IMG/VR virus record: IMGVR_UViG_3300031772_000004 | Location: 106,710-119,492 of that record | Origin: a virus | Lineage: Duplodnaviria; Heunggongvirae; Uroviricota; Caudoviricetes | Direction: 5' to 3' (one strand) | Length of the DNA: 12,783 nucleotides | Shown: piece after piece, positions 1 to 12,783 of the stretch | How the letters are laid out: every line of letters starts with the position of its first letter | How positions within the stretch are numbered: position 1 is the first letter of the stretch | Notes under the pieces: model-generated | Databases searched by the model: none | Told to the model about the DNA's origin: nothing | Seen by the model: only the letters and a program-made list of their open reading frames with translations | Translations under genes and position numbers: made by a program

Positions 1-265
1 TATTTTCTTGGATATATGATGAAACAACTGCTTTTTTAAGCTCGTCATTGTATGTTGCAAATCCAATATGATATGTTTGTTTTTCTGTCACGCCCCAACC
101 CGAACCACAAACTTTAGCGTCATGGCCAGTTACTCGTTTAAATGATTCTGATATATCCCATCGCAGCCGTGATTCTCCATTGTGCCCCGCTGCTGCTAAA
201 TTTTTGTCTAATTTGATTCTATCAGTGGGGCCGATATAGCAAAAATAATATTCTGGTTTTTTCAT
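1..265 (-). CDS. Hypothetical phage protein, runs off the left end of the window (MKKPEYYFCYIGPTDRIKLDK...)
   Basis: Hand translation: ATG at 265 just after the TAA of the 268-681 gene; open for 88 codons to the window edge; co-oriented with the minus-strand cluster. Not in the supplied ORF track. Confidence 0.7.
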   Translation of the reverse strand, partial: MKKPEYYFCYIGPTDRIKLDKNLAAAGHNGESRLRWDISESFKRVTGHDAKVCGSGWGVTEKQTYHIGFATYNDELKKAVVSSYIQEN

Positions 266-267
266 AT

Positions 268-681
268 TTAGCTCCAACTTTGATGGTCTTCATGTACTGA
301 TTCGATTCCATCATAATCATCAAGGTGCCATTTTACATCATCTGGTATCTCAACAATAGTTAATTCTGCGTAATTACCATTCGCCTTTTTTCCCAACAAT
401 TCTACAACCTTCACCAAATCTTTATCGTTTCTTGGAATATCACCATACGAAAAATAAGATTCTTCTTCTATTTTACCGTCTTTAATCGGTTTAGATGAAA
501 AATGAACCATAAACGGCGGTTTCTCTATTATTTCGTCCCACTCTAACTGCTTATATTTATATTTACTGGTTAAATCTTCCACGAAAGGATAAACTTCTAT
601 TTTCTTTAACTCAGTCAAAGCCTTTATTGCCAACGGACTAAGACCATATCCACCATAACAACTATTTATAACTACTTTCAT
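268..681 (-). CDS. Conserved hypothetical phage protein (MKVVINxCYGG.GLS ... IVEIPDDV.W ... YDG.E family)
   Basis: 137-aa ORF with ATGA overlap to the upstream gene; sequence pattern recalled from widespread uncharacterised phage proteins; no function known to me. Confidence 0.75.
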   Translation of the reverse strand: MKVVINSCYGGYGLSPLAIKALTELKKIEVYPFVEDLTSKYKYKQLEWDEIIEKPPFMVHFSSKPIKDGKIEEESYFSYGDIPRNDKDLVKVVELLGKKANGNYAELTIVEIPDDVKWHLDDYDGIESVHEDHQSWS

Positions 682-1037
682 TTTAATAACTCCTCATTTT
701 CAAATACATTTCCTACAATTTCTACTTTAGAAATACCATAATCACTAAACAAATTCCACCAATCATTGTTTTTTCCTAATGCCCATGCCCCAAAATCTTT
801 ACACCACATTACTTCTGCTTTTAATGACTGAACATCACCCTGTTCGTGCATTTTTTCCGTATAAGATACAATGTCTCCCTCAAATATTTCTTTAGTGTTT
901 TTATCCAACAAGCCAGTGAATTGTGAAAAAATTCTACCTTGTCGAATCATAGACTCAGGATATACCATTATCGTTCCCGGTGCTTCCCACACTTTATACT
1001 TTTCATCCCACACTCTAAATTTTAATATTCTTGTCAT
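678..1037 (-). CDS. YopX-family protein
   Basis: Motifs LKFRVWD, QFTGLLDKNTKEIFEGDIV and C-terminal EIVGNVFENEELL are typical of YopX phage proteins. Confidence 0.85.
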   Translation of the reverse strand: MTRILKFRVWDEKYKVWEAPGTIMVYPESMIRQGRIFSQFTGLLDKNTKEIFEGDIVSYTEKMHEQGDVQSLKAEVMWCKDFGAWALGKNNDWWNLFSDYGISKVEIVGNVFENEELLK

Positions 1038-1408
1038 TTTAATAGCTCCGGGTTCTCAAATATGTTGCCAATAATTTCTATTTCTCTTATAAATCCACCC
1101 GCATCAAAAAATCTAAGTCTATTACGAGTATTTATTCCGAACTCGCCGTTTAAAAAAACTACTTGCCCAATCTGAATAGTTCCCAAGTCGGAAACCTTAA
1201 TAATATCTCCCTCAAATATCTTCCTGCTATTCGTATCTAAGAGGCCGGTAAATTGTTGGACAATAAAAGTTTGTCTATCTAAAAACGCACCAATATCTCT
1301 CCATCCATTACCGTCTTTAGTAAGAAATGATATGCTATTCCATCTTTCTTCTAAAAAAGAATTATACCGCGTATCCCACACTCTAAATTTTAATGGTCTG
1401 TTATTCAT
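1034..1408 (-). CDS. YopX-family protein (paralogue of 678-1037)
   Basis: Motifs LKFRVWD, QFTGLLDTNSRKIFEGDII and EIIGNIFENPELL. Confidence 0.85.
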   Translation of the reverse strand: MNNRPLKFRVWDTRYNSFLEERWNSISFLTKDGNGWRDIGAFLDRQTFIVQQFTGLLDTNSRKIFEGDIIKVSDLGTIQIGQVVFLNGEFGINTRNRLRFFDAGGFIREIEIIGNIFENPELLK

Positions 1409-1725
1409 ATCTTTTTCTTCTTCGGTTTATAGTTGTTTATCAACTTATGCATACTATCATTAACATTGTCTTTATCGTGCCTATAAAAACAAACCCCATT
1501 AAAATTTTCCAAGTAATATGTATGCCGTTCCGGCGTAACAAGACAATCTAATGGCGGCAATTCAAACGATGGTGAAAATACATCTGCATTCCAAATTTCT
1601 TGGCATCGTCCGTTTCCATACTTCATTTTATGAATGGATATACAAAAACAATACTCGCCACTTGTATATAATTTATGTCCATTTGCTGGTCCACCAACAA
1701 ACATATATTCATTAGAATTTGTCAT
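1405..1725 (-). CDS. Hypothetical protein
   Basis: 106-aa ORF, 4-nt overlaps with both neighbours; FVGGPANG start motif seen in small phage proteins. Confidence 0.7.
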   Translation of the reverse strand: MTNSNEYMFVGGPANGHKLYTSGEYCFCISIHKMKYGNGRCQEIWNADVFSPSFELPPLDCLVTPERHTYYLENFNGVCFYRHDKDNVNDSMHKLINNYKPKKKKI

Positions 1726-2090
1726 AAATTTGGTCCAAATTTAAAATTCTGTGCATTTAAATTCTTGTTGCTCAATAATGCTTTTTCAATCGAATTTATA
1801 TATTTTCCAATAATAAATGTTTCATAGTTACGAATAATCTGACAAGCAAGACTCCATGCTTCATACTTCAATAGTAAAGTTTCCGTCATATCTTTTATGT
1901 CGTCATATTCAATATATTCAATACAGCGTGGTGACTTAAATAAAAACAAATAAATGGTTTCAATCGAAGTAGGAATTTCTTTTTCTTTAAATTCCCAGTT
2001 TTCTCCTTCCAATTTTTCAATAAATTGAATTTGCTCTGGCGTAAGAGTATAATGTTTAAATTCTGCTTTCATTTCCACAAAGCTTATCAT
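1722..2090 (-). CDS. Hypothetical protein
   Basis: 122-aa ORF in the tightly packed minus-strand cluster. Confidence 0.7.
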   Translation of the reverse strand: MISFVEMKAEFKHYTLTPEQIQFIEKLEGENWEFKEKEIPTSIETIYLFLFKSPRCIEYIEYDDIKDMTETLLLKYEAWSLACQIIRNYETFIIGKYINSIEKALLSNKNLNAQNFKFGPNL

Positions 2091-2105
2091 TACATTATAA
2101 AAATG

Positions 2106-2756
2106 TCAATCAGTATTTGCATGATGGTCAGGCGAATATAAACTCTTTTTATCACAAATCGCTTTAATCTCTGTTAGTTTCATTGGTTTTTTAAATACAT
2201 CCCATGATACATCAATTATTTTTCCGCACACATCCGTTTCAATCAAATGGTCTTTGATATTGCCGTGGCAATGACCATGACACATAATACTTCCATGACT
2301 AATATGATTCCACGATTTTATAGGATAGTGGCAGCAAATATAATCTTGGTGCTTATAGGCAACTTCCAAATAATTACCAACAAAAATTACATTCTTGTAT
2401 TTTAGTGGATAGATTTCCACATCAGCAACACCATATTGCTCTTTTAGTTGTTGGGTGTAGATTTCTGACACTCTTGAATTATGATTGCCCCATAGCATGT
2501 ATATGGTTTGACAATTTATTCTATTCAAATAGGTATAACACTCTTCTATTGAAGTGTTTAGGCAGAAATCACCAATGTATAGCAATATATCTGTTGTTGC
2601 TATCGTATTATTTACGGTAAGTAGAATATCATTGGTATGCGTATAATAGTCATTGTAACCTCTTGGCTTATATATAAAATCTCTCTTATGGCCAAGATGA
2701 AAGTCCGATGCAATATACACATTTTGCGAATCTAAAAATTTAATCTTATTCAACAT
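2106..2756 (-). CDS. Calcineurin-like metallophosphoesterase (phage type)
   Basis: All five metal-binding motifs in order: SDFHLGH, IGDF, WGNHN, CHYP, HGHCHG. Confidence 0.9.
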   Translation of the reverse strand: MLNKIKFLDSQNVYIASDFHLGHKRDFIYKPRGYNDYYTHTNDILLTVNNTIATTDILLYIGDFCLNTSIEECYTYLNRINCQTIYMLWGNHNSRVSEIYTQQLKEQYGVADVEIYPLKYKNVIFVGNYLEVAYKHQDYICCHYPIKSWNHISHGSIMCHGHCHGNIKDHLIETDVCGKIIDVSWDVFKKPMKLTEIKAICDKKSLYSPDHHANTD

Positions 2757-2762
2757 ATGCTA

Positions 2763-2791
2763 AATATACCACAAGACTAATCAAAAATCAA
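2763..2791 (-). promoter_or_regulatory. Sigma70-like promoter for the minus-strand cluster (TTGATT-N17-TATATT with TG extension)
   Basis: -35 at 2791-2786 and -10 at 2768-2763; only 6 nt between the -10 and the ATG at 2756, implying a leaderless mRNA. Confidence 0.6.
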
Positions 2792-2835
2792 TAACATATT
2801 TTTATAAAAATCGTAAACTATTTATAGGCAAGGAT

Positions 2836-3039
2836 ATGATAAACGAGAAACTAAATTATGATGAAATTATGCTGTTTGGTCACAAAATTCATGTCTACCA
2901 AAACAAGATACAGATTTACAAAAATAAAGAAGTTTCTTCCACAGAATTTAAACCCACATCAGATAAAATCGCTAGATACTTAATGGATGAAATGTTTATT
3001 CCCGCTGGTGCTATAAAAGTCGAATTAGTGTCAGTTTAA
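2836..3039 (+). CDS. Hypothetical protein
   Basis: 67-aa ORF preceded by AAGGA and by TATTTAT (2819-2825). Confidence 0.65.
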   Translation: MINEKLNYDEIMLFGHKIHVYQNKIQIYKNKEVSSTEFKPTSDKIARYLMDEMFIPAGAIKVELVSV

Positions 3040-3076
3040 TAAGATAAAAGTAGTATGGATATATATTTATTATAAT

Positions 3077-3748
3077 ATGAATGTTATTTCTCCCCCCAAT
3101 CGAAAATGTGAATATGGTTGTCTAATGGCAATAATTTCACCTAAAACCAGTAAAAATATTGTTAAATTTGGTAAAACCGCTATTCCTGACAAAAATTTGT
3201 ATATCGGGCCGCCTGAGGATGAATTAGGCAGAGACACAGAGCCACATGTTACTTTAAAGTTTGGATTTACTCCTGACTTAACCGAACCTCAGATTCTCAG
3301 CATAATCAAGGAATTAAATAAGCGTATAATCAAAGAATCGTTAAAAGAGATGGGTGGCAAATATGTTATCCGCGCAGGCGGTGGAAGTGGGACAAGAGAA
3401 CTTGAAGATGATGAGTTTAGAAGTAGTTTGCTATCAATGGAAGAAAATAAAAATAAGAAACCCACTTGGAAAATATATGCCGAAGGTATAACTATTTTTG
3501 ATAGCAAAAAAGAATATGATGTGGTAAAGTTTGATATAAAAAAAGACCCAATTCTTACTGAGATTCATTCTATATGTAATAGATACCCCAGCGTAAATAA
3601 GTATCCATCATATAACCCCCATATGACTATTGCTTATGTAAAAAAAGGTACTTTCCCACAAAGAGTATCACAAAAGAATATTCCCTTCAGCATTGCAAAC
3701 TTAAAATATTCTAGTATGGATGGTTCAAAACGCTACTACGATTTATAA
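3077..3748 (+). CDS. 2H phosphoesterase (2'-5' RNA ligase-like / T4 57B-Acb1-like) with an internal ~48-aa insertion
   Basis: Two HxT motifs, PHVTL (H57) and PHMTI (H182); N-terminal YGCLMA and C-terminal YNPHMTIAY resemble phage 2H proteins. Confidence 0.8.
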   Translation: MNVISPPNRKCEYGCLMAIISPKTSKNIVKFGKTAIPDKNLYIGPPEDELGRDTEPHVTLKFGFTPDLTEPQILSIIKELNKRIIKESLKEMGGKYVIRAGGGSGTRELEDDEFRSSLLSMEENKNKKPTWKIYAEGITIFDSKKEYDVVKFDIKKDPILTEIHSICNRYPSVNKYPSYNPHMTIAYVKKGTFPQRVSQKNIPFSIANLKYSSMDGSKRYYDL

Positions 3749-3752
3749 GATG

Positions 3753-3781
3753 TTTACAAGGTTTAGGGGATGTGTTATCCT
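3753..3781 (+). promoter_or_regulatory. Possible sigma70-like promoter (TTTACA-N17-TATCCT, extended TG)
   Basis: Located in the intergenic gap before the ATG at 3798; weaker match than the other promoters. Confidence 0.4.
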
Positions 3782-3797
3782 AATCCTAAAGTAATTT

Positions 3798-4295
3798 ATG
3801 GCAGAAAACTTACAAATTAAACACACAAAAATTCCATTTGTTGTAAAGACGGGCAATTGGAAATTAAGAGTCTTATTAAAAATTCCTATGAGTGAAGAAT
3901 TGGAAGAATATAGTTACATTGAAGCATCCACACAAGCAGTTGAATATTGTTTTGGACAAATCGAAGATGATAGAGAATTTGACATGCTTTATCTTTTAGA
4001 TGATAAAGGCAAAAACTTTTTCGATAAGAATTACCACGGAGATATTTGTGATATTCCCGAACCACGCTTTGGCATATTTACCGCAGCTTATATAGAAGAT
4101 GATGAAAACGATGATAATAAATGGTGGTTTTTTCTAACGAGTGAAATTTTTGCAAACGCTAGTCAACCAGAGAATTTTGCAATTGCTAAGAAATTTGAAA
4201 AACGATGGAAAAAACATATAATGTTATTGAAAAACAAACAAAAAGAATCAAATGCTAAGGTGGGATTTAAAAAAGTAAAAAAGAAAAAAGATTGA
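3798..4295 (+). CDS. Hypothetical protein, acidic core with a lysine-rich C-terminus
   Basis: 165-aa ORF; no recognisable motif. Confidence 0.7.
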   Translation: MAENLQIKHTKIPFVVKTGNWKLRVLLKIPMSEELEEYSYIEASTQAVEYCFGQIEDDREFDMLYLLDDKGKNFFDKNYHGDICDIPEPRFGIFTAAYIEDDENDDNKWWFFLTSEIFANASQPENFAIAKKFEKRWKKHIMLLKNKQKESNAKVGFKKVKKKKD

Positions 4296-4319
4296 CAATT
4301 TTGTAAATCGAATCATAAT
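4292..4319 (+). promoter_or_regulatory. Sigma70-like promoter TTGACA-N16-CATAAT
   Basis: TTGACA 4292-4297 overlaps the upstream stop codon; CATAAT 4314-4319; ATG at 4328 lies 8 nt after the -10. Confidence 0.6.
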
Positions 4320-4327
4320 AATACTAT

Positions 4328-4735
4328 ATGAAAGCTAAAACAAAAAAGACCGAACCAATTATAGATACTAAAATTTTATCCGACATTGTTGATAAGTTAC
4401 ATATCACAGACGAAGAAGAGCAAGAATTATTAAAGCGTATAACTCCACTGCCTCTGCCAGAAACAGCATCGGTCATAATACCAGAAAAAACAGAAGAAGA
4501 GAAAGCTAGAGAAGCGGAAATTTTAAGTAGGCCTTTCTTCCCAAAAGCTTTGCCAGAGTTTATATTTACCTTTGAATCAGGATTAGTAACGCCTGTACCA
4601 TATGTAGTTTTAGCAAAAACATATGAAGAAGCTATAGAAAAAATTCGTGTTGCCTTAAATATAACCGACCTTTCACATCTAAAATTCAAATCAATGACGC
4701 AAAAGGAAATTGCAAACACAATTGAGAAAAAATAA
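4328..4735 (+). CDS. Hypothetical protein
   Basis: 135-aa ORF directly after a promoter; stop overlaps the next start (TAATG). Confidence 0.7.
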   Translation: MKAKTKKTEPIIDTKILSDIVDKLHITDEEEQELLKRITPLPLPETASVIIPEKTEEEKAREAEILSRPFFPKALPEFIFTFESGLVTPVPYVVLAKTYEEAIEKIRVALNITDLSHLKFKSMTQKEIANTIEKK

Positions 4736-5073
4736 TGAAAACCACAGGCCAATATATCGCAGACAAATATCAATTATCCAATTCCATAGCAGATGACATA
4801 GATTTACAAATAAATATCCTTTTAAATGAATACAGGTCGGCCAATAATGCCAATATAACGGAAATCAAAGAAATCACAAAATGGCTCAGAGGAAAGTTGT
4901 GTTGTTATATGAATGGTGAGAGATTTTGTGATTGTAAGGCTACCCGAGCATATGAATTAAATAAAGAACAATGGGGAAAAGAACAAATATTTGATGTCGG
5001 TAGTGGGGAAAACAATGGTTGCTGTGAATGCAGAGAAATTATCGGTTTGTGTAATGATATTTTGAAAAAATAA
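4735..5073 (+). CDS. Hypothetical Cys-containing protein
   Basis: 112-aa ORF with CC, CDC and CCEC clusters; possible metal binding. Confidence 0.65.
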   Translation: MKTTGQYIADKYQLSNSIADDIDLQINILLNEYRSANNANITEIKEITKWLRGKLCCYMNGERFCDCKATRAYELNKEQWGKEQIFDVGSGENNGCCECREIIGLCNDILKK

Positions 5074-5121
5074 TTGAAATTTTCATAATATTAGCATAGT
5101 GTGGTTATATTTATATATGAT

Positions 5122-6159
5122 ATGCCACACAATAATCCAAGAATTCAATTTATTTTAAAAGAAAGGAATGTCTATAGTTCTCCTAACAAGAGTTATGGAT
5201 TATTAAATTCATGTCTTTTTATTGTCAATAAGCTAAGAAAGTATGGTATAGATGCTGAAGCAGTACAAGTTAAAGACAATAATTCCATTGACAAAGAAGT
5301 AACCCGATTTAAACCAACCCATTGCTTTGTTGAAGCGCTCTGGGTGGTTGCCGAAAAATTTGAGGAATTAGCAAAATTACATCCTAACATCCATTGGATT
5401 GTTCGACTACATAGTGAAATTCCATTCCTTGCATCTGAGGGAATTGCTATAGAATGGATTGAAAAATATAATCTATTGGCAGCTAAAGGAATTGACATAG
5501 CAATAAGCACAAATAGCAATGATTGTTACAAAGACCTTTCTGTTATCATTGACAATGTATTATATCATCCAAACATATATTATCCATTAATTCCTGCACC
5601 GGAAAGAGAACGACACTTCTTTACGAATAAATTTAATATTGGTTGCTTTGGCGCATTAAGACCATTGAAAAATCATTTGGAACAAGCATTTTTGGCAATG
5701 AAATTTGCAAAGCGTCATAATAAGCATTTATATTTTCATATCAACAAATCTGAACATGAAGAAAAAACAAGAGAGTCAATCCTAAGAAATCTTGAGGAAT
5801 TATTTAAGTATAATCCAGATCATACTTTAGTTTGTCATGATTGGGTAACCCACGAAGAATTTTTAAATTTGGTTGCTACGATGGATATGGGAATGCAAGT
5901 ATCATTCAGCGAAAGTTTTAATATAATTGTTGCTGATTTTGTATATTGTGGTGTGCCAATAGTTGGGTCAGAGCAAATTGAATGGCTGCATCCTTTATAT
6001 AAAGCAGATTCAGCATATTCTCACGATATATTAGATAAAATGTCTACCGCATATTATGGTGATTTCTTTAGATTACAAAATATAAATAAAAAGCGTTTAG
6101 ATGCTTATAATAAAATTGCCACGGAAACTTGGTTGGATTGGTTGAAAAAAGAATCGTAA
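5122..6159 (+). CDS. GT-B (GT4-like) glycosyltransferase
   Basis: C-terminal FGALRPLKN and DMGMQVSFSESFNIIVADFVYCGVPIVGS match the GT4 S-x-x-E-x-F...GVPVV signature. Start reassigned from GTG 5101 to ATG 5122, which follows the TATATTTAT motif by 7 nt. Confidence 0.75.
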   Translation: MPHNNPRIQFILKERNVYSSPNKSYGLLNSCLFIVNKLRKYGIDAEAVQVKDNNSIDKEVTRFKPTHCFVEALWVVAEKFEELAKLHPNIHWIVRLHSEIPFLASEGIAIEWIEKYNLLAAKGIDIAISTNSNDCYKDLSVIIDNVLYHPNIYYPLIPAPERERHFFTNKFNIGCFGALRPLKNHLEQAFLAMKFAKRHNKHLYFHINKSEHEEKTRESILRNLEELFKYNPDHTLVCHDWVTHEEFLNLVATMDMGMQVSFSESFNIIVADFVYCGVPIVGSEQIEWLHPLYKADSAYSHDILDKMSTAYYGDFFRLQNINKKRLDAYNKIATETWLDWLKKES

Positions 6160-6165
6160 AATTTG

Positions 6166-6193
6166 TTGACAATTAGTTCAATAATGTTATACT
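6166..6193 (+). promoter_or_regulatory. Sigma70-like promoter TTGACA-N16-TATACT with extended TG
   Basis: TTGACA 6166-6171, TG 6185-6186, TATACT 6188-6193; ATG at 6201. Confidence 0.7.
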
Positions 6194-6200
6194 TACATTC

Positions 6201-6452
6201 ATGACAAATATATTAAATAATACAGACAAGCCAAATGTTCGCGTTACTATAAATGATACCAGCGAAGTTATTTGTGAACAATGCAGTGGTAATACATTTA
6301 TAGAATCAGTTTTGCTGAGAAAGGTTAGCGCCTTACTTACAGGAGCAGAAAAAGATGCTTATATCCCAATACCTGTATTCTGTTGCGTTAAGTGTAATGG
6401 TGTGAATAGTGAATTCATTCCCCTTGAATTAAAAAACAAAATTGTAACCTAG
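6201..6452 (+). CDS. Small zinc-ribbon protein
   Basis: Two CxxC pairs (CEQC, CVKC) in 83 aa. Confidence 0.75.
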   Translation: MTNILNNTDKPNVRVTINDTSEVICEQCSGNTFIESVLLRKVSALLTGAEKDAYIPIPVFCCVKCNGVNSEFIPLELKNKIVT

Positions 6453-6527
6453 GGGTTGTAGCTTAATTGGTAAAGCACCACAATGGCATTGTGGGGAGTG
6501 AGGGTTCAAGTCCCTTCAACTCCACCA
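6452..6527 (+). tRNA. tRNA-Ala(GGC), 76 nt, CCA encoded
   Basis: Full cloverleaf: acceptor GGGGTTG/CAACTCC with the G3:U70 alanine determinant, D-arm GCTT/AAGC, anticodon stem CCACA/TGTGG with loop ATGGCAT (A32-U38 as in bacterial tRNA-Ala GGC), T-arm GAGGG-TTCAAGT-CCCTT, then A73 and CCA. Confidence 0.97.
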
Positions 6528-6540
6528 TTAAAAATATAAC

Positions 6541-6568
6541 TTGACATTTGTATAAAAAGCGGTATCAT
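6541..6568 (+). promoter_or_regulatory. Sigma70-like promoter TTGACA-N16-TATCAT
   Basis: TTGACA 6541-6546, TATCAT 6563-6568; ATG at 6575 lies 6 nt after the -10. Confidence 0.7.
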
Positions 6569-6574
6569 TTTAAA

Positions 6575-7192
6575 ATGAAAATTAAAGTGATAGGCAGCGG
6601 CTCATTCGGTGGATTTTTAAATGAATTACTATTTAAAGATAGTAGTCTATTTGAATTTGACACTAATGCAAAAAGTATTATTTTAGCCGTTCCAATTTCA
6701 GCTTACGATTCTGTTGCTGAAGATTTTAAAAATTGTCATTTAATCAATGTTTGTTCCGTTCAAAAACCAAGCATGGAAATTCTTCTTAAACATACAGAAA
6801 GAGTTACAGGCATTCATCCTTTATTCGGAAAACGAACACCCGCAGATAAGCGTAATGCCATTTTAACATACCAATGTAATCAAGACAATGATACATGGAA
6901 GTATGGTAGCTGTCCAGAGGAAGTTGAATTTTTAACTGAATTTGGAAAGCTGTGTAATATTTTGCATCCAGCTTTACCATTTACACCAGAAAGTCATGAT
7001 GTATTAATGGCTCGTACCCATTTTGTTGCAGTAATGGCCGCTAAACAAATGAAGTTTCATATTGATAGGTCGGCGGATATTCCTGATGAATTAATTCCTA
7101 ATAGCTTTCGATTGCTTAGAGAATTTGTAAAAACTTTAGATGATATGCCTCAAGGAACAATAGAAAGTATATTGGCAAATCCATATGTCTAA
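6575..7192 (+). CDS. Prephenate dehydrogenase-like (TyrA family) NAD(P)-binding oxidoreductase
   Basis: N-terminal Rossmann motif KVIGSGSFGG, ILAVPIS, NVCSVQ (cf. DVxSVK), GIHPLFG (cf. HPMFG) and ESHDVLMA (cf. HD..MA). Start moved from TTG 6548, which lies inside the promoter, to ATG 6575. Confidence 0.75.
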   Translation: MKIKVIGSGSFGGFLNELLFKDSSLFEFDTNAKSIILAVPISAYDSVAEDFKNCHLINVCSVQKPSMEILLKHTERVTGIHPLFGKRTPADKRNAILTYQCNQDNDTWKYGSCPEEVEFLTEFGKLCNILHPALPFTPESHDVLMARTHFVAVMAAKQMKFHIDRSADIPDELIPNSFRLLREFVKTLDDMPQGTIESILANPYV

Positions 7193-7220
7193 TAATATAC
7201 TTATTAAGTTTCTATTTTAA

Positions 7221-8003
7221 TTATGTTACGGAGCTAGTCATTCCAAATATTGCACTACCTGAGCAACTATAAAGATCTGTTGCCGTAATTGTAAATGAGA
7301 ATGAACCTGTTGCGGTTAATGCGCTAGATGTAATCAATCCCGTAGCTGCAAATAACGCCGAACCCGATGGCAATGTTCCCGCTGACTTTGTATATGTATA
7401 AGGAATGTGTCCACCAGAAGCGGTAATAGCAGCCCTATAAGCTGACCCACTAACACCATTTGTAACACTTCCATTATCAGTAAGAGTTATTGTTGGACAA
7501 ACGTAAGCAGCAACCAAAACCGTAAATGAACCAGTAGCGTTGCCACCATTGGAATCTAACACTCCAATCCTAAAGCTGGCCGTTTGTATCGTGGTTAATA
7601 CCCCAGAAATGATACCTGTTGTAACAAGTGAACCCGTTAAAGCAGTTCCAGATGGAAGTGAACCACTAACTAAAGTAAAAGTATACGGAGGAATTGGCCA
7701 ACCACCTGTAGCATCTATTGTCGCGGTATACGATGAACTTAAATTACTATTTGGAACTGTACCAGAAACAGATAGAGGATCTGCGGCAAATGCAGCATGA
7801 CCACCTGCGCCGGCGCCCGGCGCAGCATTACCACTTTGAACAGATGGTGCAGTCATTCCAGGAGGTTCACTTGCTTCACTTAACATTTGGACAAGAGTTT
7901 GATTAAATTCAAGTAAAAGTTGTTTATAACCCGTCATTATTCTATCCATCGGTAAATGTTTGTGGAGCCGATAATATGTTTGCCAATCTATTAAGTCGTT
8001 CAT
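7221..8003 (-). CDS. Putative Ig-domain (He_PIG-like) protein, two repeats; probably virion-associated or adhesion-related
   Basis: Two repeats of the pattern A.GG..PYT(F/Y)....G.LP.G...G.I; Thr/Ser/Gly-rich. Start reassigned to ATG 8003 (260 aa) because the longer ORF extension overlaps a promoter and structured RNA, and TATATTTAT lies 6 nt upstream of 8003. Confidence 0.75.
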   Translation of the reverse strand: MNDLIDWQTYYRLHKHLPMDRIMTGYKQLLLEFNQTLVQMLSEASEPPGMTAPSVQSGNAAPGAGAGGHAAFAADPLSVSGTVPNSNLSSSYTATIDATGGWPIPPYTFTLVSGSLPSGTALTGSLVTTGIISGVLTTIQTASFRIGVLDSNGGNATGSFTVLVAAYVCPTITLTDNGSVTNGVSGSAYRAAITASGGHIPYTYTKSAGTLPSGSALFAATGLITSSALTATGSFSFTITATDLYSCSGSAIFGMTSSVT

Positions 8004-8037
8004 ATATGTATAAATATAATCGTATTTACGATTTCGA

Positions 8038-8066
8038 TTGACAATTTTACAATTCTCATATATATT
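8038..8066 (+). promoter_or_regulatory. Sigma70-like promoter TTGACA-N17-TATATT driving the RNA cassette
   Basis: TTGACA 8038-8043, TATATT 8061-8066; no plus-strand ORF follows, only structured non-coding sequence. Confidence 0.7.
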
Positions 8067-8070
8067 ATAG

Positions 8071-8185
8071 ATGTTGCATGCAAAGAAAAGTGATGCACCT
8101 ACGGTCAAAGGGGTGTAGATGCTTGGCGGACAACCGCTTAAGGGTTCGGACGACTGCCACAGGGGTACAACTCCCAACTAGACCA
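8071..8185 (+). ncRNA. Unidentified ~115-nt structured RNA ending in ACCA
   Basis: GC-rich island after the promoter, with hairpins GCGG-ACAA-CCGC, GCAcCTAC/GTAGaTGC and GGG-GTACAACT-CCC (T-loop-like), ending ...GACCA before an AT-rich spacer. Boundaries are inferred. Confidence 0.45.
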
Positions 8186-8202
8186 TAATTTTTGTTCTTT
8201 AA

Positions 8203-8559
8203 AAATAAATATAGTCGATTGTTCGCGGCAACAATAGAAATGGCTTAAACCCTCTGGCGTTAAAGGAAAGCAACACGCCTTTTTACAGTTTTTTACCTAT
8301 ACGGTGGCTGCACACTACCTGTCAACAGGCACAAGTAAAAACGAAACTTAGTTGCGAGTTGGCGGCGAGGACGAACCAACCTATTGTTGCTGAGGAAATT
8401 CGCGTCTGCACAACCTAATGTGGCAGGATAATTCCGCTATGACCACAGAAGCAGCAATCTAAATTAGCTTAGTGTGTCGGTTGCACAATAATAGCTTGGT
8501 TAGAGCTCAGTCAAATGAACGATTAGAAACAAAAACGCGGTTATGAGCTATATTTATTT
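8203..8559 (+). ncRNA. rnpB: RNase P RNA, variant lacking most of the S-domain and carrying a 143-nt P3 insertion
   Basis: CR-I GAGGAAATTCGCGTCTGC (8392-8409) and CR-V ACAAAAACGCGGTTAT (8529-8544) align without gaps to E. coli GAGGAAAGUCCGGGCUCC and ACAGAACCCGGCUUAU, with compensatory changes in P4. Helices: P1 8203-8214/8548-8559 (12 perfect bp), P2 8217-8224/8517-8524, P3 8228-8237/8381-8390 (10 perfect bp), P4 8397-8405/8535-8542 with the bulged U, P5 8406-8409/8451-8454. J5/15 CAA and a CR-IV-like AGTCAAATG are present. Confidence 0.88.
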
Positions 8560-8564
8560 AATGT

Positions 8565-8648
8565 GCCCGTGTATCGTCGCCGTTTCCTAAACGGTAGAAA
8601 CGTAAATGGAAATTGAAAATGCAGGTTCGATTCCTGTCTCGGGCGCCA
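8565..8648 (+). tRNA. Atypical tRNA-Arg(CCU)-like RNA, 84 nt: no canonical D-arm, 25-nt extra region, CCA encoded
   Basis: Acceptor GCCCGTG/CTCGGGC (one T-T mismatch), G73, CCA; T-arm GCAGG-TTCGATT-CCTGT; anticodon arm GCCGT-TTCCTAA-ACGGT; only 7 nt (TATCGTC) between the acceptor and anticodon stems. Confidence 0.75.
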
Positions 8649-8664
8649 TTTTTTATCAATTGAT

Positions 8665-9528
8665 ATGATATTTATAATAGTGAAGTCATATACAATTGAT
8701 ACCATTTTAAAAGAAGTTTATTTAAATAAACCTGTAGACGAAGATCTCAACACAAAATTCTCTGATTTCACATCTTATTTGTCGGGTATGGCTAAAGGCG
8801 TCGTTGATAAACTGTTTTTCTTAAAATTCATCAAACCTGATATGCTTGTTGATTTTGGCTCAGCCGATGGATTTATCCTTAAACAAATTCACAAATATAA
8901 CCCAAACATAAATCTAATCGGATATGACATATCTCCCGATATGATTACAATAGCAAAAGAAAAGATTCCAGATATTCAATTTACAAATAATTGGTTAGAT
9001 GCAATTAAAGATGTCAAGCGTTATAAAAATTCCTGTTTATTACTATCATCTGTAATTCATGAAGTTTATTCCTATTCGACTTCTGAAGCCATCGAATATT
9101 TTTGGGAAAGTATATTTAATGCTGGTTTTGAATACATTGTCATCCGTGATACCATTCCATCAGAAAAAATTGAAAAGGTCATCAACTTCAAGAAGGATGT
9201 GGAGCAAGTCAAAAAAATTGTTGATCCAAAATTGTTAGATGATTATGAAAATAGTTGGGGACCAATTGATAAAAGTTATAAAAATTTCATTCGATTTGTA
9301 TTGATGTACAGATATAGAAATAATTGGTCGCGAGAAAGATTAGAAGATTATTTGTCATTAACATATGAATCAATGCTGCTTAAAATACTTCCAAAGTATA
9401 ATGACAGATACAAAATCATATACGATAAGAAATTTAAGTTTAAGCCAATCCAAACTTCTTTTGCAAAAGACTTTAATATACCATTACGACAAGATATTCA
9501 TTTGAAGATGATATTGCGACACAAATAA
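8665..9528 (+). CDS. Class I SAM-dependent methyltransferase (start may be GTG 8680)
   Basis: Motif I VDFGSADG, motif II GYDISPDMI, then LLLSSVIHEVYSY and IVIRD; substrate unknown. Confidence 0.8.
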   Translation: MIFIIVKSYTIDTILKEVYLNKPVDEDLNTKFSDFTSYLSGMAKGVVDKLFFLKFIKPDMLVDFGSADGFILKQIHKYNPNINLIGYDISPDMITIAKEKIPDIQFTNNWLDAIKDVKRYKNSCLLLSSVIHEVYSYSTSEAIEYFWESIFNAGFEYIVIRDTIPSEKIEKVINFKKDVEQVKKIVDPKLLDDYENSWGPIDKSYKNFIRFVLMYRYRNNWSRERLEDYLSLTYESMLLKILPKYNDRYKIIYDKKFKFKPIQTSFAKDFNIPLRQDIHLKMILRHK

Positions 9529-9589
9529 CTATTATAAATGGTTGATTATCAAGTAGTTATAAGAAAAGTAAAATTTTTGTAAAAAGGTG

Positions 9590-9617
9590 TTGACTTTTTA
9601 GTCCGAATCCATATACT
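9590..9617 (+). promoter_or_regulatory. Sigma70-like promoter TTGACT-N16-TATACT upstream of the giant ncRNA
   Basis: TTGACT 9590-9595 with an A-rich upstream tract, TATACT 9612-9617. Confidence 0.7.
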
Positions 9618-9623
9618 TATGTT

Positions 9624-10515
9624 TACTGATTTGAGATGTTCCTGTTCTTTGATTTTCGTTTTAAGGGCGGTATAGCGTCCTGATACTTCCGCAAGGGAGT
9701 ATTTAAGATAAACTGCAGTAATGCAGCCAAAGGGGTGAGTCCCAAGACTCTCCCGCCATTCAACTGGCCACCGATACAAAAGCAAGCTCTGTAAGCTTAT
9801 TTGGAAACAAATGAGATACATCTGAAGCTGGTTAGCAAACGAATCCGGTATGTGACGAACAGAAAGGTTCTAACTGTCACCCGACAGTTCTTACTAATGC
9901 CCACGCGGCAACAGTTAAGGTTAAGAGTTCAAGCGAAGTCGTTTAGTTCGAGCCTCGCAAGCAAGAGCTTAATGATAGATTGATAGAAAGTGGGCTGGGT
10001 TACTCTATGCACACAATCTTGAAAATCGGATGAGTACTCGCAAGGGAAAGTCAGGTGGTGTGTTGCATTCTGTAGCTGTAACAGGTTATGGAACAACTAG
10101 CAACGCACATCACACTTGGGTTTGACATAGCTCGATAGAGCGCTAGTATATTAAACTAGAGGTATGGCTTAACCGCCGTTCTCAATAAAATGCAAAGTCG
10201 TTGCTTCCGATAACGGAAAAAGTCTTAATTCTCTGCCCGCAAGGGAACAGAGACACTTGATTCTCGCAAGGATGATGGTGTCAGTACGGAGATTGACGGA
10301 GGGTGTCGCAGCTCTTACTGCTCGCAAGTCAGACGTTGGTTGAAATGCTGAATATGTTATCGGTAAACTTGAATCGCCTCAAGTATAAAAAGGCAGACCT
10401 GTTAAATACCTGATACGTTCCCAGCGGACGGTCAAGGTGGATAAGTGTGAAGGTATCTCGCAAGGATACGATAATACTTCAAGGTTAACATTTTAAGCTG
10501 TAGTCTCAGGCTTGA
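9624..10515 (+). ncRNA. Giant structured ncRNA (~890 nt), GOLLD/ROOL-like; exact family unconfirmed
   Basis: No credible ORF over about 1 kb in a gene-dense genome; visibly GC-richer than the flanks; seven C-GCAA-G tetraloop motifs (9690, 9956, 10039, 10238, 10265, 10323, 10459); further hairpins; long-range pairing TGAGATACA 9812-9820 with TGTAGTCTCA 10499-10508; own promoter. Ends are approximate. Confidence 0.75.
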
Positions 10516-10559
10516 TACTCCCCTCAACTAATATAAAAACTCCACACCTTTGAAAAATA

Positions 10560-10587
10560 TTGACTTGTATCTGAATTTGGATATATT
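10560..10587 (+). promoter_or_regulatory. Promoter TTGACT-N16-TATATT, overlapping a TATATTTAT motif
   Basis: TTGACT 10560-10565, TATATT 10582-10587; AAAGGA lies in the leader of the 10624 gene. Confidence 0.55.
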
Positions 10588-10623
10588 TATATACTTAACC
10601 ACAAAGGAAACAGTAAAAACTCT

Positions 10624-11814
10624 ATGAATAAAATAAAAGCATTATTTGCTATTCTTGCAATAGCAATCATATCTTCAACAGGATATGGACAAACACAAAG
10701 CGTCGTTCAAGTGCAGGCCGTTGCACCAGTAAAAACATCAATAATTGATGCGGCTATTAATTCTACTGTAATAGATTATACCACGGGAGCTTCAAAGCCT
10801 GTGGGTGAAGATAGTACATTAATAAATTCGTTTGGTGTCAATACAGTAATCCCCCTATTTAAAGATATTAAATTTCAATTGGGCGGAGACATTACAATAC
10901 GCGAAGATGGAAATCAATATGATTCCACATTCGGTTTCTTTACAAAGAAAGAAAAGTTTAGCATTGCCGCTTTAATTGATTATAGACGAACAGCCTATGA
11001 AAATGACTTGTTTTCTGTAAGACCAATTGTTGGCTACAATCTAAATGAAAAAATATCGTTTTATGGTGTTGGAAGAATACATTTAAATACAGATACCACC
11101 GCCAATATCAATGAGCAAATGATGGACCGCGGAGATTTACATGTAACATATCTTACCGATAATAGACTTCTAATTGATGGAAGCATTGGTTATATCTTTA
11201 ATGATGTAACAGAAACGGTATATGGCCTTTCTATATCAAAAGCATTAAAACTAGTGGATATTTTTGCTGGTGGAGAAATTGATAACGCTGGAAATTATGT
11301 TGTTAATTGCGGCGTTGCTCTTGGCCTTGGCGAGCGTTATGCAAGACATTCTACAGTTTATAACGCTAATCCAAATTCACCATTTCCAAAATACTCCTCA
11401 GCAACTTTGCTGACGGATTCATCAAATACTAAGCACGGAGGCAAAAATGGTCCACCGCCACCACCAAATCTTGTAACAGTTTGTTATAAAGGAGAGACTA
11501 TACAAATTCTAACAAAAGATTTGAAGAAATATTTGGCAAATGGAGCAACATTAGGTTCATGCAATGAGCCACCACCACCGCCAACCGAAGTAACTATTTG
11601 TTATAAAGGTGCAACAATTACCATTTTGTCAACACAATTGGCATGGTATTTATCTCACGGCGCAACGGTTGGACAGTGCTCAATAGAGCCACCACCTCCC
11701 GGCGGAGATCATAAAATAACATTGTGTCATAAAGGACGCACAATCAGTGTTGATTTACATTCGGCTCGTGCTCATTTAGCACATGGTGACACTCTGGGAC
11801 CTTGCCAAGAGTAA
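10624..11814 (+). CDS. Secreted/envelope protein: signal peptide, beta-strand-rich (possibly barrel-like) core and three C-terminal Cys-paired repeats
   Basis: MNKIK followed by a hydrophobic stretch and GYG-Q cleavage-like site; alternating hydrophobic strands; three poly-Pro-linked repeats. Confidence 0.7.
   Translation: MNKIKALFAILAIAIISSTGYGQTQSVVQVQAVAPVKTSIIDAAINSTVIDYTTGASKPVGEDSTLINSFGVNTVIPLFKDIKFQLGGDITIREDGNQYDSTFGFFTKKEKFSIAALIDYRRTAYENDLFSVRPIVGYNLNEKISFYGVGRIHLNTDTTANINEQMMDRGDLHVTYLTDNRLLIDGSIGYIFNDVTETVYGLSISKALKLVDIFAGGEIDNAGNYVVNCGVALGLGERYARHSTVYNANPNSPFPKYSSATLLTDSSNTKHGGKNGPPPPPNLVTVCYKGETIQILTKDLKKYLANGATLGSCNEPPPPPTEVTICYKGATITILSTQLAWYLSHGATVGQCSIEPPPPGGDHKITLCHKGRTISVDLHSARAHLAHGDTLGPCQE
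11452..11811 (+). repeat. Three tandem ~40-aa protein repeats PPPP-x-(V/I)T(V/I/L)C(Y/H)KGxTI...(Y/H)LxxGxT(L/V)GxC
   Basis: Repeats start at 11452, 11569 and 11689; each has two conserved Cys. Confidence 0.85.
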
Positions 11815-11840
11815 TTGATAGTTAATACATAATCATAAGG

Positions 11841-11870
11841 AAAACCGGCATTTTTTAGTGCCGGTTTTTC
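11841..11870. terminator. Intrinsic terminator-like hairpin, possibly bidirectional
   Basis: AAAACCGGCA (11841-11850) pairs perfectly with TGCCGGTTTT (11859-11868), 8-nt loop, A and T tracts on either side. Confidence 0.75.
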
Positions 11871-11884
11871 TATTTATATTGTAT

Positions 11885-12313
11885 ATGATAGATTCGCCAA
11901 ACAAAATAATGGTAATACCACGAATAGCTGCACAATATGTAACAAATCCAGAATTTGGCGTTGTTAGTTTTCATGGTGGCGGAGAAAAACATACCTATCC
12001 AAAAGTAATAAAAAATGTATTATATATAGATGTAGCCGATTTAGATCCAGAAAAGAAGAATCATATAAAAGTGGCAGAACGATATAATTTAAGAATATTT
12101 GATAAAGAAGACGCAAAAAAACTGGTCCAATTTGTTAATACCATCAAACCAACAGCGAAAAAATTACTCTTTCAATGTGAAGCAGGTGTTAGTCGTTCGG
12201 CTGGAGCTGCCTCAGCCGTTTCAAAAGCATGGTTTAATGATGACTCTAAATTCATACATGAAAGTATTAATAGATGGATATATAATTTGATTCTAAAGGA
12301 GTTTGGCAAATGA
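11885..12313 (+). CDS. Protein-tyrosine/dual-specificity phosphatase-like protein (CX5R)
   Basis: P-loop FQCEAGVSRSAG and an upstream acidic loop. Start moved to ATG 11885 because the 11858 start lies inside the terminator and TATTTAT precedes 11885 by 7 nt. Confidence 0.8.
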   Translation: MIDSPNKIMVIPRIAAQYVTNPEFGVVSFHGGGEKHTYPKVIKNVLYIDVADLDPEKKNHIKVAERYNLRIFDKEDAKKLVQFVNTIKPTAKKLLFQCEAGVSRSAGAASAVSKAWFNDDSKFIHESINRWIYNLILKEFGK

Positions 12314-12762
12314 TTAAGCTCAAACACTTATTGTTAGAAATCGCTGGAACAGAGCATGGCATATATTATCATATTACCTTTGGTAAGTATATCAAAAATA
12401 TCAAGAAGCATGGTATAAAGAAAAGAGAAAAAGGTGAGTGGACAGGAATGTTTAATCAAGATATACGACAAAAGAAAGGCATTTTTGTCTTTGAAAATTA
12501 TTATGATGCTTTGACTTGGGCGTTCAAATCGGCGTGGGATAAAAAAACTGAAAAAATTTACATTTTAAAGATAAACACATGGGATACAGATTTTGAAGAA
12601 GATACACATTGGGAAGCACAAGGCGGGCTTGGAAAATGGTTAGTTAAACATTCCAATATAGAGCCGGAAAACATTGTTGAATATATACCATTTGATATAT
12701 CAAAGTGGACGCCTGAAATGACTAAGACTGTTAATGATTTAAAAGCCGCGAACAGAAAATGA
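12310..12762 (+). CDS. Putative ADP-ribosyltransferase-fold protein (Tpt1/KptA C-terminal-domain-like) with an N-terminal MIKLKxLLxE peptide
   Basis: YYHIT...IKKHGI, GIFVF, ILKIN and NIEPENI follow the ART-fold pattern YHGT...I...GL...VYL...IPP..I; recognised by motif only. Confidence 0.5.
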   Translation: MIKLKHLLLEIAGTEHGIYYHITFGKYIKNIKKHGIKKREKGEWTGMFNQDIRQKKGIFVFENYYDALTWAFKSAWDKKTEKIYILKINTWDTDFEEDTHWEAQGGLGKWLVKHSNIEPENIVEYIPFDISKWTPEMTKTVNDLKAANRK

Positions 12763-12783
12763 TTAAACTAAAAGACATATTAA
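12759..12783 (+). CDS. Start of the next gene (MIKLKDIL...), truncated by the window end
   Basis: ATGA overlap with the stop of 12310-12762; same N-terminal peptide as that gene. Confidence 0.6.

Follow-up and report, generated by a model that had tools for sequence, protein, structure and literature searches.

The window analysed here, a stretch of 12,783 nucleotides, closes a virus contig of IMG/VR that is 119.5 kb long, of which it makes up the final 12.8 kb. With a G+C content of 33% and, for all its 119.5 kb, an estimated completeness of only ~39% (CheckV), the contig probably derives from a jumbo phage. Between two divergent genes of the window lies a gap of 661 nt (8004–8664). The minus-strand open reading frame at 7221–8177 has its true start at ATG 8003 (MNDLID...), and the plus strand holds no open reading frame of at least 40 residues within 8004–8664, so that the gap is truly gene-free, as had been proposed in an initial annotation of this DNA. 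On the plus strand of the gap, a promoter is followed by a 5′ leader of uncertain standing (RNA 1, 8071–8185), a phage-type miniature RNase P RNA (RNA 2, 8203–8559) and a tRNA-Arg(CCU) with a rewired core (RNA 3, 8565–8648). The spacers between them are 17 nt (8186–8202) and 5 nt (8560–8564, AAUGU) long, the same lengths that the initial annotation gave. At its curated thresholds, Rfam detects only tRNA-Ala (6452–6524) and the GOLLD RNA in the window, and this tRNA-Ala is the sole canonical tRNA that ARAGORN calls in the whole 119-kb contig. A blastn search of 7900–8800 against the INPHARED phages gave no match, and neither the upstream Ig-domain gene nor the 396-aa gene has relatives in IMG/VR.

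The promoter is of the sigma-70 type (8038–8066). It had been noted initially as a TTGACA-N17-TATATT element, and we find TTGACA at 8038–8043, a 17-nt spacer and TATATT at 8061–8066, which together score 11/12 and place the expected start of transcription near 8073. On the plus strand, the window contains five sites of at least 11/12, in comparison with 0.46 expected, and none of 300 shuffled sequences reached five. One site of at least 11/12 (6166) belongs to the tRNA-Ala unit, and the GOLLD RNA has a site of 10/12 (9590). The promoter-like sites of the plus strand are probably real host-type promoters. Between 8067 and 8648, no further promoter-like site is found on the plus strand.

RNA 2 gives no match with the Rfam models RF00010, RF00011 or RF02357. 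Its match with the archaeal RNase P RNA model is sub-threshold (35.1 bits versus a threshold of 84, E = 2.5e-8), with CR-I, CR-IV and CR-V found in order. P1 is a 13-bp helix (8203–8215/8547–8559) that starts 4 nt past CR-V as in the relatives described below. P2 pairs 8217–8224 with 8517–8524, and P3 is a perfect 10-bp helix (8228–8237/8381–8390) that encloses 143 nt and abuts CR-I (8392–8404). CR-I and CR-V (8529–8543) conform to the patterns GAGGAAA.UC and ACA.AA....G.UUA, respectively, and form P4 (8397–8405/8535–8542), in which U8400 is bulged and all eight pairs are standard. P4 is followed by P5 (8406–8409/8451–8454). The ~41 nt between the two strands of P5 (8410–8450) contain a single 5-bp hairpin (8419–8423/8443–8447), which replaces the specificity domain (S-domain; P7–P14 with CR-II and CR-III). 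Further downstream, GGU is found beside P15 (8498–8500), and CR-IV (~8509–8517, AGUCAAAUG) is located ahead of the 3′ strand of P2.

A core pattern that matches RNA 2 was run over IMG/VR and returned 88 places. P4 complementarity was bimodal among the 80 loci screened first, being perfect (8/8, with the bulged U) in 27 and 3–6 in most others. The 21 relatives in which P1 could be mapped are 182–225 nt long and are found in large phage contigs, and some of the ribozyme-bearing phage genomes are complete, with terminal repeats. Most copies are located inside same-strand tRNA arrays, often close to tmRNA, and one of them (L063) passes the threshold of RF00010, the bacterial type A model, at 118.5 bits. 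The consensus of an 18-copy alignment comprises P4, P5 and the P15 region, with one hairpin where the specificity domain would be, and a compensatory double change is present in at least one sequence for 22 of its 26 pairs. When a covariance model (R1) was prepared from these 18 phage copies, with the window left out, 8359–8556 of the window reached 117 bits (E = 2e-28), which is within the 24.5–157 bits of other non-training members. Moreover, none of the 29 invariant columns of the family is lost in RNA 2, and each of the 26 covarying pairs is formed as a standard pair. Judged by conserved sequence and covariation, RNA 2 is truly an RNase P RNA (Rfam clan CL00002), belongs to a phage-borne family and is presumably catalytic, which bears out the initial reading of the middle RNA as a variant RNase P RNA. 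A scan of metagenomes for ribozymes with the exact P4 of the window returned nothing.

RNA 2 has much in common with the type A RNase P RNA of bacteria (M1 RNA of E. coli, rnpB; RF00010): both have P1–P5, CR-I, CR-IV and CR-V, the bulged U of P4 and, next to P15, the GGU with which the 3′ end of the tRNA pairs. The window copy differs from type A in having the 5-bp hairpin instead of P7–P14, in carrying an insert of 143 nt in P3, in being phage-encoded and in its failure to match RF00010. The 5′ part of the window ribozyme, which includes P3, also departs from the phage family. The structured insert in the P3 loop (8238–8380) is enclosed by an inverted repeat (I4), and at a total length of 182–225 nt, the 21 relatives in which P1 was mapped are too short to accommodate it. 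In a comparison with 200 shuffled sequences, the expanded P3 folded better than 196 (z = −2.2), and the insert shows neither a match in Rfam nor any likeness to an S-domain. In one relative (L032), the open reading frame of an HNH endonuclease is found at the same position of P3, so that P3 is seen to be a tolerated insertion site.

RNase P RNAs without an S-domain occur naturally in Pyrobaculum and relatives (type T, ~200 nt) and are active all the same. Type T is archaeal and uses archaeal proteins, and as RNA 2 does not match its model (RF02357), the reduction of the phage RNA is an independent one. The activity of type T argues against the idea that RNA 2 is a non-catalytic decoy that soaks up host RnpA or pre-tRNAs. 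The same is argued by the catalytic core of RNA 2, in which all family-invariant positions, including the bulged U of P4 and the GGU next to P15, have been kept, as would be needless for a decoy. The decoy idea is therefore very improbable, even though the missing S-domain and the absence of an rnpA gene from the contig (~39% complete) would agree with it, and even though the RNase P-like RNA of camelpox, which is encoded by a eukaryotic virus and for which a decoy role was once proposed, is inactive in vitro (PMC3001073). None of the papers found in our full-text literature searches reports an RNase P RNA encoded by a phage; the nearest published item was this camelpox RNA (PMC3001073). It resembles RNase P RNA and is virus-encoded as well, but its structure is only loosely similar, whereas the phage family retains a complete catalytic core that shows covariation.

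RNA 3 had been noticed initially as an atypical tRNA, and it proves to be one that ends in GCCA. The acceptor stem (8565–8571/8638–8644) has 7 bp with a U6–U67 mismatch and is followed by U8 and A9 (8572–8573). At the expected place of the D arm there are only 5 nt, with one strand of the D stem (8575–8577), and then comes the anticodon arm (8579–8595), which consists of a 5-bp stem and the loop UUCCUAA with the anticodon CCU at 8586–8588. The partner strand of the D stem (8600–8602) and a D-loop-like UAAAUGGA (8603–8610) are found behind the anticodon arm, in a variable position that takes up 25 nt. They are followed by a T arm (8621–8637) with the canonical GGUUCGAUUCC, and the 3′ end is made up of G8645 and an encoded CCA (8646–8648). 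ARAGORN never calls RNA 3, even in relaxed mode, and its best Rfam score is 21 bits within the tRNA clan (tRNA-Sec model, threshold 47). It is the location of the D segment behind the anticodon arm that makes ARAGORN and the curated thresholds of Rfam miss RNA 3.

A pattern that joins an anticodon loop to a distant T loop was run over IMG/VR and gave six distinct look-alikes. The model prepared from them (R2) found five more, in tandem or nearby, which score 54–73 bits in comparison with at most 39 bits for ordinary tRNAs; the training set included the window tRNA, so that the R2 score of the latter is not independent. The rewired class comprises here the window tRNA and ten relatives in five other phage contigs. 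All 11 have the same order of elements, namely acceptor, UA, a 3–4-nt strand, the anticodon arm, a 2–4-nt linker, a complementary 3–4-nt strand, a D-loop-like UA(A/G)..GGA, another linker that is short, the T arm and acceptor. Covariation is seen in the small helix that encloses the anticodon arm (CGU/ACG, CGA/UCG, CGG/CCG, CAG/CUG, CUCU/AGAG and, by hand, GCA/UGC in L116), with one mismatch in L108. In this order, the equivalent of positions 10–21 has in effect been moved behind that of positions 22–43. The D/anticodon domain is circularly permuted in this way, and an L-shape could still be formed. RNA 3 shares with canonical tRNA-Arg(CCU/UCU) the length of the acceptor, U8 A9, the anticodon stem, the GGUUCGAUUCC T arm and CCA, and its loop UUCCUAA is the same as that of canonical phage Arg(CCU) genes. 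It differs from canonical tRNA-Arg in that the equivalent of positions 10–21 is behind the anticodon arm and not before it, and it lacks the cloverleaf of canonical tRNAs (RF00005).

C35 and A20 are identity elements for ArgRS in E. coli. RNA 3 has C35, and A20 could be supplied by its GGA. The anticodon is CCU in the window and CCU, UCU or CCG in the ten relatives, all of which are arginine anticodons with C35. Some of the rewired tRNA genes are found in tandem within tRNA arrays, and in some arrays they provide Arg isoacceptors for which ARAGORN calls no canonical gene there. As AGG is the rarest Arg codon of the phage (1.8 per 1000), the benefit of a tRNA-Arg(CCU) to it is not obvious. We considered whether an encoded CCA could be a family trait and rejected this, as it is found in only 60 of the 320 tRNAs of the ribozyme-bearing loci. 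The rewired layout is not described in a 2020 review of non-canonical tRNAs (PMC7609411). The ribozyme and the tRNA of the window belong to phage RNA families, the miniature phage RNase P RNA and the rewired tRNA-Arg, on neither of which a publication was found in the literature searched.

The spacing of RNA 2 and RNA 3 follows that seen in the ribozyme family. The next tRNA begins 2–8 nt past P1 in 10 of the 21 relatives whose P1 could be mapped, with a mode of 5 nt, and the distance in the window is also 5 nt. The previous tRNA ends 0–10 nt ahead of P1 in eight of these relatives, one of them with a 2-nt overlap. Stand-alone relatives often have a U-run or a terminator directly after the ribozyme. 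The window ribozyme sits outside any tRNA array, though a tRNA is present 5 nt past its P1. Together with the 117 bits on R1 and the invariant positions that have been kept, this distance of 5 nt is what the window copy has in common with the phage family. What sets it apart from the rest of the family is its location outside an array, a promoter of its own, a leader of 130 nt, the 143-nt insert in P3 and a rewired tRNA as neighbour.

Since the 5-nt spacing matches the 2–8 nt of the family, it is very likely that the ribozyme and the tRNA are parts of one precursor transcript that is cut by RNase P between 8564 and 8565, and no other evidence for a common precursor is as strong as this spacing. 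The arrangement further suggests that this single cut at the 5′ end of the tRNA would also set the 3′ end of the ribozyme. In the tRNA cluster of phage T4, which has the stable RNAs species 1 and 2, and in MALAT1–mascRNA, non-tRNA RNAs are known to have their ends set when RNase P cuts at an adjacent tRNA or tRNA-like element. The window differs from these systems in that the RNA made together with the tRNA would be an RNase P ribozyme in its own right, and the processing is here a predicted one. We would like to point out that cleavage in cis is not needed to explain the layout of the ribozyme and the tRNA.

RNA 1 is another matter. The initial annotation regarded it as a discrete structured RNA and as one of two RNAs of the unit that end in NCCA. 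The ends themselves are there, ACCA at 8182–8185 and GCCA on RNA 3, and a T-loop-like hairpin is found at 8162–8175, but RNA 1 as a discrete structured RNA is not supported. Its fold is no better than that of shuffled sequences (z = +0.26), and the best Rfam match of the region has an E value of 1.6, with none significant. Searches by blastn found no homologue in the fetched loci or in the rest of the genome, and a motif scan of IMG/VR gave chance coding matches only. A tymovirus tRNA-like element (RF00233) was considered and rejected, as the score is insignificant (9.4 bits versus 40, E = 8.3) and the 21-nt segment of the acceptor pseudoknot is down to 3 nt. ARAGORN makes a poor tRNA call at 8112–8185 only at a laxness at which 10% of shuffled sequences are also hit (p ~0.1), and its relaxed and mitochondrial modes gave nothing significant. 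RNA 1 occupies the slot where relatives often have a tRNA, with its ACCA end 17 nt before P1, and it may be a decayed tRNA.

The whole unit could also be what is left of a decaying tRNA array. Selection would then act on the ribozyme alone, with RNA 1 a defunct tRNA, while RNA 3, if retained at all, would serve only as a tRNA-like punctuation mark whose cleavage trims the 3′ end of the ribozyme. Relatives do carry tRNAs 0–10 nt before and 2–8 nt after P1, and RNA 1, which sits in the upstream slot, gives a weak tRNA-like fold in ARAGORN at 8112–8185. That RNA 3 has a mismatch in its acceptor and reads a rare codon, and that there is only one canonical tRNA in 119 kb, would also fit such a remnant. 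However, RNA 3 keeps all the features of its family (the 5-bp anticodon stem, UUCCUAA, the D-loop-like GGA, the canonical T loop and CCA), which argues for a working tRNA. Moreover, the tRNA-like call on RNA 1 is insignificant, and with a contig that is ~39% complete, a tRNA array may lie elsewhere in the genome. We consider an array remnant unlikely.

Behind the tRNA, on the same strand, is the gene of a class I SAM-dependent methyltransferase (8680–9528). Its start is 32 nt past the tRNA at GTG 8680, which gives a product of 282 aa as in relatives, or 17 nt past the tRNA at the alternative ATG 8665. Between the CCA of the tRNA and this gene there are only a U6 run directly after the CCA (8649–8654), which is a weak terminator-like site, and a weak alternative hairpin. 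The unit had been described initially as an RNA-only operon. This holds for the gap, which has no credible open reading frame, but a same-strand gene follows closely and only a weak terminator-like U-run is in between. It is possible that read-through joins the methyltransferase gene to the transcript of the RNAs, and that its function is linked to RNA. In IMG/VR, no close relative of this gene was found. Its wider relatives are located in phage tRNA arrays, adjoining GOLLD or tmRNA; among these, the ribozyme is kept only in L015/L016, and RNA 1 or RNA 3 adjoins the gene in none.

The initial annotation had proposed that the variant ribozyme releases odd tRNA-like RNAs that host RNase P handles poorly, and had pointed to the synteny of the three RNAs in relatives as a check. 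The trio recurs nowhere. In the nearest syntenic relative, L015/L016, whose methyltransferase is 67% identical, a divergent ribozyme is found upstream of the methyltransferase, without RNA 1 or RNA 3. We further looked at the co-occurrence of the two families in 11 records, including that of the window itself. The ribozyme is absent from four of the five records with rewired tRNA-Arg, two of which are 91% and 97% complete, and the rewired tRNA-Arg is absent from all five ribozyme-bearing records checked, three of which are complete. Both families are found together only in the phage of the window and in one 416-kb contig (behind L021 and L118), and no rewired tRNA is present in the fetched flanks of 29 ribozyme loci. 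The evidence says no to a ribozyme specialised for its substrate: the two families occur independently.

These observations weigh against the view of the locus as a self-contained, self-processing module, in which the variant ribozyme, with the P3 insert perhaps replacing the S-domain, is specialised for non-canonical RNA 1 and RNA 3 that are poorly handled by host RNase P. That an elbow-blind ribozyme directly adjoins a tRNA with a rebuilt elbow region speaks for such a module, and so do the structured P3 insert, of a kind that the 182–225-nt relatives cannot hold, and the presence of both families in the 416-kb contig. In addition to the independent occurrence of the two families, it is opposed by the finding that most ribozyme copies are located among canonical tRNAs, and by RNA 1, for which there is no supporting fold, family match or homologue. 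It is also opposed by the normal acceptor and T arm that the rewired tRNA retains, as these two elements make up the minimal substrate of RNase P. A module of this kind is quite unlikely. It is improbable, too, that the locus is a one-transcript cassette in which a ribozyme without the elbow-reading domain but with a 143-nt P3 domain is tuned to a tRNA with a rewired elbow and frees both RNAs without host RNase P, with RNA 1 as a further substrate or cofactor. What stands of the initial interpretation is the variant ribozyme gene, its non-canonical tRNA neighbour on the 3′ side and the tight spacing between them, while the specialised purpose and RNA 1 have found no support.

As a whole, the locus is in our view likely to be a small unit of a jumbo phage that resembles a tRNA operon and consists of a leader, a mini RNase P RNA and a rewired tRNA-Arg(CCU). 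We argue that host RNA polymerase would start near 8073 at the sigma-70-type promoter and make a transcript with a leader of ~130 nt that includes RNA 1, the RNase P RNA (8203–8559), tRNA-Arg(CCU) (8565–8648) and perhaps the methyltransferase gene. RNase P activity supplied in trans, by the host, the phage or both, would cut this transcript between 8564 and 8565. The same cut would generate the 5′ end of the tRNA and a ribozyme that ends 5 nt past P1, as in the relatives embedded in arrays. The ribozyme, with its whole catalytic domain and without the elbow-reading domain, would most likely use host RnpA and, if catalytic with it, could add to or secure the 5′ processing of tRNAs in infection. 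The tRNA would be aminoacylated and most likely functions in the decoding of AGG. Against this explanation, it should be said that the ribozyme scores far below the curated thresholds of Rfam, that the contig has no rnpA and that the window tRNA has a U–U mismatch in its acceptor. The 130-nt leader, too, has no explanation.

RNase P RNA and the tRNA cloverleaf rank among the most conserved RNAs in biology. Here, a unit of ~580 nt has the catalytic half of an RNase P ribozyme beside an arginine tRNA with reordered core strands. Current annotation undercounts the tRNA repertoires of phages, as rewired tRNAs are missed by standard finders, and it undercounts their tRNA-processing capacity, as the ribozyme family is missed by standard gene finders. 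The locus is a compact construct on which one could ask whether the ribozyme is active without an S-domain, whether it needs RnpA and what role the large P3 insertion plays. It also poses the question of how RNase P and ArgRS recognise a tRNA that is not a cloverleaf.

The giant non-coding RNA that the initial annotation saw about 1 kb further on is GOLLD (RF02032), of which the part covered by the Rfam model is found on the plus strand at 10053–10512 (183.1 bits versus a threshold of 150, E = 1.4e-50). It is located outside the unit and belongs to its context; GOLLD is already known to occur within tRNA clusters (PMC6582537).

In a relative of the ribozyme locus from an IMG/VR phage contig (L032, IMGVR_UViG_3300033182_000991), the gene of the miniature RNase P RNA carries an HNH endonuclease ORF inside the P3 position. 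The 5' strand of P1 lies 664 nt upstream of CR-I in this ribozyme, and the ORF lies ∼640 nt upstream of CR-I. This site is the same as that of the 143-nt insert (8238-8380) in P3 of the window ribozyme, and sharing of the site by the ORF and the insert suggests that mobile DNA or an intron uses P3 of the miniature RNase P RNA as a landing site. A loop region of the window insert (8275-8290) is also complementary, at 86-92% across 13-14 nt, to two window sites that lie within the GOLLD RNA or immediately precede it (9578-9590 and 10381-10394). As the DNA is AT-rich, this complementarity is probably due to chance.

Just 3' of the ribozyme/tRNA unit lies a gene for a class I SAM methyltransferase (8680-9528, or starting from the ATG at 8665), whose relatives number more than 100. 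Of the relatives that were checked, several, including the ones in loci L015, L017 and L108, are inside phage tRNA arrays and adjoin GOLLD or tmRNA. A search for a sequence-level relative of the window protein in the PDB found none. A candidate role for the protein is methylation of RNA or tRNA. Three further window genes near the unit are of RNA-repair or nucleotide-signalling type, encoding a phosphoesterase (phrog_547; 2106-2756, minus strand), a phosphoesterase of 2H/LigT type that matches Acb1 weakly (3077-3748, plus strand) and a dual-specificity-phosphatase-like protein (11858-12313, plus strand).

Rewired tRNA-Arg genes occur in tandem within ordinary tRNA arrays of two other phage loci, three (CCG, CCU, UCU) at L111:8180-8420 and two (UCU, CCU) at L113:2217-2371; ARAGORN called none of these genes. 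At L097:5012-5092, a sequence scoring 36 bits on R2, the covariance model of the class, is possibly a rewired tRNA with the anticodon GAU (Ile). The same locus holds a ribozyme copy (7989-8242) in which the hairpin replacing the S-domain contains a long insert.

Elsewhere in the window (6166-6527), a near-consensus promoter (6166) is followed by an 83-aa ORF (6201-6452) and tRNA-Ala(GGC), and the end of the ORF coincides exactly with the start of the tRNA (6452). At locus L021 of a 416-kb phage contig, an Rfam group I intron match (426-667) abuts or overlaps a tmRNA match (652-1037) on the same strand.

Follow-up and report, generated by a model that had tools for sequence, protein, structure and literature searches.

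RNase P RNA, the ribozyme which trims newly made tRNAs, is generally seen as cellular and essential. The locus analysed here raises the question of whether a phage can encode an RNA of this type reduced to little more than its catalytic half and, if it does, what such an RNA would cut and which protein would assist it. The stretch of DNA studied (12,783 nt, referred to here as the window) belongs to a large uncultured marine phage and represents the final 12.8 kb of an IMG/VR virus record of 119 kb, with a completeness of 39% (CheckV). The proteins of this record match phage protein families and, together with the origin and length of the record, these matches uphold the view that the contig is viral and not cellular. 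Above Rfam gathering thresholds, the window includes just a GOLLD RNA (10053-10512) and a tRNA-Ala(GGC) gene (6452-6527), and the entire record carries one standard and one atypical tRNA. On the minus strand, the ATG at 8003 is the probable start of the open reading frame found at 7221-8177.

The original prediction, which was made from the sequence alone, had placed an RNase P ribozyme with an intact catalytic core and almost no specificity domain at 8203-8559. The anatomy of the region agrees with this description (Table 1): the core helices and the conserved regions CR-I, CR-IV and CR-V are kept and P7-P14 are missing. All of the helices proposed, P1, P2, P3, P4 with its bulged U, and P5, can be formed and the positions assigned to CR-I, CR-V, P4, P5 and the stretch between the two P5 strands proved to be exact. 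CR-I in the window reads GAGGAAAUUCGCG, starting at 8392. P4 begins with the pairs A8397-U8542, A8398-U8541 and U8399.G8540 and continues, beyond the bulged U8400, with C8401-G8539, G8402-C8538, C8403-G8537, G8404-C8536 and U8405-A8535. A U.G wobble of the U8399.G8540 type is present in just two of 26 members of the family described below.

Table 1. Position of the putative mini RNase P RNA gene, its structural elements and neighbouring signals in the window
Feature	Position	Strand	Remarks
Sigma-70-like promoter, TTGACA-17 nt-TATATT	8038-8066	+	agrees with the consensus at 11 of 12 positions, the best in 7800-8800; assigned by consensus alone
Putative mini RNase P RNA gene	8203-8559	+	357 nt, from P1 5' strand to P1 3' strand
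P1	8203-8215 with 8547-8559	+	13 ungapped pairs, the last being U.G
P2	8218-8225 with 8516-8523	+	8 pairs, closing pair G8225.U8516; read from the sequence
P3 basal stem	8227-8237 with 8381-8391	+	11 pairs; in minimum-free-energy and centroid folds
P3 loop insert	8238-8380	+	143 nt; predicted multi-branch fold
CR-I and P4 5' strand	8392-8405	+	GAGGAAAUUCGCGU, bulged U8400
P5	8406-8409 with 8451-8454	+	in the family, 100% paired and compensatory changes in 4 of 4 pairs
P6 pseudoknot	8411-8415 with 8479-8483	+	CAACC with GGUUG in the P17 loop; family covariation
P7-like hairpin in place of the specificity domain	8419-8447	+	UGUGG/CCACA stem, 8419-8423 with 8443-8447
Inner hairpin of the P7-like stub	8426-8428 with 8433-8435	+	GGA-UAAU-UCC
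J5/15	8455-8457	+	CAA; the two A's (8456, 8457) are invariant in the family
P15-P16-P17 arm	8458-8504	+	type A; read from the sequence
P15	8458-8460 with 8502-8504	+	forms in the window; absent as a resolved helix in the family alignment
P16	8466-8469 with 8493-8496	+	forms in the window; absent as a resolved helix in the family alignment
P17	8472-8474 with 8484-8486	+	covaries in the family
L15	8497-8501	+	UGGUU, holding GGU; G at least 90% conserved in the family
CR-IV	8509-8518	+	AGUCAAAUGA; continues into the P2 3' strand
CR-V and P4 3' strand	8529-8543	+	ACAAAAACGCGGUUA
tRNA-Arg(CCU)-like RNA	8565-8648	+	5 nt after P1; encoded CCA; normal acceptor, anticodon and T arms, without an ordinary D-arm
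Six-T run	8649-8654	+	possible transcript end; terminator-like, stem 8625-8644

Bacterial type A and type B RNAs carry well over 100 nt in the place of the specificity domain. Here, exactly 41 nt (8410-8450) separate the two P5 strands; P7-P14 with CR-II and CR-III are absent and the corresponding part of the Rfam model is deleted by cmscan. P18 is also absent, just 4 nt (8505-8508) lying between the 3' strand of P15 and CR-IV. Several elements had not formed part of the original prediction: the P6 pseudoknot, the P15-P16-P17 arm with GGU in L15 and the insert in P3. The GGU of L15 in type A RNAs is the binding site for the tRNA 3' RCCA. We take the J5/15 adenines 8456-8457 to be the counterpart of the E. 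coli A248 region.

Relatives of the RNA were sought in IMG/VR with a generic pattern (GAGGAAANTC, 105-135 nt, ACANAANNNNGNTTA). It matched 78 viral contigs, approximately the random expectation. In 26 of the 78, complementarity extended to all four P4 positions left free by the pattern, compared to about 2% by chance, and each of these 26 contigs includes a P1 of 8-15 bp, of unrelated sequence, directly after CR-V. Two further spacing classes combined with the P4 filter provided 44 more pattern matches with a fully complementary P4. Along its entire length, the window RNA can be aligned with the 22 members that are most typical, and RNAalifold recovered P1, P3, P4, P5, the P7-like stem and P17. 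A covariance model, R1, was built from the alignment of typical members, the family being unpublished. The window RNA obtains 133 bits with R1 (E 3.3e-33), a score below that of most typical members, and the significant R1 matches (27 + 55 + 3) bring the family to approximately 85 members of 156-272 nt.

In the alignment of 27 members, 97.6% of cells are in standard pairs and double changes occur in 28 of the 33 pairs. This alignment was fitted to R1, a procedure which favours the structure; the MAFFT alignment which preceded the model gives the same pattern. None of 500 shuffles equalled the pairing and covariation observed, and 3' partners which had been slid out of register pair at 35-45%. 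P1 covaries in all ten modelled pairs across the family, and P4, which is 99% paired, covaries in five of its eight pairs (26 distinct members). P2 and P6 lie outside the R1 structure and were counted separately. P2 is 98.3% paired with compensatory changes, all of the unpaired cells coming from the R1 placement of the window RNA at 8343 (see below), and the P6 pseudoknot is 96.4% paired, with compensatory variants such as UGCUUA/UGAGCA, AGAAUC/GAUUCU and CAACC/GGUUG; in both cases 0 of 500 shuffles were as good. Covariation of P4 and P2 among homologues, which the original prediction had named as a check, is thus observed in this family. In the member set, the search pattern itself accounts for part of the conservation of CR-I and CR-V; evidence independent of the pattern comes from the covariation seen in P1-P7 and P17, from the J5/15 and CR-IV residues that never vary, from the neighbouring tRNAs and from the Rfam matches. 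Judged by its sequence and that of its relatives, the RNA at 8203-8559 is a real and intact member of a conserved family of phage mini RNase P RNAs.

The window copy is exceptional in its P3. Elsewhere in the aligned family the P3 hairpin is about 10-30 nt long and a 143-nt insert is found in the window copy alone among the aligned members. R1 placed the 5' end of the window RNA at 8343 because it is unable to span this insert. We rejected this placement: three of seven P2 pairs are unpaired there, compared to none with the 5' strand at 8218-8225. When the 5' strands of P1 and P2 are set at 8203-8225, no pair is lost, and both P1 and the P3 stem appear in the minimum-free-energy fold; P3 therefore encloses the 143-nt insert. 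A close relative of the window copy was found neither via the neighbouring methyltransferase gene nor with a pattern for its sub-clade stub (viral contigs) nor in two metagenome scans; together, these searches returned just ordinary members of about 200 nt (L012, L050, L242 and L243). The covariation evidence for the window copy consequently concerns the helices it shares with the family, the P3 insert being outside it.

How the family is related to known RNase P RNAs was addressed with the Rfam models. When run in E-value mode, cmscan fits RNaseP_arch (RF00373) over its full length (positions 1-288) to 8344-8555 with 35.1 bits (E 3.1e-8); the alignment matches CR-I (as GAGGAAAUUC), CR-IV and CR-V, and P7-P12 of the model are deleted. 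At gathering thresholds (84 bits for RF00373) no RNase P match was obtained in the window or the whole record, and a genome search with RF00010 returned no match for the window RNA. The RNA is therefore both missed and mis-scored by standard models, as had been anticipated. Two divergent members of the family, L037 and L056, exceed the RF00010 gathering score of 100 (118.5 and 106.8 bits respectively) and provide a direct tie between the family and true RNase P; a third, L050, scores 53.5 bits with this model. In BLAST comparisons with GenBank phages, the window RNA was matched through its tRNA-like part only and L056 and L050 matched nothing.

In many respects the RNA resembles bacterial type A RNase P RNA (E. 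coli M1 RNA, rnpB; RF00010). The similarities include P1-P5 with the bulged U of P4, CR-I, CR-IV and CR-V, the J5/15 adenines, the P6 pseudoknot to the P17 loop, the P15/P16 internal loop with GGU and, as in E. coli, a closing G.U pair of P2 next to AAUGA. It differs from type A in lacking P7-P14, CR-II/III and P18, in being encoded by phages beside tRNAs and, for the window copy, in the 143-nt P3 insert. A parallel had been drawn with type T RNA of Pyrobaculum and other Thermoproteaceae (RF02357; PMC3579882), likewise a natural RNA of about 200 nt which has kept the catalytic domain and lost most of the specificity domain. This parallel holds for the reduction of the specificity domain and probably not for kinship. 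Type T is archaeal and cellular, is the sole RNase P RNA of the organism and works with archaeal proteins, whereas the phage family has bacterial type A features. The type A P6, P16/P17 and GGU in L15 suggest that the likeness results from convergent reduction. In the scan with all Rfam models, which reports only the best match of a clan, the model retained was RNaseP_arch and not RNaseP-T.

Two other systems are comparable. An engineered E. coli RNase P RNA (PMC5839562) also consists of the catalytic domain alone. It is a laboratory truncation, whereas the phage RNA represents a natural conserved family with a short P7-like stub. The truncated RNA cleaves pre-tRNA in vitro with reduced efficiency, which makes cleavage by a phage RNA of this architecture feasible. 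Camelpox and other orthopoxviruses also encode an RNA proposed to resemble RNase P RNA, which showed no pre-tRNA cleavage in vitro (discussed in PMC3001073). Its similarity is a loose structural one in a eukaryotic virus, in contrast to the full conserved core and strong covariation of the phage family.

The family is found almost only on viral contigs: a family-specific pattern matched 19 of these, compared to seven contigs, all from MAGs, in 596 Gb of prokaryote genomes. Together with the retention of the RNase P core and the loss of P7-P14, this sustains the description of the window RNA as a virus-borne minimal RNase P variant. We found no description of a phage-encoded RNase P RNA in the full-text literature (subscription journals being outside its coverage) and no report of a functional virus-encoded one in the literature searched, where the inactive camelpox candidate (PMC3001073) is the sole viral 'RNase P-like RNA'. 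RNase P is also unmentioned in the huge-phage paper which published LR756502, a phage genome that carries a member of the family. The family is therefore apparently undescribed. A phage family limited to the catalytic half of RNase P would add tRNA 5' maturation to the translation-related functions of large phages. It would also supply dozens of natural minimal sequences bearing on what RNA catalysis and substrate choice need, a question for which engineered truncations and type T RNA of Pyrobaculum have served so far.

The genomic context of the family points to tRNAs as substrates. Among the 73 members with a locatable core, 60 have tRNAs on the same strand within the locus retrieved; 37 directly adjoin a tRNA, and in 31 of the 37 a tRNA starts no more than 45 nt after CR-V. 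In the window, this neighbour is the tRNA-Arg(CCU)-like RNA. It scores 21 bits on the tRNA-Sec model (E 0.23), and a homologue, 79% identical, with compensatory changes and the anticodon UCU, is located in a tRNA array of LR756502. ARAGORN run at low threshold on 8000-8700 returned noise only. The tRNA-Ala gene lies on the same strand as the mini RNase P RNA gene, 1.7 kb upstream. Both tRNAs of the window encode CCA. The idea that the L15 GGU reads an encoded CCA as a general rule was dropped: CCA is encoded in 48 of 299 tRNAs (16%) in the carrier loci.

Transcription from the promoter-like site would start at about position 8073 and run through the RNA genes. Combined with the downstream T-run, this site suggests a single transcript, approximately 8073-8655. 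The predicted leader (8072-8202) has no Rfam match and folds no better than shuffled sequences (z = +0.8).

We consider it probable that 8203-8559 is the gene for a phage-encoded miniature RNase P RNA which cuts the 5' leaders of phage tRNA precursors; a working tRNA 5'-processing ribozyme is the most likely identity of the window RNA. A transcript initiated at the promoter-like site would carry both this RNA and the atypical tRNA 5 nt beyond its 3' end. In the absence of a specificity domain to read the tRNA elbow, the mini RNase P RNA would recognise its substrates through the acceptor stem and the cleavage site, aided by a bacterial RnpA. The predicted substrates are the 5' leaders of the 8565-8648 RNA, the most likely substrate in cis, and of tRNA-Ala; further substrates are probably encoded in the missing 60% or so of the genome. 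The phage would thereby gain tRNA 5' maturation activity tied to its own tRNA genes. Against this explanation stand the P3 insert, which could disturb folding or protein binding, the score far below Rfam thresholds, the rare U.G wobble in P4 and the small number of tRNAs on the record.

The atypical neighbour could also be read differently. The RNA, with its P3 module added and its specificity domain lost, might be an active RNase P-type ribozyme that has been retargeted, its main substrates being the atypical D-arm-less tRNA, tRNA-like structures, or host or defence RNAs. The domain which reads the elbow is missing, the adjoining RNA, conserved in another huge phage, would have an abnormal elbow without a normal D-arm, several other structured RNAs including GOLLD occur in the window, and RNAs other than tRNAs are known RNase P substrates (PMC11143913). 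The family nevertheless sits amid ordinary cloverleaf tRNAs of all specificities, which indicates standard pre-tRNAs as the common substrate, and the sequence identifies no other target. We therefore regard retargeting as unlikely.

The identity of the protein partner bears on both the processing of phage tRNAs and on a non-catalytic role. A gene for RnpA (PF00825) is absent from the 119-kb record and from ten further records of carriers, of which four are complete genomes. LR756502 (642 kb) carries, in addition to its family member (614637-614845, 131 bits), an RnpA gene (PF00825, 52 bits) with an RNR motif, and has no RF00010 match with E up to 0.01. At least one phage thus seems to carry both RNase P subunits. 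Most carriers, probably including the window phage, would depend on host RnpA or on catalysis by the RNA alone. In the window phage the helper would most likely be the RnpA of the host, and the suggestion in the original prediction that the RNA borrows this protein is plausible and fits the data. Whether a viral ribozyme recruits host RnpA is a testable question which the family would raise.

The same distribution leaves the host protein as the sole available partner in the four complete carriers without RnpA, as expected of a non-catalytic mimic which sequesters or redirects host RnpA or another RNase P-binding factor and thereby damps host tRNA maturation or regulates the processing of phage tRNAs. 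A precedent is the poxvirus RNase P-like RNA, discussed as a possible decoy (PMC3001073). However, surfaces that bind protein would be enough for a decoy, whereas the family has also kept the adenines of J5/15, the residues of CR-IV and the L15 GGU, along with the bulged U and the geometry of P4 and the P6 pseudoknot; the bases of CR-I and CR-V which the search pattern fixes do not count here. The presence of an RnpA gene in LR756502 is also better suited to a holoenzyme than to a sponge. We hold a mimic to be quite unlikely.

That the P3 insertion has inactivated a once-functional mini RNase P RNA, leaving a decaying or disabled copy in the window, is very improbable: the presence of such inserts in just two of about 85 members, the comparatively low R1 score and the scarcity of tRNAs nearby would fit this, but all helices and conserved core positions are intact, the insert sits at the end of a peripheral helix with a perfect stem of 11 pairs, the promoter-like site and the abutting tRNA are present, and the other such member, L148, carries an insert of nearly the same size and place, with a P1 that abuts a tRNA.

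The insert of the window copy constitutes a natural experiment on how a large module at the periphery is tolerated, or used, by the core. It folds somewhat more stably than shuffled sequences (z = -2.3), matches no Rfam family, is without a long open reading frame and has no second copy in the record or in the fetched family loci. The inserts of the window RNA and of L148 might be add-on modules which replace the lost specificity domain by docking substrate or protein, or which confer a new target, although we think this rather unlikely. The window copy would then represent an RNase P of novel architecture, in which the substrate is recognised on the other side of the catalytic core. In L148 (2740-3104) the insert is 142 nt long, occurs at the same site and is without sequence similarity to that of the window. 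The 5' end of the L148 RNA is fixed independently, since its P1 begins at the base following a tRNA-Cys. The L148 insert includes a 48-codon open reading frame with a Shine-Dalgarno-like motif, and its fold has a z score of -3.67.

The 642-kb huge phage LR756502 carries, besides its mini RNase P RNA, a gene for a homologue of RnpA, the RNase P protein, with the RNR motif present, and no full-length RNase P RNA was found in LR756502. Judged from sequence, the two together look like a putative complete holoenzyme encoded by the phage.

Members of the mini RNase P family vary in size. Besides the window copy, a second member (in L148) has a large insert in helix P3, of 142 nt; this insert contains a 48-codon ORF with AAAGGAAAAG upstream of it and folds better than its shuffled versions (z = -3.67). 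The first P1 base of this RNA directly follows a tRNA-Cys. At the other extreme, five loci carry ultra-minimal members of about 156–161 nt, in which P5 directly encloses the 5′ strand of P6 and the S-domain stub is fully absent. In several of the carrier phages, the tRNA array that holds the mini RNase P RNA also contains a tmRNA gene, and the tRNA array of another carrier includes a weak match to the Y RNA-like YrlA (40.7 bits, under the gathering score of 69).

Next to the RNase P gene of the window lies an atypical tRNA-Arg(CCU)-like RNA, in which only 7 nt fill the position of the D-arm and a 25-nt region precedes the T-arm on its 5′ side. A homologue with 79% identity is located within the tRNA array of LR756502, and the stem changes between the two are compensatory. 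ARAGORN called neither of them as a tRNA.

The TTG start listed for the neighbouring He_PIG ORF falls in the promoter/leader region of the RNA operon, the proposed transcript that includes the mini RNase P RNA and the tRNA-like RNA. The ATG at 8003 (MNDLIDW...) is more likely to be the start, and with it 8004–8664 is left without protein-coding sequence. Two genes of the RNA-repair type, one for a phosphoesterase and the other for a LigT-like protein, are located a few kb away from those for the tRNA and the RNase P RNA. The strand that carries the RNase P gene also encodes a GOLLD RNA, 1.5 kb further 3′; since the Rfam model is restricted to the 3′ part of GOLLD, the gene probably starts upstream of the match.

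Features in the window and in fetched loci (L-numbers, local coordinates)
Feature	Locus	Position	Strand	Remarks
RnpA homologue	L085	1435-1803		LR756502.1 about 525123-525491
Mini RNase P RNA	L080	LR756502.1 614637-614845	-	
Mini RNase P RNA, P3 insert	L148	2740-3104	+	
Ultra-minimal member	L203	12438-12593		
Ultra-minimal member	L198	8981-9136		
Ultra-minimal member	L228	4233-4388		
Ultra-minimal member	L190	9725-9880		
Ultra-minimal member	L204	7651-7811		
tmRNA	L007	929-1353		
tmRNA	L008	696-1063		
tmRNA	L051	2543-2928		
tmRNA	L148	1926-2242		
YrlA-like match	L078	3688-3790	+	
tRNA-Arg(CCU)-like RNA	window	8565-8648	+	acceptor, anticodon, T arms normal; CCA encoded
Its homologue	L079	6001-6078		anticodon UCU
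ORF as listed	window	7221-8177	-	318 aa; TTG start; C-terminal He_PIG Ig-like domain
Phosphoesterase	window	2106-2756	-	phrog_547
2′,5′ RNA ligase/LigT-like protein	window	3077-3748	+	PF13563, phrog_755
GOLLD RNA	window	10053-10512	+	RF02032; 183 bits, above gathering score 150

In prokaryote genomes, the only matches to the family-specific pattern were seven MAG contigs (L245–L251) assigned to Gemmataceae, Planctomycetia, Opitutaceae, Alcaligenaceae and Flavobacteriales. These are probably phage contigs binned together with host MAGs, and the taxa may hint at host ranges.

Follow-up and report, generated by a model that had tools for sequence, protein, structure and literature searches.

A 143-nt segment at the tip of helix P3 sets one phage-borne RNase P-like RNA apart from its relatives, and we give a probability of roughly 60% to the reading that this segment is a lineage-specific expansion segment, grown or inserted at the P3 apical loop of an RNase P RNA restricted to the catalytic domain. 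The RNA (8203-8559, 357 nt) is without a specificity (S) domain and lies in the window, that is, the whole 12,783-nt stretch analysed here, which is the final 12.8 kb of a viral contig in IMG/VR that measures 119.5 kb. The insert alone is a modest finding, and it would become far weightier if the domain conferred substrate or protein recognition; the underlying family of phage catalytic-domain-only RNase P RNAs is the more important object.

Architecture and setting of the RNase P-like RNA

The layout of 8203-8559 is that of an RNase P catalytic domain on the + strand, in which P1, P2 and P3 are nested at the 5' end and P2' and P1' return after P15. The 5' strand of P1 (8203-8214) is a 12-bp perfect complement to its 3' strand (8548-8559). 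The 5' strand of P2, AUUGUUCG (8218-8225), has both the position and the ...CG ending seen in the family, and it forms 8 bp, two G-U pairs included, with the 3' strand UGAACGAU (8516-8523). P3 follows with a 12-nt 5' strand (8226-8237), the first three nucleotides of which, CGG, are the family's P3 base, and with a 3' strand (8381-8392) whose last nucleotide, G8392, doubles as the first G of CR-I, GAGGAAAUUCGCG (8392-8404). CR-I includes the 5' strand of P4 (8397-8404, with U8400 bulged), and CR-V, ACAAAAACGCGGUUA (8529-8543), includes the 3' strand (8536-8542); together they form a P4 of 7 pairs, and the motifs are of the RNase P type, GAGGAAAGUCC-like and ACAGAA...GGCUUA-like. P5 (8406-8409/8451-8454) encloses a 41-nt stub (8410-8450) that replaces the S-domain and holds a 5-bp stem (8419-8423/8443-8447) plus a small hairpin, and the helices of the stub and of P5 covary across 75 sequences. 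The helices of a P15-like arm (8458-8504) likewise covary across the alignment; its loop, UCGGUUG (8477-8483), carries a GGU that would be expected, by analogy with bacterial RNase P, to pair with the 3' CCA of tRNA. With CR-I, CR-V, P4 and the 41-nt stub all found, the earlier note was right to describe an RNase P RNA that lacks the S-domain and carries a large domain where P3 lies.

Judging from the 46 core columns that are at least 95% conserved in the family, the focal RNA deviates at two, and these are the two sides of a single P4 pair, changed from G-C to A-U and hence compensatory. Because the core is intact and its sole deviation is this compensatory P4 pair, the ribozyme carrying the insert still looks constrained. 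The best Rfam model was the archaeal RF00373 (35.1 bits, E = 2.8e-8), which is below the gathering score of 84, and no candidate for RF00010 (bacterial type A) was found in the genome. The insert forces the RF00373 alignment into a wrong P1-P3, and it is the reason why standard covariance models mis-align or miss the gene.

The contig has a GC content of 32.7% and a completeness of 39% (CheckV), and it encodes a T4-type family B DNA polymerase; the closest DNA polymerase in the collections is 44% identical, which means that no near relative of the phage is present there. Relatives of a neighbouring methyltransferase, sought in IMG/VR, were not found. The ribozyme lies in a non-coding stretch of ~660 nt, where the order is promoter-like site, GC-rich segment, RNase P-like RNA and tRNA-like gene. 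The sigma-70-like promoter candidate (8038-8066, + strand; TTGACA-17-TATATT) agrees with 11 of 12 consensus letters, and it is a consensus match only. Between it and the ribozyme is a GC-rich (52%), RNA-like segment of ~115 nt (8071-8185) that ends in ACCA. The tRNA-like gene (8565-8648) starts 5 nt past the P1 helix of the ribozyme and has a T-run behind it; recognisable in it are an acceptor stem, T-arm, encoded CCA and an anticodon loop with CCU, but a normal D-arm is lacking, and the gene was missed by ARAGORN and gave a weak tRNA-Sec match in Rfam (21 bits). Elsewhere in the window are a tRNA-Ala (6452-6527) and a GOLLD RNA (10053-10512; Rfam RF02032, 183 bits, E = 1.4e-50), the latter 1.5 kb downstream of the RNase P-like RNA within a gene-free gap of ~1.1 kb. 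Near this RNA cluster, a 2H phosphoesterase/LigT-like protein with a weak Acb1 match is encoded at 3077-3748 and, on the opposite strand, a phosphoesterase (phrog_547) at 2106-2756; both genes are of an RNA-end or nucleotide-metabolism type.

This stretch is present in 15 public DNA runs from sediment or lake, and no RNA run was among those listed. In four low-share runs the contigs were identical to the window and of low depth, providing no microdiversity for covariation. A different family member comes from the same sediment sample (run X8, contig record 7): it aligns to window positions 8412-8458, agrees with the stub and P5 region but for 5 changes, and then continues into a P15 arm of its own.

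A phage RNase P RNA family with a variable P3

Relatives of the focal RNA were sought with a covariance model, R1, built from the contiguous core (8390-8548). A search of 50 related viral records with R1 returned one strong match (76 bits), in which P3 is nine bases long. A first, stricter CR-I/CR-V pattern gave no match; a pattern drawn from the motifs common to the first two members found 32 stretches in IMG/VR, 102 in metagenomes and 7 genome contigs, and part of what it matched in the last two sets is chance resemblance within coding DNA. R1 also matched each of the 32 viral stretches and, with few exceptions, the distinct metagenome sequences. A looser pattern, in which the P4 letters were left free, contributed 34 further R1-positive members, and the P4 variants among these (e.g., UUCAGG/CCUGG and UUCGGC/GCCGG) indicate that P4 itself covaries. 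Near-identical pattern matches in two Prevotella MAGs (L228 and L231) and a metagenome contig (L208) had no clean P2/P3 and an apparent 115-nt linker; they may be an aberrant relative or may have arisen by chance in coding DNA.

In the 75-sequence alignment, 96.3% of the cells pair and 23 of the 32 pairs have double (compensatory) changes; slid controls pair at 30-46%, a large margin even considering that the alignment was fitted to the model. P4, P5, P15, P2 and P3 all covary across the family, which comprises ~105 distinct relatives on viral and metagenome contigs (L093-L311), each ~190-210 nt long and restricted to the catalytic domain, many of them sitting directly between tRNA genes. Judged from these sequences, the family of phage catalytic-domain-only RNase P RNAs is real, and we found no published description of phage-encoded RNAs of this kind.

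We then compared P3 among the members, measuring its length in each distinct sequence as the distance from the P2 5' strand, located from its 3' partner, to GAGGAA; for four members (L137, L157, L284 and L288) the length was set by eye. P3 is usually a 3-8-bp hairpin of 8-24 nt, and it was no longer than 24 nt in 63 of the 72 distinct sequences in the first set. Among these 63 short helices, 50 are capped by a GNRA tetraloop, which in 34 is GAAA, and the commonest form is CUG-GAAA-CAG. The conservation of GNRA, mostly GAAA, at the tip of P3 hints at a tertiary contact. The stem itself covaries (CUG/CAG, CAG/CUG, CGG/CCG and CGG/CUG), and the CGG...CUG base of the focal P3 recurs in L125, L147 and L168.

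Larger versions of P3 are scattered in the family: about ten members have a P3 of 32-75 nt, and two alone exceed 100 nt, namely the focal RNA (166 nt, from P2 to GAGGAA) and L122 (~167 nt). L122 (1022-1195, - strand) lies on an unrelated viral contig, has a 9-bp closing stem and is directly followed by a tRNA-Thr. The large P3s have no significant similarity to one another, and the L122 insert cannot be aligned with the focal one. The focal insert is missing from every homologue found, including the nearest, although with a best DNA polymerase identity of 44% these are moderately distant rather than close. An alignment of homologues had been proposed as a check of the insert, and the insert's absence from the nearest relatives, together with the failed alignment to L122, speaks against its conservation, the first half of what the earlier note had set as refuting its reading. 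In a tree of the core (159 positions; poorly resolved), the focal RNA is on a long branch beside L156, L136 and L178, whose P3s are short (13, 14 and 9 nt, respectively), and L122 falls in another clade, in which P3 sizes are graded (15, 16, 46, 75 and 167 nt). Departures from the conserved core positions are also commoner in members whose P3 is enlarged (9 in L191, 5 in L115, and 4 each in L122 and L159).

Structure and content of the 143-nt insert

The perfect 10-bp stem described in the earlier note is present: GCAACAATAG (8228-8237) pairs with CTATTGTTGC (8381-8390) and encloses exactly 143 nt (8238-8380, + strand). Two additional pairs, G8227-U8391 and C8226-G8392, lengthen P3 to 12 bp (8226-8237/8381-8392), with pair probabilities of 0.84-1.0 in the thermodynamic ensemble. 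The position of this helix is that of P3 in the family, as it directly follows the P2 5' strand and the G that opens GAGGAA takes part in its last pair. Where the family has a GNRA tetraloop, the focal RNA has nine further base pairs and the 143-nt domain.

Inside the domain, one helix is robust in the ensemble, a GGCGU/ACGCC hairpin with a 14-nt A-rich loop (8256-8279, + strand; pair probabilities 0.90-0.97). All of the complementary words from which internal helices had been proposed do exist, and this helix is favoured, but the other four (a U-rich 8-bp helix, GUG/CAC, CCUG/CAGG and GUUGG/CCAAC) have ensemble probabilities of ~0-0.01. The earlier four-helix-type model has an energy of -32.6 kcal/mol, compared with -48.2 for the minimum free energy (MFE) fold, which instead has a different long imperfect hairpin at ~8319-8364. 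The stability of the fold is modestly above chance (z = -1.73, dinucleotide shuffles); mononucleotide shuffles gave z = -3.0, a value driven by the stem. The GC content of the insert is 46.2%, against 32.7% for the genome, which places it in the top 1.3% of 143-nt windows, and it resembles that of the nearby RNA genes. The raised GC content suggests a structured RNA, and it could equally mean a recent foreign origin. Since a perfect 10-bp stem and a folded, GC-rich content are unlikely to last in an old neutral insert, the insert likely either has some function or arose recently.

Searches for the identity of the insert gave largely negative results. A cmscan of 8226-8392 against all of Rfam, with E values up to 10, returned a single chance sRNA match (E = 3.1), and the insert region had no match to an RNase P S-domain, intron, riboswitch or tRNA-like model. 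With blastn against GenBank phages, neither the whole RNA region nor the insert had a match, and the core gave 30-nt chance matches. The insert has no ORF of at least 30 aa and none on the + strand; a small protein gene was rejected, there being just minus-strand frames of up to 29 aa with alternative start codons. No internal promoter was found on its + strand. We also rejected the ideas that the insert duplicates some segment of the ribozyme or the upstream RNA, for which local alignment scores were at or below the shuffle means, and that it is a MITE, as no other IMG/VR stretch has the same 10-nt termini 125-155 nt apart. Direct repeats of 27 nt (70% identity; 8377-8403, covering the P3 3' strand and CR-I, against 8411-8437 at the start of the stub) and of 12 nt (83%) were at chance level. 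In the upstream RNA that ends in ACCA, the 3' end (8168-8180) is complementary at 12 of 13 positions to 8349-8361 in the insert; guide-like pairing, in the manner of an external guide sequence, was nonetheless rejected, the 26-nt tail duplex having an energy of -16.6 kcal/mol against a shuffle mean of -17.1. Helix scores of the insert with the upstream RNA, the atypical tRNA, the tRNA-Ala and the ornate RNA were reached by 12-28 of 200 shuffles and are not significant.

Origin of the insert and comparison with known systems

Given its size, the insert had been taken as a possible relocated specificity domain, reading the tRNA elbow (T- and D-loops) instead of the lost P7-P14, a proposal that we now regard as highly improbable. 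Its length is indeed S-domain-like, and the words ACAG and GAAA flank a stem in it, which had been read as an echo of CR-II/CR-III. However, cmscan of the insert showed no S-domain similarity, and the ensemble gives practically no weight to the helices framing the echo (probability ~0); the CR-II/CR-III T-loop motifs are not reliably recognisable in one sequence, and it is the model search that gave no match. In bacterial RNase P, moreover, P3 points away from the elbow-binding site, and in the T. maritima holoenzyme-tRNA structure of Reiter et al. (2010) the P2/P3 stack reportedly lies on the leader and protein side; with this orientation, P3 would be poorly placed to read the elbow. The proposal also runs against the distribution of the two features: S-domain loss is family-wide, shared by ~105 members with a tiny P3, and the insert is unique to the focal sequence. 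Nearly all members combine the loss with a minute P3; the family therefore manages without either element, and whatever stands in for the S-domain across it cannot be the insert. That the insert brings the total to the normal length of an RNase P RNA is a coincidence.

Other readings grant the insert a role or an origin of its own. It is unlikely, in our estimate, to be a phage-specific accessory module that docks host RnpA or a phage protein, or that contacts the 5' leader or an upstream part of polycistronic precursors, although the GC enrichment, the perfectly kept 12-bp stem and the intact, constrained core would all fit such a module. P3 is also the protein-binding arm of eukaryotic RNase P/MRP (PMC4919922), and the repeated expansion of P3 in the family could reflect repeated recruitment. 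Against this, there is no conservation indicating selection, the expansions elsewhere in the family are non-homologous, and the complementarity to the upstream RNA, the atypical tRNA, the tRNA-Ala and the ornate RNA does not exceed that of shuffles. Genes for RnpA, L7Ae or an Alba-type protein did not turn up either in the 119-kb fragment, itself 39% complete: searches of it with PF01248 and PF00825 gave no match, and the one for PF01918 (Alba) was under the cut-off (12.8 bits) with a stop inside the match. Very unlikely, to our mind, is a newly evolved gain-of-function module that makes a new contact to co-transcribed, non-cloverleaf tRNA-like RNAs or to a protein; were it true, it would be a natural example of a ribozyme regaining substrate selectivity through a different helix. 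We consider it distinctly unlikely that the insert is a remnant of an intervening sequence (IVS) or mobile element, that is, foreign DNA in the P3 loop, possibly excised by RNase III without re-ligation, in which case the ribozyme may be a two-piece molecule held by P1, P2, P3 and P4. As in IVSs of the rRNA type, the insert is at a helix tip, sporadic among relatives and closed by a stem, and rRNA IVSs at the tips of 23S helices behave in this way (PMC4990558, PMC2801512); the distribution in the family is sporadic, large inserts at the same helix tip are non-homologous, the closing inverted repeat is perfect and the GC content is unlike that of the host genome. On the other side, a second copy was sought without success in the 119-kb genome, the 2 Mb of loci retrieved and the GenBank phages, no other IMG/VR element has the same terminal repeats, there is no ORF and no flanking direct repeat or target-site duplication, and a 12-bp stem is short for RNase III.

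The expansion segment at the P3 apical loop thus remains the reading that we prefer, and of the options raised in the earlier note it is best read as closest to the passenger RNA. In this family P3 varies from 9 to 167 nt, and its extra RNA lies at the tip of a helix, occurs sporadically, lacks homology between lineages and is closed by a stem; expansion segments and the IVSs of 23S rRNA behave in the same manner (PMC4990558, PMC2801512, PMC12974513). Under this explanation, the ribozyme would be transcribed together with the neighbouring RNAs from the promoter-like site at 8038-8066, and the 12-bp P3 would stack on P2 and keep the extra domain away from the active site, where the domain would be tolerated because the P3 tip is peripheral. 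Any function of the insert, such as extra folding stability or a binding platform, would be peculiar to this phage and would not be the family's means of doing without an S-domain.

At the P3 tip, this family accepts and gathers additional RNA (from 9 to ~167 nt) around a constrained catalytic core. The tip is a naturally permissive position at which a minimal RNase P could be given aptamers or tags, and the insert is a live case of expansion-segment growth in a ribozyme.

Among known RNase P RNAs, the minimal type T/P RNA of Thermoproteaceae (Pyrobaculum) is like the focal RNA in having kept the catalytic domain and lost nearly the whole specificity domain (Lai et al. 2010, cited in PMC4919922; PMC3579882). 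The Pyrobaculum RNA is, however, archaeal and cellular and its P3 is not enlarged, whereas the focal RNA is phage-borne and, at 35 bits against a gathering score of 84, not a member of the Rfam family. With bacterial type A (RF00010; E. coli M1 RNA) the focal RNA shares the order P1-P2-P3-P4-P5 ... P15 ... P2'-P4'-P1', as well as CR-I, CR-IV, CR-V, the bulged U in P4 and a GGU-bearing P15 loop. It differs from type A in having no recognised S-domain, P18 or P6, in the sequence of P4 (UUCGCG/CGCGG) and in P3, which is minute in the family and 166 nt long in the focal RNA.

The enlarged arm itself also has counterparts. In eukaryotic RNase P/MRP, the P3 helix-loop-helix bound by Pop6/Pop7 (Rpp20/Rpp25) is an enlarged peripheral arm like the focal P3 (PMC4919922, PMC4536320), but it is an internal-loop motif conserved throughout the eukaryotic members, whereas the focal enlargement is unique to one sequence, and in the focal fragment (39% complete) no gene of the Alba family (PF01918), the type of Pop6/Pop7, scored above the cut-off. 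The IVSs of 23S rRNA (helices 25 and 45) are 100-400 nt long, stem-closed, located at helix tips, sporadic and non-homologous between lineages, like the insert (PMC4990558, PMC2801512); in the present case, by contrast, the host RNA is a ribozyme and not an rRNA, and there is no ORF. Finally, in the accretion model (PMC12974513), the expansion segments described for rRNA and RNase P resemble the insert in that peripheral helices grow and the core is left undisturbed, the difference being that they are compared across the domains of life and the growth described here belongs to a single phage lineage.

What the first reader, a model, noticed from the sequence alone, without database searches (positions are those of the whole stretch)
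8565..8648. tRNA-Arg(CCU)-like RNA with an apparently permuted D-arm, directly behind the RNase P gene
Seen: acceptor, T and anticodon arms are normal, but only TATCGTC (8572-8578) lies where the D-arm should be. CGT (8575-8577) can pair with ACG (8600-8602) on the far side of the anticodon arm, and this is followed by TAAATGGA (8603-8610), which looks like a D-loop with G18-G19-A20. Established: A20, C35 and A/G73 are arginine identity elements, and GG of the D-loop contacts the T-loop to make the elbow. Inference: the D-loop has moved 3' of the anticodon arm, giving a rewired tRNA topology that could still form an L-shape and read the rare AGG codon, evade anticodon nucleases or tRNA-sensing defences, or act as a decoy. 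An RNase P lacking the elbow-reading S-domain would suit such a substrate.
Basis: partly seen in the sequence, partly recalled or inferred. Interest (0 to 1): 0.8.

Follow-up and report, generated by a model that had tools for sequence, protein, structure and literature searches.

The report
Rewired phage arginine tRNA (CCU)
This 84-base gene is very probably a working arginine tRNA whose D-arm is split and placed on both sides of the anticodon arm, a non-cloverleaf design shared by well over a hundred phages, mostly missed by tRNA finders, and absent from the papers I could search.

Summary
Positions 8565-8648 carry a normal acceptor stem, anticodon arm (CCU) and T-arm, G73 and an encoded CCA. 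Only seven bases lie where the D-arm belongs, and 25 bases lie after the anticodon arm.

The element is not a decayed tRNA. Pattern scans and a covariance model found 160 copies (136 distinct) of the same layout. They occur in IMG/VR phage contigs, prophages and cultured phages, including Felix O1-like coliphages.

- With the anticodon left free, only arginine anticodons appeared, plus one UAU.
- All three pairs of the short stem enclosing the anticodon arm show compensatory changes.
- U8, A9, A14, G18-G19-A20 and a covarying 15:48 pair are kept. The D-arm therefore looks circularly permuted rather than lost.
- In large tRNA arrays the rewired copy supplies the missing arginine isoacceptor.
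- In Felix O1-like phages it occupies the same slot as a canonical tRNA-Arg(UCU).

The proposed links to the mini RNase P RNA and to defence evasion are not supported.

Earlier notes of this scan report the same family on other genomes. I found no published description.

The parts
8565..8571 (+). Acceptor stem, 5' strand (GCCCGTG)
   Evidence: Pairs with 8638-8644 at 6 of 7 positions, with U-U at 6:67. All seven family pairs covary.
8572..8573 (+). U8-A9 equivalent (TA)
   Evidence: Invariant in 100 of 100 distinct viral members, including the 14 found without the search pattern.
8574..8577 (+). T plus CGT: equivalent of the D-stem 3' strand (positions 22, 23-25). It lies directly before the anticodon arm.
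   Evidence: CGT pairs with ACG at 8600-8602. All three family pairs show compensatory changes. The numbering is my inference.
8578..8578 (+). Single base between the enclosing stem and the anticodon stem (position 26 equivalent)
   Evidence: One variable base in every member.
8579..8595 (+). Anticodon arm: stem GCCGT/ACGGT and loop TTCCTAA, with anticodon CCT at 8586-8588 (reads AGG)
   Evidence: Read from the sequence. The stem pairs covary strongly in the family, and U33 and A37 are invariant.
8596..8599 (+). Linker AGAA between the anticodon stem and the relocated D-stem strand
   Evidence: It is 3-5 bases long in most of the family (up to 8 in phage EC6), and its last base is A in 81 of 100 members.
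8600..8602 (+). ACG: equivalent of the D-stem 5' strand (positions 10-12), relocated 3' of the anticodon arm
   Evidence: Pairs with 8575-8577. The pairing covaries in the family.
8603..8610 (+). D-loop-like stretch TAAATGGA (U13 A14 A15 N16 N17 G18 G19 A20)
   Evidence: T, A, GG and the following A are invariant in 100 distinct members. The second A is A in 97 and G in 3, and those three have C instead of U before the T-stem.
8611..8620 (+). Second linker AATTGAAAAT, ending in A-U (position 48 equivalent at 8620)
   Evidence: The final A-T is conserved in 98% and 96% of members. This copy's linker is longer than the usual 4-5 bases, like the TGAAAAT subclass.
8621..8637 (+). T-arm: GCAGG, loop TTCGATT, CCTGT
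   Evidence: Canonical T-loop. The family stem pairs covary.
8638..8648 (+). Acceptor 3' strand CTCGGGC, discriminator G73 (8645) and encoded CCA (8646-8648)
   Evidence: Read from the sequence. The family discriminator is G 60, A 46, U 27, C 3.
8649..8654 (+). T-run after CCA; a possible end of the transcript
   Evidence: The terminator-like scan reports 8625-8644 followed by a T-run. This is a consensus match only.
8038..8066 (+). Sigma-70-like promoter (TTGACA, 17 bases, TATATT) that probably drives the RNA-only operon ending in this tRNA
   Evidence: 11 of 12 consensus matches. No long open reading frame on the + strand lies between it and the tRNA. Co-transcription is inferred.
8344..8555 (+). 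RNase P-like RNA directly upstream (context, not part of the tRNA)
   Evidence: Rfam RNaseP_arch, 35.1 bits, E 2.8e-08. This is below the gathering score, and most of the specificity domain is deleted in the alignment.

Best explanation
Positions 8565-8648 encode a functional arginine tRNA (anticodon CCU, codon AGG) with a non-cloverleaf topology.

Structure:
- The D-arm is circularly permuted around the anticodon arm. The strand equivalent to positions 22-25 follows U8-A9 directly. Then comes the anticodon arm. After it come the strand equivalent to positions 10-13 and the D-loop (A14, A15, G18, G19, A20).
- The two D-stem strands pair and so extend the anticodon hairpin.
- The relocated D-loop can still reach the T-loop (G18-G19 with positions 55-56).
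- A15 can still pair with the U just before the T-stem (the 15:48 pair). An L-shaped core is therefore rebuilt with a different chain order.

Likely function here:
- The gene is probably transcribed from the promoter at 8038-8066 together with the RNase P-like RNA.
- Its 5' end is probably cut by RNase P.
- It carries its own CCA.
- It is probably charged by the host arginyl-tRNA synthetase, which reads A20, C35 and U36.

Shown here by comparison: the layout, its conservation, the covariation, the restriction to arginine anticodons, the complementarity with canonical sets, and the slot replacement.

Inferred: expression, processing, charging, decoding, the three-dimensional fold, and an origin by tandem duplication of D-arm plus anticodon arm followed by loss of the outer copies.
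For: 1. The family is large.
- Pattern scans of IMG/VR gave 18 and then 105 stretches.
- Covariance model R1 separates members (49.7-93.5 bits) from canonical tRNAs (36 bits or less).
- In total there are 160 hits, 136 distinct sequences, in 142 loci.

2. The structure is conserved.
- On the MAFFT alignment A1, 98.0% of cells pair, against 68.5% in shuffles and 38-47% when partners are slid.
- RNAalifold predicts the enclosing 3-bp stem on its own.
- All three pairs of that stem have compensatory changes. The inner two rest on 14 members found by the model and not by the pattern, for example CAC/GTG, CTC/GAG and CCC/GGG.
- Phage EC6 also has CTC/GAG.

3. Tertiary hallmarks are kept.
- T8, A9, T13, A14, G18, G19 and A20 are invariant.
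- The 15:48 equivalent reads AU 131, GC 3, AC 1, GG 1. All three G15 copies have C48.

4. The identity is arginine.
- With the anticodon unconstrained, the counts were TCT 64, CCT 21, ACG 3, CCG 1, TCG 1, TAT 1.
- A sequence-agnostic structural scan of 1.56 Mb gave 96 distinct hits, all with arginine anticodons, plus 2 artefacts.

5. The copies behave as real isoacceptors.
- In 35 loci with 10 or more canonical tRNAs, a canonical tRNA-Arg with the same anticodon is never present. Overall this happens for 6 of 159 copies.
- Locus L099, for example, holds canonical ACG and CCG plus rewired CCT, TCG and TCT.

6. There is a natural replacement.
- In Felix O1-like phages the same slot, with identical flanks, holds a canonical annotated tRNA-Arg(TCT) in VpaE1 and REP5, and the rewired tRNA-Arg(TCT) in EC6.

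7. The window copy has every family feature. It lies behind a strong promoter-like site and ends in CCA plus a T-run.
Against: - There are no expression, processing or aminoacylation data for any member.
- AGG is the rarest arginine codon in this contig (52 codons, 5.3% of Arg, 1.7 per 1000), so the need for a CCU isoacceptor here is unclear.
- The enclosing stem is only 3 bp.
- The window copy has an unusually long second linker (10 bases against the usual 4-5) and a U-U mismatch in the acceptor stem.
- The single-sequence fold is not better than shuffles.
- The discriminator varies in the family (U in 27 and C in 3 of 136). Bacterial tRNA-Arg usually has a purine there.
- The search patterns were derived from this element. 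They fixed the two inner stem pairs and GGA in most members, and alignments A2 and A3 are fitted to the model.
- The three-dimensional argument rests on textbook tRNA geometry, not on a model or a probe.
Confidence: 0.72

Rival explanations
1. It is a functional arginine tRNA, but without a rebuilt L-shaped core. It would be a floppy, D-armless tRNA like those of animal mitochondria. The TAA..GGA stretch would then serve only as a handle for arginyl-tRNA synthetase (A20).
For: D-armless tRNAs work in mitochondria, and a synthetic D-armless tRNA-His works in E. coli translation (PMC7609411 and PMC11551756). The enclosing stem is short. A20 is invariant in the arginine family but is U in the rewired isoleucine-type relatives, so it does behave as an identity element.
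Against: U8, A9, A14 and G18-G19 are invariant, and the T-loop is fully canonical. The 15:48 equivalent switches from A-U to G-C in three members, and the isoleucine-type relatives also have G15 with C48. These are the hallmarks of the canonical tertiary core. Mitochondrial D-armless tRNAs have lost them.
Confidence: 0.12
2. It is a tRNA-like processing signal. RNase P would cut at its 5' end to release the 3' end of the upstream RNase P-like RNA, as mascRNA does for MALAT1. The element itself would be neither charged nor used in decoding.
For: In this window it lies 5 to 9 bases behind the RNase P-like RNA, in an operon without protein genes.
Against: Nearly all other members lie in ordinary tRNA arrays or alone, without an RNase P-like RNA next to them. 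A mere cleavage signal would not need an anticodon loop restricted to arginine anticodons, an invariant A20 or an encoded CCA. It would not complement canonical tRNA-Arg sets, and it would not replace a canonical tRNA-Arg in the same slot.
Confidence: 0.06
3. It is a decoy or regulator. It would bind arginyl-tRNA synthetase, a tRNA-directed defence nuclease or a tRNA sensor without taking part in translation.
For: Phages are known to counter tRNA-directed defences with their own tRNAs (background knowledge, not tested here). The unusual core could in principle block cleavage or turnover.
Against: The complementarity with canonical isoacceptors, and the replacement of a canonical tRNA-Arg in a syntenic slot, fit decoding better than titration. 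The anticodon loops are ordinary, so nucleases that read the anticodon loop would not be evaded.
Confidence: 0.06
4. It is a decayed tRNA pseudogene that lost its D-arm and gained an insertion.
For: Standard finders reject it, and its single-sequence fold is unremarkable.
Against: There are 136 distinct homologues with the same layout and strong covariation in all four helices. The loop positions are invariant and CCA is often encoded. Members occur in phages of many hosts.
Confidence: 0.03

Closest known systems
Canonical bacterial and phage tRNA-Arg (Rfam RF00005). The example tested here is the annotated tRNA-Arg(TCT) of Escherichia phages VpaE1 and REP5.
   Same: 7-bp acceptor stem. 5-bp anticodon stem with a 7-base loop, U33 and A37. 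Arginine anticodons with C35. Canonical T-arm. U8, A14, G18-G19 and A20. Position in phage tRNA arrays. In Felix O1-like phages even the same genomic slot.
   Different: There is no D hairpin between position 9 and the anticodon arm. One D-stem strand and the D-loop lie after the anticodon arm, so the chain order is different. The Rfam tRNA model scores four tested members at only 31-35 bits, against 50-75 bits for neighbouring canonical tRNAs. It scores the window copy below 29 bits.
D-armless mitochondrial tRNAs (mammalian mt tRNA-Ser(AGY), Ascaris mt tRNA-Ser(UCU)) and the synthetic mini HisT
   Same: Only a short connector lies where the D-arm should be. These tRNAs are still used in translation (PMC7609411, PMC11551756).
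   Different: Those tRNAs have lost the D-loop and the conserved elbow contacts, and they fold into a different, flexible shape. Here the D-loop motif, the T-loop and the 15:48 pair are kept and merely relocated. The context is phage and bacterial translation, not an organelle.
Circularly permuted tRNA genes of the red alga Cyanidioschyzon merolae, and two-piece (permuted) tmRNA (Rfam RF04321)
   Same: Both involve circular permutation of a tRNA-type RNA. This comparison rests on my own knowledge for the alga. Permuted tmRNA genes occur in the same phage loci.
   Different: In those cases the gene is permuted at the ends. For the algal genes, processing restores a normal cloverleaf. Here the 5' and 3' ends are in the normal place, and the permutation is internal to the mature RNA (D-arm around the anticodon arm).
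tRNA-Sec (Rfam RF01852), the best Rfam match to the window element
   Same: Overall tRNA shape with a long stretch between the anticodon arm and the T-arm.
   Different: The score is 21 bits against a gathering score of 47, with the D-arm deleted in the alignment. There is no 8/5 or 9/4 acceptor/T arrangement, no 6-bp D-stem and no UCA anticodon.

Membership tests
Canonical cloverleaf tRNA (Rfam RF00005; ARAGORN model) | 7-bp acceptor stem, discriminator base and 3' CCA site | tested here: met
   8565-8571 pairs with 8638-8644 (one U-U). G73 and CCA are encoded.
Canonical cloverleaf tRNA (Rfam RF00005; ARAGORN model) | Anticodon arm (5 bp, 7-base loop, U33, purine 37) and T-arm with a GTTCRANYC loop | tested here: met
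   8579-8595 and 8621-8637.
Canonical cloverleaf tRNA (Rfam RF00005; ARAGORN model) | D-arm hairpin between positions 9 and 26 | tested here: not met
   Only TATCGTC (7 bases) lies there. The Rfam alignment deletes the D-arm.
Canonical cloverleaf tRNA (Rfam RF00005; ARAGORN model) | Score at or above the curated threshold, or detection by ARAGORN | tested here: not met
   There is no Rfam match at gathering score. The best clan match is 21 bits. ARAGORN finds nothing in six modes. Across the family ARAGORN of 159. Four other members reach 31-35 bits with RF00005.
Rewired (permuted D-arm) phage tRNA-Arg family, as defined here by model R1 | U8-A9 followed directly by a short strand that pairs with a strand lying 3' of the anticodon arm | tested here: met
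   CGT at 8575-8577 pairs with ACG at 8600-8602. The family pairs covary.
Rewired (permuted D-arm) phage tRNA-Arg family, as defined here by model R1 | TAA-N1-2-GGA after the relocated strand, and A-U just before the T-stem | tested here: met
   TAAATGGA at 8603-8610 and AT at 8619-8620.
Rewired (permuted D-arm) phage tRNA-Arg family, as defined here by model R1 | Arginine anticodon with C35 | tested here: met
   CCT at 8586-8588. In the family, 135 of 136 distinct members have an arginine anticodon.
Rewired (permuted D-arm) phage tRNA-Arg family, as defined here by model R1 | R1 score in the member range (about 50 bits or more; canonical tRNAs 36 or less) | tested here: met
   74.2 bits. Caveat: the window sequence is one of the 86 sequences the model was built from.
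Rewired (permuted D-arm) phage tRNA-Arg family, as defined here by model R1 | Charged with arginine and used in decoding | not testable with these tools
   This needs tRNA sequencing, charging assays and reporters.
D-armless mitochondrial-type tRNA | Loss of the D-loop and of the conserved D-loop to T-loop elbow nucleotides | tested here: not met
   GG-A and a canonical TTCGA T-loop are invariant in the family. ARAGORN's mitochondrial modes find nothing.
tRNA-Sec (RF01852) | Score at or above 47 bits, extended acceptor and D-stems, UCA anticodon | tested here: not met
   21 bits, 7-bp acceptor stem, no D-stem, CCU anticodon.
tRNA-like RNase P cleavage signal (mascRNA type) | No constraint on the anticodon; always attached to an upstream RNA that it releases | tested here: not met
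   Anticodons are restricted to arginine and complement canonical sets. Most members are not behind another structured RNA.

The most novel reading that the evidence does not exclude
The rewiring is adaptive rather than a frozen accident. Under this reading, the changed chain order of the core makes the phage's tRNA-Arg invisible to a host enzyme that recognises the canonical D-arm or core, while host ArgRS, EF-Tu and the ribosome still accept it. That enzyme could be a host tRNA-directed nuclease, a quality-control or modification enzyme, or a nuclease the phage itself uses against host tRNAs. The phage would then keep AGA and AGG decoding while canonical tRNA-Arg is attacked. In this window the rewired tRNA and a stripped-down RNase P RNA in one operon could form a self-sufficient maturation unit.
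Probability: 0.15. Interest if true: 0.92.

Novelty: new variant of a known kind. Interest (0 to 1): 0.85.

Why it matters
Current reviews state that cytosolic and bacterial tRNAs all share the cloverleaf, and that arm length is the only structural variable (PMC11551756, PMC7609411). A natural, widespread tRNA with an internally permuted D-arm would show that the L-shaped adaptor can be built with a second chain topology.

If confirmed, several things follow:
- Phage genome annotation would need correcting. ARAGORN of 159 copies. Several cultured phages leave the gene unannotated, and one labels it tRNA-Ser.
- A natural allele pair, canonical against rewired in the same slot of Felix O1-like coliphages, would be available for direct experiments in E. 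coli K-12.
- The design would be a new scaffold for tRNA engineering.
- It would allow tests of what RNase P, ArgRS, EF-Tu, modification enzymes and tRNA-directed defences actually read in the tRNA core.

Tried and rejected
- BLASTN of 8040-8700 against GenBank phages gave no match.
- Relatives of the neighbouring methyltransferase gave nothing in IMG/VR.
- ARAGORN with lowered thresholds and in intron and mitochondrial modes gave nothing.
- The single-sequence MFE fold is not informative (z -0.70).
- The first pattern scan also returned L002 and L003. These are not homologues but a different odd tRNA. L011, and 14 of the 45 hits in bacterial genomes, are chance matches with no T-arm or acceptor pairing.
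- The idea that the layout exists for many amino acids was rejected for the arginine-type motif: only arginine anticodons appeared, plus one UAU. A small isoleucine-type group with a different loop does exist.
- The idea that the rewired tRNA is a chromosomal bacterial gene was rejected for the cases checked:
  - Copies in Devosia and Gellertiella lie among integrase, tape-measure and head-protease genes.
  - The copies in MAGs lie in dense tRNA arrays.
  - Four of five host genomes checked also carry a canonical-looking tRNA-Arg(UCU).
- The idea of a special link with a mini RNase P found no support.
- A phage-encoded ArgRS is absent from the 119-kb contig, which is an incomplete genome.
- Six literature searches and four papers gave no description of this architecture.
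Full report
**What is in the window.**
Positions 8565-8648 read as follows:
- a 7-bp acceptor stem with one U-U mismatch;
- TA, then T, then CGT, then C;
- a 5-bp anticodon stem with loop TTCCTAA (anticodon CCU);
- AGAA, then ACG;
- TAAATGGA;
- a 10-base linker ending in AT;
- a canonical T-arm (loop TTCGATT);
- the acceptor 3' strand, G73 and CCA;
- then a run of six T.

Only seven bases lie where a D-arm of about 17 bases belongs, and 25 bases lie where a variable loop of 4-5 belongs. ARAGORN finds nothing here in any mode. Rfam has no match at gathering score. At relaxed threshold Rfam gives only tRNA-Sec at 21 bits, with the D-arm deleted.

**The element belongs to a family.**
A scan of IMG/VR for the anticodon arm followed by a distant T-loop found one clear homologue, L004. 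In L004 the CGT/ACG pairing is replaced by CGG/CCG, and TAA..GGA is kept.

I then ran two further scans:
- A pattern built on the shared motifs returned 18 stretches.
- A second pattern left the anticodon free, fixing only U33 and purine 37. It returned 105 stretches.

Parsing gave 92 distinct sequences, 91 of which passed the parse-score cut-off, all with one layout:
- acceptor stem, TA, T-C-G-N, N;
- anticodon arm, then a linker that is 3-5 bases long in most members and mostly ends in A;
- N'-C-G, then TAA-N1-2-GGA;
- a short linker ending in A-U, then the T-arm and the acceptor 3' strand.

I built covariance model R1 from 86 of these sequences. It separates members (49.7-93.5 bits) from the canonical tRNAs in the same arrays (36 bits or less). 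It also found further members that do not fit the search patterns. In total there are 160 hits, 136 distinct sequences, in 142 loci.

**The structure is supported by covariation.**
- On the MAFFT alignment A1, 98.0% of cells pair. Shuffles give 68.5%, and sliding the partners gives 38-47%. All acceptor pairs, all anticodon-stem pairs and four of five T-stem pairs show changes on both sides.
- The outermost pair of the enclosing stem was not constrained by the patterns. It reads GC 104, AU 10, CG 8, UA 4, with 10 non-standard or wobble cases.
- The two inner pairs were fixed by the patterns. The 14 members found only by the model vary them in a compensatory way, for example CAC/GTG, CTC/GAG, CCC/GGG and CAA/TTG. 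An ATGG/GCAT group shifts the stem by one pair.
- Escherichia phage EC6 has CTC/GAG.
- RNAalifold predicts this stem without being told.
- Mutual information ranks its pairs among the helices.

**The D-arm looks permuted, not lost.**
The invariant bases are those of the canonical tRNA core: U8 and A9 after the acceptor stem, then U-A-A, G-G-A after the relocated strand, and A-U before the T-stem. I read them as U13, A14, A15, G18, G19, A20 and U48, which gives a Y11:R24 pair and a 15:48 (Levitt) pair.

The three members with G at position 15 all have C at position 48. Over 136 distinct sequences the pair reads AU 131, GC 3, AC 1, GG 1. Fisher's test gives p of about 1e-5, but this is not corrected for relatedness, and two of the three are tandem neighbours.

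In a canonical tRNA the D-stem stacks on the anticodon stem. Strand 22-25-26-27-31 is continuous there, and strand 39-43-44 is followed in space by 10-13. Joining 43 to 10 and 9 to 22 therefore gives one long hairpin, from which the D-loop emerges in the usual place. This last step is inference from textbook tRNA geometry. I could not model it.

A tandem duplication of D-arm plus anticodon arm, followed by loss of the outer copies, would produce this order. The frequent T-A just before the relocated strand, which looks like a second U8-A9, fits that origin. This too is inference.

**It behaves as a real tRNA-Arg.**
- With the anticodon free, the scan gave TCT 64, CCT 21, ACG 3, CCG 1, TCG 1 and TAT 1. 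Over all distinct members the counts are TCT 96, CCT 29, ACG 6, TCG 3, CCG 1 and TAT 1.
- A scan of 1.56 Mb of fetched loci that used only helix geometry found 96 distinct hits, all with arginine anticodons, plus two artefacts.
- A20 and C35 are the main identity elements for bacterial ArgRS (established knowledge). Both are kept.
- Seventy of 89 pattern-found copies have a tRNA within 3 kb.
- In the 35 loci with 10 or more canonical tRNAs, a canonical tRNA-Arg with the same anticodon is never present. Overall this occurs for 6 of 159 copies. Locus L099, for example, holds canonical ACG and CCG and rewired CCT, TCG and TCT.
- In Felix O1-like phages the slot between tRNA-Ile and tRNA-Ser, with identical flanks, holds an annotated canonical tRNA-Arg(TCT) in VpaE1 and REP5. 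It holds the rewired tRNA-Arg(TCT) in EC6; one search found the rewired sequence in about 40 related phages. This is a natural replacement of one by the other.

**Distribution.**
Members occur in these places:
- IMG/VR contigs from about 4 kb to 435 kb.
- Cultured phages of Agrobacterium (Atu_ph04), Pseudomonas (Bitten and others), Stenotrophomonas, Limnohabitans, Alishewanella, Erwinia, Escherichia, Salmonella and Shigella.
- About 31 bacterial assemblies.

In the two isolates I checked, the copies lie among integrase, tape-measure and head-protease genes. The copies in MAGs lie in dense tRNA arrays. Four of five host genomes also have a canonical-looking tRNA-Arg(UCU).

In the cultured-phage records I opened, the gene is unannotated in three (Atu_ph04, EC6, Bitten) and labelled tRNA-Ser in one (Slicko01). 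ARAGORN of 159. The Rfam tRNA model gives 31-35 bits for four members tested, just above its threshold of 29. Neighbouring canonical tRNAs score about 50-75 bits.

**This copy in its setting.**
The window is the end of a 119-kb IMG/VR contig, estimated 39% complete. The contig has only one canonical tRNA (Ala-GGC), no second rewired copy and no ArgRS.

The element is the last gene of a stretch without protein genes. That stretch begins at a strong promoter-like site (8038-8066, 11 of 12 matches) and contains an RNase P-like RNA (Rfam RNaseP_arch, 35 bits, 8344-8555). It ends in CCA plus a T-run.

AGG is the rarest arginine codon in the contig's long reading frames: 52 codons, 5.3% of Arg, against 44.6% for AGA. 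The benefit of a CCU isoacceptor here is therefore not obvious. The missing 60% of the genome may hold other tRNAs.

**The RNase P idea.**
The rewired tRNA keeps the elbow nucleotides, so it does not need a special RNase P. The evidence is as follows:
- Among the other loci with rewired copies I found no mini-spaced RNase P-like RNA next to the rewired copy. L015 has a weak nhmmer match about 900 bases from its copy (E 0.036). L080 has a full type A RNase P RNA, and L055 carries the RNase P core motifs at a longer spacing.
- Thirty-one IMG/VR loci carry the two RNase P core motifs at the short spacing seen here. I did not verify them further. Thirty of them have no rewired tRNA-Arg, and those I checked hold ordinary tRNA arrays with canonical tRNA-Arg.
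- The exception, L222, has a rewired-layout tRNA with anticodon GAU (isoleucine). It has GGU in place of GGA, and G15 with C48. Four further distinct relatives exist.

Two conclusions follow. The layout is not strictly limited to arginine. And the loss of A20 in the isoleucine type fits A20 being an arginine identity element.

**Prior knowledge.**
Six full-text searches and four papers gave no description of this architecture. [quoted passage not shown] A 2020 review of non-canonical tRNAs lists nothing like it (PMC7609411). Subscription journals are largely outside the library.

Earlier notes of this scan report the same rewired tRNA-Arg family on several other genomes. I read them only after reaching my own reading. 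One of them led me to test the Felix O1 allele pair.

**Limits.**
- There are no data on expression, processing or charging.
- The search patterns came from this element and fixed part of the motif.
- Alignments A2 and A3 are fitted to the model.
- The counts are not corrected for phylogeny.
- The three-dimensional reading is inferred.

Noticed in passing
L222:5266-5344; also L223, L225, L235, L239: The same rewired layout occurs with anticodon GAU (isoleucine). It has TA-CCGA before the anticodon arm and TCG-TAG..GGT after it, and G15 with C before the T-stem. There are five distinct sequences with covarying acceptor and anticodon stems. In L222 it fills the missing Ile in an array of 12 canonical tRNAs, and it lies about 190 bases behind a mini RNase P-like motif pair.
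   Followed up: partly
L002:2163-2268 and the same sequence in L003: A tRNA with a normal D-arm and anticodon loop TTCCTAA (CCU). Its long variable arm is itself an anticodon-like hairpin with loop CTTCTAA (UCU). ARAGORN does not call it.
   Followed up: no
window 10053-10512: GOLLD RNA (Rfam RF02032, 183 bits, full length). A GOLLD RNA also lies in L055, another phage locus with a rewired tRNA-Arg. Other such loci hold tmRNA, permuted tmRNA or a full type A RNase P RNA.
   Followed up: partly
window 8344-8555: RNase P-like RNA. It matches Rfam RNaseP_arch at 35 bits (E 2.8e-08), with the conserved core aligned and most of the specificity domain missing. Thirty-one IMG/VR loci have the two core motifs at the same short spacing.
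   Followed up: partly
window 8071-8185: About 115 bases lie between the promoter-like site and the RNase P-like RNA, ending in ACCA. They match no Rfam family above noise and do not match model R1.
   Followed up: no
L103:1726-1802: One member of the arginine-type family has anticodon TAT (C35 changed to A) while keeping GGA and all helices. It lies in an array of 13 canonical tRNAs. It could be a pseudogene, an AUA reader or a mischarging tRNA.
   Followed up: no
L005:3917-3996, L005:5499-5578, L007:1156-1237: A subclass has two extra bases after TA that can pair with the two bases after GGA (GC with GC, AC with GT). In these copies the D-loop-like stretch becomes a bulge in a 5-bp helix.
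   Followed up: no
L188 (Escherichia phage EC6), L190 (VpaE1), L191 (REP5): Canonical and rewired tRNA-Arg(TCT) alternate in one slot of closely related Felix O1-like phages. In several relatives an HNH endonuclease gene is annotated at or beside this slot, which may drive the cassette exchange.
   Followed up: partly
L163:1485-1563 (Alishewanella phage Slicko01): A rewired tRNA-Arg(TCT) (67.7 bits with R1) is annotated in GenBank as tRNA-Ser.
   Followed up: yes
window 3077-3748: A 223-aa protein matches 2'-5' RNA ligase / LigT-type 2H phosphoesterase families (E 4e-07) and, weakly, Acb1 (E 0.0012).
   Followed up: no

What the first reader, a model, noticed from the sequence alone, without database searches (positions are those of the whole stretch)
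9624..10515. Giant (~890 nt) GNRA-rich ornate ncRNA with its own promoter
Seen: a 1.09-kb gap between protein genes, a clear promoter, and seven CGCAAG hexamers where roughly 0.2 would be expected by chance in 900 nt. Strong hairpins include GATACTTCC-GCAA-GGGAGTATT (9682-9703), CTGCA-GTAA-TGCAG (9713-9726), CTCTG-CCC-GCAA-GGG-AA-CAGAG (10231-10252) and GTGTGTTGC/GCAACGCAC. A ~680-nt-range pairing links 9812-9820 with 10499-10508. Established: GOLLD (~800 nt) and ROOL (~600 nt) RNAs are large, GNRA-rich, often phage-encoded and near tRNA genes, with unknown function. Inference: GOLLD-like by size and context, but it could be a divergent or new class. Its co-location with a variant RNase P is notable.
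Basis: partly seen in the sequence, partly recalled or inferred. Interest (0 to 1): 0.75.

Follow-up and report, generated by a model that had tools for sequence, protein, structure and literature searches.

The report
Phage GOLLD RNA, decayed tRNA arm
The gene-free stretch encodes an ordinary full-length member of GOLLD, a known family of giant phage RNAs that assemble into hollow RNA-only cages of unknown purpose, and this copy carries a worn-down tRNA-shaped arm in its internal linker.

Summary
The feature is real but it is not a new class. An alignment of 34 phage and metagenomic GOLLDs extends the RNA 5' to about 9665, giving about 848 nt (env-38 GOLLD is 833). The window keeps 44 of 54 consensus 5'-domain pairs, 17 by compensatory change. 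9624-9664 is an unconserved leader holding a boxA-like motif. The seven CGCAAG are real (0.25 expected). The proposed 9812/10499 long-range pairing is not supported, and co-location with RNase P is not conserved (0 of 86 loci). In 72 relatives it keeps the elbow but has a frayed acceptor, almost no CCA (3/72 against 522/590 free tRNAs) and a drifting anticodon; here the elbow has decayed too. Embedded tRNAs in GOLLD are published, and this scan noted both the arm and the boxA leader before on other genomes. Verdict: new member of a known family; low to modest interest.

The parts
9590..9617 (+). sigma70-type promoter-like site (-35 at 9590-9595, -10 at 9612-9617); start of transcription inferred near 9624
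   Evidence: 10/12, not above chance window-wide; many relatives have a similar site just upstream of the RNA core; start not measured
9624..9664 (+). U-rich leader, not conserved in sequence, probably not part of the folded RNA
   Evidence: conservation starts at the first hairpin; several relatives have their promoter 5-10 nt before it
9644..9652 (+). boxA-like motif GTTCTTTGA (first 7 positions match the GYTCTTTAANA consensus; 3' end departs)
   Evidence: same motif at -21 to -27 in 11 of 46 loci and further upstream in 8 more; the 9-mer occurs 3 times on + in the 119-kb record, two of them before this window's RNA genes; consensus from bioRxiv 10.1101/091223
9665..10052 (+). GOLLD 5' (cap) domain, outside the Rfam model
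   Evidence: 44/54 consensus pairs kept, 17 compensatory; 95% of cells paired against 36-40% with slid partners
9682..9703 (+). GCAA-capped hairpin inserted only in this copy
   Evidence: gap in all 33 relatives
9791..9935 (+). divergent central part of the 5' domain, shared in type only with L173
   Evidence: 7/37 main-clade consensus pairs, median identity 30%; nested helices shared with L173; remodelling versus misalignment not settled
10053..10512 (+). GOLLD conserved 3' region (Rfam RF02032, model positions 1-416)
   Evidence: 183.1 bits, gathering 150, E 1.4e-50
10099..10105 (+). bulge strand of the long hairpin that pairs with 10199-10205 (pseudoknot closing the linker)
   Evidence: all 7 pairs formed in the window, 32-33 of 33 relatives at each, several pair types; A10099-U10205 reads G-C in both spanning contigs of run X2
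10121..10187 (+). decayed tRNA-shaped arm in the variable linker: perfect D and anticodon stems, anticodon position AUU (10150-10152), 4-nt D-loop without GG, 6-nt T-loop without UUC, 5/7 acceptor pairs, no CCA
   Evidence: tRNA 30.6 bits, gathering 29; ARAGORN misses it; for the same arm in relatives
10207..10363 (+). 9-bp helix 10207-10215/10355-10363 enclosing three hairpins, three CGCAAG among them
   Evidence: 291/297 cells paired, strong covariation
10367..10394 (+). small pseudoknot (10367-10371 with 10380-10384; 10376-10378 with 10392-10394), probably the L22-J17/22 contact of the env-38 structure
   Evidence: covarying, kept in the window; the naming is my inference from the text of 10.1101/2024.12.08.627333
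10497..10511 (+). terminal hairpin with the conserved GOLLD 3' loop
   Evidence: 73/73 cells paired

Best explanation
A full-length GOLLD RNA gene of a large phage (119-kb record, estimated 39% complete). Shown here: family membership, a conserved and covarying two-domain fold over about 9665-10512, a boxA-like leader, and a tRNA-shaped arm in the linker that lacks the acceptor end and CCA. Inferred from position: host sigma70-type polymerase transcribes it from about 9624, and the boxA-like motif recruits the Nus anti-termination complex as on rRNA operons, so that a long untranslated RNA is finished and folded. Inferred from solved GOLLDs: the 5' domains form the cap and the 3' domains the ring of a hollow homo-oligomer (12 or 14 copies in the two full-length structures), held by A-minor and kissing-loop contacts for which GCAA-type loops are typical donors, with the linker arm tethered inside. 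My committed guess at purpose (about 35%): an abundant structural RNA of lytic infection that holds a tRNA-shaped surface, or other cargo, in a shielded compartment, acting as a mimic and not as a source of working tRNA. In this phage the arm has lost its elbow motifs, so it is probably a relic and the cage is what selection keeps. The confidence given is for membership plus cage-type architecture, not for the purpose.
For: Full-model Rfam hit above the cut-off. Length 848 nt; relatives 811-880 nt; env-38 833 nt. 174 consensus pairs, 140 with double-sided changes, covariation term -45.9 kcal/mol. The window forms 70/82 consensus pairs of the 3' domain and 23/27 of the long hairpin and 44/54 of the 5' set. 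Both pseudoknots are kept. Contigs of three sediment RNA libraries from three studies lie on pieces of 9705-10396, one 197 nt with 3 differences and one bridging 9765-10245 across the domain border, with compensatory changes such as C10070-G10091 to U-A. Arm statistics in 72 loci against 590 free tRNAs from the same loci: outer acceptor pairs 0.54/0.35/0.61 against 0.89-0.94; CCA 3/72 against 522/590; same anticodon on identical stems 5/14 against 61/61; T-loop TTC 68/72 and D-loop GG 66/72 kept. Cage, interior linker, rise during lysis and ribosome pull-down as reported in PMC12286853 and PMC12990946.
Against: No oligomer, start or end was measured for this RNA. The RNA runs are contigs: they give no strand, ends or level, may include DNA, and were picked for holding this stretch. 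The central 5' part (9791-9935) fits the main-clade consensus poorly (7/37), so cap contacts and copy number may differ. The boxA match is imperfect and present near the start in only 11 of 46 loci, which are related. I could not align to env-38 itself, so the intermolecular bridges were not checked one by one. About 15 of 87 related GOLLDs lack a recognisable arm, which argues that it is not needed for the core function.
Confidence: 0.85

Rival explanations
1. A new class of giant ornate RNA that only resembles GOLLD, or a GOLLD 3' domain fused to an unrelated 5' RNA.
For: Rfam covers only 10053-10512; no hit among 50,697 GenBank phages by blastn; the central 5' part is divergent.
Against: The hit is full-model and 33 bits above the cut-off. 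Both ends of the 5' domain align and covary with 33 other GOLLDs. A variable 5' domain is a stated property of the family. The Rfam model is simply the 3' half.
Confidence: 0.03
2. GOLLD is a storage precursor: the linker arm is a real tRNA (Asn by its AUU anticodon) kept in the cage and later cut out, perhaps by the nearby phage RNase P ('inhibited storage', suggested in PMC12990946).
For: tRNA model 30.6 bits, just above gathering; relatives score 42-56 bits with intact D, anticodon and T arms; a mini RNase P-like gene lies about 1.1 kb upstream.
Against: In this copy no CCA, a mismatch next to the junction in the acceptor, and no D-loop GG or T-loop UUC. Across the clade the acceptor frays at the outer three pairs, CCA is 3/72 while free tRNAs beside them have it in 88%, and anticodons change on identical bodies, including stop-reading ones and 8-nt loops. 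No RNase P homologue in 86 other loci. No separate pseudo-tRNA was detected in Mycobacterium aubagnense (PMC6582537).
Confidence: 0.07
3. The arm is an active decoy in this phage too: a tRNA mimic whose fast-changing anticodon loop or elbow binds host tRNA-targeting defence nucleases or the ribosome when the cage opens.
For: Clade-wide elbow conservation with over 20 anticodons, mostly Lys, Arg and Asn types; ribosome pull-down cited for GOLLD; D and anticodon stems are still perfect in the window.
Against: The window's own elbow is lost. Anticodon variability is equally explained by relaxed selection. The linker faces the cage interior. Nothing here links the loop to a nuclease, and no fixed intramolecular partner covaries with the anticodon (best column 11/25).
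Confidence: 0.2
4. A decaying, non-functional GOLLD pseudogene.
For: Decayed arm, a private insertion and a divergent centre.
Against: 17 compensatory changes in the 5' set and 70/82 3' pairs kept; a 98.5% identical piece of the divergent centre is in an RNA library.
Confidence: 0.04

Closest known systems
GOLLD RNA, Rfam RF02032; env-38 GOLLD (833 nt, 14-mer, PDB 9MEE) and Streptococcus agalactiae GOLLD (700 nt, 12-mer, 9L0R), as listed in PMC12990946 and PMC12286853
   Same: Full-model 3' domain, about 850 nt, two domains, variable internal linker, terminal loop, small 3' pseudoknot, phage-encoded, tRNA-type genes within a few kb.
   Different: A 22-nt hairpin inserted after the first helix; a central 5' part unlike the main related clade; not inside a dense tRNA array (one canonical tRNA 3.1 kb upstream and one atypical one); oligomer state untested.
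GOLLD with a tRNA or pseudo-tRNA embedded in the linker (Mycobacterium tRNA arrays: PMC6582537; tRNA-Phe in J13/15 per Morgado 2020 as cited in PMC12990946; PMC12286853 Fig. 4c)
   Same: tRNA-shaped element at the same place in the linker, predicted to point into the cage.
   Different: Here it is further decayed (no elbow motifs). The clade-level pattern measured here (frayed outer acceptor, no CCA, anticodon not tied to body) is not described in the papers I could read; I could not read Weinberg 2009 or Morgado 2020 in full.
rRNA operon leader boxA (Nus/SuhB anti-termination; PMC10250234, bioRxiv 10.1101/091223)
   Same: Motif about 20 nt after the inferred start of a long untranslated RNA; several relatives have a hairpin just before it, like boxB-boxA.
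   Different: Imperfect 3' half in this copy, no clear boxB hairpin; function untested.
ROOL, OLE, HEARO, group I/II introns
   Same: Large, hairpin-rich RNAs; ROOL also forms cages.
   Different: No match to any of these Rfam models at E up to 10.

Membership tests
GOLLD (RF02032) | Match to the conserved 3' domain covariance model above the gathering score | tested here: met
   183.1 bits against 150, model 1-416, not truncated
GOLLD (RF02032) | Total length about 700-900 nt with a structured, less conserved 5' domain | tested here: met
   848 nt; 44/54 5' consensus pairs, 17 compensatory
GOLLD (RF02032) | Covarying helices and pseudoknots of the 3' domain | tested here: met
   70/82 pairs; two pseudoknots kept
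GOLLD (RF02032) | Variable linker, sometimes with a tRNA | tested here: met
   10117-10190 with tRNA-shaped arm
GOLLD (RF02032) | Phage or prophage context, often near tRNA genes | tested here: met
   virus record; tRNA-Ala at 6452-6527; no dense array in this fragment
GOLLD (RF02032) | Expressed as a discrete long RNA | tested here: inconclusive
   homologous contigs in three RNA libraries; no strand, ends or level
GOLLD (RF02032) | Homo-oligomeric nanocage; each intermolecular bridge conserved | not testable with these tools
   needs mass photometry or cryo-EM; env-38 sequence not on hand by reference
ROOL / OLE / HEARO / self-splicing introns | Match to their Rfam models | tested here: not met
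   none at E up to 10 on 9560-10560
Functional tRNA (linker arm) | 7-bp acceptor stem with CCA or a clean site for its addition | tested here: not met
   5/7 pairs, mismatch at the second pair from the junction, no CCA
Functional tRNA (linker arm) | D-loop GG and T-loop UUC elbow | tested here: not met
   4-nt D-loop, 6-nt T-loop without UUC; ARAGORN misses it
Functional tRNA (linker arm) | D stem and 5-bp anticodon stem with 7-nt loop, U33, purine 37 | tested here: met
rrn-type boxA | GYTCTTTAANA shortly after the start of transcription | tested here: inconclusive
   first 7 positions match, then departs; positionally conserved in 11/46 loci; Nus binding untested

The most novel reading that the evidence does not exclude
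In this phage clade the GOLLD linker arm is a selected tRNA mimic, not a stored tRNA: the elbow is kept, the acceptor end is dropped and the anticodon loop changes freely, so the cage would carry 12-14 tethered decoys for host factors that read tRNA shape (anticodon nucleases, ribosome sites). The window would be a natural variant that has lost the elbow and remodelled the cap, a ready-made control for testing what the arm does.
Probability: 0.2. Interest if true: 0.7.

Novelty: new member of a known kind. Interest (0 to 1): 0.25.

Why it matters
As a single locus it matters little: one more GOLLD. Its use is comparative. GOLLD's function is still open, and the set gathered here (72 linker arms against 590 neighbouring free tRNAs) argues with numbers against the published idea that the cage stores a tRNA for later release and for a tethered, non-decoding arm that can decay or be lost. 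This copy, with a decayed elbow, an extra GCAA hairpin and a divergent cap centre, would be a useful natural variant for cage stoichiometry and arm-function tests.

Tried and rejected
Pattern scans gave chance matches or nothing; L474 and L475 hold no GOLLD. Long-range 9812/10499 pairing rejected. A 4-bp pairing of 9706-9709 with the terminal loop holds in 123/132 cells but only by one-sided changes against an invariant pyrimidine run, and the solved structure uses that loop within the 3' domain; left as unproven. My first registers for four helices were off and were redone; my attempt to place the terminal-loop contact on 10438-10441 gave only two invariant pairs and says nothing. Anticodon pairing back to a fixed GOLLD site: not found in this clade. 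18-nt inverted repeat flanking the gene (9583-9600/10534-10551): in 1 of 56 loci (this one) and 6 of 200 shuffles, taken as probable chance. RNase P co-location: 0 of 86 loci by nhmmer and motif, 48 with at least 2 kb upstream; single-sequence query, so distant copies could be missed. No flanking window protein matched those loci by tblastn. Protein genes beside the RNA had almost no cover in the RNA runs, but a part without cover proves nothing. Three MAG contigs with this GOLLD type carry three unrelated taxon labels, so no host is inferred. No Gp23, terminase or NusG in the fragment. Two linker parses (L350, L214) were dropped as false. Loci were found with patterns drawn from this clade, so the fraction with an arm is not a family-wide figure, and related sequences are not independent.

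Full report
Observation. The gap between the 287-aa ORF ending at 9528 and the 396-aa ORF starting at 10624 is 1095 nt, and no ORF over 90 aa lies in it. GC rises to 0.43-0.45 from about 0.32. All seven CGCAAG hexamers of the window fall in 9690-10464 on the + strand; 0.25 are expected in shuffles of the region and none of 5000 shuffles reached seven. The whole stretch folds better than 20 of 20 shuffles (z -2.5). The promoter-like site at 9590-9617 matches 10 of 12 consensus positions, but such sites are near chance frequency in this AT-rich window (74 against 60.5).

Identity. Rfam GOLLD (RF02032) matches 10053-10512 across model positions 1-416 at 183.1 bits against a cut-off of 150, E 1.4e-50. 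It is the only such match in the record, a linear 119,492-nt virus contig estimated 39% complete. No ROOL, OLE, HEARO or intron model matches at E up to 10. [quoted passage not shown]

Extent and fold. Pattern scans of viral and metagenome contigs and a profile search gave about 87 non-identical related GOLLD loci; twelve that I checked all pass the Rfam cut-off. Conservation begins at the hairpin 9665-9680, so the conserved RNA is about 848 nt; relatives are 811-880 nt and env-38 is 833 nt. On 34 full-length sequences RNAalifold predicts 174 pairs, 140 with double-sided changes. Of 54 consensus pairs in the alignable 5' domain the window forms 44, 17 of them changed on both sides from the commonest pair; 95% of cells pair against 36-40% with slid partners, though the structure was derived from this alignment, which favours it. 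In the 3' domain the window forms 70 of 82. It keeps two pseudoknots: 10099-10105 with 10199-10205, and 10367-10371 with 10380-10384 crossing 10376-10378/10392-10394. The second probably corresponds to the L22-J17/22 contact of the cryo-EM structure (my inference). Two features are particular: the 9682-9703 hairpin is absent from all 33 relatives, and 9791-9935 fits the main clade poorly (7 of 37 pairs) but shares nested helices with the closest relative L173. Whether this is remodelling or misalignment is not settled.

The 9812-9820/10499-10508 pairing is matched by 77 of 100 shuffles and is not positionally kept in relatives; its 5' arm overlaps a local hairpin shared with L173, and in env-38 the terminal loop is engaged within the 3' domain. 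The inner half of the GTGTGTTGC helix holds in 37% of cells, because that strand forms the first pseudoknot. Several CGCAAG sites are drawn by Rfam as 5-nt CGCAA loops and not as strict tetraloops.

The linker arm. A tRNA model scores 30.6 bits at 10121-10187; ARAGORN misses it. Relatives carry clearer copies at the same place. Parsing without using the acceptor found the arm in 72 loci. Against 590 free tRNAs from the same loci: the inner four acceptor pairs hold (0.90-0.99) but the outer three do not (0.54, 0.35, 0.61 against 0.89-0.94); CCA is encoded in 3/72 against 522/590; T-loop TTC (68/72) and D-loop GG (66/72) are kept; and among pairs with identical stem letters the anticodon is the same in 5/14 against 61/61. 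So the arm is tRNA-shaped at the elbow, open at the acceptor end and indifferent to its anticodon: it does not look like a decoding tRNA. In the window the D and anticodon stems are perfect, but the D-loop has shrunk to 4 nt, the T-loop has lost UUC, and there is no CCA. About 15 relatives have no recognisable arm. Embedded tRNAs or pseudo-tRNAs in GOLLD are published; in M. aubagnense no separate product was detected. Earlier agents of this scan reported the frayed acceptor on other genomes; my counts were made before I read those notes. One note proposed that the anticodon pairs back onto GOLLD; I found no such covarying site in this clade (best 11/25).

Leader. 9624-9664 is unconserved but holds GTTCTTTGA at 9644. 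The same motif sits 21-27 nt before the first hairpin in 11 of 46 loci and 108-166 nt before it in 8 more. The 9-mer occurs three times on + in the 119-kb record; two are before this RNA and before the RNase P-like gene (8194). It matches the first seven positions of the boxA consensus GYTCTTTAANA, the element necessary and sufficient for the rRNA anti-termination complex in E. coli. Use of host Nus factors is an inference. Other relatives start 5-10 nt before the first hairpin with no leader, which supports 9665 as the functional start. The scan has noted boxA before GOLLD on other genomes.

Expression. Three sediment RNA libraries from three studies hold homologous contigs over pieces of 9705-10396, including 197 nt with three differences at 9822-10018 and a 479-nt piece bridging the two domains; both spanning contigs of X2 carry the compensatory pairs U10070-A10091 and G10099-C10205. 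These are contigs chosen for holding the stretch, so they show presence in RNA libraries, not strand, ends or level.

RNase P. A weak RNase P match lies at 8344-8555 (35 bits, below cut-off), studied by another agent. It has its own promoter-like site and a methyltransferase-like gene separates it from GOLLD. None of 86 other GOLLD loci showed a homologue. The co-location is therefore best read as general clustering of phage RNA genes.

How it works. Shown: a conserved GOLLD fold with a non-chargeable arm. Inferred by homology to the env-38 14-mer and the S. agalactiae 12-mer: 5' domains form the cap, 3' domains the ring, A-minor and kissing-loop contacts join the chains, and the linker lies inside. 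Reported for the family: expression rises during lysis, ribosomes come down in pull-downs, function unknown. My best guess at purpose (about 35%) is a shielded compartment presenting a tRNA-shaped surface or cargo during infection, with this copy's arm a relic. Storage of a releasable tRNA is unlikely here (7%); an active decoy in this copy is possible (20%).

Verdict. A real, full-length GOLLD: new member of a known kind. Interest 0.25, mostly for its value as a natural variant and for the clade-level arm statistics, both of which the scan has partly seen before.

Noticed in passing
window 8194-8205: GTTCTTTAAAAA, a near-perfect boxA, at the 5' edge of the RNase P-like gene; the only such 11-mer on + in the 119-kb record.
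   Followed up: partly
window 9583-9600 and 10534-10551: 18-nt inverted repeat (16/18) flanking the GOLLD gene; the left arm includes the -35 box. Seen in no other of 56 loci and in 6/200 shuffles; probably chance.
   Followed up: yes
window 9706-9709 with 10503-10506: Possible 4-bp 5'-3' pairing kept in 123/132 cells but with one-sided changes only; unproven.
   Followed up: partly
L297, L347, L355, L352, L310, L375, L407, L359, 20-170 nt upstream of GOLLD: Between boxA and GOLLD lies a short structured element, in several ending in a T-arm-like hairpin; it may be a second tRNA-like module.
   Followed up: no
L302, L361 (linker arms); L374, L316, L326 (8-nt loops): Arms with CUA or UCA anticodons or 8-nt loops would be called suppressor, Pyl or Sec tRNAs by ARAGORN; they are GOLLD linker arms and no evidence of recoding.
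   Followed up: partly
L002, L148, L214, L320, L406, L363, L299 linker: Shortened linkers with one or two small hairpins in place of the cloverleaf: apparent independent stages of arm loss.
   Followed up: no
relatives, alignment A3 columns about 330-360: A hairpin loop (TGG core) complementary to a downstream CCA, with variants changing together; this likely kissing or pseudoknot contact has no clear counterpart in the window or L173.
   Followed up: no
run X3, joint 9934-10083: One contig skips 148 nt of the 5' domain; could be a shorter GOLLD variant or an assembly artefact at 80% likeness.
   Followed up: no
L139 9327-9709; L276 11219-11698: Permuted (two-piece, alphaproteobacterial type) tmRNA genes in GOLLD-bearing contigs.
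   Followed up: no
window 6452-6527: Canonical tRNA-Ala(GGC) with encoded CCA, the only tRNA ARAGORN finds in the window.
   Followed up: no
window 10624-11814: 396-aa protein with a signal-peptide-like start, a beta-barrel-like middle and proline-linked C-terminal repeats with Cys and His; no Pfam match. An intrinsic-terminator-like hairpin follows at 11838-11871; none follows GOLLD itself.
   Followed up: no
L431, L423, L460: GOLLDs of this clade on contigs binned into Rickettsiales, Gammaproteobacteria and Saprospiraceae MAGs; probably phage contigs, host unclear.
   Followed up: no
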